In this document: positions 1 to 64,000 of the stretch, one piece after another
Numbering within the stretch: position 1 is the first letter of the stretch
Layout of the letters: the number at the start of each line of letters is the position of its first letter
Origin: Nibricoccus sp.
Lineage (GTDB): Bacteria; Verrucomicrobiota; Verrucomicrobiia; Opitutales; Opitutaceae
Direction: 5' to 3'
DNA: 64,000 nucleotides
Assembly (NCBI GenBank): GCA_047602425.1
Contig: JASGHG010000001.1
Location: forward strand, 1,152,001 to 1,216,000
Program-made: the position numbers and the translations under genes
Notes under the pieces: model-generated
The model's input: only the letters and a program-made list of their open reading frames with translations
Database searches by the model: none
What the model was told of the DNA's origin: nothing

Positions 1-1
1 C

Positions 2-1639
2 CTCGTCCAAGGTTTCGTCAGCAAACGTCGTAACAGGATTGGCTGTTCCTGCACGCAAAACTGAAATCGTCTCGGCATTGTCCGCTCGCTGCGCCCGCAA
101 CAAATCGCCTCTCGTGACGATCCCGACCAGCCTCCCTTCATCCGCAATCAAAGTCGCTTGCCGGCGCGAAAATTCGGAATCGATCTGCGCGATTTGTCCG
201 GACAGCGCCTCCATGGTGGTATCGGCAGAAACCACTGGCGGCGTGCGATCCATCACGTCGCCAACCCGCATGAGTGTGAAAATGTCCACGCTGTATTCGC
301 GCGCAACGTGCTGCCCGCGTCGGGCGAGTTTTTCCGTCAAGATCGAACGCTTGAGCAACAGCACGGTCACGCACAAGGCGGCCACGCTTCCGGCAACAAG
401 TGTCGGCAGGACGTGAAGGTCGTGGGTCAGTTCCAACACGAAAACAATACCGGTCAGCGGCGCGCCCATTGTTCCTCCCATCATTGCCGCCATGCCCACC
501 AATGCCCAAAGCCCCGGATCGCTAATGCCCGAGAGCGCGCCGAGAAAAGAACCGACGGCCCCGCCCACCATTAAAAGCGGAGCCAGCACGCCACCCGAAG
601 TTCCAGAACCAAGTGCTATCGCCCACACGATGCCTTTGGCAAAAACAAGGCTGACCAGCGCCGCTCCCACGATCTCTCCCCGCATCAAGCCATGAATGGT
701 TTCGTAACCGACACCGAGCACGCGCGAATCCACCAATCCTCCCAAGCCCACGAACAAGCCGCCGACGGCCGGCCACCACATCCAGTGGATAGGCAACTTC
801 GCGAAGCCGTCCTCACATGCATACACAAGCGCGGTGAGCAATCCGGACATCAAACCCACACCGACGCCGATCAAAATCGCCACCGCCAAATTTTCCGGAG
901 CCAGCAACGCATGCTGCATGACCGTGAAAATTGGCGGTAAACCCAAAAGCGGCACGCGCACGACAGATGCCACCATCGCCGCCGTGGCCACCGGAATGAA
1001 GCTGCGCGGCTTCCATTCAAAAAGCAAAAGCTCAACTGCCAGCAATATCGCAGCCGTCGGCGTCGCAAAAACGGCAGTCATTCCCGCAGCCGCGCCAGCG
1101 ACCAAAAGCGTTTTTCTTTCCGACGAGGTCAAATGGAACAATTGCGCAAAGATAGAGCCAAAGGCTCCACCAGTGACAATAATGGGGCCTTCCGCGCCAA
1201 ACGGACCTCCAGTGCCGATCGAGATCGCGGACGAAATCGGTTTCAAGATCGCGACCCTCGGCTTCATCAGGCTTCGGCCGAGTAGAATTGCCTCCAGCGC
1301 CTCGGGAATTCCATGCCCCCGAATTTTCTCGGATCCGAAACGCGCCATACATCCGATCACCAATCCGCCCACAACAGGCACAACCACACCCCACCAGCCA
1401 AAATGATGTCCGGTCAACGTCACCGACTCCGACGACCATCGTAGAAAAAAGGCCGCGTTCGTGAAAACCGCGATCAGCCAAAGCAACGCCTTTGCGACGA
1501 AGGCCGCGACCGCGCCGATCGGAATCGCAAGCGCGCATAACAAAAGCACCCGTCGGTTCGTGGTAAAGTCGGACAGGATGCCTCGGCTATCGTGGTCTGA
1601 GGTTGAGACAGTCGTGTCGTTTTCGGCTGAGGTGGTCAT
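2..1639 (-). CDS. ClC-family anion channel/transporter, probably with C-terminal CBS region (3' end runs off window)
   Basis: Manual translation from ATG at 1639 (MTTSAEND...). ClC-like motifs GHGIPE, GGPFGAEGP, AGAAAGMTAVFATP and SGGVLAPLL; hydrophobic helices. Absent from the ORF track because there is no stop inside the window. Confidence 0.88.
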   Translation of the reverse strand, partial: MTTSAENDTTVSTSDHDSRGILSDFTTNRRVLLLCALAIPIGAVAAFVAKALLWLIAVFTNAAFFLRWSSESVTLTGHHFGWWGVVVPVVGGLVIGCMARFGSEKIRGHGIPEALEAILLGRSLMKPRVAILKPISSAISIGTGGPFGAEGPIIVTGGAFGSIFAQLFHLTSSERKTLLVAGAAAGMTAVFATPTAAILLAVELLLFEWKPRSFIPVATAAMVASVVRVPLLGLPPIFTVMQHALLAPENLAVAILIGVGVGLMSGLLTALVYACEDGFAKLPIHWMWWPAVGGLFVGLGGLVDSRVLGVGYETIHGLMRGEIVGAALVSLVFAKGIVWAIALGSGTSGGVLAPLLMVGGAVGSFLGALSGISDPGLWALVGMAAMMGGTMGAPLTGIVFVLELTHDLHVLPTLVAGSVAALCVTVLLLKRSILTEKLARRGQHVAREYSVDIFTLMRVGDVMDRTPPVVSADTTMEALSGQIAQIDSEFSRRQATLIADEGRLVGIVTRGDLLRAQRADNAETISVLRAGTANPVTTFADETLDE

Positions 1640-1661
1640 TGAAATTGAGAATTTGTCATTG

Positions 1662-1676
1662 TATCGTACTACGATA
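1662..1676. promoter_or_regulatory. Perfect 7-1-7 palindrome TATCGTA-C-TACGATA, candidate MarR operator
   Basis: Lies in the 71-bp AT-rich gap between the divergent ClC and MarR genes. Confidence 0.65.
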
Positions 1677-1710
1677 TATTTCAATAGATTTCTCTTCTTC
1701 GCCCTCAAAC

Positions 1711-2127
1711 ATGCGCCCGCGCCAGATCACAAAGTCCCACTATGAATCCCTTGCCGCGTGGCGTTATGCGCTTCGCCGCTTTTTGAATTTTAGCGAAAAC
1801 GCGGCTCGGCGGGCCAACCTCACGCCACAACAGCATCAAGCCTTGCTCGCCATCAAGGGATTCCCGAGTCGAGATTTCGCCTCCATCGCAGAGCTGGCCG
1901 AGCGCCTGCAACTGCGACATCACAGCGTGGTAGGCTTGGTCGACCGACTCGTCACACGACGACTGCTTCGCAGACATGCGTCCTCGATGGACAAGCGGAG
2001 AGTTGAGCTGCGACTCACGGCCCATGGCGAGAGGATCATCGAGCGATTGTCGGCCATTCACCTTCAAGAATTGCGGCAGCTCGGACCTGAGCTCCAACAG
2101 CTTGTGGGCGCGTTGTCCAAAAACTAG
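1711..2127 (+). CDS. MarR-family transcriptional regulator
   Basis: LTPQQHQALLAIKG...IAELAERLQLRHHSVVGLVDRL...DKRRVELRLT winged-helix pattern. ATG at 1711 preferred over the track start, which overlaps the ClC gene. Confidence 0.9.
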   Translation: MRPRQITKSHYESLAAWRYALRRFLNFSENAARRANLTPQQHQALLAIKGFPSRDFASIAELAERLQLRHHSVVGLVDRLVTRRLLRRHASSMDKRRVELRLTAHGERIIERLSAIHLQELRQLGPELQQLVGALSKN

Positions 2128-2185
2128 CGCGACGACTTCCTGCCGGCTCTTTACGCGCTACATTACCGTTTAAAATACTTATCTC

Positions 2186-3166
2186 ATGACAAAAATATAT
2201 AACGATATCACAGAAACAATCGGCAACACGCCCTTGGTCCGACTTAATCGCACGGCTGCCGTACACGGCGCACAGGCAGAAATCCTCCTGAAACTCGAAT
2301 TCTTCAATCCCCTCTCCAGCGTCAAAGATCGCATTGGCTTTTCAATGATCGCCGATGCATTAAGCTCCGGGAAAATCGACTCAAAAACCGTTCTGATTGA
2401 ACCAACCAGCGGCAACACCGGCATTGCACTGGCCTTCGTCGCGGCGGCAAAAGGAATAAAGTTGATCCTGACCATGCCGGAAACGATGTCGATCGAGCGG
2501 CGTAAAATTCTCAAAATCCTTGGCGCGCGTTTGGTTCTTACAGAAGGTTCTAAAGGCATCAAAGGTTCGATCGCCAAGGCCGAGGAATTGGCCGCCAAGA
2601 TCCCCAATAGCATCATCCTTCAACAATTTTCCAATCCCGCGAATCCCGCCATTCATCGTAAAACCACCGCGGAAGAAATCTGGCGCGACACCGATGGCAA
2701 AGTCGACATCGTGGTCTCCGGCATTGGCACGGGCGGGACCATTACTGGCGTCGGCGAAGTCCTGAAAGCCCGGAAACCTGCGGTGAAAATGATCGCAGTC
2801 GAGCCCGATACTTCTCCCGTGCTTTCCGGCGGCCAGCCCGGACCTCATAAACTGCAAGGCCTCGGGGCGGGGTTTGTGCCCGCAGTATTGAATACCAAAA
2901 TCTACGACGAAGTGATTCGAGTCAAAGAAGCTGACTCGGGGCCTGTCAGCAAACAGGTCAACCAGCTCGATGGGATTCCGATCGGCATTTCCTCGGGCGC
3001 GGCGGTTTGGGCGGCGCTGCAACTCGCGAAACGTCGGGAAAACATGGGCAAACAAATCGTGGCCATCATTCCCTCCTGCAGCGAACGCTACTTATCGTCC
3101 TGGCTGTTTGCGGACATCGGAATCGAAAGCGATGCCATCGACGATCTTCTCGGCGAACCCCGCTGA
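2186..3166 (+). CDS. cysK: Cysteine synthase A (O-acetylserine sulfhydrylase)
   Basis: [24 protein letters not shown] (PLP Lys), [25 protein letters not shown]. Confidence 0.95.
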
Positions 3167-3232
3167 GCTCTTCGGATCCACCTAGGCAAACCATCATACA
3201 GATCCAACAATTCAACGTTCTTCATCGATCTC

Positions 3233-3649
3233 ATGTCCGATATTGTTCCCGCCGCCACCCTGTTCGAAAGACTGGGTGGCCGCCCGCGCCTCCTTGCCCT
3301 CTTGCGACATTTCTACGCCGATGTCAGGCAACACCGTGAAATTGGGCCGATTTTCACCGCGCAAATTCAGGACTGGCCCGCGCACCTCGAAAAAATCGCC
3401 GATTTCTGGTCCGGTGCGACCGGTGGTCCTGCGCGCTACAGCGGGCCAATGCCCTACAAACACCTAACCCTCGGTCTGGAGGAAAAACATTTCGCCGCCT
3501 GGCTCGATCTGTGGCGAAGAAATTGCCACACCCAGCTTCCACCGACAGAGGCGCGGGAAATGATCGCACTCGCCGAGGCGATTGGAGCCCGCCTGCGTCA
3601 TATTATCGCGCAAAATGAGTCCCCTCCTTTCAAAAACAGTCCCGTTTAA
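3233..3649 (+). CDS. Group III truncated hemoglobin (trHbP-like)
   Basis: FYADVR (B9-B10), IGPIF (CD1), WPAHLEKIADFW (E7 His), proximal His in YKH, HFAAWLDLW. Confidence 0.88.
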   Translation: MSDIVPAATLFERLGGRPRLLALLRHFYADVRQHREIGPIFTAQIQDWPAHLEKIADFWSGATGGPARYSGPMPYKHLTLGLEEKHFAAWLDLWRRNCHTQLPPTEAREMIALAEAIGARLRHIIAQNESPPFKNSPV

Positions 3650-3657
3650 ATTGCCCA

Positions 3658-4809
3658 ATGAAAACTTCCGATCGCTCTCCGCGCCCGGCCACGCTCTGCA
3701 TCCACGCGGGCACACATTTGGATCCGACATCCGGCGGTGCGTGCAGCCCCATCTACACTTCCACGGCGTATGCCTATCCGAACTCGACCAATGAAAATAT
3801 TTATCCCCGCTACTTCAACGTGCCGAACCAACAGGTTATCAACCGCAAGCTGGCGGCCCTGGAGCATGGTGAAGCTGCGTTGACCTTTGGTTCCGGCATG
3901 GCGGCCATCTCCACTTTACTGTTCGCCTTTCTAAGACCCGCCGACCATGCCGTTTTCCAAGCCGATCTCTATGGCGGCACCCACCATCTTGTGGCCAACG
4001 AGTTGACCCGTTTCGGTGTGGAAATCTCCTTTTGCCGGAGCACCGACGAATTTTGTGCCGCCCTTCGCGCCAATACACGTCTCATCTATATAGAATCTCC
4101 CTCCAATCCCCTGCTCCGCTGTGTGGACCTGGCCACGATCGCGGCGCTCGGGCGGGCCCGCAACGTTCTTACGGTGATCGACAACACTTTTGCTACACCG
4201 ATCAACCAAAACCCAATTCCCCTTGGTATCGATGCGGTCATTCACAGCGCCACAAAATATCTCAATGGCCACAGCGATGTAAATGCAGGCGTCGTCATTT
4301 CTTCCGCGTCGGTGATTCACCGGCTGACCGAAAGCGCCGTCATACACGGAGGAATGCTGGACTCCCACGCCTGCTATCAGCTCGAACGCGGTCTCAAGAC
4401 ACTCGCGCTGCGCGTGCGCCAGCACAATGAGAACGCCGACCGAATTGCCCGCTATCTACAATCTCACCCAGCCATCGCCAGCGTGAATTACCCGGGATTG
4501 CCTGAACACCCCGACCACGCGATAGCGGCGCGCCAGATGCGCGGGTTTGGCGGTATGATATCGTTTGAGTTGCGCAATGCCAATTACGTGGATGAGTTGT
4601 TGCGCCGACTGCGAGTCATCATGCCCGCACTGAGCCTGGGCGGTGTCGAAAGCCTCGTATGCGTCCCCAGCCGTACATCTCATCGCACGCTGACTCCCGA
4701 TGAACGCAAACGCGCTGGAATCAGCGACGGGCTGGTTCGCGTGTCCGTCGGAATCGAAGACGTCGAGGATTTACTTGGAGACTTTGAGCAGGCGCTTTTA
4801 AAAGCGTGA
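3658..4809 (+). CDS. Cys/Met-metabolism PLP enzyme (cystathionine gamma-synthase / beta- or gamma-lyase family)
   Basis: YPRYFN, FGSGMAAI, ESPSNP, IDNTFATP, HSATKYLNGHSD, SLGGVESL, RVSVGIE. Confidence 0.92.
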   Translation: MKTSDRSPRPATLCIHAGTHLDPTSGGACSPIYTSTAYAYPNSTNENIYPRYFNVPNQQVINRKLAALEHGEAALTFGSGMAAISTLLFAFLRPADHAVFQADLYGGTHHLVANELTRFGVEISFCRSTDEFCAALRANTRLIYIESPSNPLLRCVDLATIAALGRARNVLTVIDNTFATPINQNPIPLGIDAVIHSATKYLNGHSDVNAGVVISSASVIHRLTESAVIHGGMLDSHACYQLERGLKTLALRVRQHNENADRIARYLQSHPAIASVNYPGLPEHPDHAIAARQMRGFGGMISFELRNANYVDELLRRLRVIMPALSLGGVESLVCVPSRTSHRTLTPDERKRAGISDGLVRVSVGIEDVEDLLGDFEQALLKA

Positions 4810-4888
4810 CGCTGAGAACTGGTTCCTTTTTATCCAAAGTTCCAGCGGTCCGATTTGCTTAAAGGACTGCCTCGGCAACATTCATAGT

Positions 4889-6736
4889 GTGTCACGCCAC
4901 CATCCGCCCCAGCGACTTCCCGAATCTCCCAAAGCCAAACTCGACTGGGCGTCGTTGCGCGAGACGGTCGACATCCTCCGCTACTTAAAACCCTATCGAC
5001 ACCGGTTTTTCTTTGGATTGGTGAGCTTGTTCGTTAGCAGCATAGCCGGACTTTGTTTTCCCTTGCTCGCAGGCGGATTGATCGACGCCGCCCTGCACCC
5101 TGGCGGTGCCAAATTGCCGATGGTGGGCATACTTTCGCTCAATGGCACAGCCGCGATGCTAGCGGGAACCATCACGATCCAAGCACTGGCCAATGCGAGT
5201 TCAGTCATTGCATTTGGACACGTTGGCCAAACAGCCCTTTCGGATCTGCGACGCGATACTTATGGCCGGATCATTGGGCTGCCGATGGAATTTTTCGCCC
5301 AACGGCGAGTCGGAGAATTAACGAGTCGGATTTCTGGCGATATTGCTCAGTTGGAGTCGGGCCTGATCTTCGCCATACCCCAGCTTTGCCGGCAAACCGT
5401 CGCGTTGATCGGTGGTGTGACTCTCCTCGCCTTCACGTCGGGCAAGCTGACGCTGACCATGCTTTGCTCGGTGCCCTTGCTCATTGCTGGTGCCGTGACC
5501 TTCGGCCGAAAACTGCGCAGACTGGCGCGTGACGCACAGGACCGCCTGGCTGAAACCGGAACAATTGTTGAAGAAACGCTCCAGGCTATCGCGAGCGTCA
5601 AGGCGTTCGCCAACGAAGCGTTCGAGCTCAATCGCTACCGCCAAACCAACGAAGGCGCCCTTGATACCGCGCTGACAGCGGTGCGCTGGCGGGCGGCGTT
5701 TTTCGCGGCTTTCACCATATCGCTTTTCGGCGGAATGGTGATCGTGCTTTGGTTTGGGGCCGGCCTTCTCCAAACGGGACAGATCACGACCGGTGAACTC
5801 ACGCGTTTTGTTCTCTATAGCACCTTCGTTGCGGGTGCGATGGGCCATGCCGCCGAACTCTATAGTCAGGTACAAAAGACCGTCGGCGCAAGTCAGCGTG
5901 TGCGCGAACTGCTGCAGGAAAAAATTGAAATTTCAACAACCACACGGCAGTTGGAAACACCTGATGCCAGGACCCCGGACCGGCTCCGTGGTGAAGTGGA
6001 ATTCCAAAACGTCACCTTCCGCTATCCAGCACGCCCAGAGATCACTGTGCTGGCAGATATATCCCTCAAGGCACGACCCGGTGAAGTCACCGCGTTGGTC
6101 GGTCCGAGCGGCGCCGGTAAATCGACCCTGACCGCGCTACTTTTCAGGTTTTACGCACCTGAAAAAGGCCGCCTGCTAATTGATGGCCGCGACGCTCTCG
6201 ATTTCGATCTCGGTGCGTTGCGCGGACAGATGGCGCTCGTGCCACAAGATGTGGTTCTTTTTGGTGGTTCGATTGCTGAAAACATCCGCTATGGAAAACC
6301 CAGCGCAACGATGGAAGAAATTCGAGCGGCGGCCCAAAAGGCGAATGCCGCGGAATTCATCGAACGTTTCCCAGAAGGCTATTCGACGATTGTGGGGGAA
6401 CGAGGCGTCAAACTTTCCGGCGGACAGCGTCAGCGTGTCGCGATCGCGCGAGCCATTTTGAAAGATCCCGCCATCCTCGTTCTCGATGAAGCCACAAGTT
6501 CGCTCGACAGCGAAAGCGAACAGCTCGTCCACAGCGCACTCGAACGTTTGATGGCCGGCCGGACCACGTTTGTGATTGCTCATCGTCTCGCGACCGTGCG
6601 TCGCGCAGATCAGATCGTGGTCCTTGACCACGGCCGAATCGCCGAGCGCGGCACGCACGAAGAGCTTTCGAAAAACCCCGACGGGCTCTATCGGCGGCTG
6701 AATACGCTCCAATTTCAAAACGCCTCGATTGAATAA
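4889..6736 (+). CDS. ABC exporter, fused permease/ATPase (MsbA-like)
   Basis: N-terminal TM domain; Walker A GPSGAGKS, signature LSGGQRQR, Walker B ILVLDEATSSLD, IAHRL. Confidence 0.93.
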   Translation: MSRHHPPQRLPESPKAKLDWASLRETVDILRYLKPYRHRFFFGLVSLFVSSIAGLCFPLLAGGLIDAALHPGGAKLPMVGILSLNGTAAMLAGTITIQALANASSVIAFGHVGQTALSDLRRDTYGRIIGLPMEFFAQRRVGELTSRISGDIAQLESGLIFAIPQLCRQTVALIGGVTLLAFTSGKLTLTMLCSVPLLIAGAVTFGRKLRRLARDAQDRLAETGTIVEETLQAIASVKAFANEAFELNRYRQTNEGALDTALTAVRWRAAFFAAFTISLFGGMVIVLWFGAGLLQTGQITTGELTRFVLYSTFVAGAMGHAAELYSQVQKTVGASQRVRELLQEKIEISTTTRQLETPDARTPDRLRGEVEFQNVTFRYPARPEITVLADISLKARPGEVTALVGPSGAGKSTLTALLFRFYAPEKGRLLIDGRDALDFDLGALRGQMALVPQDVVLFGGSIAENIRYGKPSATMEEIRAAAQKANAAEFIERFPEGYSTIVGERGVKLSGGQRQRVAIARAILKDPAILVLDEATSSLDSESEQLVHSALERLMAGRTTFVIAHRLATVRRADQIVVLDHGRIAERGTHEELSKNPDGLYRRLNTLQFQNASIE

Positions 6737-6808
6737 TGCCCACTCCTCGGTTTAGCATTTCAATCGTTCGCAGTGGCACGAAATGTGGATATCAACTCTA
6801 CGGTTAGC

Positions 6809-8023
6809 ATGAAGTTCATGGACGGGAAAAAACATCCCCGCTGGTGGAGCTTGGCGCTTATGTCGCTCCTCCTGTTCGTACTCCTCGATCTTACCGTGGG
6901 CACATTGGTTTTCTGGTTCGCTCCGTATAAAATCGATAATCGCCTCTATCGATGCTTGTCGCCAATTTATCATCACGATTTGCGACCAAATATATCGGCA
7001 AAGGCAATCTGGGGATCCAACCGCTATCGTATATACACGAATTCGCTGGGTTTCAAAGACTCCGCCATCCGGGAAATTCCCCTTAAAAGTAGCGCCTGGC
7101 GTGTAGTACTGCTGGGTGATTCCTTCACCGAAGGCATAGGCTTCGCCTACGAAAACACATTCGCTGGCATTCTGCACGAGCACTTGGTGCCACGAGGGGT
7201 CGATGTCCTTAACGCGGCAGTCAGTTCGTATTCTCCAACCATTTACTATCGTAAAATGAAGTACCTGCTCGAGGAGGTGAAGCTTCAGGTCAATGAGGTG
7301 ATTGTATTCATGGACATTTCGGATATCCAAGACGAAGCATTGATCTATTCCTTGAGTGATGACGGGCGCGTAATTGACCAATCAAACCAGTCGCCTGAGG
7401 CGCTTAAAGTGCGTAAGCTCTTCATGCCTCCCTTGACCCGGATGAGCAGGCTGAAACTTCTGTTACGACAACACTCTCTCTCGGTAGCCGTCTTTGATCG
7501 ATTGAGAGACAGCTATCTTTCAAAAAAGTCAAAGAGCCCTATTGAAAATACAGGGGGACCGTTGGATCCATGGTCGCATGTACTTGAGAATAGTCGGGCT
7601 AACTGGACTTATGATTCCGATATATTCGCAGCCTACGGTGAACGAGGAATGCAACAGGCAATACGTTCCATGAATCTATTGAACGAACTTCTGCGTAAAT
7701 ATGGCGTGGGACTTACCGTTGTCGTATACCCGTGGCCGAATCAAATCGCTGCCAGAGATCGGAATTCAAAGCAGGTGCAATACTGGCAGAACTGGGCTGC
7801 GACATGCGGGTGTGAATTCGTTGACCTATTTGGCGAGTTTATCGACGGCAGTGATCCGGCAGTAATAATTCCAAAATATTATATTTATGGAGATTCTCAT
7901 TTTAATGCAATGGGGCATCAACGCGTGGCGGACGCCATGTTGAAAAAATTCCAATGGCGTGACGACAATACAAAAATACGCACAGTTGACCGCGCAGAAG
8001 AAAACCAAGGCAACAGGCTATGA
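6809..8023 (+). CDS. Membrane-anchored SGNH/GDSL hydrolase-family protein (possible glycan O-acetylation)
   Basis: N-terminal TM helix; LLGDSFTEG, NAAVSSYS, GDSHFN catalytic D-x-H. Start uncertain (6773/6809/6818). Confidence 0.8.
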   Translation: MKFMDGKKHPRWWSLALMSLLLFVLLDLTVGTLVFWFAPYKIDNRLYRCLSPIYHHDLRPNISAKAIWGSNRYRIYTNSLGFKDSAIREIPLKSSAWRVVLLGDSFTEGIGFAYENTFAGILHEHLVPRGVDVLNAAVSSYSPTIYYRKMKYLLEEVKLQVNEVIVFMDISDIQDEALIYSLSDDGRVIDQSNQSPEALKVRKLFMPPLTRMSRLKLLLRQHSLSVAVFDRLRDSYLSKKSKSPIENTGGPLDPWSHVLENSRANWTYDSDIFAAYGERGMQQAIRSMNLLNELLRKYGVGLTVVVYPWPNQIAARDRNSKQVQYWQNWAATCGCEFVDLFGEFIDGSDPAVIIPKYYIYGDSHFNAMGHQRVADAMLKKFQWRDDNTKIRTVDRAEENQGNRL

Positions 8024-8157
8024 GTTGCCACCGATAAGTTACTTCCTGCGACAGTGGGCGGCTCGCTCACAGAAAGTTGGCAAAGGCTGACGCATGATAG
8101 GAGCGCCTGCGCTCTTAAGCGAATGATCATAGAAAGAGCGCCGAACGCTGAATGGTA

Positions 8158-9138
8158 TCACTCCAACCACGCTGAAAGATTCCGTCCGATGAGATCCTGT
8201 GTTTGAAGTATTTCATCACGATAGTAGTCGACCACCAACCGACGGTCGTCGGCAGAAAGTGGGAACTGCTTTTTTCCGCGGCTATAAAACATTTCTCTCA
8301 TCGTCCGGCTCATTCTTGCCGGCAACCATCTGGAAAGAGGTGTATTGCCGGCAACCCGACGACGCAATCGATATAGCATCGGGAAACGCGGCACCCTTGT
8401 TTCGTGACACTGGTGGGACAAATCAATCGCGTGATTGGCATCCACGCCTAGGAAATCGAAGATGTCACGCAGCACCCCTCGCGCGTCAGCACAATATGTT
8501 TCATATAAATAGACACGGATCTGCTCGCGGGGAAATAATGCAAAGAAACGTTGCAGATGGGTGGCGTACAAGCCGCAATCGAGCGGGATTGGATGTCGTT
8601 GCATCCCTCGTCGGCGGTCGGGTTTCGTCCCCATTGCCTGCAATACCCAATCGCGGAACGTGACGCGGTGACCCGTGTGGAGGGTACGCAGATAGAGCGT
8701 GTGCAGCCGTTCGACTGGATCGCGAAGCACGAAGATTAGCTTGGTCCGGGGCAACCGTCGATGGATGGCCGCAGCTGAACTGGGAAACCAGAGATACATA
8801 ACACTGGCTTCGCCGATAGCGACTTGATCACCGACATTCCGGAATAGCCGCAAGTAGTCCTTCCATTTTGTAATTGTGATCGAAATGGGTTCATTTGCGT
8901 ACGTCTGCCTCTCAGCTTCGGTTAGGGTGGCAGTGATTTCCTGATCGGTCAGGGGCTTAAAATTTGGCAGGGATACGATGTCGTCGGCTGCAAAGAAATT
9001 GGGTTCCTTGACCGGACTCATAAAAACCTGAGGGTGCTGCTTCAGGTAGCAGTAAAGCGAGGTCGTCCCTGATTCACCAGCTCCCGCCACGATGAAATTT
9101 GGCGGTTTCTCAATTATCGCTTCGGAGATGGATGGCAT
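8158..9138 (-). CDS. Sulfotransferase family protein
   Basis: GAGESGTTSL..YLKQHPQVFMSPVKEPNFF, GEASVMYL, LRDPVERLHT (3'-PB motif). Confidence 0.85.
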   Translation of the reverse strand: MPSISEAIIEKPPNFIVAGAGESGTTSLYCYLKQHPQVFMSPVKEPNFFAADDIVSLPNFKPLTDQEITATLTEAERQTYANEPISITITKWKDYLRLFRNVGDQVAIGEASVMYLWFPSSAAAIHRRLPRTKLIFVLRDPVERLHTLYLRTLHTGHRVTFRDWVLQAMGTKPDRRRGMQRHPIPLDCGLYATHLQRFFALFPREQIRVYLYETYCADARGVLRDIFDFLGVDANHAIDLSHQCHETRVPRFPMLYRLRRRVAGNTPLSRWLPARMSRTMREMFYSRGKKQFPLSADDRRLVVDYYRDEILQTQDLIGRNLSAWLE

Positions 9139-9172
9139 GAAATTTTTTATTTTGTTCCTCCATATTGGTTTG

Positions 9173-10354
9173 TTACGGCCCGTGCTTCGCCTGAATCAGG
9201 CTTTCGAACAGCGCCAAGTGGGCCGACACAGAATCCGTCCAACGGACCCTGCTTCGCTCAAAGCAGCGACGCGCACCTTCGGAAATGCGGTTCCGAAGAC
9301 TTTCAGATCCGTGCAGTGCTCGCATGATTCTTACGATTGATTCGGGATCGTTAGGATGAACAAGGAAACCTTCCTCGCCATCGACGATAAAATCGGCAAT
9401 ACCTTCGCCCTTCGTACCGATGACGGGCACTCCCTGAGACATGGCTTCAAAATATACGGTGCCGAGCGATTCGCGAACACTGGGAAGCACAAATAAATGA
9501 GACTCTGCAATGCGGGTAACAACTTCGCGGTGCGAGATAGAGCCCGTAAATTGGGTGGCATCGGCAATGCCGTGGTGAACGGTGAGTTTTTTTAGACGAG
9601 GAAGTTCGGATCCATTACCGATAACGACAAGTTGAGCCTCGGGGAATTCACGACGGAATATGACAAAAGCTTCAATGAGCACGTGAATCTTCTTTCTTTC
9701 GATGAGACGTGCTGCCGTTGATATTGTAAACGCAGTGGGCCGTCGTGGTTGGAGATCATTATAGACGTCGATCGCCAGGGGGATAACGGAGGCATTGTGC
9801 GACCCAGCGACTTCAATACCGACGCGCATCAGAAGCGGTGAAAGGTAGACCACAGAATTGGCATGGCGAAGAGTGTCTGTAATCGCGCGGCGCCATGACG
9901 GTGAGACGGGAGCAATGTCGAAAAGCTCGTTATCCAACATCGAGACGACGAATTTCGCACCACCCGTCCGCCCAATCATGCAACCCGGAAGTCCGCTCGA
10001 ATGGGCATGAATAACATTTCCACCATCCTCCGAAAATAAATTCGTATAAGGCCTCAACGCCCTCCAAAAAAGGTGTCGTTGAAGCTCTATCGAAAATGGT
10101 GCTTTGCTGAAATGTGCGAGCGAAAGATATCGCGGGTGAATAATCGGGACACCGTGATCCATCTCCATTTTCGGGACAGCACGGCGACGCTGCCAACTAG
10201 CGCGTGGTATAAAAGGGGGCGCCCATGGCAGTGGCACGATGGCCTGCACTTCGTGACCGGCCGCGCGCAACAAACGAAATTGTTCATTGGAGGTAAGTCC
10301 TCGCATCGGAAGGGCTGGCGAAGGAAACTGCGGAGAAACGACAAGTATCTTCAT
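9173..10354 (-). CDS. Glycosyltransferase family 4 (GT-B)
   Basis: MKILVVS start (track start at 10648 overlaps the upstream gene); ARLIERKK, LFVLPSVRESLGTVYFEAMSQGVPVI (EX7E). Confidence 0.9.
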   Translation of the reverse strand: MKILVVSPQFPSPALPMRGLTSNEQFRLLRAAGHEVQAIVPLPWAPPFIPRASWQRRRAVPKMEMDHGVPIIHPRYLSLAHFSKAPFSIELQRHLFWRALRPYTNLFSEDGGNVIHAHSSGLPGCMIGRTGGAKFVVSMLDNELFDIAPVSPSWRRAITDTLRHANSVVYLSPLLMRVGIEVAGSHNASVIPLAIDVYNDLQPRRPTAFTISTAARLIERKKIHVLIEAFVIFRREFPEAQLVVIGNGSELPRLKKLTVHHGIADATQFTGSISHREVVTRIAESHLFVLPSVRESLGTVYFEAMSQGVPVIGTKGEGIADFIVDGEEGFLVHPNDPESIVRIMRALHGSESLRNRISEGARRCFERSRVRWTDSVSAHLALFESLIQAKHGP

Positions 10355-10367
10355 CGGAAATACCAGT

Positions 10368-11450
10368 TCAAAGGTGCGCTTCAAGTTGCGCCAATCGCGC
10401 AGACCATGTGTGCTCGCCCAAAATGCGTGCTCGTGCGCGGTGGCCGATCGCGCGGCATTCGGCCGGGTGGCGCGCGAGGTCTTTTGCCAAGCGACTCGCC
10501 TCCCACGCCGATCGGAAAGTGAGGATGTCTTTTCCGAGTTCAAAAATCTCCGCGAGATCCCGGTGATATTGAGTAAGGTAGCAGCATCCCATTCCAGGGA
10601 ATTCGAGGTCCCGAAGTTTGAGATAACTACAAGCATTCGGCTCCGCACCTCCTTGATTGAGCCCGAGAACTACGGCCGATTGCCGCAACTCCGTGAGCAG
10701 TGTTTCGTCGTCGAGGTAATCGCCAATTCTCGTAGCGAGAAACGACCGAACGATGCCCCGGGCCATGCGTCTTGCCAAATTCGGCTCTTTCGCAACGCGG
10801 TGGGGGGCGGCGGCCAACGCTTCCGGCCATCCCCATCCACGCACCTGCAAATCCACGCCCATTATTCGCAGAATGGTGGCGGTCCGCAGCCGGTTGCGGT
10901 TGGCAGAGCCGACAAATAGCAGACTATGTTCGGATGTGATGCAGGAAGCATCGGGCAGCGCATTTGGATTGACCGCGTACGGAGCACGAAGGAAGGGCAC
11001 CCCCAGAGAACGATAGCGCTCTTTCGCCTCCGATTCGACGAACCAGTTCAATGAGGTTCGCGCCGCCAGTCCCGCAACTAAATCGAAGGCATAAAGGCTG
11101 TCGCAAAAAAAATTGATCCATGGGATACCCTTCGCCCGCACGCGATCCACAACGTCCAAGTCGAGGTCATGGGAGAAACAACATGAGAGAACGGCCTGCG
11201 GCGCACCGCCGTCAGCACCGAAGATTTGTTCCAATAGTTTTTCACTTGTGCGAGTGCGGAGTGCAACGGCGCCATCTGGATCGTGCGTCTGCGGTGGACG
11301 CGCCCATGCAAAGTCAAGATCCTGCGGACGAATCACCGCCACACCGGCTTGCTCTAGTCCCTCGTAGAAATGTCGCTCCCAAACCTTCGCATACCGCCAG
11401 GAACGCACATGGCAATCAGGCACGAGGACGAAAATCCGGCGTAACTTCAT
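10368..11450 (-). CDS. CgeB-like glycosyltransferase
   Basis: INFFCDS, LFVGSA, LKLRDLEFPGMGCCYLT, GHRARARILGEHTWSARL, typical of the CgeB/Glyco_trans_1_2 C-terminal domain. Confidence 0.78.
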   Translation of the reverse strand: MKLRRIFVLVPDCHVRSWRYAKVWERHFYEGLEQAGVAVIRPQDLDFAWARPPQTHDPDGAVALRTRTSEKLLEQIFGADGGAPQAVLSCCFSHDLDLDVVDRVRAKGIPWINFFCDSLYAFDLVAGLAARTSLNWFVESEAKERYRSLGVPFLRAPYAVNPNALPDASCITSEHSLLFVGSANRNRLRTATILRIMGVDLQVRGWGWPEALAAAPHRVAKEPNLARRMARGIVRSFLATRIGDYLDDETLLTELRQSAVVLGLNQGGAEPNACSYLKLRDLEFPGMGCCYLTQYHRDLAEIFELGKDILTFRSAWEASRLAKDLARHPAECRAIGHRARARILGEHTWSARLAQLEAHL

Positions 11451-11556
11451 AAAACGGAAAAATACCTCGGTTCTCCGGAGCTCAAATTGTGACCACCGCA
11501 CAATAAGATACGTTGTACAGTTGGATCAGCCCCCTGCCCATAAGAATGGGAGCTAC

Positions 11557-12579
11557 TCATCTTTGCGTCCCCCATCGGCGGCCAAACACTGAGCGCATTT
11601 TCTTTATAAGCCTGGAGGAAAACGTCCTATAATCATGCTCCAACACCAGTATCCGCCACGCCGTTCGGATGCGGGTGGCAAACTTCCTTTTACTCCAAAA
11701 GAATCGATAGAAGAGCCTGTCTTGATTCGCGACTTTCAAAAAACTCTTCGTGATGTCTTCGGCTTCACGGAAGGCGTTGCGATAAATCAGGTATTTCGAT
11801 GCATCACGGCAGAGAACCTCCATTTTACGCTTCTGTAAATGGATATACATAAACTCTTCTCGATGAATTCCATCCGCCAATAAAAAATAACGGTATACCC
11901 TCCCGTTCTCGTATGCAAAACAGGATTGGTCTGATTTTGGCTCTCGACCCTTGGCTTCACCATGTAAACGCAGTGCGTAGTCACCGTAAAATATATTGGC
12001 GCCAGGAGATCCGACATAGAGTTTTAAGTTTCGTTGAGAAAAAAAAGCATTTACTCCATCTTCCCGCTCGTCGAAAGCCCAGTTACGCTCGTTCGCGAGA
12101 ACCGTCCGATAGTCCACGCAACGAGCGAACCGCTCGCGGTAAATGAGATTTACGACCGATGTATTCCTATATAACGCAAAGTATCCCCTATCGAAAATCT
12201 TGTCGTACTGCTGATAAAGCTCGTCTGAAATAAATTCATTAATTCTTCCAAAGATCACGTCAGGATCGAAATGCCCCCAAAAATCGTAGCCTTGCAGGTA
12301 ATCTGCGAAGAGATGTCCGTAAATCGGTTTATAGTCACAAAGTTTGTAAGGACGTTCAAGCGCCAAAGGGAAATCAAAATGCTGCTGAAAATAATTTCTC
12401 AAACCGGTCAAATTAGTATAATTTACGAATACATTAGTAGGCCATTCATATTGAGTTCTATCATCTGTAAATATATACCAGTCGAAGTCGGTGTTGCATT
12501 CGTAAGACTTCAATGCCAAGCCAAAGAAATTGGGAAGAATCCCAAAATACGGTTGAATCATGGCAACTTTGCGTTTCAT
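11557..12579 (-). CDS. DUF6625-like protein (polysaccharide-locus associated)
   Basis: IQPYFGILPNFF, DWYIFTDD, PYKLCDYKPIYG, YDFWGHFDPDVIFG, YIHLQKRKM. Confidence 0.75.
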   Translation of the reverse strand: MKRKVAMIQPYFGILPNFFGLALKSYECNTDFDWYIFTDDRTQYEWPTNVFVNYTNLTGLRNYFQQHFDFPLALERPYKLCDYKPIYGHLFADYLQGYDFWGHFDPDVIFGRINEFISDELYQQYDKIFDRGYFALYRNTSVVNLIYRERFARCVDYRTVLANERNWAFDEREDGVNAFFSQRNLKLYVGSPGANIFYGDYALRLHGEAKGREPKSDQSCFAYENGRVYRYFLLADGIHREEFMYIHLQKRKMEVLCRDASKYLIYRNAFREAEDITKSFLKVANQDRLFYRFFWSKRKFATRIRTAWRILVLEHDYRTFSSRLIKKMRSVFGRRWGTQR

Positions 12580-12681
12580 ATTTACGTTTATATGGTTCGC
12601 CCCTTATTTCTATATCGCAATTTATCGAATAAAAATTGATTCGCGTATAAATATAGCCAATCAAATTGCATTGAATCTACC

Positions 12682-13617
12682 ATGACTGGCAGGAAGCGTA
12701 TTTTATTATTGGGCGGCACCGGTTTTATAGGAACGGCTTTAACCCGACGATTATCTGCGAATCGCGCGGACAATGAGTTGATGATGCTTATTCACCGGAA
12801 AGCCCCGTTGCGCGAACTGGAGCAAATCAATACTCACACAGGCGACCTTGGCACATTCGATCTTGCTCTGCTCGATAAATTTTCGCCGCACGTCGTTGTG
12901 CATCTGGCGCGAATGAGCGGTCAGGGGCGTATCGGCAGATTGTTGGCAGCTTGGAGAGGTGCGCGAGCGAATAGACGAATCATTAGCCACCTGCAGTTGA
13001 TGCAGCCCACGCCTCATGTTATCTATGTCAGTGGCACCTTGGTCTACGGCGATTGCGGGACTCGTCCGGTCGATGAGGATCATCCGATATCCCCAATAGC
13101 CTTTGCGAGGGAATATATCAGAGCGGAAAAACCGTGGATGGACGCTTTGATAAAAGGAACTATACCGGTGACGATTTTGCGGCCACCTTGGATTATGGGG
13201 CAAGGCTCTTGGTTTTCGACGTTTTATCTTAAAAGTATTCATGACCATGGGATAGTTCCTCTCTTTGGTGACGGGCAAAATTGGATGTCATTGATCGATG
13301 TTGAAGACTGCGCAGGTTTAGTTGCACATGCAGTGAGAAATGCCCAGCCTGGGCGGTGCTATAATCTCTTTTGCCCAAATGCGCATCTGACGCAGATTGA
13401 GTTTGCTGAAAGATTATCGAAAGAATCCGGTGCGAGTGTGAATAAATTGAGTATGGATGAAGTGAAAGACGTATATAGTCCTACGATTTGGGAGGCGTTT
13501 ACATTTTCGAATATCAGCTCGACTAAATATCCGGAGTTCATTGCGGGCTATGATTTCAAATATAATTCCATTGATAAGATTATTGGGAACAATTTGCCCG
13601 CCGATGTAAGCGGGTAG
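12682..13617 (+). CDS. NAD-dependent epimerase/dehydratase (extended SDR)
   Basis: ILLLGGTGFIG Rossmann motif, YVSGTLVYGD, ILRPPWIMG, IDVEDCA. Confidence 0.85.
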   Translation: MTGRKRILLLGGTGFIGTALTRRLSANRADNELMMLIHRKAPLRELEQINTHTGDLGTFDLALLDKFSPHVVVHLARMSGQGRIGRLLAAWRGARANRRIISHLQLMQPTPHVIYVSGTLVYGDCGTRPVDEDHPISPIAFAREYIRAEKPWMDALIKGTIPVTILRPPWIMGQGSWFSTFYLKSIHDHGIVPLFGDGQNWMSLIDVEDCAGLVAHAVRNAQPGRCYNLFCPNAHLTQIEFAERLSKESGASVNKLSMDEVKDVYSPTIWEAFTFSNISSTKYPEFIAGYDFKYNSIDKIIGNNLPADVSG

Positions 13618-13826
13618 TTTCGTCCACGGGACCTACGAGATGATTGCGGTCCGCTATTCGAAGGGAAAAGGGAAGTTGTAACGGTCCTGTTACGGAAAAT
13701 TGCCTGCGTTCGAGGCGAATTCGGAGAATCTACCGAATTACCTCCCCGCGATCCTGCAATGGCGCGGATCCGAAACCCGGTCGAGCCGCACAGGATCCAG
13801 TCGCCTACCGTATTGCAGTTCGTTCC

Positions 13827-14849
13827 ATGAACTCTCCCCAAAGCATCTGGTCCGACAAGCCCATGTCGACGGGTATAGCAGCCTTGGTTTGTTATGCCGG
13901 TGTGTTCAACGATGTCATCGACGTAGAAGAAATGGCATCACGGCTTGGAGTATCTGGCCAAGACGAATTTTATGCGACGGTCAATGAGCTGCACCGTCAG
14001 AATAGAATCATCGTCAGAGATGGCTTCGTTGCGCTGCCCAACCTCGACGATAGGATTTCCGTAAAAGCTGAAAAAATCGCTTTCACGAAAAAACTCATCG
14101 ACTCACGAATAGACGACCTGCGGAAACTCGGTCGGAACCCGCTAATCAAATTTGTCGGCATCTCAGGATCGCTTGCTGCCAACAATCCGACGCGGGATAT
14201 GTTGGGTCGATTGGATCTCGATGTGTTTCTTATCACAAGACGACATTGTCTATGGATATATAGAATATTATTTGGCATCCGTTATGTTTTCCCAAAAAAC
14301 AGGGAGGAGCCTGAGTTATGTATAAACTATCTTGTGGACGAGGCGCATTTAGCCATTCCGATCAAAAACTTCTATACGGCCACAGAAATTCAGAATTTGA
14401 TTCCAGTGACTAACGCTAGTTCTCTTCGTCAATTTCTTCAAGCTAACAGCTGGGTCCGCCACTACTACCCCAGGCCAGTCGATACTAAGACAACGTCATC
14501 TTTGAGCCAGCCGGAAAGTACGGTCGATAAATTGCTCTATTTTATCTTTATTTCTTTGAGGTGTGTAAAATGGATGAGCTTTAAACCCTTGAAGCAACTT
14601 TCCTTCAAATCCGATCCCCATCGCGGTGAAAGTCCATGTGCTTCACGAAATCCTCATGGAGGATATCACGCGTTGGTACAAAAGAAATTCGATCGGCTGG
14701 CAAAGGATTGGTACTCCGATTTGCTAGGCGACGATCTGATTGAAAAACTCTTCCCCGATGAGTTGAGCATCGAGATTCGCGAAGGCAAATCGGACGTCGA
14801 AGCGATGGCACAAGCTGCCATCGGAGCCCCTTATGGCAAATATGGATAG
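13827..14849 (+). CDS. Putative Pol-beta-superfamily nucleotidyltransferase-domain protein
   Basis: FVGISGSLA...DLDVFLIT (GS + DxD), LCINYLVDE, NFYTATEI. Start placed at ATG 13827. Confidence 0.6.
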   Translation: MNSPQSIWSDKPMSTGIAALVCYAGVFNDVIDVEEMASRLGVSGQDEFYATVNELHRQNRIIVRDGFVALPNLDDRISVKAEKIAFTKKLIDSRIDDLRKLGRNPLIKFVGISGSLAANNPTRDMLGRLDLDVFLITRRHCLWIYRILFGIRYVFPKNREEPELCINYLVDEAHLAIPIKNFYTATEIQNLIPVTNASSLRQFLQANSWVRHYYPRPVDTKTTSSLSQPESTVDKLLYFIFISLRCVKWMSFKPLKQLSFKSDPHRGESPCASRNPHGGYHALVQKKFDRLAKDWYSDLLGDDLIEKLFPDELSIEIREGKSDVEAMAQAAIGAPYGKYG

Positions 14850-15684
14850 CACCACATATTACCAAAAGGTGGCGGGGTATTTTGATCGGGATGCTCCTGA
14901 TTTCGAGGAGCGTTATTGGAAGAATATAGTACTTCAACGGATTAGGCAATCGTTCCGCGAGGAGGTAAAAGCGCATAGCTTTAGCAACGTTCTCGAGATT
15001 GGTTGTGGCACCGGTTTGGACGTAGCGCATTTCGGCTCCATTTTTCCGGCCAGAAAAGTCTACGGGATCGATATTGCACCAGAGATGGTAGCAAGGGCCT
15101 GGCGAAAAATTGAGACAATGGGTTTGGAGAATGTGACTTTGGAGATAGGCACCCCTGAAAGTTTGGAAACACTTTTTCCAGATGTGCAGTTTGACCATAT
15201 ATACGTTTTTTTTGGCGCGTTAAATACTGTCCCTGACCTTCGCCGTGTAGCGGGAATACTTAAAAGTCGAATGAATCCCGAAGGAACGATGGTTCTCACT
15301 TTCGTGAACAAGTGGTATCTCGCGGACATGTTGATCGATCTCCTCAAATTTCGATTTAAACGGGCGTTCAAAAGAATTCGGAAGATATGGGGTGGTTATG
15401 CCGAGACAAAGCCACTCGAAAGCAGATGTTACTCACCGCGCGAAATCGCGAGCGCATTTGGGAACGATTTTGAGATTACTCGAAGAAGAGGATATTCGAT
15501 CCTGTATCCCGCGTGGTACAGGCTGAATTTAATTTTTAGACTGGGCAGGAGAATTACCGATTTTCTGTGGAAGATTGATCAAGTTCTCAATCGCACACCG
15601 GCGTGGTGTCTGGGCGAATATGCGCTCTATTGTTTCAAGACTAAAGAGGCAATTGTGCCCGGGCCTTCGAAAGACTCTTGTTAA
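14833..15684 (+). CDS. Class I SAM-dependent methyltransferase
   Basis: VLEIGCGTG, YGIDIAPEMV, FDHIY; overlaps the upstream stop. Confidence 0.88.
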   Translation: MANMDSTTYYQKVAGYFDRDAPDFEERYWKNIVLQRIRQSFREEVKAHSFSNVLEIGCGTGLDVAHFGSIFPARKVYGIDIAPEMVARAWRKIETMGLENVTLEIGTPESLETLFPDVQFDHIYVFFGALNTVPDLRRVAGILKSRMNPEGTMVLTFVNKWYLADMLIDLLKFRFKRAFKRIRKIWGGYAETKPLESRCYSPREIASAFGNDFEITRRRGYSILYPAWYRLNLIFRLGRRITDFLWKIDQVLNRTPAWCLGEYALYCFKTKEAIVPGPSKDSC

Positions 15685-15725
15685 CCAATAAATATGCGAT
15701 GGCGGACGGCCGGTATTTCGCCGGT

Positions 15726-18700
15726 TTACTGAGGCGGTATGAAACGACTCAATGCAGCGTGGAGTTCAGCAACGCGAACCGGTTTGCTCACGTAATCGTT
15801 CATCCCGACTTCCAGACATCTTTCACGATCACCCTGCATCGCATTGGCTGTCATCGCAATGATATGGATTGGTGACGCGTGCAGACCGTTTACGCTGTGC
15901 GCGGCTTCCCGGCGACGTATCGTTTGGGTCGCTTCGTAGCCGTCCATTTCCGGCATGTGGCAATCCATAAAAATCACATCGTAGTTAATACGTTCTAGCG
16001 CGGTCAGCACTTCGAAGCCGTTGGCGACGACGTCCGCCGTACAACCGATTTTTGCCAGCAAGCCGAGCGCCACTTTTTGGTTCACGCGATTGTCTTCGGC
16101 CACGAGAATTCTGATCTTGGGCAAAGGAGGAAGTTCGGGCTCGTTGGCGTGAGTGGCGGCGCGAGCTTCCTGAGGTGCATCATCGTTCGCAAGATGCACC
16201 AATATATTTTGCAGCTGCGCTTGTTTTACGGGTTTCACTAAAAACGCGTCGATGCCCATGGCCTCCAGTTCCGCTTTTTTATAGGTGCTGCCGGAAGTCG
16301 CGAGCAGAACCAAACGCACCCTCGCGATGGCGGGATCGCTCTTTATCGCGCGGGCCAACATCAGCCCATCCATTTCAGGCATCTGCATGTCAACGAGTGC
16401 AATTTCGTAGGGAAATTTTTCCTTGGATGCCGTTTGCAGCGCGGCAAGCGCCGCCTTGCCTGACTCCACCGCATCCCGTTGCATGCGCAATGCAGCGAGT
16501 TGTTGGGAGTAGATCTTTCGGTTGGTTTCGTGATCGTCGACGATCAAAACCCGCACCGCACTCATATCCCGTTTATAGTTCGGCGAAGGCGTGGACATCC
16601 CTTTGAGCTTTCCGAACAGCGCGGTGAACCAGAACGTCGTGCCCTTGCCCAGTGTACTCTCGACACCAACCGAACCATTCATCATAGCCACCAACTGCTT
16701 GGAAATAGCGAGTCCCAGGCCAGTACCGCCAAATTTCCGTGTGGTTGAGGAGTCTGCCTGGTTGAACGGTTGGAACAGGCGCGTCTGAGCCTCCGAAGAA
16801 ATCCCAATGCCGGTATCGACGACTTGAAATTGCACACGAACACTTTCCTCGGTTTCATCCGACCGCGTCACACGCACAACCACTTCTCCCTGCGCGGTGA
16901 ACTTAATCGCGTTGTTCATCAGGTTGAGAAGCACCTGGCGCAAACGCCCGGGGTCGCCGCTGAGATGGCGCGGAATGTCGGGATCCACGTAGCTCACCAG
17001 TTCGAGGCCTTTCTTCAACGCCTGTCCCGCTAACATGTCGCGGGTGGATTCCACGAGTTCGACTAAATCAAAATCCAAAATTTCGAAAGTGAGTTTGCCC
17101 GCTTCGATCTTCGAGAAATCGAGGATATCGTTGACGATGGTCAGCAGGGCGTCGGCGCTGCTCTGCGCAGTGTGGGCATATTCGTATTGCTGGGGACTGA
17201 GTTCGGAGTCCAATAGAAGCCCCGTCATGCCGATAACGCCGTTCATTGGCGTGCGGATTTCGTGGCTCATGTTGGCGAGAAATTCGCTCTTAGCTCTTGC
17301 TGCTGTCTCGGCAGCCTCCTTGGCAACGCGCAACTCATGCGTACGCGCTTCGATCAGCCGTTCAAGTTCAGCCGTGCGCATTCGCGCGTGCCGCGCCCGA
17401 TATCGTATAAGGCCAACGATGCCCGCCGCTACGGTCCCAACCACGATCAAACCGAACCAAAAAGTCTGATAGTAAAAAGCCCGCACCGTGAACTTGAGTT
17501 CAGCACTCTCCTCTTCCCATCCGCCGGCGCTGTTTCGGACAGCCACGCGAAAATGATAGTCGCCAGGGGGAAGCTTGTCATAGCGGACACTGCGACGGTT
17601 TGAGACCTCGACCCAGGTGGGATCGAGCGGTTCAAGCCTCACTCGAAAGCTCATCTTTTCGGGCGCCACAAAATTGACCGCCGTAAAATAGATCTGCAGA
17701 TCGGTGGCTCCCGGTGGAATCACGACAGGCCCGGTGGTCGGCAGACTCGCACCGCCCACCTCCACGCGCTCGATCAACGGTACCGGCGGACGCTTGTCGG
17801 TTACAACCTGTTCGGGCCGGATCACCACCACTCCGCGATCCGTGGCAAAAAGCAAACGTCCCTCCTTGGTTCTCCAAGCGTTGGGGCTGCCGATGAGGTT
17901 GCATTCGGCGGGCACGAAACCATCGAAACGATTGAACAGTCGCGGCTCCAACATGCGACGCCGTCCGTCCGCGACCTCGTCGAATTGTTCGCATGCGACC
18001 CGCATAAACCCTTCGGGGCAGGCGATCCAATAAGAGCCTTGGCCGTCCTCAAGCATGCCCGCAATGGAATCGTCCATCAATCCGTCGCGGCTGGTGAATA
18101 TTCTCCAACGCCCTTCTTTCAAGCGGCTGAGTCCGCCACCGTCTGTTAAAACCCAAATCGCACCCGCCGCGTCTTCGAAAATTGCCACGGCCGGGGCCTC
18201 CGCAATTTCAACGCCCGAACGGTAGACCGCCCATTGCCCCGCGCGCAGACAGGCCACTCCCGCCGGTGGCACGGCCACCCAGATGTCGCCGTTTCTGGCG
18301 CGTATTACCGACTTGAATACATTGCTGGATAATCCCGGAATTGTATTCTGCCCGTGGAAATCGCCGCCCGTGCCATGGTAGAGCGCGCCGTCGCAGGCGA
18401 CCCAAACGCCGTTTCCTCCGTCGGGCGCAATGCCATTGACCCGGGCATGTGCGATGCCCGGCAATTCGGCTTGGGGTGCGGCGGTCATGCGATTCTGCCA
18501 TTCCGCGGCGTTGCCGGGTTGGTAGTAGTTGGTTGTTTCAATGCCTTCGTAACGAAATAAACCGTTGGCCGCACCGAACCACATGGTACCGGTTGGTTGT
18601 TCCTCGATTGCGATGACCTGTTTCAGGTCGGCGAGGCCGGGGGCGTCAAAGCGCGTCGCGATTTTGCCGTCGTAGTGATAAAGTCCGCCACCCCAGAGGC

Positions 18701-19793
18701 CGATCCACCACGTGCCGTCGGCGGATTCAAAGATCGAGTTCGTCGAGGTCTGATCGAGGCCCTGCTCTTTGCCGACGATGGCGCTGGCCGAGTCCGCAAG
18801 TTGAAAAAGCCCCGCCGTGCTCGCAACCCAAAGCTCACCGTCGCGGCCTTCAAAAATCTGCTGGATCGCGGTCCCGCCAAAAAATTCGCGCGATTCCGTC
18901 GACTCGATGCGATCGTTGCTCATCCGAAACAATCCGCCGTACGTGCCAATCCAAAGATTCCCGCTTCGGTCGAAGCGCAGATCCGTGACGCGAATATTAA
19001 GCAAACCATCCGCTATGCCATAATTCGCCACATGGTCGTCCGCGCCGATACGGTAAACTCCTTCGCTCGATCCGACCCACAAGGAACCATCAGCACCCGC
19101 CACGGCACCGGTAAACGCATTGCCTTGCAACCCGAGTTGATCGGAAACGCGTTCGATTCTAGTTCCCACAATTCGCCACAAGGCGTCACCGCTCACCCAA
19201 ATACTTCCGTCGGGACGTTCAAGGTACGAGCGCACCACCCCATCGATGCGTTCCCAAGCTCCTTCCGGCGCCACGATTTTTCCGTCGCGTACAAAAGAAA
19301 AACCCGCGCGCGTGCTCACGACCAGGGTGCCATCTTTCGCGATAAAAAGTGAGCGAACAGAATTGCTGGCCAGCCCATCCTTTGTGGTGAATCGCTCAAA
19401 GAATCCATTTTTCCATCTAAACAGTCCATCGTCGCCCCCCACCCAGATCGTTCCATCGGTCGACTCCTGAATGGCATAAAATCCGCCACGCAATAATTCC
19501 GAGTGAGTGTTTCCAGTGTAAGCCGTAAAACGATTCCCATCAAAACGTGCGATGCCCTTGGTTGTGGCGATCCAGAGATAGCCTTCGCGCGACTGGGTGA
19601 GCGCGTTGATTTTATTCGAAGGCAAACCGTGTTCCGTAAACCAACCATGCACCGTATAACTGTTGGCTTTCCGGTCGGCATTTAACGCAAAAACCCGCGC
19701 AGCCGTGAACAAACAGCCCAAGGCCAGTAACAATGGGAGAACGAAAATCTGCGAAGTTGGGCGTATTTGATTCTGAAATACAGTCACAGGCAA
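15726..19793 (-). CDS. Hybrid sensor histidine kinase (beta-propeller sensor, Y_Y_Y, HisKA, HATPase, two receivers)
   Basis: Repeated GxLWIGT propeller motifs, [30 protein letters not shown], two REC domains (DMQMP, DCHMP). Confidence 0.93.
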
Positions 19794-20040
19794 TTCGGTC
19801 GTGGACGGCCGGGATATGCGGTCAAAATTGGTCTAAAAAATTATATTATCCCACTGATCTACGACTCATATTTAGCGCGATTTAGCCGATTATGCCAACG
19901 GAGAGTCGCGCAAAAGAATCGACTCGATCAGGCACAGCCCGTCCGCCGAATTTTGTTAAACATTTTCCCTGAAATTGAATTTTCAAGACGCCATGACATA
20001 CGTACCTCTACTCTCGGTTTCACCACTCAAAAACGCGTTT

Positions 20041-21384
20041 ATGAAACGTCACGATACGCAGAAAATCTCCGCGTCCCAGTCGCTCTCCTCAACCGTTTCA
20101 TGGGAGGTGCGTCGTGCTTTCCCAGCCTTGCGGATTTGTTTCATGACAGTCATGTTGTTTACCCTGATTCCGCCAGCGTCCGCCGCCGAATGGCTGCTCA
20201 CCGGAGAATTGGGCGCCCACGATCCATGCCTCATCAAAGAGGAGAGCGACTATGCCAACGGCAATTGGTGGTGGAGCCCCGCCACCGGTCCTGGACTGTC
20301 GATGAAGTTCTCGACGGACGGCATCAAGTGGCGTCAAGGCCTCCAGTTTTTTACCGAAGACAGCAAGCCGGTCTGGTGGACCGAATACGCTCCGGCGATG
20401 AGACCGCTGAACGTATGGGCGCCAGACCTACAAAAATTCGGCAACCGGTTTTGGTGCTATTACAGTGTTTCGGAATTTGGAAAAAATAATTCCGCTATCG
20501 GGCTTACATCGTCATCCGGTATCTTTCGGGGAGACTGGCAGGATGACGGCGTGGTCATCTCTTCAAAGCAGAACAAGGACACTTACAACGCGGTTGACCC
20601 CAGCCTCGTCATCGACGAACAAGGAAGCCCCTGGCTGACGTTCGGGTCCTACTACGATGGCCTGCATCTCGTCCAACTCGATCCGAAGACCATGAAGCCC
20701 GCAGCGAACGCGGCTATTCTAACCATCGCACGGCGCCAAAGAGACCTCGGCCTTGAGGCGCCCACCATTGTCTACGCGAATGGCTACTATTACTTGTTTG
20801 TGGCGATCGACGTTTGCTGCAATGGCAAGGTTAGCACCCACAAGGTCGCCTGCGGCCGCGCCAAAAATATCGTCGGCCCATACGAGGGAAAACCGGGCGA
20901 CGTAAAAAACGCCGTCACCAACATGTTGACCGGCAACCTTACGATTCTTGAAAAAGGCGACGAGCGCTGGGCCGGCATGGGCGGCGCTTACGTTTATCGT
21001 CGCGGCGATGGCTGGATTATTGTGCGGCATGGATACGACAAAAATTCCGGCGGCACGCCCAAGATGCGGATCAACGATCTCTACTGGGACGCCCAAGGCT
21101 GGCCGACCTTCGTGGCTCCGGACTTGCCGAACCAAACCGTAGCGGCAGGCGAGACAGTCAATTTCACCGCTCCATCAAGCATCACCTATCAATGGCAAGT
21201 TTCCACGGATAATGGTGCCACGTGGGCCAACATCACCGACAACGCGACGTATAATGGCGCGTCCAAGTTGACACTCGCCGTCAAGGCCTCGAGCACGATG
21301 AACGGTCACAAGTACCGAGTCGTGACCGGCAACGGCGGCGCCACCAGCAATGCTTTTTTACTTACCGTCAAGGACACGGAATAA
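20041..21384 (+). CDS. GH43 endo-1,5-alpha-L-arabinanase-like enzyme with C-terminal Ig-like domain
   Basis: AHDP, WAPD, NAVDP, LEAP catalytic motifs; signal peptide ending PASA; TYQWQVSTD Ig-like tail. Start uncertain. Confidence 0.85.
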   Translation: MKRHDTQKISASQSLSSTVSWEVRRAFPALRICFMTVMLFTLIPPASAAEWLLTGELGAHDPCLIKEESDYANGNWWWSPATGPGLSMKFSTDGIKWRQGLQFFTEDSKPVWWTEYAPAMRPLNVWAPDLQKFGNRFWCYYSVSEFGKNNSAIGLTSSSGIFRGDWQDDGVVISSKQNKDTYNAVDPSLVIDEQGSPWLTFGSYYDGLHLVQLDPKTMKPAANAAILTIARRQRDLGLEAPTIVYANGYYYLFVAIDVCCNGKVSTHKVACGRAKNIVGPYEGKPGDVKNAVTNMLTGNLTILEKGDERWAGMGGAYVYRRGDGWIIVRHGYDKNSGGTPKMRINDLYWDAQGWPTFVAPDLPNQTVAAGETVNFTAPSSITYQWQVSTDNGATWANITDNATYNGASKLTLAVKASSTMNGHKYRVVTGNGGATSNAFLLTVKDTE

Positions 21385-21398
21385 CCGTTCCCAGCGGC

Positions 21399-22169
21399 TT
21401 ATTCCTCGCCCATCGCTTCCTCAAGGAAGTTCATTTGCGAGGCATCGGCCCGCTGATTGAGGAGTTTTCGCAGGAACATGGTGCGGTGCTGGTTTGACGC
21501 GCCATACTGCAGCACCGCCAGCCGGTGCTCCTCCGTGCCGTAGCCTTTGTGCTGCGCGAATCCATAATTTGGATACTGCGCGTCGAGCTCGTTCATCAAA
21601 CGATCGCGCGTGACCTTGGCAACGATCGAGGCCATGGCGATACAGAGCGACCGCGCGTCGCCTTTCACGATGCCGTTGTGCGGATAGGGGAAACTTTTCA
21701 GCGGTAAACCGTCGATCAGGATACGACAGGAAACCTGCGGGATGAATTTCGCGGCTTCCTCCGGCGACGTAAACAGATCCGGCTCGGTCCGGCGTTCGAA
21801 AGCGCTCGGCGGATAGATGCCTTCGAGGGCGCGGCGCATAGCGAGCTTGGTTGCGCCCAGGATGTTGAAATTTTCGATTTCCTCGACCGAAGCCGCACCG
21901 AAGTTGGCATGGATCTGGCCTTGGGCCACAAGCGTCTCGAAATCGAAGTACAATTCGGCCCGCTCAGCCGGCGTGAGCATTTTCGAGTCATTGACCTTTT
22001 GGGCCTTCGTCATCGCCCAACGGCTTTCGAGAAAATCTTGGTTCACCATCACCGCCGCGGCCACGACCGGCCCGGCCAGCGAACCGCGGCCCGCTTCATC
22101 GACTCCGATGAGGCTGGAAAAACTTTCGATTTGTTTAAGGTCAAATCCGCGCAGCTGGCGGCGTTTCAT
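21399..22169 (-). CDS. rnhB: Ribonuclease HII
   Basis: GVDEAGRGSLAGPV, NDSK, LIDG, KGDARSLCIAMASIVAKVTRD, HKGYGT. Confidence 0.95.
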   Translation of the reverse strand: MKRRQLRGFDLKQIESFSSLIGVDEAGRGSLAGPVVAAAVMVNQDFLESRWAMTKAQKVNDSKMLTPAERAELYFDFETLVAQGQIHANFGAASVEEIENFNILGATKLAMRRALEGIYPPSAFERRTEPDLFTSPEEAAKFIPQVSCRILIDGLPLKSFPYPHNGIVKGDARSLCIAMASIVAKVTRDRLMNELDAQYPNYGFAQHKGYGTEEHRLAVLQYGASNQHRTMFLRKLLNQRADASQMNFLEEAMGEE

Positions 22170-22264
22170 CGGGTTTGTTGTAAATATCTTCGCCAAGGGC
22201 GCAAGCACGCGGCACACCTTGAGTCACATCGTATATTTCAGGACAATATCGACCACTTTCCAAC

Positions 22265-22735
22265 ATGACTTTGATGGAGACTTTCGAATTTCTAAGCTAC
22301 GTCGTGACCGTCGTGGGCCTTCCGTTCGCGATCATTGTTTTTATTCTCGAACAGCGAAAGGAACGCGACAACGAGGAGGAGGAAATCTACCAGCGTCTTT
22401 CCGACGAGTACCGCGAATTCCTCAAGCTCGTGCTGGACAATGCCGACTTACAATTGCTTCGTCGCGAGGGCGTGCGCCACGAATTCACCGAGGAGCAAAA
22501 GGAACGCCGCCTCGCGATCTTCGGCATCCTGATCTCACTTTTCGAACGCGCCTACCTGCTCGTCTACGAAGATGACATGGACAAAAAAGCCTGCCGCCTC
22601 TGGAAATCCTGGGAAGACTACATGGTGGAATGGGTACGCCGTTCGGAATTTCGCGATGCGCTCCCGAGCCTGCTCGAAGGCGAGGACGAAGAGTTCACGC
22701 AATATATCCAGCAACTCGCGGCGAAGAAGGGATAG
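22265..22735 (+). CDS. Hypothetical protein with N-terminal membrane anchor
   Basis: 156-aa ORF with host-like codon usage; one TM helix followed by an acidic helical domain. Confidence 0.75.
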   Translation: MTLMETFEFLSYVVTVVGLPFAIIVFILEQRKERDNEEEEIYQRLSDEYREFLKLVLDNADLQLLRREGVRHEFTEEQKERRLAIFGILISLFERAYLLVYEDDMDKKACRLWKSWEDYMVEWVRRSEFRDALPSLLEGEDEEFTQYIQQLAAKKG

Positions 22736-22770
22736 CGTCGGCCAAAATCCTTTCGCCTCCGAGGCCGTTG

Positions 22771-23421
22771 TCAGCCTCGCTGTTGATAATATTTAGCCGT
22801 CGCCTGACTGCGTGAATGCACATGCAGTTTTTCATAAATTCGACGGGTATAGGTTTTCACCGTAAAAACATTCAGGCTTAGCTTGTCCGCGATTTCTTTA
22901 TAGAGAAATCCCTGCGCCAAAAGATCGAGCACCTGTTGTTCACGCGCCGAAAGCTGTTCGGTATCCTGAGGCACGCTCGGCGGCGCCGAAAAGGATCTCA
23001 CCACTTTGCGCGCGATCGCACTGCTCATCGGCGATCCGCCCTCATGAATTTGCTGGATCGCTGCGATCAGATCCTCCCGTCGGGTGCTTTTGAGTAAATA
23101 GCCCGTAGCTCCCGCCGCGAGAGCCTGGAAAATATGTTCAGGGTCGTCGTACACCGTCAGCATGAGAAACTGCGTTTGCGGCATCAGCGGTTTCAAACGT
23201 CGCACGCATTCAACGCCGCTCATCTGCGGCAAATTGATATCCATTAAAATCACGTCGGGTCCGTCGTTGGGCAACGCGGCAACAGCTTTTTCGCTTTCAC
23301 CGAAATCGCTCACAAGCGCGAGGGAGGGAGCGCTCCGCACGACGTTGCCCAAGATCCGCCGCGCAGGCTCGTCATCTTCGACAATGGAAATTCGTATGGG
23401 TTTAATCTGCGGGGAGGTCAT
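22771..23421 (-). CDS. NarL/LuxR-family response regulator
   Basis: IVEDD, LMDINLP, GYLLK, LSAREQQVLDLLAQGFLYKEIA. ATGA overlap with the upstream kinase. Confidence 0.93.
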   Translation of the reverse strand: MTSPQIKPIRISIVEDDEPARRILGNVVRSAPSLALVSDFGESEKAVAALPNDGPDVILMDINLPQMSGVECVRRLKPLMPQTQFLMLTVYDDPEHIFQALAAGATGYLLKSTRREDLIAAIQQIHEGGSPMSSAIARKVVRSFSAPPSVPQDTEQLSAREQQVLDLLAQGFLYKEIADKLSLNVFTVKTYTRRIYEKLHVHSRSQATAKYYQQRG

Positions 23422-26363
23422 GAATTGAGCTTGTTTACCGGGATGACGAGACGAACTTCCGCTCCGCCATTGTCGGCGTCACGCACGGTGCATTCTCCGC
23501 CGATGGCGGTCATTCTCGCGGCGAGATTCGGCAGGCCGTTTCCGCCACCCGCGCGCAAGGGTGCGGTTGCCGCCATCCCGCCACCGTTGTCGACGATCAC
23601 AATGCCGAACCTTTCGGCAGTACACTCGATGCGGATAAAAACTTCCGTCGCCCGGGCGTGTTTGATGCAATTGTTCAGCGCCTCCTTGAACGCCAAAAAT
23701 AAATGATGGCGGCAGGTGCTGTTCACTTTCACCTCGGGAATATCGCGGGGTGCGGCGAGGCGATACCGGATTTTCGCCACGCTCAAAAAACCCTGCGCGT
23801 AGCTGTCGAAATAACTGACCAGACTGTCCAGATTGTCGTGCTGCGCGTCGACCGCCCACACGATTTCATCGATCGAACGCGTGATCTCCGTGGTCGTCGC
23901 ATGGATTTCGTTAAAACAATTGCGCGCCGACTCCGTGGTCGCTTCGGGTGGCGAGGATTGCGTGAGCAGACTGATCCGCGTCAGGCTCGCGCCCAATTCG
24001 TCGTGAATATCCCGCGCGATGCGAGTGCGCTCCCGGTCGACAGCGGATTCCCGTTCGACCCGTTCAAGCTTGTTGCGCAAACGCCGGTGTGATCGCGCAC
24101 GCACCCCAAGAACAAGAAGCGCAATCACAGCGGCGCCTGCCCCAAACCGAAACCAAACCGTCTGCCACCAAAATGGTACAACGACAATCTGTAGCGTGGC
24201 TCCGCTGTCGCCCATCTCACTTTCCTCATCTGCCGAAACAATTCTTAAGTTATAACTTCCGGGCAAGAGCCGGGGATAAACGATCCTCCTCTCCGCTCCC
24301 GCATCGATCCACTCCTGATCGAAGCCCTCCAGCCGGTGGCGAGCCTGAGTTCGCTCGGGCGCGGTAAAATTAAGCACGGAAAAACGGAGCTCTATTTTGT
24401 GCATATCACAACGCACCTTCACCACAGAGGACAAAGGTCGCACCACGTCGTCCACTCGCAATTCATCGATAAAAACGGGGGCACTCCCCTTGCGCCGAAC
24501 AACGTTGGGATCGATCGCGAGCACGCCGAGACGCGTTGTAAACCAAAGCATGCCGTCGCGGCCTTTCACGCTATTTGGCTGATAACCATCCACGCACGAA
24601 ATGTGCGCAAAACCTTCGTTCTTTCCGAAGGTAGCTGGATGAATGCGATTGGTTCGGCCTGCGAGGCATTCCGCTATCTCCCGTCGTTCCACACGGAAAA
24701 TGCCGCGAGGCGAACCCAGCCAAACCGCACCAAAATCGTCAAAGAGCATTTGTGAAATCACTCCTTCCGGCAGCCCCTGCGTCGACGTAAGGAAATGCTC
24801 GCTCCCCTCGTGGATAAGGACGAGTCCTGTCTCCGTGGCGATCCAGAGTGTACCGTCCTTCTCGGCAGCCATCACACGTATCGACGGCAGTGGCTCAGCT
24901 CCAGCCCGACGCATCGATTCAAAACGGTTTCCGTCGAAGCGGAAAAGCATGCCTTCCGTCGTTCCAACAAGAATCCGGCCTTCCGCATCTTCGGCGATAC
25001 AACTCACAAGTTGGTTCGGCAATCCGGCATCGGGCCCAAAAACGGTGAAGTCCGTTTTGTTAAGCCGCCCCAAACCGCCGGTATCCCCTGTCAGCCAGAG
25101 TTCGCCCGTGCGGGAACTGAACATGACGCGAAAGGCATCAAATGTCTTTATATCGATTCTTCTGATACCATTAACCTCATCCATTCTCCACAAGCCCGCG
25201 CCACCGCTAAACCAAACTCCGCCTGTCACGTCGGATGCGATTCGATTCGCATTGGTTTTCGGCCATTTATTTCGGCCAGTCATCACCTCGATGCCAGTTT
25301 TTGCCACCCGAGCCACTCCACCATCGCGATTCGCAAACCAAATTTGACCCTGCGCATCTTCGCAGACCGAAAGCGTCACGTCGTCCCGCAACCCGGACTT
25401 TGAGTCATAGAGTCGGAAATGCTTTGCCTGTAGCCGCGCGAGCCCGCCACCGCCGGTTCCAAGCCAAATATTCCCTTCATTGTCCTGGAAAATCGAAGTA
25501 ACCGTCCGATGCGACGTCGGCACGGCCTGATAATCGTTATTCGTGACGAGATACGCACCCTGAGACCGCGTACCCACCCAGAGATTCCCCTCCTTGTCCT
25601 CAAGCAAGGCTCTCACGTAATGCGCGCCGAGCAGCTCCGGAATTTTTACCGCCGCTTCGATCTCCCGACCATTCCACCGGCCCACGACGTCGCGCGCGAC
25701 AATCCATGGGTGCCCATGCCGACTGGAGGCTATACGTAGTTCGGTTTCGCGCCACGGCGGGGTGATTTTCGTGGCGTTTCCATTGCTGGCATGAAAAAGG
25801 AGCGAACCAGCCGCGATCCACACGCCATCGCTTCCATCGCTGGCAAAAGACACCAGTTGACGAACCATTTTAACCCCTTCCAGTTTCACCTCCGACACAT
25901 GACCGTCGCGGAGGACTTCAACTTTGCCTTCGAAGAAGCCGGCCCAAAGTGTGCCATCGTGCTGAACGTGCCAGGTCTGTACGTGCTGTTTGGAAAACTG
26001 GTCCGTAACGGAATTTTTGCGCAAAACATGGCCATCCCACTGCCAAATTTCTCCGCTATTGGATGAAAAGAGCAGGCCCAGGTCCGGATGTGTCACCAGC
26101 GAACGGGCAAAAAGCGTAGGAGCCGCCTGAGCAACGGATTGTGGTACATCGAAACGAATACCATTGAACCGTGCGACACCGCCAACATCCGCCGCCACCC
26201 AGAGATAACCTTGCACGTCCTGCGTGACACCTTGAACCATTTCGTTCGGCAAGCCGTCTTCGCCGTGCCATTCTCGCAGGGAATATTCGGCCGCAAACAA
26301 GTCGCGTGGCTCCAACAAGACCGCCATCACCCAGGCAAATAGCGACAGATAGGAGCGATTCAT
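23418..26363 (-). CDS. Beta-propeller sensor histidine kinase (HisKA_3 type)
   Basis: Propeller repeats, Y_Y_Y, TM helix, ERTRIARDIHDELGASL, GNGL. Confidence 0.92.
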   Translation of the reverse strand: MNRSYLSLFAWVMAVLLEPRDLFAAEYSLREWHGEDGLPNEMVQGVTQDVQGYLWVAADVGGVARFNGIRFDVPQSVAQAAPTLFARSLVTHPDLGLLFSSNSGEIWQWDGHVLRKNSVTDQFSKQHVQTWHVQHDGTLWAGFFEGKVEVLRDGHVSEVKLEGVKMVRQLVSFASDGSDGVWIAAGSLLFHASNGNATKITPPWRETELRIASSRHGHPWIVARDVVGRWNGREIEAAVKIPELLGAHYVRALLEDKEGNLWVGTRSQGAYLVTNNDYQAVPTSHRTVTSIFQDNEGNIWLGTGGGGLARLQAKHFRLYDSKSGLRDDVTLSVCEDAQGQIWFANRDGGVARVAKTGIEVMTGRNKWPKTNANRIASDVTGGVWFSGGAGLWRMDEVNGIRRIDIKTFDAFRVMFSSRTGELWLTGDTGGLGRLNKTDFTVFGPDAGLPNQLVSCIAEDAEGRILVGTTEGMLFRFDGNRFESMRRAGAEPLPSIRVMAAEKDGTLWIATETGLVLIHEGSEHFLTSTQGLPEGVISQMLFDDFGAVWLGSPRGIFRVERREIAECLAGRTNRIHPATFGKNEGFAHISCVDGYQPNSVKGRDGMLWFTTRLGVLAIDPNVVRRKGSAPVFIDELRVDDVVRPLSSVVKVRCDMHKIELRFSVLNFTAPERTQARHRLEGFDQEWIDAGAERRIVYPRLLPGSYNLRIVSADEESEMGDSGATLQIVVVPFWWQTVWFRFGAGAAVIALLVLGVRARSHRRLRNKLERVERESAVDRERTRIARDIHDELGASLTRISLLTQSSPPEATTESARNCFNEIHATTTEITRSIDEIVWAVDAQHDNLDSLVSYFDSYAQGFLSVAKIRYRLAAPRDIPEVKVNSTCRHHLFLAFKEALNNCIKHARATEVFIRIECTAERFGIVIVDNGGGMAATAPLRAGGGNGLPNLAARMTAIGGECTVRDADNGGAEVRLVIPVNKLNS

Positions 26364-26474
26364 GGTACGACGGTGAGACTATGTCGCCGGATTTGCCATC
26401 GCAGACAAGCTATTCTGCGAGGCTCAAATGACGCTCAACGGTTACGCTCTTCGTCTCCGATGGCGGTCGAATTG

Positions 26475-27578
26475 TCATCCGACATATTCCAAGCTACCGG
26501 TTTTATTTGGTTCGTCGTTCCAAAATTCGACCATGCTTCGTTGCACACGTGAAGGCAGCGTCGTTCCTTCGCGCCATTCACCGGCTAGTGCCACTTCATG
26601 GTGATGAGCCGGAACGCCCAATTCGTTGCGATGCAAAAGTCCCACGAGCATTTCGACCGCGAGCGCGCCCACTTTTGCCGGGTTATAATAGACCCCGCTG
26701 ACACCCGATTCCGGGGTGTCTTGAAGTTCTGCCAAACCCACATCACGCGGCACGTCACAACCCAGTCCACGTAGCCAACGCAATACCGGCGCCGCATGAG
26801 TGACTATTAAAGCGTCAGGTTTTTCCCGGCGAAACCATTCCCTGAAAATCGCTTCATCGGTTGGCGCTTCCGGACACAACGGAACTCGATCCGCCTCGGG
26901 CAGTTTCATTTGTTGCAAAAAATACGCTCCGAGCCAGCGATCTCCGACGCACGGACTGTCGTTGGCCTCCGAAAAGACCAGGCCGACCCGGCGGTAGCCG
27001 CGCTGGCGGCACTGTTCCATAACCAGCCGAGCCGTATCAAAATGGCTTTCCGTCACATGATGTAGCAAGGGCGAACGCAAGGTCATGCCCAGCGCCACCG
27101 ACGAAAAATCTTCCCAAGGAAGTTCAAGCGACTCCTTCCCCGGCGGCATGCGCCCAATGAGCAATCCGTGGATGTCACGCGTTCGAAGAATCTGGCTGAA
27201 GCGCGCCGGTGTCATGCCGGGTTCGCCCAGCCAAAAATGCTCCAGGTTGTAACCAAATTTTTGCGCTCGCTCGACCGCGCCGGGAAAAAAATCGGGCCGG
27301 TCATGATGCGTTCGCCGCCAACCGAAGCGTGTTGGATAGTTCGTCACAAACGCGAGCGTGGCATGCTTTATTTCTCCGCCGTTACGGCGCGATTTCATGA
27401 GGGCGGCCACCAGCGGATTTACCCGGTAGCCGAATGCCTCGGCGATCGCTTTTATCTTTTCACGCGTCGCGTGGGCGATCCGCGGATTGTCGCGCAAAGC
27501 CAAAGCAACAGTCGAACGATGCACACCGGCTCGCCGAGCGATATCCTGCAATGTGGCCGGATGAATTCTCTCAATCAC
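26475..27578 (-). CDS. LacI-family transcriptional regulator
   Basis: TLQDIARRAGVHRSTVALAL HTH; GTG start at 27578 preceded by AAGGAG. Confidence 0.9.
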   Translation of the reverse strand: MIERIHPATLQDIARRAGVHRSTVALALRDNPRIAHATREKIKAIAEAFGYRVNPLVAALMKSRRNGGEIKHATLAFVTNYPTRFGWRRTHHDRPDFFPGAVERAQKFGYNLEHFWLGEPGMTPARFSQILRTRDIHGLLIGRMPPGKESLELPWEDFSSVALGMTLRSPLLHHVTESHFDTARLVMEQCRQRGYRRVGLVFSEANDSPCVGDRWLGAYFLQQMKLPEADRVPLCPEAPTDEAIFREWFRREKPDALIVTHAAPVLRWLRGLGCDVPRDVGLAELQDTPESGVSGVYYNPAKVGALAVEMLVGLLHRNELGVPAHHHEVALAGEWREGTTLPSRVQRSMVEFWNDEPNKTGSLEYVG

Positions 27579-27940
27579 AGGATGCTCCTTTCCTTTGTCC
27601 GACAACAACCACCCGTTCTCTCCAAATTTCCGGTCGATCCTCTCGGACACCTTGACTCGTCCGCCGAAAATACAATTCCCCTGACAAATTCGCGTTCAAG
27701 CAAATCGACCGGGCAACATTGATCGTGGACAAATGATTGAAGACGCATGGCGGGGCGAGGTCGGTCACGCCGAGTTTCCAGCGAGACCTGCACCTAGATT
27801 CCCTCTGCCATGCACGCTCCCGCGATCCGAAAAAGCACCAGCCGTGTAGTCAAAAGGGACTACATTTAAACTAAAAACCTGTCTTGAAAAACACTACGGC
27901 GTTTAGGAACCAAGGACACGACACCGGATCATAGAGTACT

Positions 27941-30250
27941 TCATTCGCGGCCATCCCAGTGAGATGTGCCTTGGGCCGGCAATGTGAGAGTATGCACAAC
28001 GCCTTGATAGCGCAGTCGCGCTGAACCTCCATTGGCAGATTTCACGGTCACGGTAACGAGTGCCCCATCACGCCACTCAAGATCGACTTCAAAACCACCG
28101 CGTGCACGCAGGCCTTTCACCGATCCGGTTGGCCAAGCTTTGGGCAAGGTCGGCAGCAGTTCGATTTCATCGGCATGCGATTGAAGCAGCATTTCCGCGA
28201 TTGCCGACGTGCCACCGAAATTGCCGTCGATCTGGAACGGGGGATGCGCGTCAAAAAGGTCTGGATACGTGCGTTCGGGTCCAAGGAGTGCCTTAAGTAC
28301 GGTGTGCGTGCGTTCGGGGTCCTGAAGCCTAGCCCAAAGATTGAGGCGCCAGGCAATTGCCCAACCAGTCGACAGGTCTCCACGCAGCTCCAGGGTCTTG
28401 CGCACGGCCAACGCCAGATCCGGCGTGCCACGAAGCGTAATCTGATCGCTGGGAAAGAAAGCGTACAGGTGCGAAACATGCCGGTGACGTTGATCGGGCG
28501 CCGCCGCTTCCCAATCTTCCAGCCATTCCTTTAGGTCGCCTCGCGAACTGATTTGGTTGGGAGGAAGTTTTGCCCGCAAAGTGGAAAGCTGTTTTGCGAA
28601 ATCGGCATCGATTCCGAGAATGGCCGCAGCCTCAATACATTCGCTGAACAGGTCGCGGATGATTTGGCTGTCCATCATCGGACCAGCCGTCGTTGTGACT
28701 CCAGAATGATGGGCGTTCTCCGGCGACATTGAGGGAGAGGTCACCAGATATTTGGTTTTGGGATCTTCAACCAACGTTGAGACGAAGAAGGCAGCCGAAC
28801 CTTTCATGAGTGGATAAGCTTTCTCCAAAAACTGATTATCACGGGTATAGAGGAAATGCTCCCACAGATGCCGGCACAGCCAAGCGCCGCCTGTTGGCCA
28901 CATTCCATAAAAAGCACTGTCGATCGGTCCCGTGGCCCTCCAAAGATCCGTGTTGTGATGCGCCACCCAGCCTTCCGCTCCGTAATGTTCGCGGGCAAAT
29001 TTGCCGCCGGTTTCTGAAAGGTCCCGAATCATGGCAAACAATGGCTCGGCACACTCGGAGAGGTTGGCCACTTCGGCCGGCCAGTAATTCATCTCCGTGT
29101 TGATGTTGATCGTATATTTTGAATTCCACGGAGGGTTCAGGCTATCGTTCCAGAGGCCTTGCAGCGTTGCAGGCTGCGAGCCGGGACGGGAACTACTGAT
29201 GAGAAGGTAACGCCCATATTGAAAATACAGTGCAGCCAGTTGCGGGTCGTTGGAAGTAACCGACTTCCGAACCCGTTCATCCGTCGGCAGACGTTCTGCG
29301 TCGCTGTGCCCAAGGTCGATCGCCACCCGACGATAGAGGCGTTGGTGCTCGGCAACGTGTGCAGAACGCAGAGTGTCAAAAGTTTTGCCTTGGACGGCTG
29401 CCAGCGTGGCCGCGTTGAGCGCTGCGGGATCGCCCGATACGTCGCGATAGTTCCGGAAACTCGTGGCTGCAGTAATCAAGATGACAGCGGAAGACGATCC
29501 GTTCACGTGGATTTGAGTAGCATCCGTGCTGACTTGTCCATCAGGAGTGAGAACTTTGACCCGGGCTTCGAAAGTGAGCGCGCCGGGAACGCCGTTGGCT
29601 GATCCATTTTTACCGGTGATAACAAGTTCGTTTCCTTGGATGGCTATCTTCGCCGATTGTGGCGTCTGGAAAGCAAGTGTGAAGGCAAGCCGGGCTGGAC
29701 GATCCGGCCGCTCCAGCTCACGAGCGGTGAGTCGCATCACAATGACATTGTCGACCGGGCTCACAAAAACTTCGCGCGTATGCTTGACTGAGCCCAAGCG
29801 AAACTCAGTGCGCGCAATCGCCGTGTCCAAGTCGAGTTCGCGGCGATATTCGGTGACGCCGTGGGTTCCAGCCATCGAAATCGTCACGTCACCCAGCGTC
29901 TGATACGAAGTCTGCCGCACCGGTCGCGACATGAATTTCGCCTCAATGAGATTCTGCGCTTCCAGATAACGTCCGTCGGCGATCAGACGGCGGATTTCGG
30001 GAAGGGCAGCTTTCGCCTCCGGGTTGGCAGGATTATACGGACCTCCCGACCACAACGTTCCCTCGTTGAGCTGCAACCGTTCCATTTGTATACCGCCAAA
30101 AACCATGGCGCCCAAGCGGCCATTTCCCAGCGGCAAGGCCTCCACCCATTGGCCGGCAGGGCGCTCATACCATAGCGTGAGCGGGTCTGCGGAGAAAGCA
30201 CGTGGCAAAACCACAAAGCAGAGCACAAAGAGTGAAGCTGAAAGTCGCAT
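27941..30250 (-). CDS. GH95 alpha-L-fucosidase / L-galactosidase family
   Basis: ALPLGNGRLGAM, FQYGRYLLISSSR, YTININTEMNYW, SPEN, HRHVSHL, FQIDGNFG; signal peptide from ATG 30250. Confidence 0.93.
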   Translation of the reverse strand: MRLSASLFVLCFVVLPRAFSADPLTLWYERPAGQWVEALPLGNGRLGAMVFGGIQMERLQLNEGTLWSGGPYNPANPEAKAALPEIRRLIADGRYLEAQNLIEAKFMSRPVRQTSYQTLGDVTISMAGTHGVTEYRRELDLDTAIARTEFRLGSVKHTREVFVSPVDNVIVMRLTARELERPDRPARLAFTLAFQTPQSAKIAIQGNELVITGKNGSANGVPGALTFEARVKVLTPDGQVSTDATQIHVNGSSSAVILITAATSFRNYRDVSGDPAALNAATLAAVQGKTFDTLRSAHVAEHQRLYRRVAIDLGHSDAERLPTDERVRKSVTSNDPQLAALYFQYGRYLLISSSRPGSQPATLQGLWNDSLNPPWNSKYTININTEMNYWPAEVANLSECAEPLFAMIRDLSETGGKFAREHYGAEGWVAHHNTDLWRATGPIDSAFYGMWPTGGAWLCRHLWEHFLYTRDNQFLEKAYPLMKGSAAFFVSTLVEDPKTKYLVTSPSMSPENAHHSGVTTTAGPMMDSQIIRDLFSECIEAAAILGIDADFAKQLSTLRAKLPPNQISSRGDLKEWLEDWEAAAPDQRHRHVSHLYAFFPSDQITLRGTPDLALAVRKTLELRGDLSTGWAIAWRLNLWARLQDPERTHTVLKALLGPERTYPDLFDAHPPFQIDGNFGGTSAIAEMLLQSHADEIELLPTLPKAWPTGSVKGLRARGGFEVDLEWRDGALVTVTVKSANGGSARLRYQGVVHTLTLPAQGTSHWDGRE

Positions 30251-30284
30251 CGAAAGAAACCTGGTGGATGGTCTAAGGTTCGTT

Positions 30285-30326
30285 AAAAAAAAACAAATCG
30301 TCGGCCAGGAGAATCCCGACCGACGA
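30285..30326 (-). terminator. Intrinsic terminator after the TonB-dependent receptor
   Basis: Minus strand TCGTCGGTCGGGA-TTC-TCCTGGCCGACGA followed by TTTGTTTTTTTTT. Confidence 0.8.
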
Positions 30327-30342
30327 CGATTAACATTTTCGA

Positions 30343-33300
30343 TCAAAGATCGAAAGAGGCGGTGAGCACAAACTGCCGCGGATCGACAATGCGGTAAGTG
30401 GCGATTCGGCCATCGAAGAATGCGGCCGTTGGCTGCAAGCCGCCGCCTTTCTCCCCAACGTTCTTCACATTGAGCTGGAGCTTCGCCCGCACTTTGTCAT
30501 GGAACATCTTCGTGTTGTAGCTCACGAATAGGTCGATATAAGTTTCGGCCTTAGAGTAGATCGGCCGGTTGCCATCGAGCTGCAGGATCTTGTTCGCGGG
30601 AAGCGTGAGGTCCATGCCATCGGTATACCCGAGGCCATAATAACCGAGGAACCCCTTGCTGGTGTAACGCCACGAGCCGCCCACGGTTATGTTCCTGATG
30701 ATCTTGTTTTCGGTGAGGCCAGCGAGATTATACTTCGTGCTGAACTTACCCGAGTATTCGCGGATCTGGGGACGAGGGCGGCCAATCTGCGATCGGAATA
30801 CAGACATCGGGGCATCGACTTGACTCAAGAAATTCGTCTCGGCCGAGTTGTTGTTGTTGTAGCCTGCAAGCTGCTGAAACGGTGTACCCACGATTTTCCA
30901 CCAAAGGAGATGGCCACCAGGGCCGTTAGGAATCGGAGAACCTCCGATCGGAATTGTCATGGTGAATGGGCTGGTCGGCGTTCCGGGCAGTGTGTGACTG
31001 TAGATCGCGCTCCCCGTGGTGGTTGCGGTGGCTGGGATAAAGCTCACGAGGCTGAAGCGTGGGTCTTCGAGCGTAGTCCAGATCGGCATGCGTGCGGCGA
31101 TATAATCGTCCACGGCAGAGCCAACTGCCGTATTGATCGACTGGGTCTTGGTGACCGAAGCGCTCACTGTCCAATTCTTGGTAGGGTTATAGAAAACTTC
31201 CAACTCTTGGCCCGTGGAACGCATGTCATTCACTGCGGCATACGTCTGGGCAGCGGCAATGGTTTGCAGGCCATTATATTGCTCGACGGGCATATTAATG
31301 GTCGCCGCAATTTGCGCATTAGCATCGGTGAGGCTTCCGCCGGAGCCGACATTGTTCAACCAATTAGTGACTTGTTTTCTCAGGTTCCAAGCATCGTCCG
31401 CGACAAATCCCTCGTTGCGCAGCAGGCGCTGGGCCATCGTGCCGATATCGCCGTCGCGAAGGTTGAACTGCTTGGTATCGAACTTGGTGTAGTGGATAGT
31501 GAGCGCTCCATCCAGCACAGTCACCCAGAAACCAACATCCTTAGTTATGCCGGATTGGTTTGGCAGCCGGTGAAGGAATAGATCGTAGGCAGGCCCCTGG
31601 GCGATGAAATTATCCGATTTGTTGTACGTAGGACTGAAGCTGGTGGCTGCTTCGGCCAAAAACTTGCGGGCTCCGCTTCCGCGTTCCGCCGTGCGCTTGA
31701 GAAAGCCGATATCTCTAAAAGGACGGGCCACGATCGATAGGGATTTTGTCTTCCCCTCGGCCTCACGCCAATCATGTGTCCAATTGTTGGACTTGGCTTT
31801 GTTGTAGTCCCGGAGGTCTGGGGTCAGCATGGCGAGCGCTGAATTGCGGTCAGACACATTGTCTCTCCGAAGGCCATAGGTGGCCACCAGTTTGCCCTCC
31901 AGAAACGAGCTCTGGATCACGCCACCCGTGGTCTTTACGCGTGTGTTTACGTTGCTAAGACCGCCGCCACTGCCGGGAGCCGGCGCAAAACCGATGGGAG
32001 AGACGTCGTAAAACATCTGGGTGGACGACGGTCCCCAGACGTAGGGAAGAACGGTTCCTTCCGGGAAATAGTTCGGTGCGTATTCAATACCGCCACCGGG
32101 CGTGCTGCCGACATAATATTGTTCGTTAAGCCGGCTGTTATTGTTGGGAGCGAACCCATATTGTGGCGCGACATTCGATTGCGAGTTAACAGTCAGGAGA
32201 TTGTTGGCATTATAATATTTCTGCTCCCATGCCTTGTCAGTGCCCAGCGCGACATGCCGATAGGTGTACTGCCAGTTCTGCTGATCCTTGTATTCGTAGT
32301 AACCGACGACCTGATGGGTGCCGAGCCATTTGCTCCAACCCTCGTCTTTGGAAAAATCGATGCGATATGCGAATTGGACGCGACCGGTATCCCAAATTTT
32401 CGGGAGATCTCTCAAGTAGGGTTCACTACTCCTTAGGTACGGTCGCCCGTAATAGGGATTAGGCGTGCCATCCAGGAAAACCCGGTTCACATCGACCTGA
32501 AGCTGGCCGACGTTGCTGTTCACGCTCGCGGGCCCCATGGGCTGGTTTTCCAACCGCTTCGAATCTTCGCGCAGGAATGTGCCTTGGAAAGCCAATGTCT
32601 GCGTGGGTGTGTTGAGGATAATCTGGTCGAGCTGGACCATGTAGATGTCGACGTCGTCCCAAGCCTTGCTGTTGCCCGCCAGATTGATCTTGGTCCAATC
32701 GTAGATCGATTTGTCGGAAATCGGCCGAGCGATAGAGTTATAGAGCGGCTGTTGCGTGGATGTATAGGTGTCCGACGAGTTTAGCGCCAGGATGCCAATA
32801 CCTGTGACCCCCGCCGCATACGGGTCTGTGACAGAATAATTATTTCCTGGAGGTGTCGTGGGATTCGATGTGTATCCCGCATTAAGCCAGTAGGAGGTCT
32901 CGCCCGGGGCGCCGATTAGGAAGGGCGAACGCCCCTCTCTTCCCCAGCTAGGCAAGAACAACAACGTGTTGGTTGTAGGGGTACCTCCATACGGCGTTGT
33001 CGAGCCGAGTACGTTGCCGTTTCCATAAACCCGACCATCGTCGAAGGTGATAAGACGCGTAACGGGATTCCAACCCGGCTTTCCCGCTTTGAGCCAATCT
33101 GTATAGTGGTCACGCGGGGTCGTGTAATTGGGACGCACGGCGTTATGTTTGTAGCCAAAATAAGAAGCGGCCAGAGTGGTATTCTTAAAGGGTTGAGCCT
33201 TCACCTGAAAGCTGATGCGGCGCGCATTCTCTTCGGCGGGCTTGCGAACAAAGCCGATGTGTTCGTTTTTGTAGCTGGCACGTACGGACAACTTGTTCCT

Positions 33301-34041
33301 TACAAGCATGCGATTCACGTCGATCGAACCACTCCACCCCTCATAACTATCGGCCCGCATTTCAATTTTCGTGAAATTGCGGTTGAGGTTGGCGGTGGCA
33401 GGGACCTGATTCACGGTGCCCGAGGCATTGCCCAGACCGAAAATATTGGCGTTGGGTCCACGGCTTAATTCGAGTGCCTCCATCCAAAGGGGGTCGACGG
33501 GGACGCGGCCGGTCATGGCGATGTTGTTGAAGGCGATGTTCGCACTGCCGATACCACGGACGCGGTTGGCAGTGTTGGGATTGAGGCTGACGTTGTCGAC
33601 CACTGCACCCGTGCGGTCCGTGGTGAATTGGGAGTAAGTGTTGGTTCCTTCGGTGCTCGCCATGTAGTCGAAGACGTCGTTGATATCGCGCATCGCGAAG
33701 TCGTTCATCTGCTCCTTGGTCATCACGGTGATCGACTGCCCCAGATCCTCGATCTTCGAGTTCATGCGGGTGCCCGACATGGAATTGGCCGAGTAATAAC
33801 CTTTGTTACTCGTGATCACTTCGAAAGGGGAGAGAACAAGAACTTCCCCCTCAGGCGGAGGCTCTGATGCTGCAGGGACGGTTTCCACGGGAATTTTTTT
33901 CTCCGCAACTTCACTTTTCGGACGGATGGGTTCGGTGGCGGGCGTAACAGGCGCAACTTGCGCCCAAGCAGACGTGGCGAGCACGAATGCCGCCGGCGCC
34001 AGGGATAGGCGCCGGAATAGGTGTTTCTTGGTTAGGGTCAT
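30343..34041 (-). CDS. TonB-dependent outer-membrane receptor (Opitutaceae type)
   Basis: Signal peptide; VLVLSPFEV TonB-box-like segment; plug motif ELSRGPNANIFGLG; C-terminal beta-strand RQFVLTASFDL. Confidence 0.88.
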   Translation of the reverse strand: MTLTKKHLFRRLSLAPAAFVLATSAWAQVAPVTPATEPIRPKSEVAEKKIPVETVPAASEPPPEGEVLVLSPFEVITSNKGYYSANSMSGTRMNSKIEDLGQSITVMTKEQMNDFAMRDINDVFDYMASTEGTNTYSQFTTDRTGAVVDNVSLNPNTANRVRGIGSANIAFNNIAMTGRVPVDPLWMEALELSRGPNANIFGLGNASGTVNQVPATANLNRNFTKIEMRADSYEGWSGSIDVNRMLVRNKLSVRASYKNEHIGFVRKPAEENARRISFQVKAQPFKNTTLAASYFGYKHNAVRPNYTTPRDHYTDWLKAGKPGWNPVTRLITFDDGRVYGNGNVLGSTTPYGGTPTTNTLLFLPSWGREGRSPFLIGAPGETSYWLNAGYTSNPTTPPGNNYSVTDPYAAGVTGIGILALNSSDTYTSTQQPLYNSIARPISDKSIYDWTKINLAGNSKAWDDVDIYMVQLDQIILNTPTQTLAFQGTFLREDSKRLENQPMGPASVNSNVGQLQVDVNRVFLDGTPNPYYGRPYLRSSEPYLRDLPKIWDTGRVQFAYRIDFSKDEGWSKWLGTHQVVGYYEYKDQQNWQYTYRHVALGTDKAWEQKYYNANNLLTVNSQSNVAPQYGFAPNNNSRLNEQYYVGSTPGGGIEYAPNYFPEGTVLPYVWGPSSTQMFYDVSPIGFAPAPGSGGGLSNVNTRVKTTGGVIQSSFLEGKLVATYGLRRDNVSDRNSALAMLTPDLRDYNKAKSNNWTHDWREAEGKTKSLSIVARPFRDIGFLKRTAERGSGARKFLAEAATSFSPTYNKSDNFIAQGPAYDLFLHRLPNQSGITKDVGFWVTVLDGALTIHYTKFDTKQFNLRDGDIGTMAQRLLRNEGFVADDAWNLRKQVTNWLNNVGSGGSLTDANAQIAATINMPVEQYNGLQTIAAAQTYAAVNDMRSTGQELEVFYNPTKNWTVSASVTKTQSINTAVGSAVDDYIAARMPIWTTLEDPRFSLVSFIPATATTTGSAIYSHTLPGTPTSPFTMTIPIGGSPIPNGPGGHLLWWKIVGTPFQQLAGYNNNNSAETNFLSQVDAPMSVFRSQIGRPRPQIREYSGKFSTKYNLAGLTENKIIRNITVGGSWRYTSKGFLGYYGLGYTDGMDLTLPANKILQLDGNRPIYSKAETYIDLFVSYNTKMFHDKVRAKLQLNVKNVGEKGGGLQPTAAFFDGRIATYRIVDPRQFVLTASFDL

Positions 34042-34425
34042 AGGGGGATGGGTCAAACGGTTGTTCAGTACAGGGTGAACGGATTTATTAATCTCAGGCG
34101 GAATCGCTAAATTCATCTGATGGCGTGTAACGCGCCTCAATCGGTGTCTGGTATTTTTGTTACGAAAAAACGATATATAACTAATCGATAATATTTATAT
34201 ATATTCGCTTATCGCATATTTCATTCATGGGGAAATCGACCGTGCGTACGCGCGATGTAGAGTTAGGGCTGGGGCCAAGCTGGAATCACTGGTGCGAGCG
34301 CCAATCAAATCTGCACGCAGACTCTCGCAATCAGACGCGTGCGCACGCTGTTGACCAAAGCAGCTCTTTCTTCGGTTTCATATAGCTGGGAACGAGTGGA
34401 ACGGAATACATCGGGGACGATTCTA

Positions 34426-35505
34426 CTAACGAGCTATAGAAAATCCGCGTGCCTGATCGCTCGTCATACCTTGCGCACGCACCGTTTCGCCTTTTCGCCA
34501 TTCACCCTCCAGCATCACTTCGTGAGCGTTGGCCGGAATTCCCTTTTCCCTCCGATGGATCAAACCCACCATCATCTCGGCTGCGACTGATCCCAACCTG
34601 CCCGGTGCACAGGATATTCCTGCCATTTTTATGTTGGTTGGACCAGGTTCGTCAGTCAGTGAAGCAACTCCCACGTGCTCGGGCACGGTGTACCCCATTT
34701 TGTTCAGCCATTCCACGACCACAGACCCATGCGTCGCCAAAATGGCATCGGGTTCGTGTTCCAAAAACCAACTTCTAAACTCGGCAAAATGGTCCCGCCC
34801 GGAGGCGTACGAAAGCGGTGGGATATTGGCGGGACGCGGCAAAAAAAGTTGATGATAGAGATAAGCGCCCAACCATCTATCACCCACCAATGGACTGTCG
34901 TTCTCCTCGGAAAAAACAAAACCGATGCGCCTGTAGCCCAGCGCCCTCATTTCCTGCAAAGCCTTCGATGCTCCTTCATAAAAATCCTCCGTCACCCGAT
35001 GAATCGCCGGCTCGCGCAGCGTCATACCCACGGTAACCACAGGGAAATGCTCCCAGAAAAGAGGCAGCGAAGATTGTCCGGGAGGCAGACGTCCGATGAC
35101 TATTCCACGCACTCCTCGGGTCCAAAGAATTTTCCAAAAACTGCGGGCCGTCATACCAGGCTCTCCGAGCCAGAAATGCTCAAGGTGATAACCCAGTTCC
35201 GCCAGACGTTCCGACGTGCCCGGAAAGTAGTCCGGCCTGTTGTGGTAAGGAGGTTTCCACCCATATCTTGTCGGATAGTTCGTTACGTAAGCAATGACGG
35301 CGTGCTGCGAACCTCCCCTCATGCGTTTGGCTTCTGTCAGCGCGGTCACCAAAGGATCGGTGTGATATCCCATTTCAGCCGCCAGCTTTCGCACACGCTC
35401 GCGTGTTCTTAACGAAATTCGCGGATGATTACGCAATGCGAGCGAAACCGTAGATCGGTTCACCTTCGCGCGATGAGCTATTCTTTCCAGCGTAATTTTT
35501 GGCAT
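34426..35505 (-). CDS. LacI-family transcriptional regulator
   Basis: MPKITLERIAHRAKVNRSTVSLAL HTH; clear paralog of 26475-27578. Confidence 0.9.
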   Translation of the reverse strand: MPKITLERIAHRAKVNRSTVSLALRNHPRISLRTRERVRKLAAEMGYHTDPLVTALTEAKRMRGGSQHAVIAYVTNYPTRYGWKPPYHNRPDYFPGTSERLAELGYHLEHFWLGEPGMTARSFWKILWTRGVRGIVIGRLPPGQSSLPLFWEHFPVVTVGMTLREPAIHRVTEDFYEGASKALQEMRALGYRRIGFVFSEENDSPLVGDRWLGAYLYHQLFLPRPANIPPLSYASGRDHFAEFRSWFLEHEPDAILATHGSVVVEWLNKMGYTVPEHVGVASLTDEPGPTNIKMAGISCAPGRLGSVAAEMMVGLIHRREKGIPANAHEVMLEGEWRKGETVRAQGMTSDQARGFSIAR

Positions 35506-35688
35506 GAGCAAAACGTCGCTCCGGCCGCTCAATCGCCTGGTGCAACAGCGGCAGGCGCGGGCGGCAGTGAAACCGAAGAAAGTTCGTGGGGGCGTTGCCC
35601 AAGAATGCCACCAAGTCACGAGGCTGTCATGTCACGAATTCTCGTAATAACTGGTCAGCCATGCCTCGTTCTCCCACAGTCATGGCGA

Positions 35689-38652
35689 ATGTTAAAAATC
35701 GCGCGCACCTCTTTCGCTTTCTTCGCATTTCACGTGTGCGCCATTCTGACCTCAAATGGAGCATTAACCACTAAACATGATTATGCGCTAAAATCGTGGC
35801 ACAAGGAGGACGGTTTACCCAGCGAAGTGGGATATGACGTTATACAAACGCGCGATGGCTATATTTGGTTAACAACCTTGGCAGGATTGGTCCGGTTCGA
35901 TGGTCGTGTGTTCAAGGTATTCACACCGCCCGATACAATCGCAACGACACCGCAAGCGCTGCTTTTGGTGGCGGAACGCGACAAGGACTTGTGGGTCGTT
36001 CCCCGCATAGGAAGTCCCATGAGCTTCCGCAATGGCAAATTCACGGTCGAGCCCATGCCGGCGGACTTTGCCAACGCCAAAACTCTCTCGGCTTTTCTCG
36101 CTCCGGACGGTGCCGAGTGGTTCGTTTTTTCGAATCAAGCAGTGGTGCGGCGCAAAGGAACCACGATCGAGTCGTATAACGAAAAAGACGGACTTAAACC
36201 CGATGGCCGCGTGCGGTTTGCGGTTGATGGGAACGCGAGGGTTTGGATTTCGAGCGATCGACTTCTGAGCCGTTACGAAAATGGCGCTCTCGTCCCCATC
36301 GAAGTCGGCGCCGGGGAAACGGAGCTCCGGGTGGCGTCCAGTCGCACCGCTGGCCCGTGGGTCATAACCAACGACAAGCTCCTAAAACTAAACGCAGGCA
36401 ATGTTTGGGAAACGATTGCCCAGTTGCCACCCCTGCTGGGAGCCCACTACGTTGTCAGCGCAAGCGAAGATTCATCCGGCGCGCTTTGGATCGGCACCCG
36501 GTCGCAGGGATTGTACCGGGTTACGTCAAACAGTGTGGAACATGTACCGACTTCCAACGATAGCGTGACGGCTTTGCATGAGGATTCTGATGGCACGATT
36601 TGGGCAACGACCAACTCCGGTGGCCTCAACGCGATTGTTCCTAAAATCTGTGTTCTCTATAATAAAGCGGATGGACTAATCGAAAATGCCAACGCGGCAG
36701 TTTGTTTGGACTCCAGCGGCGGAATTTGGAGCGCAAACGGTGACGGCGGCGTGGTCAAATTCAACGATCTAGGCGTTACTGTCGCGGCAAAACAACTGCC
36801 GTGGCCCCGCGTAGCAGTGAGCTCGGTGGCGGCGAATCCGCGGGGAGGAATTTGGTTCTGCGCTTCCAACAATATATTTAAGCTGGCCGCAGAGCTTTCT
36901 TCGCCACCTCAACAGGTATTATCCATCGAGCCAAATAAAAGCCGATGCTTGTTCACCGACAAAACCGGTAGCCTGTGGTTGTCGGTCGAGCCGACAAGTG
37001 TCGGCCGGTGGTCACCGGGCGGCGAATATATTGTTTACAACGAAAAACAAGGGTTCATCGGTGGAGAAGCGCGATGCTTTGCCGAGGACGCGCAAGATCG
37101 CCTCTGGATCGGCACCTCCCAAGGCAAATTGCTCAGTTGGAATGGGACCAAATTTATCGCCACTCCCCTTCCTGGTGTTGGAGCAACCGGGGACATCAAT
37201 GCGATCCTAGCGAGCCGCGGCGATGGACCGCTTTGGCTTGGCACAGCTCAGGCCGGCATTATATATCTCGATAAAGGAGTCGCCCGCGTATTGGATGTCC
37301 GCTGCGGTTTGCTCGATAACGATATAACGCAAATATTGGAAGACGATCATGGTTTTATATGGTGCGGTTCAGGCAGCGGTATATTTCGGCTTAGCCGGGA
37401 AGAAGTTCAAAAATATGTAGCCGGCCAAAGTTCTTCACTTAAACCCCTCATCCTTGGCCCGGACGAAGGTCTGCCCGCCCTGTCTTGCTCAGGCTATTTT
37501 CCCGGCGCAGTGAAATCGAATACCGGCGATATCTGGTTTGCCACGCGGCAGGGCGTTGTAGCCATTAATCCGGCGGCTCCGCTGCTCCGCTCCGGACCCC
37601 GCGAGGTGCGTATCGAGGAGCTCTTCTGTAACGAACAAGTCGTTCAAATGACATCGGCCAACCGAATCGCACCTGATTGTCGCAAGCTTCAGGTTCGTTT
37701 TTCCGTCCTTTGCCTTTCGGCGCCACGCCGTGTCCGCACAGAGTATCGGCTGGATGGATTCGATTTCGACTGGATCGATGCCGGCAGCAGTAACACGGTG
37801 ACATACCCAAAGCTTCGACCAGGCAAATATACGTTTCGTGTTCGAGCCGGAACGGGCGCGGACGCCGACAATTTTGCCACCGATACTCTAGAGCTCTGGG
37901 TATTGGCGCCATGGTGGCAAAAATCGTGGTTCGTCGCGACGGTGGTTGCCTTCATTCTGGTCAGCCTTCTTGCCGTCGTGCGTCTCTGGGCAAATCGGCG
38001 TTTGCGCCGCAAGCTCCGCGATCTCGAACGCGACCATGCCGTCGAGAGAGAGCGTGCTCGCATCGCACAAAATATGCACGACGACCTTGGCGCCAGTCTC
38101 ACGCACATCAGTCTGCTCACCCAAGCCGCAATATCGGAGTCCACGCCCGAGCGATTGACGCGTATATATGAAGCGACACGCGACATCACCAGTTCACTTG
38201 ATGAAATCGTGTGGGCTGTGAATCCGGAGAATGACACGTTGGACGCTTTTGCCGAATACCTCGCCAGCAATGCTCAACGGTTTATCGGCGCCGCAGGACT
38301 CCGCTGCTGCCTGATCTTCCCAGACCAGTTTCCCGCACAGTTGATTTCAAGCCACGTTCGTCACCATCTATTTCTCTGCTGTCGCGAAGCGCTCAACAAT
38401 GTCGTGAAGCATGCGCGAGCGAAAGCTGTCACGCTGGAGATCGAGCTTCTAGGAAGCCAGCTTCGGATTGCGGTGATTGACGATGGTCAAGGGTTCGTCA
38501 ATGGCACGGTGAGCGACAACCGTAGGTCCGGCGGCGGCAACGGACTGAGCAACATGCAACGGCGCTTGCGCGAACTGGGTGGCGAATGTGTCATAGCGCC
38601 GGCTCCTTCAGGTAACGGCACCTCCATCAGCTTTCATTTGAAAATTTCATGA
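35689..38652 (+). CDS. Beta-propeller sensor histidine kinase (HisKA_3 type)
   Basis: Propeller repeats, Y_Y_Y, ERARIAQNMHDDLGASL, GNGL; paralog of 23418-26363. Start uncertain. Confidence 0.9.
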   Translation: MLKIARTSFAFFAFHVCAILTSNGALTTKHDYALKSWHKEDGLPSEVGYDVIQTRDGYIWLTTLAGLVRFDGRVFKVFTPPDTIATTPQALLLVAERDKDLWVVPRIGSPMSFRNGKFTVEPMPADFANAKTLSAFLAPDGAEWFVFSNQAVVRRKGTTIESYNEKDGLKPDGRVRFAVDGNARVWISSDRLLSRYENGALVPIEVGAGETELRVASSRTAGPWVITNDKLLKLNAGNVWETIAQLPPLLGAHYVVSASEDSSGALWIGTRSQGLYRVTSNSVEHVPTSNDSVTALHEDSDGTIWATTNSGGLNAIVPKICVLYNKADGLIENANAAVCLDSSGGIWSANGDGGVVKFNDLGVTVAAKQLPWPRVAVSSVAANPRGGIWFCASNNIFKLAAELSSPPQQVLSIEPNKSRCLFTDKTGSLWLSVEPTSVGRWSPGGEYIVYNEKQGFIGGEARCFAEDAQDRLWIGTSQGKLLSWNGTKFIATPLPGVGATGDINAILASRGDGPLWLGTAQAGIIYLDKGVARVLDVRCGLLDNDITQILEDDHGFIWCGSGSGIFRLSREEVQKYVAGQSSSLKPLILGPDEGLPALSCSGYFPGAVKSNTGDIWFATRQGVVAINPAAPLLRSGPREVRIEELFCNEQVVQMTSANRIAPDCRKLQVRFSVLCLSAPRRVRTEYRLDGFDFDWIDAGSSNTVTYPKLRPGKYTFRVRAGTGADADNFATDTLELWVLAPWWQKSWFVATVVAFILVSLLAVVRLWANRRLRRKLRDLERDHAVERERARIAQNMHDDLGASLTHISLLTQAAISESTPERLTRIYEATRDITSSLDEIVWAVNPENDTLDAFAEYLASNAQRFIGAAGLRCCLIFPDQFPAQLISSHVRHHLFLCCREALNNVVKHARAKAVTLEIELLGSQLRIAVIDDGQGFVNGTVSDNRRSGGGNGLSNMQRRLRELGGECVIAPAPSGNGTSISFHLKIS

Positions 38653-39287
38653 CCAGCATTCCGCCCCTTCGCATTTCGATTGTCGACGACGACGATAAAA
38701 CTCGGCGCGCACTTATAGAGGTAATCAATACGATCCCAAAATTCCACGTCATAAGCAACTATGGAACCGCCAAGACCGCGCTGGAAAAACTACCGGAAGA
38801 AAAACCTGAGGTAGTCCTCATGGACATCAATATGCCCTGTATCAGTGGCGTCGATTGCGTGCGGATGCTTAAGCCGAAAATGCAAGCGACACAGTTCTTG
38901 ATGCTAACTGTATACGAGGACAACAACCATATCTTCGCCGCCCTCACCGCAGGAGCCACTGGATACCTATTAAAAAATACAAGCCGCGACGAACTCGTAC
39001 AGGCAATAGAACAGATCGCGAGCGGCGGATCTCCCATGAGCAGTGGCATTGCCCGTAAAGTTGTTCAGTCGTTCAATCGCTCGAATCCTTCGCCCAGCAC
39101 AACTGCTTTGTTTTCCCCACGCGAACAGGCGGTTTTGGCGATGCTGGCAAAAGGCTCAACCTATAAGGAAATTGCCTACGATTTGAACCTCAGCGTATCG
39201 ACCGTAGATTCTTATATCCGTCGGATATACGAAAAACTCCAAGTGCATTCTCGCTCGGCGGCTGTGGCGAAATATCTGGCGCCTTAA
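38649..39287 (+). CDS. NarL/LuxR-family response regulator
   Basis: IVDDD, LMDINMP, SPREQAVLAMLAKGSTYKEIA. ATGA overlap with the kinase. Confidence 0.93.
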   Translation: MTSIPPLRISIVDDDDKTRRALIEVINTIPKFHVISNYGTAKTALEKLPEEKPEVVLMDINMPCISGVDCVRMLKPKMQATQFLMLTVYEDNNHIFAALTAGATGYLLKNTSRDELVQAIEQIASGGSPMSSGIARKVVQSFNRSNPSPSTTALFSPREQAVLAMLAKGSTYKEIAYDLNLSVSTVDSYIRRIYEKLQVHSRSAAVAKYLAP

Positions 39288-39340
39288 CGCCCTGCCCAAT
39301 CGGCTTAAACACGAAGTTTGCGCAACGGCGGGCGCAAAAT

Positions 39341-39356
39341 CGAATTTGCAAATTCG
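39341..39356. promoter_or_regulatory. Perfect 16-bp palindrome CGAATTTGCAAATTCG upstream of the pectin genes
   Basis: Self-complementary and intergenic, about 300 bp upstream of the PL1 start. Confidence 0.45.
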
Positions 39357-39659
39357 GGAAACAAAAACGTAGTCCCGTCTATTCGCAGATGATATTATTT
39401 ATCATCCGGCTTTCTTGGTTTGCACTACCCCTACCCCTGAAAAATCTGAACGTCGCCTGACGTTTATCAAGTTACCTTCATCCATAAACAGCTTCGGGTT
39501 CGTCAACCAGCGAGACCCCGTCTGAGCACCGTACGTGCCTCAGCGCCGGGGCCAACTGCATCTCAATATCTTCTCAAGCTCTCGCCCACGAGCGCACGAA
39601 AACCCGGCGGAACGCGCTTTTTCCGCCGCTGCATAGCAAAACCCCAAAAACTAAACCCC

Positions 39660-40562
39660 ATGTACACAAAAATACTTCGCAATCTCGCGGCCATGGCTTC
39701 GGCCGCTTTTCTCATTGTCAGTAGTCATGCAGCAGATGGCTACGGCCGTAATACGACAGGCGGCGCCGGAGGAGCTTCGGTTACCGTTACGACCGCTGCA
39801 CAACTTCGCACTTACGCCGAATCAACCACCACCTACAACATCACGGTCTCTGGCACCATCGATGTGACCAGCGCCAGCGTAAAAGTTAAGTCCAACAAAA
39901 CCATCAAAGGAGCGAACACCTCCGCCACCATCAAAGGCTGCCTCGACCTTGGCAGCGGCGGCGTGAACAACGTGATCATTCAAAATCTTAACATCACCAA
40001 CCCCGGCGGCGATGGCGTCACCTGCTGGGGCGCAACCAACGTTTACTGCACAAAAGTTAATTTTTACGACTGCGGCGACGGCTGTTTCGACATTACGCAA
40101 GGCGCAAGCAAAGTCACGGTCTCGTGGTGCAAATTCTCCTACCCATCGCAAGCCGACCATCGTTTCTCGATGATCCTCGGCAATGTCGACGTCAGCCAGA
40201 ATTACGAAACCACGCTCCATCACAACTGGTTCGCCAGCCGCTGCGACCAGCGCATGCCCTCCGGCAGCTATAGCATGGCTCACATCTACAACAATTACTT
40301 CAATTGTTCCGGCAACAGCTATTGCACCAACACCCGTGTCGGTGGCAACTGGATCGTCGAAAATAATTATTACCAAAGTGTGAAGGATCCGCTCTACGAA
40401 GAAGGCGGCGGCAAGATCAAATCTTCCGGCAATACCTTCGCCAGTTGCACGGGCAAAATCAACGTCGCCACCGGCAGCGGCTTTACCCTGCCCTACGGTT
40501 ACACCCTCGATGCCACGGCCAACGTACCCAGTCGCGTCCAAGGCGGCGCTGGAAATAAGTGA
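39660..40562 (+). CDS. Secreted polysaccharide lyase family 1 (pectate/pectin lyase)
   Basis: Signal peptide, GYGRNTTGGAGG, VKSNKTIKG, NVIIQNL, DGCFDI, TLHHNWF, QRMP, HIYNNYF. Confidence 0.88.
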   Translation: MYTKILRNLAAMASAAFLIVSSHAADGYGRNTTGGAGGASVTVTTAAQLRTYAESTTTYNITVSGTIDVTSASVKVKSNKTIKGANTSATIKGCLDLGSGGVNNVIIQNLNITNPGGDGVTCWGATNVYCTKVNFYDCGDGCFDITQGASKVTVSWCKFSYPSQADHRFSMILGNVDVSQNYETTLHHNWFASRCDQRMPSGSYSMAHIYNNYFNCSGNSYCTNTRVGGNWIVENNYYQSVKDPLYEEGGGKIKSSGNTFASCTGKINVATGSGFTLPYGYTLDATANVPSRVQGGAGNK

Positions 40563-40586
40563 TCGAACACAACAACACAATATCCA

Positions 40587-40614
40587 CCAAAGCAGCGTTC
40601 AGACGCTGCTTTGG
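40587..40614 (+). terminator. Perfect 12-bp hairpin between lyase and esterase genes (terminator or mRNA stabiliser)
   Basis: CCAAAGCAGCGT-TCAG-ACGCTGCTTTGG; no long U tract. Confidence 0.5.
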
Positions 40615-40698
40615 CCGTCGCAAAATTCGCCTCTATTTTTATATAATCAACACCGTGAACCACACGGCATTAAAATACAAAAATACAATACCCCTACA

Positions 40699-41595
40699 AT
40701 GAAACGTCTCACTATGATCCTCGCGGTGGCCGCATTTGCGCCCGCCGCCTTTTCCGCCACACGCAGTGTTCCTTCGCAGTATTCCACCATCCAAGCCGCG
40801 GTTAATGCCGCCGCCAATAACGATACGATCAGCATCGCGAATGGCACTTATACCGAAGCGGTCACTATCCCTAGTACCAAAACAGGACTCAAACTCGTCG
40901 GTGCCAGCCAAAGCGGCGTCACCTTGCGGGTAACAACCGCCGCTCAAACGGCGCTTACCGTCAATGGCACCGACATCACCGTGAGCTATATGACGATTGC
41001 CAATACCGCGGGCGTCAGCGCCGGCCCCGCCCAAGCGGTACGCGTCAATAGCAAGCGTGTGGAATTTTATCACTGCTATATTAACGGCTATCAAGACACC
41101 TTCGCCATTTGGGACGGTGCAGTTGTCTATTGCAAACTCTCCGAAATTCGCGGGAGTGTGGATTTCATCTATAGCGGTGGAACCGCTTTTTTTGAGAGCT
41201 GCAATATCAAGCAAACGCGCAGCACGGGTGGCGTGAACACCGCACCGAGCACGCCTCAAACCGTGACGTACGGTTTTGTTTTCAGTTCCTGCACCATCAA
41301 CCGCGCCAGCGGTGTCGCCGATAACAGCTCCACGCTCATGCGCCCCTGGCGTCCTTACGGCCAGACAGCATATATCAATTGCTCGATGGACAGCCATATC
41401 ACCGCCGCCGGCTGGAGTCCGTGGGACGGTCGTGAGGCCACTTGCCGCGCAGCTGAATATGGCAGCAAGACCCTCTCCGGCGCCACCATCAGCCTGTCGT
41501 CCCGCTCCTCTTGGGTCGTGCGTCTGAGTTCCTCCCAAGCCGCGACATATTCCAGGAGCAACGTCCTTGGCGGTTGGACCCCGCCGCTGCTCTAG
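40699..41595 (+). CDS. Pectinesterase (CE8)
   Basis: YSTIQAAVNA, GTYTE, QAV, GYQDT, GSVDFIY, RPW, AEY; signal peptide from ATG 40699. Confidence 0.9.
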   Translation: MKRLTMILAVAAFAPAAFSATRSVPSQYSTIQAAVNAAANNDTISIANGTYTEAVTIPSTKTGLKLVGASQSGVTLRVTTAAQTALTVNGTDITVSYMTIANTAGVSAGPAQAVRVNSKRVEFYHCYINGYQDTFAIWDGAVVYCKLSEIRGSVDFIYSGGTAFFESCNIKQTRSTGGVNTAPSTPQTVTYGFVFSSCTINRASGVADNSSTLMRPWRPYGQTAYINCSMDSHITAAGWSPWDGREATCRAAEYGSKTLSGATISLSSRSSWVVRLSSSQAATYSRSNVLGGWTPPLL

Positions 41596-41938
41596 CTGGC
41601 AATCGACAAAGAGTGCCGAAGATTCCCGATGCTGGAATCTTTTGAAATCAATAGCACGCATACCAAAGCGGACGTCTTACAAATTTGAGGCAATCCCTCA
41701 AATTTCGACGTCCCCGTATGCGTGCTTAATTTCCTTCTACACGAAGACGCAAAAAAAGTCATCCGGCTAAATTTAATGGCAAAATGCTGCCCTAGTCTTT
41801 GAAGGAGTTAAAAAACTCCATTCGAGGCGAGGCCCCGGTTACAGCCAGAGCCGCGACCGAAAATAGTTGGCCCCGCCTTCGAGTCGAGAGCGTCAGATTG
41901 CGACTGGGGAACGCGATATACCCTTCGAAAGGTCCCAG

Positions 41939-42014
41939 TGGAGCCGAGCATCGGATTTGAACCGACGACCCACGCTTTACGAAAGCGTTGCTCTACCAAC
42001 TGAGCTAGCTCGGC
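41939..42014 (-). tRNA. tRNA-Thr(CGT)
   Basis: GCCGAGCTAGCTCAGTTGGTAGAGCAACGCTTTCGTAAAGCGTGGGTCGTCGGTTCAAATCCGATGCTCGGCTCCA: cloverleaf, anticodon CGT, encoded CCA. Confidence 0.97.
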
Positions 42015-42087
42015 GTACCACGGAACAGCGGAAGAAACTCGCCCTCCGCCCAAGGGCAAGCCTCAAATAGCGCCCTCATTTCCACCC

Positions 42088-43170
42088 GTGCCGCTTTCCA
42101 CCGATCTCTTTGACTATTCGCTTCCGCCACAACTCGTCGCGCAAACACCGGCCGCACGGCGCGATCAATCCCGACTGCTCGTTGTGGATCGCTCCCGCCA
42201 CACGATCTCCCATCACATTTTTACCGATCTGCCGCAATTTCTCAGGCCCAGCGATACTCTGATTCGCAACAATGCCAGCGTCCTTCCCGCCCGCTTGCTC
42301 GCCCGGCGCCCTACCGGCGGCGCAGTCGAATGTTTCTTGCTCCATGCCGAACCAACCCGCGGCGCCAACATCTGGGTCTGCCTCATCAAGCCCGGAAAAA
42401 AACTGCCTGTGGGAGCAACATTCAGCCATGGCGGAACCTTTACTGGTGAAATCCTAGAAAAATTCGAAGATGGTTCCGCCTGCGTGCGTTTCGCCACAGA
42501 ACACGACGAGCCCATCGCCGAAGTCGCCAACCGGCTCGGCCAGATTCCCCTTCCCCCTTACATCGAACGCGAGGGCACGCCCGCCGAACGCGCTCACGAT
42601 CTCGAACGCTACCAAACCGTCTACGCCAATCGCGCCAGACAGGTAGCCGTGGCCGCACCCACCGCAGGGCTGCACTTCACGCCCGAACTACTCGCCAAAC
42701 TCCAAAACGCGGGCGTTGGCACGGCCGAGGTCACGCTCCACGTGGGTCTGGGCACCTTCAAGCCCATCACCGCCTCCACCATCGAAGACCACGCGATCCA
42801 TCGCGAAATCTACGAAATGCCCGCCGAGACCCAGCGCGTGCTGTTCGCGCGGAATGGCGGCCGCCGGATTGCCGTCGGCACAACAAGTGTGCGCACGGTG
42901 GAGGATTTTCTCTCCAGGCACCAGGCGCCCTCAGAAAAAACGTACGTCGGCGAAGCCGATATTTTCATTTTTCCGCCCCATGACTTTCGCGGAATCGATG
43001 CGCTTATCACCAATTTCCATCAGCCCCGGTCAACATTACTCTGCCTCGTCTCGGCCTTTCTCGCGCCAAGCTCGACCGATGGCATCGCTTGGCTGCGAGA
43101 GATTTACGCCGAGGCCATTGCGCGTGAATATCGCTTTTTCAGTTATGGAGATGCCATGCTGATTTTGTAG
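42088..43170 (+). CDS. queA: S-adenosylmethionine:tRNA ribosyltransferase-isomerase
   Basis: FDYSLP..LVAQ, PLPPYI, YQTVYA, AAPTAGLHFT, TLHVGLGTF, TNFHQP, YRFFSYGDAM. Confidence 0.96.
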   Translation: MPLSTDLFDYSLPPQLVAQTPAARRDQSRLLVVDRSRHTISHHIFTDLPQFLRPSDTLIRNNASVLPARLLARRPTGGAVECFLLHAEPTRGANIWVCLIKPGKKLPVGATFSHGGTFTGEILEKFEDGSACVRFATEHDEPIAEVANRLGQIPLPPYIEREGTPAERAHDLERYQTVYANRARQVAVAAPTAGLHFTPELLAKLQNAGVGTAEVTLHVGLGTFKPITASTIEDHAIHREIYEMPAETQRVLFARNGGRRIAVGTTSVRTVEDFLSRHQAPSEKTYVGEADIFIFPPHDFRGIDALITNFHQPRSTLLCLVSAFLAPSSTDGIAWLREIYAEAIAREYRFFSYGDAMLIL

Positions 43171-43251
43171 TGAAAAAAACGCGGGCATCGCTTGCGCCCG
43201 GAGAAAAGTTGGGCTTTTTGTGGCGATTAGTTAAACATCAAACTATTTGCT

Positions 43252-43842
43252 ATGAAAACATCCTGTCGTCTGTTCCTCGCCGTGGCCGCCGTCGCGACCG
43301 CTTTCGCCCAAACCGCTTCCGCCGCGGTCGAAACCTACAAAATCGATCCCGTGCATTCGTCGGTCGGCTTCAGCATCCGCCACTTCGTGAGCAAAGTGCC
43401 CGGCACTTTCACCAAGTTCTCCGGTACCATCACCGTGGATCGCGATAATCTCGAAAAATCCTCCGTCGAAGCCACAATCGAGGTCGCCAGCGTCAATACC
43501 GCCAACGAAAAACGCGACGCGCATCTGCAGTCTCCCGACTTTTTCGACAGCGCCAAATACGGCACCGCTACTTTCAAAAGCAAATCGTGGAAAAAGACCG
43601 GCGAAGACGCCTTTGATGTAACCGGCGATCTCACTCTCCATGGCGTGACCAAACCCGTCGTGCTCAAAGCCAAACTCCTTGGGTTCGGCGAAGGCATGAA
43701 GGGCGCCAAGCTCTCCGGTTGGGAAGTCACCGGCGTGATCAACAAAGCCGACTTTGGCGTGAATGGACCCTCCATGCTCGGCAAGGCCCTCGGCGACGAA
43801 GTCACGATCAACATCGGCATCGAAGCCAGCTTGCAGCAGTAA
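43252..43842 (+). CDS. YceI-family periplasmic protein
   Basis: Signal peptide, YKIDPVHSSVGF, RDAHLQSPDFFD, GDLTLHGVTKPV. Confidence 0.92.
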   Translation: MKTSCRLFLAVAAVATAFAQTASAAVETYKIDPVHSSVGFSIRHFVSKVPGTFTKFSGTITVDRDNLEKSSVEATIEVASVNTANEKRDAHLQSPDFFDSAKYGTATFKSKSWKKTGEDAFDVTGDLTLHGVTKPVVLKAKLLGFGEGMKGAKLSGWEVTGVINKADFGVNGPSMLGKALGDEVTINIGIEASLQQ

Positions 43843-43863
43843 ACGATTTCACCCGCAGTACTC

Positions 43864-43898
43864 GAAGGGACGGCCTTTTTCGGCCGTCCTTTCTTTTT
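43864..43898 (+). terminator. Intrinsic terminator
   Basis: GAAGGGACGGCC-TTTTTC-GGCCGTCCTTTC followed by TTTTT. Confidence 0.8.
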
Positions 43899-43924
43899 GC
43901 TCAACTCTGCGTAACTTCCCTTCC

Positions 43925-44287
43925 ATGTCCGCCACCGATATCCAGACTCTGATCGACGACGCCACTTTCGATTTCACGATGGGCGAACATTCCGCCGCGC
44001 TGGAAAAACTGGGCCGCGCCACGGCCCAAGCACCGGACTCCTTCGCCGCCTGGCACGCGCTCGCCGAAATCAATTTTCATCTCCGCAACTTCGATGAAGC
44101 CCTGCGCGCCGCCGAACGCGCTCACGCGCTTTCCCCGGAGGATCTTTTCATCAATACCACCCTCTCGCGCATCTGGATGGAAAAAGGCGACAAGGCCACC
44201 GCGGAAAAATTTGGCGCGCAGGCAAAAATTCTCACTTGGAAAGATCAACTGAAGAATCCCGCCAATCACGCCAGCGGCCTGAGCTAA
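43925..44287 (+). CDS. Small tetratricopeptide-repeat protein
   Basis: AWHALAEINFHLRNFDEALRAAERAHALSP TPR pattern; ATG at 43925. Confidence 0.8.
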   Translation: MSATDIQTLIDDATFDFTMGEHSAALEKLGRATAQAPDSFAAWHALAEINFHLRNFDEALRAAERAHALSPEDLFINTTLSRIWMEKGDKATAEKFGAQAKILTWKDQLKNPANHASGLS

Positions 44288-44293
44288 ACGGCC

Positions 44294-46855
44294 TCACGGG
44301 CGCACGACCAATTGGGTGCGCAAACTGCGTTGGAAATATTTCCGCGCAAATGCCGCCAGCCCGTCGATTGTCACCGCATCGATATAGCCGCCATAATTTT
44401 GCCAGTCATTCAGCGGCTGCCCGCAAAGAGCGTTGAGCCCGGCCTGCATGGCGCGCGAGGAGTTTGTCTGCAGGCTCATCCGGCGCGCCGCCTTCAAACG
44501 TGTCTGACAACGAACCAACTCCTCTGCAGTAACCCGACCAGCCTGCACGCGTGCAATTTCGGCGTCGAATTCCGTCAGCACTTCGGTGTAGCTCTTGGGA
44601 CTGGTTCCGGCATAAAAAGTAAACATGCCCGTCTCCAGCCCGCTCACACGGGTGGAGCGGACAAAATACGCCAGTCCTTTTTCCTCCCGCACGCGTTCAA
44701 ACAAGCGCGACGACATGCCGCTGAAAAGTTCATCCGCCACCTCTCCGGTATAAAAATCCGGCGAGCACAAACCTGTGCCCGGAAAGGCCTGGAATACCAC
44801 CGCCTGTTCGCGGGGCTGAATTTCCACGAAATCGCCCACTTCGGCGGGGTTCTCGAACTTTATCGCCGGCGCAACAAGCGTTCCACGCGGCACACGGCCG
44901 AGCAGTTTTTTCAGACGCGGCACCAACGTTCGCCGGTCAAAATCGCCTGCGACCGCCAAGACCACGTTTCCCGCGACGAATAGTTTTTTCCACAATGCAG
45001 CAAGGTCGGCGGGTCTCAGCGCCTGCAAACCATCGATATCGCCACCCGGTTCCACACCCAACGGATAAGCTCCAAAAAATTTCTTTCGCACCAGTTTTCG
45101 TCCCACGGTCACAACATCGTCTGCATCCTGCTTCAGCTCGGCGATCTGCGCCTCGCATTCGGTCTTGAAAGTGGACGCTTTGAATGCCGGTGTAAAAATC
45201 GCCTCCTCCAGCAAGGCCAGCGCGCGGTCAATATCGGTCGGCAGCACCTCGGCCGCGAGACCAAGACTGTTGTTTCCGGAAAACGGAGAGAATGAACCGC
45301 CTACTTCCTCGATAAACTGAGCCACTTCAGCCGCGCTGCGCTGGCGGGTGTCCTTGGTTAGCATCGTCGCCAGCAGGCTGGTGGCTCCACGTTTGCCAGG
45401 CGTCTCGTAAAGCGCGCCGCCCAGACAAAGCAGGCGCAGATGGATATTGGGCAAATGCGGTTCGTGCTGCAGGAGCAAGCGCGCGCCGCCGGGCAGCTTG
45501 ATCTCCTCAAATTCGACCGTCTTTGGCGCGGTCTCTTTGGCGATATTCGCTGAATCGTTTTTCTCCAATGGGTCCAGCGAGACCGCCGTGCGTCGCGAGG
45601 GCACAAGATACGTTTTGATCACACGCTTCAGATCGGCGTTCGTCGCAGCACGCAGTTTCTCGAAATAATGTTCGGCAAATCCGATGTCGCCCGCCACCAC
45701 TTCGGCCGCGCCAAGACGGGCCGCCTGGCCGCTCATTGTTTTGCGGGAGTTGATCTCGCCCACCACAAGCTGGCGGATCGCTTTGCTCACCTGCGTCGGA
45801 CTGAAACCGCGTTCGGCGCAACGGGCGACCTCGCGCTCGATCGCCGCCGTGGCCGCCTCGCGTTTTCCCGCGTCGCAAGTGAACGAAATGTAGAAGAGTC
45901 CGATATCCGCCGGGGTCCAGCTGTGCGTGTCAATCGAGTGAACAAGGCGGGCCTTTTCGCGCACTGCCTGCCACAGAACCGAACTATCGCCTCCACCTAA
46001 CATCGTCGAAACAAGATCCAGCAACGGCGCGTCCGCATGCGCGATGCCCGGGATATGCCAGGCCAGCCCGGAACGCGTCAGTTCAACCGCTTCCTGTTTA
46101 TGCAATGCGCGGGGAGCAAGCTGCGCAGTCTCCTCGGCCAGCAGCACGGGTGCAAGGCGCTGGCGCGGGGCTGAGCCAAAATGCCTCGCGATTTCCGCCA
46201 GCGTGCCCTGGGGCTCGACGTCGCCGGCCACGACTACCACGAGGTTATTCGGCACGTAGCGCGATCGGTAATATCCCACGAGTTCCTCACGGGTCACTCC
46301 CGAGAATATTTCCCTGTAACCAATAATCGGATACTTAAACGGATGCTGGCGGAATGCCGTGTCAAAGAGCGTCTCGCCCAGCCGTTGGTCCGGATCGTCG
46401 CGCCCCATGTCGATTTCGCGCAGGATGACGTCCTTCTCGCGCGTCACTTCGTCGGCCGGCAGGGTGGCATGCAGCGTCATATCGGCCAGTAGATCGATCG
46501 CCACGCCTACATGCTCCGACGGCAAATCGATGTAATAGACGGTGCGGTCGAACGTCGTGTAGGCATTGATGTAACCGCCATGCGCCTGCACTGTAGTTGA
46601 AATTTCCCTTCCGGCCCGGCGCGCCGTGCCTTTGAAAAGCATGTGTTCCAGATAGTGCGAAAGCCCCGCGCCGAGCAGCGCGCCTTCATGAATGCTACCC
46701 GTCTTCACCCAAACCTGAACCGACGCCACCGGAGCCGAATGGTCGGGCTTGAGGAGCACCGTCAGGCCATTGGGGAGCACGGTGCGCTCAACCGGTTCCC
46801 GCCAGAAGGTGTCAAGCAGACGGAAATCGGAAGCTGAGGTGTCTTTTTTGGGCAT
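44294..46855 (-). CDS. M16 (pitrilysin-family) zinc peptidase, two-domain fusion
   Basis: GLSHYLEHMLFKGT (HxxEH), NAYTTFDRT, SSRLFERVREEKGLAY. Confidence 0.92.
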   Translation of the reverse strand: MPKKDTSASDFRLLDTFWREPVERTVLPNGLTVLLKPDHSAPVASVQVWVKTGSIHEGALLGAGLSHYLEHMLFKGTARRAGREISTTVQAHGGYINAYTTFDRTVYYIDLPSEHVGVAIDLLADMTLHATLPADEVTREKDVILREIDMGRDDPDQRLGETLFDTAFRQHPFKYPIIGYREIFSGVTREELVGYYRSRYVPNNLVVVVAGDVEPQGTLAEIARHFGSAPRQRLAPVLLAEETAQLAPRALHKQEAVELTRSGLAWHIPGIAHADAPLLDLVSTMLGGGDSSVLWQAVREKARLVHSIDTHSWTPADIGLFYISFTCDAGKREAATAAIEREVARCAERGFSPTQVSKAIRQLVVGEINSRKTMSGQAARLGAAEVVAGDIGFAEHYFEKLRAATNADLKRVIKTYLVPSRRTAVSLDPLEKNDSANIAKETAPKTVEFEEIKLPGGARLLLQHEPHLPNIHLRLLCLGGALYETPGKRGATSLLATMLTKDTRQRSAAEVAQFIEEVGGSFSPFSGNNSLGLAAEVLPTDIDRALALLEEAIFTPAFKASTFKTECEAQIAELKQDADDVVTVGRKLVRKKFFGAYPLGVEPGGDIDGLQALRPADLAALWKKLFVAGNVVLAVAGDFDRRTLVPRLKKLLGRVPRGTLVAPAIKFENPAEVGDFVEIQPREQAVVFQAFPGTGLCSPDFYTGEVADELFSGMSSRLFERVREEKGLAYFVRSTRVSGLETGMFTFYAGTSPKSYTEVLTEFDAEIARVQAGRVTAEELVRCQTRLKAARRMSLQTNSSRAMQAGLNALCGQPLNDWQNYGGYIDAVTIDGLAAFARKYFQRSLRTQLVVRP

Positions 46856-46933
46856 GATAAGGTGTTTTTTCTAACTCCAACCAATCGGTTAGGCACAAGC
46901 GTTCAGCAAAGCTCGGTCGCAATATAAGCGCGA

Positions 46934-47374
46934 TTAGGCAGAATCCGCAGTTTCAGCCGTTGGTGACCGCGCACGAGGCTTTCTCGTGGGCAAAAAGGGC
47001 TTCACGAAAGCATCATCGAAAGAGTAAATGTCCGAAAAGTCCTCGCGACGGTCATTCTCCGTCTTACTGAAGACGTTGTATTCAATTAGGTTAAAAACAA
47101 GATCACCAAAATCGCCGCAGCGAGTGATACCCCAGGAGTTCAAAACCGTCTTCGCCAGCGGACCATATTGATCCAGCGCGTAACTACGCAGGCCTTCAAG
47201 TAATTCAGCTCCGGACACGTGCTGACTGCGTTGAGCACGTTCGGTATCTTTTTTGCGCAAGTCCTTCACCGTCTGATCCAAGCCGTGGCGGATAAACGTG
47301 TAGGCTTTGCGGTCGTACCGGGGGTCTTCCTTGTGAATGAGCTCAACAACTTCGTTAAAATCCAGATCCTGCAT
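46934..47374 (-). CDS. Minf_1886-family (Verrucomicrobia/Planctomycetes-restricted) protein
   Basis: DPRY..KAYTFI, HVSGAELL, WGI..CGDFGDLVFNLIE. Confidence 0.78.
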   Translation of the reverse strand: MQDLDFNEVVELIHKEDPRYDRKAYTFIRHGLDQTVKDLRKKDTERAQRSQHVSGAELLEGLRSYALDQYGPLAKTVLNSWGITRCGDFGDLVFNLIEYNVFSKTENDRREDFSDIYSFDDAFVKPFLPTRKPRARSPTAETADSA

Positions 47375-47558
47375 GTTTTTCGAGTCTCTGACTACGTCTT
47401 AAACCGCATCAACCTCAAGCCTCCCGATAAAAAAAGTATCAGGTTTCCCCCTCTCGCGGGTGTAGGGGAAAATCTGGTATTGAAATAATTTTGCATAAGG
47501 CCTTACTTCCAATTTGCCATCATAGGCTAAACTGATCCCTATAAAAGAGCCTTAACCC

Positions 47559-48131
47559 ATGATCGCTTCTACCCAGACCAACCACCCTTTGGCTTCCGTC
47601 AAACAACCGGGTGCCAAACCCCAGGCCGCGATCGACGCCGCCTGCAGTCGGCTAAAAGCAGCTGGATTGCGAATCACCCAACCCCGTGTGGCGATCTTGG
47701 AAGCCCTGATTAAGCGAGCCCAACCAGCCAGTATCGAGCAAATCCACAACGACCTGTCCAATTCCGCGTGCGATCTCGTTACCGTCTATCGCTGTCTCGC
47801 TGCCTTTCAGGAAGTGGGCCTCGTCCGTCTTTGCTACTTTCACAACGGCACCAGCCTTTACCAAATCAACATCGAGACTGAGAGCCCTTACCATATCGTT
47901 TCCAAGGAAACCAACGAGGTGGAACAGCTGGATCAGGAAAGCTCGGCTGAACTCCGTGCAGTCTTGAGCCGGATCCAGGAATCGCTCCGCGCCCGCGGCT
48001 ACACCGAAGTTTCGCACATGGTTCAATTCTTCGCCCAAAAGCCGAAGTATTCCAACCCTCGCGAACAAGCCGCCGCCACCGCTTCGCTGCAAGCTCCCCA
48101 ACGCAATCAAGCTCCCGCGATTAAGGCCTGA
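47559..48131 (+). CDS. Fur-family transcriptional regulator (degenerate metal sites)
   Basis: LKAAGLRITQPRVAILE, DLVTVYRCL..F.EVGLV winged helix. Confidence 0.8.
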   Translation: MIASTQTNHPLASVKQPGAKPQAAIDAACSRLKAAGLRITQPRVAILEALIKRAQPASIEQIHNDLSNSACDLVTVYRCLAAFQEVGLVRLCYFHNGTSLYQINIETESPYHIVSKETNEVEQLDQESSAELRAVLSRIQESLRARGYTEVSHMVQFFAQKPKYSNPREQAAATASLQAPQRNQAPAIKA

Positions 48132-48156
48132 GCTTCGGCCTGACCGCCATCATTTT

Positions 48157-48188
48157 AAAACGCCGCACCGAAAGGTCGGCGTTTTTTT
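48157..48188 (+). terminator. Intrinsic, probably bidirectional terminator between the fur-like and sod genes
   Basis: AAAACGCCG-CACC-GAAA-GGT-CGGCG-TTTTTTT. Confidence 0.78.
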
Positions 48189-48237
48189 GCGTGGTCATGG
48201 ATTTTGCAACCTCGCGTTTGCGATGGCTCCGGAATTT

Positions 48238-48987
48238 TCACCCCGCAAATGCGTGGGTGTAATTCTGGGCGGCCTGCTCCCAGTTTACCACATTCCAGAA
48301 TGCCGTCACATAATCCGCCCGCTTGTTTTGATATTTCAGGTAATACGCGTGCTCCCAGACATCCAAGCCGAGCACGGGAATTTCGCCGGTCATCAGAGGC
48401 GAATCCTGGTTCGCGCTGGATTTCAGTACGAGCTTACCCTTCGAAACCACCAGCCAAGCCCAACCGCTGCCAAAACGTTTCATGGCAGCATCGGCGAACT
48501 GCATCTTAAACTGATCGAAACCGCCAAACGTTTTTGAAATCGCCTGCGCCAGTTCGCCCTTGGGTTCGCCTCCGGCGTTTGGCGCCAGAATTTGCCAGAA
48601 AAAGGCGTGGTTCACGTGTCCGCCCAGATTATTGCGCAACGTCGTGCGGTCGGGCTCCGGTAGTGAATCGAGTTTTCCAAGCAAATTCGCCGGCTCGTTG
48701 CTTAACCAATCCGGATGCTGCGCAAAGACCTTGTTCGCATTGGCGATATAGGCTTGATGGTGTTTCGTATGATGAATCTCCATCGTGCGCGCATCAATAT
48801 GCGGTTCGAGCGCATCGTAGGCGTATGGCAGTTTAGGCAAAGCCAACACCGTGGCCGTGCCGTCCGCCGAAGCGGCGCGCGAAGTTTGAAGCAAACCAAG
48901 GCTCACCAGTGCCGCCCCAGTACCCAGTGTCTTCAGCACTTCGCGACGCGTCATCCCGCCCGTTTCATTTTTCTCAGAGTAACTCAT
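48238..48987 (-). CDS. sodA: Fe/Mn superoxide dismutase (Mn-type signatures) with twin-arginine signal peptide
   Basis: [44 protein letters not shown]-terminal TRREVLK. Confidence 0.9.
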
Positions 48988-49011
48988 AAAAACCAGTTAC
49001 CCAGAAAACGC

Positions 49012-49034
49012 AGGCCCGCAATGCATGCGGGCCT
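49012..49034 (-). terminator. Hairpin after the response regulator, possible weak terminator
   Basis: AGGCCCGCA-ATGCA-TGCGGGCCT; minus-strand tail GCGTTTTCT. Confidence 0.45.
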
Positions 49035-49038
49035 TTTC

Positions 49039-49746
49039 TCAAGCGTCGTAACGATAACCTACGCCGTGCACAGTCACGATCGTACAGGGTGACTCCGCCT
49101 CGGCTTCGATTTTCTTTCGCAGTTGCGCCACGTGCTGATCGAGCGTCCGCGTCGTGCCAAAATAATCGACGCCCCACGCCGCGTTGAGCAAGGCGTCCCG
49201 CGTCAATACTTCGCCCGGATGCGACGCAAAAACCTCGATAAGCTTTAGCTCGCGCGCAGTGAGCGCCGACGCCACGCCATCGACCGTCACGGTGAATTTC
49301 TTGCGGTCGATTTCCGCCGCGCCAAACCGCAGCACCGCGGGTAAATTGTCGTTCGCAGAATCGCCCGACTGACCCGCTGCGCGCGCACGCCGCAACAATG
49401 CCTCGACCCGCGCCAGCAGTTCGTGCACGCCAAATGGCTTGGCCATATAGTCGTCCGCGCCAAGTTTCAGGCCCACGACTTTATCAATCTCCTCGCCTTT
49501 GGCGGTGAGAAAAAGCACCGGCACGCGACTGTCTCGCGCACGAATTTCGCGACAGACATCGTAGCCGCTCTTCTTCGGCATCATCACGTCGAGGATAATG
49601 AGATCGAATTTCTCCTGTGCGAAAAGTTTCAACGCCTGCGCGCCGTCGGTCGCAGCCGTCACTGCATAGCCCTCGCTCTCCAATGTGGCGGCGAGCCCCA
49701 AGCGGATATTTGTGTCGTCTTCTGCGGTTAGGATTTTTGCTTTCAT
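49039..49746 (-). CDS. OmpR/PhoB-family response regulator
   Basis: AEDD, LDVMMP, GADDYMAKPF, TRTLDQHVAQLRKK, VHGVGY. Confidence 0.94.
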   Translation of the reverse strand: MKAKILTAEDDTNIRLGLAATLESEGYAVTAATDGAQALKLFAQEKFDLIILDVMMPKKSGYDVCREIRARDSRVPVLFLTAKGEEIDKVVGLKLGADDYMAKPFGVHELLARVEALLRRARAAGQSGDSANDNLPAVLRFGAAEIDRKKFTVTVDGVASALTARELKLIEVFASHPGEVLTRDALLNAAWGVDYFGTTRTLDQHVAQLRKKIEAEAESPCTIVTVHGVGYRYDA

Positions 49747-51551
49747 GGCAGTTCCAAAACGAATTCCGCACCACCGCCGGTCCGCGTCTGATAGCGCAAC
49801 TCCCCGCCCAAGCCGCGCGCCAGCTGCCGTGCGATGCTCAAGCCGAGCCCGGCACCGCCTTTTTCGGCCGTGAGCGTCTCGTCCACCCGGTGGAATTTCT
49901 CGAAAATCCTTTCGCGATGTCCCGTCGGCACGCCCCGCCCACGATCACTCACCACAATCTCCGCACCACCCGATGCACGCCGTCGCAAAGTCACAAGCGC
50001 CTCATGTCCGTCGCAGGCGTATTTGCAGGCGTTGTCGAGCAGGTTGAGCACGATCTGTTCGACCGCGTCGCGATCTGTGACAACCGAGACAATCTCCACC
50101 GGTAAATCGCGTTTCAATTCCAGTCCCGCCTCCGCAATGCGAGGTGCATGCACGTCGAGCAATTGCGCAAGCGCGGCCGTCAAATCCAGTGGCTCGCGCT
50201 GGTACTTTTTGCGTCCCTGCTCCAGCCGGCTGAAATCGAGCACGTTGTTCACCAAGCGGGCGAGACGCTGCGTCTCTCGCCCAATGGTTCGCAGATAGTC
50301 GTTGCGTTTTTCGTTCTCGGCAACGCGGCCTTGCTCCAGAAGTTCAGAATAGAGACGAATCGTTGTCAGCGGCGTTTTGAACTCATGCGAAACATTCGCG
50401 ACGAAAGAGGTCTTCTGCGCTGCATCGGCTGCGCTGCTGCGCGCCTGAAAAAGTAAAAGCGAACCACCCACGAGAATCGCCACCACCAAAATTCCCGCTA
50501 GCAGCAGGCCAATCGTGAAAAACCCGCCGCCATTTTCCATCGGCGCGTAGACAAGGTAAGCGGCAACCTCCCATCCGGGAAGCAATGCCGAGGCCAGCGG
50601 AATGCGCGCCGCTGGCGTGGCACCGTTTTCAGGCACCTTCCCCGCTTGATGAATCACCCTTCCTTTGTCGTCACGCAATATATAACCTTCGTCCGTCGCC
50701 AATTCCGATGGCAAGGCGCCGCTCAGGCGTGAGACGAGCGCGGTCATTTCCACTTCGACCCCGCGCACTTCGTCCGAACCAGCGGGACGAACCCAGCCCA
50801 ACAGGTGCAATCTGCCCTCCGCGACCATGGGCGTCCATCCTCGGATTTCCGGCGCACGCGCAGCCGCCGGAGCTGCGGCAGCCAACACTTTTTTCTTATC
50901 CGCATCGGCTTCCCGTTTCTCCAGATCCTTTCGTTCATCGCTGAAGCCGTAGGACGACGTTTTGGCACGCGCGAGGGACTGCGTCTCCTTGCGGGCGCTC
51001 TGCACTTTTGAAACGTTGGAGGTCACTTGCTGACGGTTGTTGTCCTCAACTTGAAACGCCTGCTCCTCCGCCAGCGTTTGTTTTGCCGGAGCAGGGAGGT
51101 CAAAAGTCAGCGTTGGCGCGCGCCCCGACCATGGCGGACTTTCGAGCAAACGCGCAGCAAAACGTCGTCGGAAGCCGCGAGCATCGTCGCTTGTGACCGA
51201 ACCATTTGGGCGTAGTAAACGGCCATCCAATGCGCAGCGATAAGAGGTTCGCACCAATGGATTGTTCCGCTCCCAACCATCGAGATTGGCATCCAAACCG
51301 CTCGCCGGCATTTCCGCCAGGATGTCGATAAGGCCGTTCTCAACGTCGCCGACGAATAACTCCACATTTTCGGCCACCAGCTGCGCGCGGGACTCCACAG
51401 CCGCCTTGCGGGCGGCTTCGGTCGAGCTCTTGCGAAGGGTCAGCCGAGCCTCCTCCCGTCGCAACAACAACCACGCACCTGCGCCAACACCCAAGGCGGA
51501 CGCCAGCAGCAGGAGCCAGTAGAAGAAGAGACGGCGGGAGGTAGAGGCCAC
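49743..51551 (-). CDS. Sensor histidine kinase
   Basis: Two TM helices, FVANVSHEFKTPLT, NLLDNACKY, GAGLGLSI. Confidence 0.92.
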   Translation of the reverse strand: MASTSRRLFFYWLLLLASALGVGAGAWLLLRREEARLTLRKSSTEAARKAAVESRAQLVAENVELFVGDVENGLIDILAEMPASGLDANLDGWERNNPLVRTSYRCALDGRLLRPNGSVTSDDARGFRRRFAARLLESPPWSGRAPTLTFDLPAPAKQTLAEEQAFQVEDNNRQQVTSNVSKVQSARKETQSLARAKTSSYGFSDERKDLEKREADADKKKVLAAAAPAAARAPEIRGWTPMVAEGRLHLLGWVRPAGSDEVRGVEVEMTALVSRLSGALPSELATDEGYILRDDKGRVIHQAGKVPENGATPAARIPLASALLPGWEVAAYLVYAPMENGGGFFTIGLLLAGILVVAILVGGSLLLFQARSSAADAAQKTSFVANVSHEFKTPLTTIRLYSELLEQGRVAENEKRNDYLRTIGRETQRLARLVNNVLDFSRLEQGRKKYQREPLDLTAALAQLLDVHAPRIAEAGLELKRDLPVEIVSVVTDRDAVEQIVLNLLDNACKYACDGHEALVTLRRRASGGAEIVVSDRGRGVPTGHRERIFEKFHRVDETLTAEKGGAGLGLSIARQLARGLGGELRYQTRTGGGAEFVLELP

Positions 51552-51557
51552 GATTAT

Positions 51558-52040
51558 TCAGGGAACGGCTTCCACTATCTTGCCTCTCGCGACTTTCAGC
51601 AAGAATTCCTCGGCCTTCGATCCACGGGGCACGACCGCGCCCCCGGCGTCTGCCCAATGGGCGGCGCCAACGTAGAACTTTTCCTCGAAGGCGCTGCCCT
51701 TGTCGTATTCGGTCTGCATTTGGGGCTTGGTGGTACAAAACAGCAGATATCGGCCGGCTCCGTCTTTCAGCGCAAACACCCGTGATCCGCCATCCAAGTA
51801 GATCATTGACACGACCAGGCTGGCGTCTTCGCCGAGCCCTGCTTCAGCCAATGTTGTCGGCAAGGGTTGGGTCGGTTTCCAAGGGTGATTGATCTCCTTG
51901 ATGTTTTTCAGAGTCTTCAATTCTGCCGAATGGTTAAGACCGTCTTCGAACTTTCCCCCGGACTGAAATTCGATGCGACTTTCGGCGGCGGAAAAAACAA
52001 CCAGTCCGAAGAACCAGAGAAACAAGATTGGCGATTTCAT
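51558..52040 (-). CDS. Hypothetical exported protein
   Basis: Signal peptide; fills the gap between the VWA and kinase genes in the same orientation. Confidence 0.65.
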   Translation of the reverse strand: MKSPILFLWFFGLVVFSAAESRIEFQSGGKFEDGLNHSAELKTLKNIKEINHPWKPTQPLPTTLAEAGLGEDASLVVSMIYLDGGSRVFALKDGAGRYLLFCTTKPQMQTEYDKGSAFEEKFYVGAAHWADAGGAVVPRGSKAEEFLLKVARGKIVEAVP

Positions 52041-52058
52041 ATTGCCAAAGGCTCGCAG

Positions 52059-53408
52059 TTAGTTGCCGGAGGACGACTGCTGGTTTTTGGTTTGCACGCT
52101 TTCGGCCCGGTACGTTTTGCGCGCCGCATTGCTCAAGCCTTGCTTTTCAAGTTTGTCGGCCTCCCTGACCTGCTCCTCCGCGAGCGCAGCCATCGGAGCA
52201 TTGCTGTAAGTCATGGCAGCGGCCTTCAACTCGGCTGCTTTCTGACGCATTTCCTTGGCCGCGTCCTGACGGCGGTCCGCGTCGACGAGTTCAACCGCCT
52301 TGTCTTTCGTGACGGCGATGATGTTGGCCGCGTAGTCTGTCTGCACCTTGAGGTTCGCGGAACCAACCACTCGCTCGTGGTTCTCGCTAAAGGTTATTTT
52401 GCGCTGAGCGCGGATAGTGGACGTTTTTTGCGTGAGCGCATTTTCATAACTCAGCTGTGCCGAGGCGAGTTCGATTTCGGTTCCAGCGCGGGTCGCGGGT
52501 ACCTCTACTTCGATGAGGGCAAATTTCTCCTGGCCGCCATAAAGCTGATTCAACGTGATCTCCGCCTTGCGACCGCGAATGACCCCGTCGCGACCGACAA
52601 AGCTCAACGGGCGCACGCCTTCGGGAAAATTTACTTCCACCACCACGCGACGGGCGATCACGTTGAGCACGTCACCGAGTTCCCCGCCAAAAATCCGCGG
52701 GAGATCGTCGCTCGATTCCACAAAATAAGTATTGCCGTCGCTGCGCTGTGCGAGGCGCGTCATGAGATCCTCGTTGAAACCGAGCCCGAGTCCCACGGTT
52801 GTCACCGAAATGCCCTCTTTAACCAGAGCCGTGCCGAGACGGCCAAGCTCCTCGGGCGTCTGCGGACCGACATTTGCCAAACCATCCGAAAGAAGGATGA
52901 CGCGGTGAATGTAGCGACGGTCCTCGGTGTGCTTCCGAACCTCGGAGGCGCCCTGCGAAACACCGCCGAACAGATTCGTGCTTCCGCCGGTGTTGATGCC
53001 ACGAATCGCGGCAGCGATGCGCCGGCCGTCGCCGACACATTGAGCGGGGACCAGCGTTTGCACTTCGGTATCGTAGGTCACCACTGAAAGGATGTCGTCG
53101 GGCGCCAACCGTCCGAGAGCCTCAAGCGCCGCTTCGCGCGCGCGGGCAATTTTTTCGCCCGCCATCGAGCCGGAGCGATCGATCACGATCGAAAGATTAA
53201 CAGGCGGGCGCGCTTCTGCCCGCGGCAGACGGAGCCCGTCGAGGCAAACTTTCACGACCGCCCGACCTGTGCAGTCGGCCGGAAGAACCGTGCGATCAAG
53301 TTCGACGCGAAGTTGAACAACGTCGTCCAGCGATTTGGCCGAACAGGCAACGAGGGACAAAAGGCCGAACAAAGCGGCCGCGATTTTTGGGAGGAATTTT
53401 GTTTTCAT
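52059..53408 (-). CDS. VWA-domain (YfbK-like) lipoprotein
   Basis: Lipobox LVAC, MIDAS motif IDRSGSM, GGSTNL, LLSDGLANVG. Confidence 0.87.
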   Translation of the reverse strand: MKTKFLPKIAAALFGLLSLVACSAKSLDDVVQLRVELDRTVLPADCTGRAVVKVCLDGLRLPRAEARPPVNLSIVIDRSGSMAGEKIARAREAALEALGRLAPDDILSVVTYDTEVQTLVPAQCVGDGRRIAAAIRGINTGGSTNLFGGVSQGASEVRKHTEDRRYIHRVILLSDGLANVGPQTPEELGRLGTALVKEGISVTTVGLGLGFNEDLMTRLAQRSDGNTYFVESSDDLPRIFGGELGDVLNVIARRVVVEVNFPEGVRPLSFVGRDGVIRGRKAEITLNQLYGGQEKFALIEVEVPATRAGTEIELASAQLSYENALTQKTSTIRAQRKITFSENHERVVGSANLKVQTDYAANIIAVTKDKAVELVDADRRQDAAKEMRQKAAELKAAAMTYSNAPMAALAEEQVREADKLEKQGLSNAARKTYRAESVQTKNQQSSSGN

Positions 53409-53530
53409 GGTGAATCTGTGTTTAACGGCACAGATTTCACCAGAAAACACGGCCGGAGTTGTCACCGGCCGGTCAGAAAATTGTCAGGGAATTGTCATGG
53501 CCACCCGGCCACAACACCCGCCATCCAAAA

Positions 53531-54166
53531 TCAAAGCTTCTTCAATGCCCCCAGGAAGGGCTTGGGGCCACCTTCCATATAGCCCAGCTCACCGACGTTT
53601 TTGCCTTCGCTATTGAGGACGATGACTGTCGGGAACCCCTGGATGCCGTACTGCTGGGCAAGTTTCTGGTTGGCGGCCTTGAGTTGCGGCGACTGCGGCG
53701 TGCCACGGGGAAAATCCAACTTCACCAGCAGGAGATTGGTACCGGCGAAAGTTTTGAAATCCTGAGTGGAGAGGATTTCCTTGTCGAATTTTTTGCACCA
53801 GCCGCACCAATCCGAACCGGTAAAGAACAGGAAAATCTTCTTCTTTTCCGCTTTGGCCTGGCGCAGGGCTGCCGCGTAATCGGTCGTCCACTGGCCCGCG
53901 GCGATGGCCGGCCCGGAGGTTTGCGAGGCGCCGGCTGCGGCGGCAGGGGCTCCCGTGTCACCGGCGCCCTTGATGCCAATGACTTTTCCCTCTCGCAACT
54001 TGATCGTCATGTCAGGATATTTCAGAACGGTTGTTCCGCCTGCCTCCATTTTCGATGCCGGAGCTCCTTTTTCCTCGATCACTTTTTGATAAGTGTCGCC
54101 CGTTTCAACCGCCAGCAGCGACCCAGTGGTCGCTGCGAAAATCAAAGCCAATGTGGATAGTTTCAT
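53531..54166 (-). CDS. Periplasmic thioredoxin-family protein
   Basis: Signal peptide; FTGSDWCGWCKK, GFPT cis-Pro. Confidence 0.88.
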   Translation of the reverse strand: MKLSTLALIFAATTGSLLAVETGDTYQKVIEEKGAPASKMEAGGTTVLKYPDMTIKLREGKVIGIKGAGDTGAPAAAAGASQTSGPAIAAGQWTTDYAAALRQAKAEKKKIFLFFTGSDWCGWCKKFDKEILSTQDFKTFAGTNLLLVKLDFPRGTPQSPQLKAANQKLAQQYGIQGFPTVIVLNSEGKNVGELGYMEGGPKPFLGALKKL

Positions 54167-54301
54167 GGTTATGATACTCGCATGGCCCATACAGGCCGAA
54201 GCTGCGGAAATGAAAGCAAAGCCTGCCCTATTGAACATGCCCAAATCGCAGATTTAATGTAAAAGAAGCCCGGCTTGTACTGCGCGGAAGAGTGAAATCC
54301 G

Positions 54302-56440
54302 TCACATCTCGCGTTTTACACCGGCGGGCCCTGCGCGATAAATGGAAAGCGTGCTGGCAGGTTCGACTTTAACCTTCTGGCCGCGACAAACGATCTCGCC
54401 CGAAACGGTTTCGCCTGGGTTTACCGGCATGACGGCGAGCAGCATATCGCCATTCTCGGCCGGAATCGCCGAAACATAGGCGCCAGCCAATCCCGTGACC
54501 GGCGAGGGCAAATCGAGTCGCGCAATGGCGGCGGTAAGACCGGCTGCGTCCGCCTCGATTTTGAACGAAACTGGCAGACCCAGGGAGACACGGTGGCCGT
54601 CCACCGTGAGTGCCGGAGCTTCGTCAATCACATGAACCGGAAATTTTGCCGCCACGAGTTTTTGCAACACGGCAAATTCCTTCGCCGTGACCACCCGGGC
54701 GCAAGGAAGAACCACGGCTTTGTAAGTTTGTTTACCCAGCCGCAACACGCCGTTTTCCAACACGGCATCGCCAAGCCAGTTATCGGAAATCATATCCACT
54801 TGCACGCCCGCCGCAGGCATCGCACCCGTGAGGCGATTGACTTTGCTCATGATATCGTCGTTTTCGGGCTCGCGGCCAATCATCATGGTTGCGAGTGGAC
54901 AAACCACCGCAACTTCGGCGACGGGCAGTCTGTAGCCTGTGATGGCATGCACGCGGCGCGTTTTCTCGATCAGCTTCGGCAACAATGGCCATGTTGGGTG
55001 GTTCGGGAAACCAGGTCCAAAATCGCGCCCAGCCCCAATGCCTTTCGTGATGCCGTAGGAATGTTGAATCCACTCGTTGGAAAAAAGCGCCATGAGATCA
55101 TTCCAATAAATGGGCGCAGACTCTTCGTATTTCACGCCCCATTGATTGAAATAAGCGTGTCCGGTTTTTGAATACCGGCCCAGGCTCGTTGCCAGGATCA
55201 TGAAGGATACGTCCTCGTATTTGTCGGCCAGACTGGCTTTGAAATATTTTTCGAAGCTGCCCGCGTCGGTATAACCGGAATCGAGCGCGGAGAGCCCGCG
55301 CCAGTAATCGGCTGAACCGTGATACATATTGTCGGGAATGGTGTGCCAGTTTTGGTGAATCCCCATTCGCAAGGGTCCAAAGCGCTTCTCGCCTTCCTTC
55401 CACATCCGTTCCTCCGCACCAAAAACATAATCCATCACCAGCTGAAAGTAGTCGTTGCGCACGCGCATCTGGCTTTCGTCGTCGAGAGAAAGAAGCAGCG
55501 CGTAAAGTTTCGCCTTCAGGTCATAACCATACTTCGCCTGGAAATCCCGGTAGATGCGTTCGCTGATCGCGTAGTGGCCAAATTGGAGATAGTAACCTGG
55601 TTCGTCCCACCAAAAGCCGTTGAAGCGAATGCCTTCGGCTTTGTAACGATCGAGTAGTTTTATCATTTCGGCCTCATGCGCCGGCGCATCGAATGCGTAC
55701 AAATTTGTGCTGAACCGTGGAAACGCCACGACCCACCATTCACCCGGAGGCAGATCGGGCTTCCCGAACACTTCCACATAGTAAAGACTGCGATTGATAA
55801 AGAAATGATGCTGCGCGGTGATGTCGCGAATCGACGACGTGATCACGCGGCCGTCCTTGCGCTGGTAAGCGAAGACTTTGTCCACACCCACGGGATTCAG
55901 CCAGAGTCCGACTTCGGTCAGCATGTGCACGTCGCGTTTCGAAGGATAATTATAGCGAAGAGTAAAACGCCCGCCTTCCACCTTGCATTCGTTGAGCAAT
56001 GCGCGATCGGCGGGCAGAGTGTTTCCCGGCGCAGGAGATTTCCCCATAAAATCCTGACCGGTGAGCAAAATTTCCGCACCAAAACCTGTTTTCCCAATGA
56101 TGTGGTGTGCGCCGAAACGCGGATCAGGGCCCCAAATGAATTCGATCCCTTCACGCTTGCAGGCTTCGCTCGCGAGTTTCACGGCTGCAATCATCTCGTC
56201 GTCGAAAATCTGGTAGCGCGTCGCCCGCGGCATAACAAAGAGCCCGTCAAAACCAGCGGCTTTCAGATCGGCGAGTTGTTTCAACAAAACCTCCGGATTC
56301 TCGATGGCCTCGTCCTGCCACGTCCAAAACATCGTGGCGAACGGACCAGGTTTTTTTTCAGCGGCGGTCAGCGAAATTCCGCAACTAATAAAAACAACTA
56401 ACACAAAAACACGCAAGGAACGAAAGGTGGAAAGCGGCAT
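54302..56440 (-). CDS. Secreted glycoside hydrolase-like protein (GH106-like N-terminus)
   Basis: PFATMFWTW..QLADLKAAGFDGLFVMPR and WWDEP resemble GH106-type TIM-barrel motifs; YKAVVLP glutamine-amidotransferase-like tail. Confidence 0.5.
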   Translation of the reverse strand: MPLSTFRSLRVFVLVVFISCGISLTAAEKKPGPFATMFWTWQDEAIENPEVLLKQLADLKAAGFDGLFVMPRATRYQIFDDEMIAAVKLASEACKREGIEFIWGPDPRFGAHHIIGKTGFGAEILLTGQDFMGKSPAPGNTLPADRALLNECKVEGGRFTLRYNYPSKRDVHMLTEVGLWLNPVGVDKVFAYQRKDGRVITSSIRDITAQHHFFINRSLYYVEVFGKPDLPPGEWWVVAFPRFSTNLYAFDAPAHEAEMIKLLDRYKAEGIRFNGFWWDEPGYYLQFGHYAISERIYRDFQAKYGYDLKAKLYALLLSLDDESQMRVRNDYFQLVMDYVFGAEERMWKEGEKRFGPLRMGIHQNWHTIPDNMYHGSADYWRGLSALDSGYTDAGSFEKYFKASLADKYEDVSFMILATSLGRYSKTGHAYFNQWGVKYEESAPIYWNDLMALFSNEWIQHSYGITKGIGAGRDFGPGFPNHPTWPLLPKLIEKTRRVHAITGYRLPVAEVAVVCPLATMMIGREPENDDIMSKVNRLTGAMPAAGVQVDMISDNWLGDAVLENGVLRLGKQTYKAVVLPCARVVTAKEFAVLQKLVAAKFPVHVIDEAPALTVDGHRVSLGLPVSFKIEADAAGLTAAIARLDLPSPVTGLAGAYVSAIPAENGDMLLAVMPVNPGETVSGEIVCRGQKVKVEPASTLSIYRAGPAGVKREM

Positions 56441-56555
56441 GGTTCGAGCGAGCCGCCAAAGCCTCCTCACGTCAACTCAGCAGGCCAGGATGCTTGCGCA
56501 ACTTGTTGAGCTGACAGTCCGGCAACGGCGCTGGACTATACTCGGGCCTGCGCCT

Positions 56556-58013
56556 TCACATTGAAGCCAGCAGCTTGCGCAGCGTTTCGTCGACGAGCTT
56601 GGGGTTAGCCTTGCCTTTCGCGGCTTTCATGATCGGACCCTTGAACGCATTGATCGCGCTGTCTTTGCCGGATTTAAACTCGGCAAGCGCCTTGGCGTTG
56701 GCCGCGATGGAGTCGCGACACCATTGTTCAAGTTCGCCCGAGTCGGTCGGCGCGGCTTTCAGGCCGCGGCGGTCAGCGATGGCTTCAGGCAGGTCGCCCA
56801 TGGCGAACATTTCGACAAAGATTTCCTTCGCGGCGTTGTTCAGCACCGTGCCGGCGTCGATCAGCTTCACGAGAGCAGCGATGTGCGCGGGTTTCACCTT
56901 TGAGTCGACGAGAGAAATTTTCGCCGTGCCGATCTCGCGGAGGAGGTCGTTGACGATCCAATTGCCAGCGGCCTGAGCCTTGCCCGGACCGGAAAGTTTC
57001 GCTGCTTCCTCAAAGAAGTCGCTCAGCTCGCGATCGGGCACGAGGACGGATGAAATCGTGTATGGAATCTGATACTGCTCGAAGAAGCGGCGCTGTTTGT
57101 CGAAAGGCAGTTCGGGACATTCAGCTTTGATGCGTGCTTTCCAAGCATCGTCGACTTTCACCGGCATAAGATCCGGGTCGGGGAAGTAACGGTAATCGTG
57201 CGCCATTTCCTTCGAGCGAAGCGACTGCGAGGCGCCGGTCTGGCCGTCGTAGTCGCGCGTTTCCTGAACGATAATACCGCCGCTTTCCTTTACCGCGATC
57301 TGGCGGGCAATTTCGTGGGCAATACCATCGCGAACAAACGAAATGGAGTTGAGGTTCTTGAGTTCGACTTTGGTTCCGAGCTTTGTTTCGCCAACGGGAC
57401 GAATGGAAATGTTAGCGTCGCAACGCATCTGGCCTTTTTCCATATCGCAGTCGGAAATGCCGCCATAGACCATGGTGTTGCGCAGCGAGGTGAGATACGC
57501 AAACGCTTCCTCCGCGGTATGCATCACGGGCTCGGAGACGATTTCCATCAATGGCGTGCCAGCGCGGTTGTAATCGACGAGCGAATCGACCGCACCATGG
57601 TTGAGCTTGCCGACATCCTCTTCGAGATGGATGCGGGTGAGCGCGATTTTTTTGTGCTCGCCCATCACGTTGCGCGCAGATCCGGGCAGTTCGATCTCAA
57701 CCGATCCATTGAGACAAATCGGTTGGTCGTATTGCGAGATTTGGTAGTTCTTCGGCGAGTCGGGATAGAAATAGTTTTTCCGATCCCATTTGCAAACCGG
57801 TGCGATGTCACAACCAAGCATGAGGCCGGCCTTGATAATCGCGTCGAGCGCGGCCTTGTTCATCACCGGCAGTACGCCGGGAAGCGCAAGCACGACTGGA
57901 TCGGTCAATGTGTTTTCGTCATGACCGTAGCCCGCAGCGACACGCGTGAACATCTTCGACTGCGTCTTTACCTGAACGTGGACTTCAAGACCGATGACGG
58001 CTTCGTATTTCAT
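56556..58013 (-). CDS. gatB: Asp/Glu-tRNA amidotransferase subunit B
   Basis: VIGLEVHVQ, RKNYFYPD, IHLEEDVGK, DYNRAGTPLMEIV, DYRYFPDPDL. Confidence 0.97.
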   Translation of the reverse strand: MKYEAVIGLEVHVQVKTQSKMFTRVAAGYGHDENTLTDPVVLALPGVLPVMNKAALDAIIKAGLMLGCDIAPVCKWDRKNYFYPDSPKNYQISQYDQPICLNGSVEIELPGSARNVMGEHKKIALTRIHLEEDVGKLNHGAVDSLVDYNRAGTPLMEIVSEPVMHTAEEAFAYLTSLRNTMVYGGISDCDMEKGQMRCDANISIRPVGETKLGTKVELKNLNSISFVRDGIAHEIARQIAVKESGGIIVQETRDYDGQTGASQSLRSKEMAHDYRYFPDPDLMPVKVDDAWKARIKAECPELPFDKQRRFFEQYQIPYTISSVLVPDRELSDFFEEAAKLSGPGKAQAAGNWIVNDLLREIGTAKISLVDSKVKPAHIAALVKLIDAGTVLNNAAKEIFVEMFAMGDLPEAIADRRGLKAAPTDSGELEQWCRDSIAANAKALAEFKSGKDSAINAFKGPIMKAAKGKANPKLVDETLRKLLASM

Positions 58014-58037
58014 GGGAGAAGAGGAGAGAGTTTTTTG

Positions 58038-58077
58038 GCCACAGAGAACACGGAGCTCGGACACAGAGGTCACAGAG
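58038..58077. repeat. Inverted-repeat arm (40 bp, 9-nt periodic) downstream of GxxExxY gene A
   Basis: GCCACAGAG-AACACGGAG-CTCGG-ACACAGAG-GTCACAGAG; 36/40 identical to the reverse complement of 58459-58498. Confidence 0.95.
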
Positions 58078-58450
58078 CCAAGCGGCGAAGCCCGTGTTTG
58101 GTAAGCAAGGTGGTTCTAAAATTGAAGAGTAGACCGATGCGGCAGGAGGAAAACCGCAGGTAGGTTAGGACTTGGGCTTCATGCACGCCGAGGAGTTCGT
58201 CGATGGCCTTGAGCTCAACTACGACCTTGCCACCCACCAAAAAATCGAGCCGATAGGCATCCTCGATCAACAAGTCTTTATAGCGCACAGAGCAGAGTTT
58301 CTGCTCTTCAAAGGCAATATGGCGGAGAGATAATTCGTGCGCCAGAGCACGTTGGTAAGCGGACTCTAAAAGCACTGGGCCAAGGTCCCGATGGACCTCA
58401 ATTGCCGCACCAATGACTTGCTCAGTCAGCTGATTGATTTCGGCGTCCAT
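58070..58450 (-). CDS. GxxExxY-family protein (PD-(D/E)XK nuclease fold), copy A
   Basis: VIGAAIEVHRDLGPVLLESAYQ, RLDFLV...VVELKA, AQVLTYL, GLLFNF. Confidence 0.9.
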   Translation of the reverse strand: MDAEINQLTEQVIGAAIEVHRDLGPVLLESAYQRALAHELSLRHIAFEEQKLCSVRYKDLLIEDAYRLDFLVGGKVVVELKAIDELLGVHEAQVLTYLRFSSCRIGLLFNFRTTLLTKHGLRRLAL

Positions 58451-58458
58451 GATTTTTT

Positions 58459-58498
58459 CTCCGTGTTCTCTGTGTCCGAGCTCCGTGTCCTCTGTGGC
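58459..58498. repeat. Inverted-repeat arm (40 bp) upstream of GxxExxY gene A
   Basis: CTCCGTGTTCTCTGTGTCCGAGCTCCGTGTCCTCTGTGGC; partner of 58038-58077. Confidence 0.95.
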
Positions 58499-58503
58499 AA
58501 GAC

Positions 58504-59970
58504 TCAGAGATTCGGGGTTTTAGTGGCCCAGTCGTGACCTTTTTCGTAGGCGTGGGCGATAGAGAAAAGTTCGGCTTCCTGGAAAGGCTGGCCGATGATT
58601 TGCAGGCCGATCGGCAAGCCGCTCTGCGAGAAACCACAGGGGATGCTGATGCCGGGCAGGCCGGCGAGGTTCACGCCGATCGTGTAGATATCGCTCAGGT
58701 ACATCGCGAGCGGGTTGGCAGCCTTTTCGCCTTTTTTGAACGCGGGTGTCGGCGAGGTCGGCGTGAGAATCGCGTCAACTTCCTTGTAGGCGTTAAGGAA
58801 ATCCTGACGGATCAACGTGCGAACTTTTTGAGCGCGCAGATAATAAGCGTCGTAATAACCGCTCGAGAGTACGTAAGTGCCGAGGATGATACGGCGCTTC
58901 ACTTCGGGGCCAAAACCTTCTGCGCGCGATTTGAAATAGAGATCGACAATGTCTTTCGCGTCTTTCGAGCGATGACCGTAACGGATGCCATCGTAACGCG
59001 CGAGGTTCGAGGAGCATTCGGCCGTGGCAATGATGTAATAAACGCCTACGCCAAACTCGGTGTGCGGCAGAGAAACATTTTTCACTTCGCAGCCCATCTT
59101 CTCGTAATACGCGATCGCTTTTTCCACAGCAGCGGCCACTTCGGGATCGAGACCCTGGCCGAAATATTCCTTTGGAATGCCGAGCTTCCAAGGTCCTTTG
59201 CGCTTCGTTAGTTCTGCACGATAGTTCGGGATTTCTGTTTTGAACGAAGTGGAGTCGAGCGGATCGTGCCCGGCAATCGCGCCAAGCGTGATCGCAGCAT
59301 CTTCGACCGAGCGGCTGAAGGGGCCAATTTGGTCAAGCGACGAGGCAAACGCGATCAGGCCGTAGCGCGAGACGAGGCCGTAGGTGGGCTTCATGCCGAC
59401 GACGTTGCAGAGCGCCGCAGGTTGGCGGATCGAGCCGCCCGTGTCGGAGCCGAGCGTGACAATGGCCTCGCCAGCTGCGACAGCCGCAGCGCTGCCGCCG
59501 GAGCTGCCACCGGGCACACGTTCGAGATCATAGGGATTGCAGGTCGTGTGAAACGCGGAGTTTTCCGTCGAAGAACCCATCGCGAACTCGTCGAGGTTCA
59601 GACGACCCCAGCAAATTGCGCCGGCGTTTTTCAACTTCTTCGTGACAGTCGCATCGTAAGGCGAAACGAAATTCGCGAGCATCTTCGACGATGCCGTCAA
59701 AGGCTGGCCCGTGACAGCGATCACGTCCTTGATGCCGACCGGAATGCCGTCGAGCGGCCCCCTCGCCTGTCCTACGGCGCGACGTTCGTCGGACGCGCGG
59801 GCCTGCGCGAGCGCGTCGCCCTCGTCGAAGGAGTTGAAGGCTTTGACCTTTGAATCAACGGCCTTGGTTCGGGCGATGACGGCCTGCGTGAGGTCGACCG
59901 AAGAAAGTTTCTTCGTCTCCAGCAAGCCGGAGAGCTCGGTGACTGTTTTGTAGAAGAGTTCGGAGGACAT
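58504..59970 (-). CDS. gatA: Asp/Glu-tRNA amidotransferase subunit A
   Basis: GIPVGIKD, DEFAMGSSTENS, PGGSSGGSAAAVA, LGSDTGGSIRQPA amidase signature; ATG at 59970. Confidence 0.97.
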   Translation of the reverse strand: MSSELFYKTVTELSGLLETKKLSSVDLTQAVIARTKAVDSKVKAFNSFDEGDALAQARASDERRAVGQARGPLDGIPVGIKDVIAVTGQPLTASSKMLANFVSPYDATVTKKLKNAGAICWGRLNLDEFAMGSSTENSAFHTTCNPYDLERVPGGSSGGSAAAVAAGEAIVTLGSDTGGSIRQPAALCNVVGMKPTYGLVSRYGLIAFASSLDQIGPFSRSVEDAAITLGAIAGHDPLDSTSFKTEIPNYRAELTKRKGPWKLGIPKEYFGQGLDPEVAAAVEKAIAYYEKMGCEVKNVSLPHTEFGVGVYYIIATAECSSNLARYDGIRYGHRSKDAKDIVDLYFKSRAEGFGPEVKRRIILGTYVLSSGYYDAYYLRAQKVRTLIRQDFLNAYKEVDAILTPTSPTPAFKKGEKAANPLAMYLSDIYTIGVNLAGLPGISIPCGFSQSGLPIGLQIIGQPFQEAELFSIAHAYEKGHDWATKTPNL

Positions 59971-59978
59971 GTTGTGTC

Positions 59979-60269
59979 TCATTCCACGACTTTCGGGACG
60001 ACGACCATGTTGTTGCGCTGGGCGGGAGCGTTCTTTAGCGCTGCCTCGACCGACAAGCCCGGCTGCGCGACATCGTCTGCCCAAACATTATAAACCGGGA
60101 ACGCGTGCGCGGTCGGCTCCACGCCGCTCACGTCGACTTTTTTGAGCTGTTCGATGTAGGTGAGCACATCGCCGAGTTGCGTGGCAAATTTCGCCTTTTC
60201 CTCGGCAGTCAGCGCGAGCCGGGCCAGGTTGGCGACGTGGTCGATATTGAGGTCAGTCGGGGCAGACAT
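59979..60269 (-). CDS. gatC: Asp/Glu-tRNA amidotransferase subunit C
   Basis: HVANLARLAL, VDVSGVEPT, ALKNAP...VPKVVE. Confidence 0.95.
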   Translation of the reverse strand: MSAPTDLNIDHVANLARLALTAEEKAKFATQLGDVLTYIEQLKKVDVSGVEPTAHAFPVYNVWADDVAQPGLSVEAALKNAPAQRNNMVVVPKVVE

Positions 60270-60273
60270 GTTG

Positions 60274-62733
60274 TTATTTTCGAATTTGGTAAGGCGTAGT
60301 TTTAACCAACTCGTCCTGCAATTTATTGAAGGCGACGCTCACTTCGTCGTCGGTCAACGTGCGGTCGGGCGCGCGAAAAACGAGCGAGAAGGCCAGGCTC
60401 TTTTTGCCGTCGGGCAAACCAGTCCCTTGGTACACGTCGAAAACCTCGACCGTTTCGAGCACAAAGGCCGTGCCGGAAGCAGAGCGCGCAAGCTTCACAA
60501 CGGTTTTCTGCGCCTCGGAAGCGGGCAGGTTCTTGTCGACGACAAGTGCGAGGTCGCGCAGCGCTGCGGGGAATAGACTGAATGGTTGGTAACGACGATG
60601 CGCTTCAACCGAAGCGAGTTTTTCCGGCAGAACGGCAAAAGTACCCGCGTATATCTTGCCCTCAATGCCAAGTGACTTAACCATCGCCAAATCGACAAGA
60701 CCGAAAGCGGCGCCCCAACCGTGGGCCATCTCGCCAGCCACGGCAGACTGCCCTTCCTGCCAGCCGCGGTGAGCGTAGGTGGCCGGTTGCAACGCCTGCC
60801 TGGACAAATCGACGCCACCGGCCATCGCCAAAGCGGCCACCAGACTCTTCGCGGTGTAGAAGTCAGCTGGTTCGCGTTTAAGCCAGCTGCGGTCGCTGGG
60901 ATTTTCAGCAATCACAAATGCCACCGCGACACACTCAAAGTTTGCGCCGTCGCGTTCGACGAAAATGCGGCCGGTTTCGAACAACCGTGAAGCGGAAACG
61001 CCTCGCGACTGGTTGAGTTTGAGGGTTTCGAGAAGGCCCGGGATCAGCGACGAGCGAAGGTGCGACTGGTCTTCAACAAAAGGATTGGCGAGCGCAAGTT
61101 CGGCCACCGCCGTCGACGAAACCCAAGCCTGCAGTTCGCGCTGCGAACGCAATGTGTAGTTCACGCATTCGTGGAAACGCTGGCCAACAAGCTGATCTGC
61201 AACCTTGCGATTGAAAAGCACGATCGGATCGTCCTCGCCAACTAAACCAGGCGATAGAACCACGCTCGCGGGAATTTTTTCAGTGCCGTAGACGCGCAGG
61301 ACTTCCTCGACGAGGTCAATCGGCCGGTCGAGGTCGTCGCGCCAGCTCGGAATCGAAACCGTCATCGCCGGACCGCGCTCGGGCGTCGGCTCCTCGCGGA
61401 CAATCGTAAGTTCGAGCGCTTCAAGCGCGGCGCGGATATCGGCCTCGGGAATCGTGAAGCCGGCCTTTTCACAAATGTAGCCCGGCGTGACCAAGATCTC
61501 GCGTTGCCACGGGACGTCGGCCCCGATGCGCTGCGTTTGTCCGGCGACTTTGCCACCGGCAATTTCCAAGATCAGATCGATCGCACGGTGGGTCGCTTCT
61601 TCGAGCGAATGGGGATCGACGCCACGCTCGTAACGGTAAGACGAATCGGACGAAAGAACTAATTTCCTGGATGTTGCTCGAATTGACTGACGGCGAAAAT
61701 AAGCGCTTTCGAGCACGAGATCCGTCGTTGTTTCGTCGACACCGGAGTTTTCTCCACCCATGACGCCGGCCACAACCAGCGGCTTGGTCGCATCGGCGAT
61801 GACGAGCATGTGATGATTGAGCACGCGCTCCTTGCCATCGAGCGTGACGAGCTTTTCGCCGTCGATTGCGTGGCGCACGATGATCTCGCGGCCGCCAATT
61901 TTTTTGGCATCAAACGCATGGGTCGGCTGACCGTATTCGAGAAGAACGTAATTGCTGATGTCGACGACGTTGTTGATCGGACGCAGGCCGACGGCCTTGA
62001 GTCGCTCCTGCATCCACGACGGACTTGCTCCGATTTTAACGCCAGTGATCACCGTCGCAGTATAAAGCGGGCAGTCGTGACTCGAATCGACGCGGACGGA
62101 TTTCAGCAGATCCTCGCGCGGTGTCGGGTCGGCCGCGGTGGGCGTGAAGGTGACTTCCGGATATTTGAGCTCCAACTTGAACCAAGCGGCGAGTTCGCGC
62201 GCGATGCCGATATGGCTTAGGCAATCGGGCCGGTTCGGTGTGACTTCGATGTCAAACACCACATCGCCCGGAGGCAGTACCGTGTTGATCGGCGTGCCAA
62301 GTGCAGGTTTGCCGTCGAGGATGAGCAAACCAGCCGATTCTTCGGAAATCGTGAGCTCCTTGGCCGAACACATCATGCCATCGGAAAGCTGGCCGCGGAC
62401 CTTGGCCTGCTTGATCGTGAAATTACCAGGTAGCACGGCGCCAGGCAGCGCCACGGGCACGCGGTTGCCGGCGTCGCAGTTGGGTGCGCCGCAGACGATC
62501 GTCTTCACCCCGCCAGCCGAACCAACGTCCACCGTACAGACAGAGAGCTTGTCGGCATTCGGGTGCTTGGCGCGAGTGAGGATTTCGCCAACGACAACGT
62601 CTTTTAGCGCTGGAGCGCCGGTACGGATGACCTGTTCGACCTCGAAACCGAGGAACGTGATCGCGCGACAGATATCGTCGACCGAAGCGTCGAGGCTGAT
62701 GTAAGACTTGAGCCAATTGAGAGAAATTTTCAC
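60274..62733 (-). CDS. pheT: Phenylalanine-tRNA ligase beta subunit
   Basis: MKISLNWL, HPNADKL, IVCGAPN, TPNRPDCLS, RYERGVD, RDLALVV, RTLTDDEV. Confidence 0.97.
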   Translation of the reverse strand: MKISLNWLKSYISLDASVDDICRAITFLGFEVEQVIRTGAPALKDVVVGEILTRAKHPNADKLSVCTVDVGSAGGVKTIVCGAPNCDAGNRVPVALPGAVLPGNFTIKQAKVRGQLSDGMMCSAKELTISEESAGLLILDGKPALGTPINTVLPPGDVVFDIEVTPNRPDCLSHIGIARELAAWFKLELKYPEVTFTPTAADPTPREDLLKSVRVDSSHDCPLYTATVITGVKIGASPSWMQERLKAVGLRPINNVVDISNYVLLEYGQPTHAFDAKKIGGREIIVRHAIDGEKLVTLDGKERVLNHHMLVIADATKPLVVAGVMGGENSGVDETTTDLVLESAYFRRQSIRATSRKLVLSSDSSYRYERGVDPHSLEEATHRAIDLILEIAGGKVAGQTQRIGADVPWQREILVTPGYICEKAGFTIPEADIRAALEALELTIVREEPTPERGPAMTVSIPSWRDDLDRPIDLVEEVLRVYGTEKIPASVVLSPGLVGEDDPIVLFNRKVADQLVGQRFHECVNYTLRSQRELQAWVSSTAVAELALANPFVEDQSHLRSSLIPGLLETLKLNQSRGVSASRLFETGRIFVERDGANFECVAVAFVIAENPSDRSWLKREPADFYTAKSLVAALAMAGGVDLSRQALQPATYAHRGWQEGQSAVAGEMAHGWGAAFGLVDLAMVKSLGIEGKIYAGTFAVLPEKLASVEAHRRYQPFSLFPAALRDLALVVDKNLPASEAQKTVVKLARSASGTAFVLETVEVFDVYQGTGLPDGKKSLAFSLVFRAPDRTLTDDEVSVAFNKLQDELVKTTPYQIRK

Positions 62734-62746
62734 GGAAGAATTTTTT

Positions 62747-62773
62747 ACAGAAGATAACGAAGGAAACGAAGCG
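62747..62773. repeat. Inverted-repeat arm (27 bp = 3 x 9 nt) downstream of GxxExxY gene B
   Basis: ACAGAAGAT-AACGAAGGA-AACGAAGCG; 26/27 identical to the reverse complement of 63188-63214. Confidence 0.95.
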
Positions 62774-62774
62774 T

Positions 62775-63179
62775 CTAAGGTAGATTTGCGCCAGGAGGGA
62801 TTAAACGAGAGATCCCATTTTTCAGAATGACTTCGTGGAAATTGATCAGAAGCCCGACAGGAATATTTAGCAGTTTCATGTAACTCAGCAGTTGAGCCTT
62901 GTGAATGGGAAGAATGCGTTCAACAGACTTAACTTCGATCAAGAGACAATCGCCGGCCAAAACATCAAAGCGTAGCGGCTCGTCGAACGTTAGCTCTTGA
63001 TAGGTAACTCGGACAAGTTTCTGGCTGACCGCCGAGATTTTTCTCAACGAAAACTCGTGCAGCAAGCAACGCTCGTAGATGGATTCGATCAAGCCGGGGC
63101 CTTTGTCGCGGTGGACCTCTATAGCGGCGCCAATGACCTCATTACTCAAGGCATCAGCTTTTACGTAGAGCGCGTGCAT
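62775..63179 (-). CDS. GxxExxY-family protein (PD-(D/E)XK nuclease fold), copy B
   Basis: VIGAAIEVHRDKGPGLIESIYE, RFDVL...LIEVKS, AQLLSYM, GLLINF. Confidence 0.92.
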   Translation of the reverse strand: MHALYVKADALSNEVIGAAIEVHRDKGPGLIESIYERCLLHEFSLRKISAVSQKLVRVTYQELTFDEPLRFDVLAGDCLLIEVKSVERILPIHKAQLLSYMKLLNIPVGLLINFHEVILKNGISRLIPPGANLP

Positions 63180-63187
63180 ACGGGGAT

Positions 63188-63214
63188 CGCTTCGTTTCCT
63201 TCGTTACCTTCTGT
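63188..63214. repeat. Inverted-repeat arm (27 bp) upstream of GxxExxY gene B
   Basis: CGCTTCGTTTCCTTCGTTACCTTCTGT; partner of 62747-62773. Confidence 0.95.
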
Positions 63215-63225
63215 TCAATTCCGCT

Positions 63226-63999
63226 TCAGGCGAACTGCTTTAGGAAGCGGACGTCGTTTTGGTAGAAATAGCGGATGTCATCGATGCCGTAGAGGAGCAT
63301 CGCGAGACGCTCTAAGCCCATGCCAAAAGCGTAACCACTCCAGACAGACGAATCGTAGCCGACACCGTCAAACACGGTCGGATCGACCATGCCGCAACCG
63401 CCAATTTCGATCCATTCCTTGTTCACCTTCGGCAGGTGCTTGGCGGAGAGATCGACTTCGAAACTTGGTTCGGTGTAGCCGAAATAGTGCGGACGAAAAC
63501 GCGTCTTGGTGTCCTTGCCGAGCAGTGAGGCAAAGATGTAGTCGAGCAACGCCTTCAAGTCGCGCACGGTGACATTCTTGTCGACGTAGAGGCACTCGAG
63601 TTGGTGGAAGTTGGCCGAGTGTGTGGCGTCAGTCGTGTCGCGACGGTAAACGCGCCCGGGTGAGACGATGCGGATCGGCGGCTTGCCTTTGAGCATGGTG
63701 CGGATCTGGACGGACGACGTATGCGTGCGCAGCAGGTACTTTTCGTTCTGATGCTTTTTCGAAATATTGCCGAACTTGGCGTTATCAGGAAGATAGAAAG
63801 TATCCTGGGCATCGCGGGCCGGATGATCGGCGGGGGTGTTAAGCGCATCGAAACAGTAGTATTCGGTTTCGACCTCTGGGCCCTCGACGACGGAGAAACC
63901 GACTTTACGCAGGATGCGGCACATTTCTTCCCGCACCATTGTGAGTGGATGGTGGGTGCCGAAGGCGAGATCGGGCGACGGCAGCGTCGGATCGATTGC
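63226..63999 (-). CDS. pheS: Phenylalanine-tRNA ligase alpha subunit (5' part outside window)
   Basis: [50 protein letters not shown]; frame open to the window edge. Confidence 0.97.
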
Positions 64000-64000
64000 G

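What the first reader, a model, noticed from the sequence alone, without database searches (positions are those of the whole stretch)
58038..63214. Candidate undescribed system: two inverted-repeat-bracketed GxxExxY nuclease cassettes interrupting one essential aminoacylation operon
Seen: the operon reads pheS-[IR-GxxExxY-IR]-pheT-gatC-gatA-[IR-GxxExxY-IR]-gatB. Each insert is co-oriented with the operon and sits between genes for subunits of one heteromeric enzyme. Each ~400-nt gene is enclosed by near-perfect inverted repeats built from 9-nt units. The two cassettes share this architecture but have different repeat sequences (ACACAGAGG-like vs AACGAAGGA-like) and diverged proteins, so one is not a recent copy of the other. 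I see no transposase or target-site duplication. Known: GxxExxY proteins have a PD-(D/E)XK fold and no function I can assign; ORF-bearing intervening sequences in 23S rRNA are looped out by a stem and cut by RNase III. Inference: these are selfish or regulatory 'mRNA intervening elements'. The stem would loop out the gene so the host operon is barely disturbed, and the nuclease may recognise its own repeat for spread or processing.
Basis: partly seen in the sequence, partly recalled or inferred. Interest (0 to 1): 0.9.

Follow-up and report, generated by a model that had tools for sequence, protein, structure and literature searches.

The report
Small nucleases with their own repeats
Two small nuclease genes wedged into an essential tRNA-charging operon are each framed by their own short-repeat family, which also occurs without the gene dozens of times across the genome, pointing to an undescribed nuclease-and-repeat partnership acting on DNA rather than an RNA loop-out element.

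Summary
Observation confirmed: pheS-[IR-GxxExxY-IR]-pheT-gatC-gatA-[IR-GxxExxY-IR]-gatB. The arms are not private: each type is a genome-wide family (192 arms, 61 inward pairs, 56 gene-less), and all five GxxExxY genes of this genome have their own arm type. 120 of 162 homologous loci have flanking inverted repeats versus 4 of 397 controls. Arm type follows protein clade (76 of 76 cassette-2 homologues carry cassette-2 arms). Both junctions are empty, gene-less, or hold a four-helix-bundle cassette in relatives, even within the genus. The genes are under purifying selection and long-lived at their sites. Best reading (0.55): a domesticated PD-(D/E)XK nuclease recognising phased cognate DNA repeats, working like RAYT/REPIN or Ssn/NTS but a member of neither. 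Binding and cutting are inferred, not shown. Not found in print in my searches. The scan noted this system before on other genomes (28 findings).

The parts
63188..63214 (-). Cassette 2, 5' arm (ACAGAAG/AACGAAG units, 9-nt phasing), 11 nt after the pheS stop
   Evidence: family of 47-58 copies in the genome depending on threshold
62775..63179 (-). GxxExxY gene 2 (134 aa, TIGR04256/PF13366)
   Evidence: orthologue at the same site in G002 (87% aa, dN 0.081, dS 1.19) and G008
62747..62773 (-). Cassette 2, 3' arm, 13 nt before the pheT GTG
   Evidence: 26 of 27 complementary to the 5' arm
58459..58498 (-). Cassette 1, 5' arm (CAC[A/G]GAG units spaced 9/13/9); its last unit puts GGAG 8 nt before the ATG (possible ribosome-binding site, inference)
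   Evidence: family of 64 copies in the genome
58070..58450 (-). GxxExxY gene 1 (126 aa); catalytic-type residues E29, D69, E79, K81, Q93, Y97 intact; G26V in the name-giving motif
   Evidence: AlphaFold2 pLDDT 95; PD-(D/E)XK fold, best Cas4 SSO0001 Z 8.5, rmsd 3.2, 98 aligned
58038..58077 (-). Cassette 1, 3' arm, overlapping the stop codon, 24 nt before the gatB ATG
63226..64000 (-). pheS (3' part; host gene)
60274..62733 (-). pheT (host gene)
59979..60269 (-). gatC (host gene)
58504..59970 (-). gatA (host gene)
56556..58013 (-). gatB (host gene)

Best explanation
Each cassette is the gene-bearing member of a nuclease-and-repeat partnership acting on DNA. SHOWN: a ~125-aa single-domain PD-(D/E)XK protein with an intact RecB/Cas4-type active-site pattern is kept by purifying selection. 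It sits co-oriented in operon junctions, beside arrays of 3-4 heptamer units phased at 9-10 nt, whose sequence is specific to the protein clade. The same arrays occur without a gene, mostly as inverted pairs 67-277 nt long, throughout the genome. INFERRED: the gene is expressed by read-through from the host operon. Several protein copies bind the phased units (about one helical turn apart) and nick or cut at or near the arms. Repair and recombination at such breaks, not a DDE transposase, slowly copies arm pairs to new intergenic sites, deletes the gene to leave gene-less pairs, and lets one cassette replace another at a junction. The gene itself moves rarely and is mostly inherited vertically, as RAYT and ssnA are. 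The RNA stem at these two loci would be a by-product, at most a way to damp the nuclease's own expression.
For: Five genes, five arm types in one genome, each type also a gene-less family: 64/47/45/19/11 hits (h3 and h4 overlap) vs 0 in the reversed genome. 61 inward pairs, 59 with the same type on both sides, 2 close outward pairs. IR score >=13 at 120 of 162 loci vs 4 of 397 shifted controls, in at least 12 phyla including an archaeon. Last base of the unit needs 7 changes on the protein tree vs shuffled mean 29.6, 0 of 200 as low (100 labelled of 162 rows, quick tree). Independent test: 76 of 76 scorable cassette-2 homologues (67-82% identity) have a cassette-2-type arm within 150 nt, 0 of 76 a cassette-1-type arm, and 0 of 75 GTDB loci of the sister group have a cassette-2-type arm. 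These homologues lie in many different neighbourhoods and arm arrangements. Repeat counts are higher in genomes with a cognate gene: medians 27.5 vs 0, 23 vs 0, 19.5 vs 0 over 31 genomes (kin are not independent, and the assignment of genes to types was by eye from the tree). Period-10 arrays are absent from all 6 genomes without any GxxExxY match. Active-site residues: K81 162/162, D69 161, E29 161, Y97 155, Q93 153. dN/dS about 0.03-0.09 for cassette 2 and the argF-argG cassette. No RAYT-like or four-helix gene in this genome has these arms within 1.5 kb (0 of 9). One hit only in viral contigs. No target duplication in gene-less pairs.
Against: No binding or cleavage was measured. Co-variation of arms and protein could be plain co-inheritance of a linked unit. 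Orphan repeat families exist without a detectable cognate gene: cassette-2 type in G003, G006, G019; GGAACTCAGGAA type in G003 and the complete genome G007; cassette-1 type in G007 and G006 (31). Three genomes with a cassette-2-clade gene have only 0-3 such repeats. Five of the six genomes without the gene are small (<=2 Mb). In G008 gene-less cassette-2 arms lie inside a 178-nt MITE-like element with other ends and a 4-bp duplication in 4 of 10 scorable copies, so at least there something else probably moves them. Four-helix-bundle genes, with no known nuclease activity (recalled), show the same packaging. Arms around genes are much better paired (8 mismatches in 146 positions) than gene-less ones (232 in 1212). 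Cassette 1 carries G26V.
Confidence: 0.55

Rival explanations
1. mRNA intervening sequence: the arms are selected to pair in the transcript, RNase III or the protein itself cuts the stem, and the gene is looped out or excised so that the operon is barely disturbed.
For: Strong stems at both loci, of similar length to the 28-bp stem of the Coxiella 23S IVS, which also has heptamer repeats (PMC4990558, passages). Upstream neighbour co-oriented in 96 of 98 and downstream in 91 of 105 scorable loci. Gene-less pairs lie between co-oriented genes in 43 of 56 vs 857 of 1534 background gaps (p 0.002). PF05635 genes occupy the same junctions. The host has RNase III. Spacer bases match within cassettes for period-10 arms (0.70 vs 0.44, confounded by close kin).
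Against: Only 20 of 76 (12 of 33 after dereplication) cassette-2 homologues have inward nearest arms (more distant arms could still pair). No G·U excess on the transcribed strand. Within-pair mismatches equal or exceed between-pair ones in gene-less pairs (5.32 vs 5.14, 6.12 vs 5.41, 5.12 vs 5.11). Spacer bases do not co-vary for period-9 arms (0.50 vs 0.43). A pure stem would not need clade-specific sequence. 70 of 192 arms are unpaired. No GxxExxY locus near rRNA (0 of 251). Cutting without religation would split the operon mRNA (inference).
Confidence: 0.15
2. The gene is cargo: the arms belong to a generic repeat or MITE system moved in trans by an IS transposase or a host enzyme, and small genes (GxxExxY, four-helix bundle, others) are captured between them.
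For: G008 MITE-like family with conserved interior, extra ends and 4-bp duplications. Cassette-1-type arms enclose an unrelated small ORF without Pfam match in G029. Orphan repeat families. Different cargo genes at the same junctions.
Against: Strict clade-to-arm matching across phyla and neighbourhoods. Four-helix genes have their own, different 7-nt arms in 4 of 5 cases in this genome (by eye). The G008 outer ends are absent from G000, G002, G004 and G007, and no transposase with those ends was found in 9 loci. No conserved outer ends or duplications in G000.
Confidence: 0.15
3. Host-beneficial regulator or defence gene: the arms are operators or recognition marks for the protein (autoregulation, self/non-self marking, recombination control), and gene-less pairs are gutted old cassettes rather than copies that spread.
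For: Strong purifying selection and long residence at one site: the argF-argG cassette is at the same junction in 7 genomes of three genera. Interiors of gene-less pairs in G000 are mostly unrelated (1 weak pair by blastn). SsnA modulates transformation in Neisseria (PMC11893778, abstract and passages).
Against: Interiors show no trace of GxxExxY coding sequence (only 13-17-nt chance-level matches). Gene-less pairs have type-specific lengths (most cassette-2 pairs 113-150 nt). Frequent loss and replacement within a genus. Not exclusive with the best explanation.
Confidence: 0.12

Closest known systems
REPIN/RAYT (REPtron) systems (10.1101/2021.07.10.451892; PMC3733652; passages seen)
   Same: Vertically inherited, rarely moving gene flanked by cognate repeats; ~100-nt extragenic doublets of inverted repeats with conserved arms and a variable spacer; several gene-repeat pairs per genome; rare on viral contigs here.
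   Different: The protein is a PD-(D/E)XK nuclease, not an HUH/Y1 transposase. Single arms are not palindromes and have no GTAG/CGTC end; they are phased tandem heptamers. Genes prefer operon junctions. Archaeal examples exist here, whereas REPINs are reported as undetected in archaea.
Ssn/SRM (SsnA-NTS) site-specific ssDNA nucleases (PMC11893778; abstract, outline, passages seen)
   Same: Small single-domain nuclease whose gene is flanked by a repeat also dispersed in the genome; repeat variants matched to protein variants; 42% of ssnA homologues flanked on both sides vs 74% (120 of 162) with inverted arms here.
   Different: Ssn is GIY-YIG and recognises a self-folding hairpin; GxxExxY is PD-(D/E)XK and its arms do not fold singly. 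No activity is shown for GxxExxY.
ORF-bearing intervening sequences of 23S rRNA (S23p/PF05635; PMC4990558; abstract and passages seen)
   Same: Small ORF enclosed by a 27-40-bp stem with short tandem units; about 430-490 nt; PF05635 cassettes share these very junctions in relatives.
   Different: Not in rRNA (0 of 251 loci); different protein family; enclosing stem not required; coding sequence under strong purifying selection, whereas the Coxiella ORF is described as decaying.
MITEs / IS elements with terminal inverted repeats (own knowledge)
   Same: Gene-bearing and gene-less forms sharing terminal repeats.
   Different: No DDE or HUH transposase, no target duplication in G000, no multi-copy gene, unrelated interiors in G000.
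Cas4 / RecB-like and Holliday-junction-resolving PD-(D/E)XK nucleases
   Same: Fold: SSO0001 Cas4 Z 8.5, Hjc Z 6.8; Foldseek best Cas4 E 0.007; only sequence hit in PDB is T7 endonuclease I at E 0.6, not significant.
   Different: Middling scores shared with many nucleases; they show the fold, not the substrate.

Membership tests
GxxExxY / PDDEXK_3 (TIGR04256, PF13366) | Score above the curated cut-offs | tested here: met
   132 and 126 bits vs cut-off 35; 132 and 121 vs 22
PD-(D/E)XK nucleases | Fold and catalytic D...E-x-K residues | tested here: met
PD-(D/E)XK nucleases | Nuclease activity | not testable with these tools
   needs an assay
REPIN/RAYT | Partner is an HUH/Y1 (RAYT) transposase | tested here: not met
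   Partner is PF13366; none of the 4 PF01797 matches in the genome has these arms within 1.5 kb
REPIN/RAYT | Each repeat is a short palindrome with a GTAG/CGTC end | tested here: not met
   Single arms fold no better than shuffles in 8 of 8 strands; consensus ends lack these tetramers
REPIN/RAYT | Dispersed extragenic inverted doublets, conserved arms, variable spacer | tested here: met
   56 gene-less pairs; 162 of 192 arms outside my crude gene calls
REPIN/RAYT | Gene vertically inherited at a stable site | tested here: inconclusive
   Cassette 2 dS 1.19 matches pheT 1.17 and argF-argG site is stable; but cassette 1 (pS 0.76 vs host 0.55-0.58) and the NAD-synthase-site cassette exceed host divergence, and clades occur at several sites
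Ssn/SRM | GIY-YIG domain | tested here: not met
   Only PF13366/TIGR04256 match
Ssn/SRM | Site-specific ssDNA cleavage near the cognate repeat | not testable with these tools
   needs an assay
23S rRNA IVS | Location inside an rRNA gene | tested here: not met
   0 of 251 GxxExxY loci match the host rRNA operon; no arm lies in it (flanks 0.45-1.5 kb)
23S rRNA IVS | Terminal stem enclosing the ORF | tested here: met
   Met for the two window cassettes; not general in the cassette-2 clade
23S rRNA IVS | Excision by RNase III | not testable with these tools
   rnc present; no RNA data
IS/MITE | Target-site duplication and conserved termini | tested here: not met
   No excess over shuffles for k=3-5 in 25, 16 and 8 gene-less pairs of G000; a separate G008 family does show it in 4 of 10

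The most novel reading that the evidence does not exclude
GxxExxY proteins are a large, naturally diversified family of ~125-aa sequence-specific endonucleases, each clade reading its own phased heptamer array. They propagate themselves and gene-less repeat pairs into operon junctions by cut-and-repair without a transposase or target duplication. They compete for the same junctions with four-helix-bundle cassettes, of which the 23S rRNA IVS would be a special case. This would be a third, independently evolved nuclease-repeat partnership beside RAYT/REP and Ssn/SRM.
Probability: 0.35. Interest if true: 0.85.

Novelty: new variant of a known kind. Interest (0 to 1): 0.68.

Why it matters
PF13366 is listed as function 'Unknown' (PMC3424549, passage) and is present in 25 of 31 genomes searched here and in many phyla. 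The result gives each clade a predicted DNA substrate, so a simple cognate-versus-non-cognate assay becomes possible. It explains several unannotated intergenic repeat families (about 190 arms in this genome). It shows essential operon junctions as sites that swap occupants within a genus. A confirmed set of very small nucleases with different natural specificities would be useful as tools.

Tried and rejected
RNA: no RNA holder was listed for 57000-64000, so no reads were laid; this is no evidence either way. Homodimer prediction gave no verdict (score 0.00). Rfam: no match in 57500-64000. Promoter and terminator scans gave chance-level counts (2 vs 1.9; 8 vs 8.1). PDB sequence search found nothing significant. 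A RAYT as the true partner of these arms was rejected. Target duplications in G000 were not found. An IS with the G008 MITE ends was not found in 9 loci (the one ISL3 fragment in L265 lies about 1.5 kb from the end motif). The broad alignment A1 could not seed collection scans, so the GTDB and viral sets come from the narrower A2 and cover one large clade only. The h3/h4 dN/dS rows were in the wrong frame and were discarded; one search replaces them. My strict regular expression undercounted arms because it ignored orientation; one search replaces it. Rows dropped: 10 of 172 (7 partial, 3 at contig edges); 4 of 80; 62 of 162 unlabelled; 4 of 29 and 3 of 30 junctions unscorable; 9 of 19 G008 copies without recognisable ends. 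The Rfam 23S search of the genome did not complete; one search located the rRNA operon by a short primer motif instead. Literature: 'GxxExxY' 3 papers, 2 listed, one passage read, unrelated; PF13366/PDDEXK_3/TIGR04256 2 papers; four-helix bundle + intervening sequence + inverted repeat 0; other combinations gave no description of this pairing. Subscription papers and all supplements were not seen, and a supplement of the Ssn or REP papers could mention it.
Full report
1. Observation. The operon on the minus strand reads pheS, small ORF (62775-63179), pheT, gatC, gatA, small ORF (58070-58450), gatB. Both small proteins are GxxExxY/PDDEXK_3, 45% identical to each other, with lower G+C (52% and 48%) than the host genes (56-58%). 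The two strongest inverted repeats in 56000-64000 bracket them: 40 nt at 90% and 27 nt at 96%. Folded as RNA they beat all 100 shuffles (z -8.6 and -3.8). Single arms do not fold. Units are heptamers spaced 9/13/9 nt in cassette 1 and 9-10 nt in cassette 2.

2. The arms are genome-wide families, one per gene. The complete 5.16-Mb genome holds five GxxExxY genes. All five sit between co-oriented genes and between their own inverted arms. Each arm type recurs: 64, 47, 45, 19 and 11 hits (the third and fourth types overlap), against 0 in the reversed genome. Merged, there are 192 arms: 61 inward pairs (5 with a gene, 56 without, 67-277 nt), 59 of them with the same type on both sides, 2 close outward pairs and 70 singles. 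43 of 56 gene-less pairs lie between co-oriented genes, against 857 of 1534 comparable gaps (p 0.002; crude gene calls). Their interiors are mostly unrelated and hold no trace of the gene. Conservation stops a few bases outside the first unit, and no target duplication exceeds shuffles. None of the four Y1/RAYT-like or five four-helix-bundle genes has these arms within 1.5 kb.

3. The family as a whole. Of 172 loci, 162 were scorable; 120 have an inverted repeat scoring >=13 (64 of 86 relatives, 56 of 76 GTDB loci), against 4 of 397 shifted windows. They span at least 12 phyla including an archaeon, though the GTDB set samples one large clade. Upstream neighbours are co-oriented in 96 of 98 and downstream neighbours in 91 of 105 loci with a recognisable neighbour. 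The viral collection gave one locus. On a quick IQ-TREE tree of 162 proteins, the last base of the unit (100 rows labelled) needs 7 changes against 29.6 in shuffles; all 66 labelled members of one SH-aLRT-97 clade end in G and none in T. Kin share labels, so I tested a prediction on new data: of 80 metagenomic homologues of cassette 2 (67-82% identity), 76 were scorable. All 76 have a cassette-2-type arm within 150 nt, none a cassette-1-type arm; control windows 5 of 79; and 0 of 75 GTDB loci of the wider clade have a cassette-2-type arm. About 10 of these are at pheS-pheT; the rest lie beside varied genes (parB, secretin/rho, methyltransferase, PIN, sulfatase-like and many without a match).

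4. The two junctions in relatives. gatA-gatB, 25 scorable of 29: GxxExxY in 4 (G000, G003, G011, G005), a PF05635 four-helix-bundle cassette with 7-nt arms in 1 (G015), gene-less repeat remnants of several types in 9, other ORFs in 2, 63 nt in 1, and empty (-4 to 28 nt) in 8. pheS-pheT, 27 scorable of 30: GxxExxY in 4 (three of cassette-2 type, one of cassette-1 type), PF05635 cassettes in 4, other ORFs in 2, 79-156-nt spacers in 6 (two clearly arm pairs), and <=49 nt in 11. Within one genus (pheT N-terminus 90-94% identical) this site is GxxExxY (G000, G002), four-helix bundle (G004) or empty (G001, G003). Relatives also have GxxExxY at rplT-pheS (G004) and gatC-gatA (G017), and other junctions are used repeatedly by different clades, for example upstream of alaS (rplT named from sequence, recalled).

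5. Selection. Cassette 2 in G000 vs G002: dN 0.081, dS 1.19, next to pheT dS 1.17. The argF-argG cassette is at the same site in 7 genomes with dN/dS about 0.03-0.09. Cassette 1 vs G003 is saturated (pS 0.76 vs host 0.55-0.58), so it may have been replaced or evolve faster. Active-site-type residues are nearly invariant in 162 proteins. The model is confident (pLDDT 95) and of the PD-(D/E)XK fold, nearest Cas4 SSO0001 (Z 8.5, rmsd 3.2, 98 residues); the fold does not tell the substrate. Cassette 1 has Val at the first Gly of the motif.

6. DNA or RNA? For RNA: perfect stems at these loci, strong co-orientation, better pairing around genes (8 of 146 mismatched) than in gene-less pairs (232 of 1212), RNase III present, and shared sites with the IVS protein family. 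Against RNA as the general mechanism: nearest arms in the cassette-2 clade are inward in 20, direct in 29, outward in 18 and single in 9 of 76 (12/11/5/5 of 33 after dereplication), although more distant arms could still pair. G·U is not favoured over A·C on the transcribed strand (52 vs 68; 85 vs 114, p 0.047 in the opposite direction). The two arms of a gene-less pair are no more alike than arms of different pairs. No GxxExxY locus lies near rRNA (0 of 251). Sequence identity of the arm, not its ability to enclose the gene, is what travels with the protein.

7. Gene-repeat co-occurrence. Across 31 genomes, counts are higher with a cognate gene (medians 27.5 vs 0, 23 vs 0, 19.5 vs 0). A sixth arm type belongs to a clade present in G002 and G004 and is absent from G000, which lacks that clade. 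The match is loose: orphan families occur in G003, G006, G007 and G019, and three genomes with a cassette-2-clade gene have 0-3 copies. In G008, 19 of 20 chosen gene-less copies form one ~178-nt family with extra ends and a 4-bp duplication in 4 of 10 scorable, which suggests transport by another transposase there.

8. Mechanism. I commit to a domesticated nuclease-repeat partnership at the DNA level (0.55): read-through expression, binding of phased arrays, nicking or cutting near arms, and repair-driven copying, gutting and replacement. Steps after expression are inference. Rivals: mRNA IVS (0.15), cargo of another mobile system (0.15), host-beneficial operator system with gutted remnants (0.12).

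9. Comparison and novelty. It works like REPIN/RAYT (10.1101/2021.07.10.451892 and PMC3733652, passages) and Ssn/SRM (PMC11893778, abstract, outline and passages) but fails their defining protein and repeat tests. It resembles ORF-bearing 23S IVS (PMC4990558, abstract and passages) in build only. PF13366 is 'Unknown' in PMC3424549 (passage). Nine paper searches found no description; other listed papers were seen as listings only, and no supplements were read. The scan has noted the system on other genomes, with IVS-type and RAYT-type readings; these are unchecked notes. My REPIN/RAYT reading was recorded before I saw them; the Ssn lead came from them. What this locus adds is within-genus occupant swapping at two junctions of one operon, the arrangement test and the strand test. 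Verdict: real, widespread, apparently undescribed variant of a known kind; interest 0.68.

Noticed in passing
L231-L249 (G008, e.g. C1:860343-860520): A ~178-nt MITE-like family with its own outer inverted ends encloses cassette-2-type arms; 4-bp target duplication in 4 of 10 scorable copies; one copy appears to sit inside the 5' arm of the G008 pheS-pheT cassette (L083). No matching transposase found in 9 loci.
   Followed up: partly
L080:1856-2173 (G029, pheS-pheT junction): Cassette-1-type arms enclose a ~65-aa hydrophobic ORF with no Pfam match instead of a GxxExxY gene.
   Followed up: partly
L041, L062, L066, L068, L084, L079; G000:C1 4322497, 624198, 4405381, 3849092: PF05635 four-helix-bundle genes bracketed by inverted 7-nt tandem arrays occupy the same or similar operon junctions; a gene-less 7-nt pair sits between gyrB-like and gyrA-like genes in G000 (1652428-1652536) where G013 has a GxxExxY cassette.
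   Followed up: partly
L136 (G008:C1:5003436-5004194): Two GxxExxY domains in one 277-aa open frame (tandem fusion).
   Followed up: no
window 58373-58375 (codon 26 of cassette 1): Val replaces the first Gly of the GxxExxY motif (Gly in 155 of 162 homologues); effect unknown.
   Followed up: partly
G000:C1 2147289/2148367, 3599370/3599511, 3667653/3667855: Another palindromic repeat family (TTTGTCAT...ATGACAAA core) occurs as inverted pairs; partner gene not looked for.
   Followed up: no
G000:C1 2043605/2043762, 3442297/3442430: Arm pairs of a TTACACAGAG type resembling those of the G016 cassette, with no exactly matching gene in this genome.
   Followed up: no
G000:C1 gene-less cassette-2 pairs (e.g. 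492254, 1430727, 4421731, 4641739): A central TTCCA...TGGAA hairpin motif recurs in the interiors (by eye), hinting at a common ancestor or a nested repeat family.
   Followed up: no
G000:C1 3303358 and 4445547: Two degenerate RAYT-like genes flanked by GTAG-type REPs, separate from the GxxExxY repeats.
   Followed up: partly
L085:847-1491 (G026, pheS-pheT junction): A 215-aa ORF with no Pfam match and no arms fills the junction.
   Followed up: no
window 54302-56470 (-): 722-aa ORF directly downstream of gatB with no Pfam match at E 0.01.
   Followed up: no
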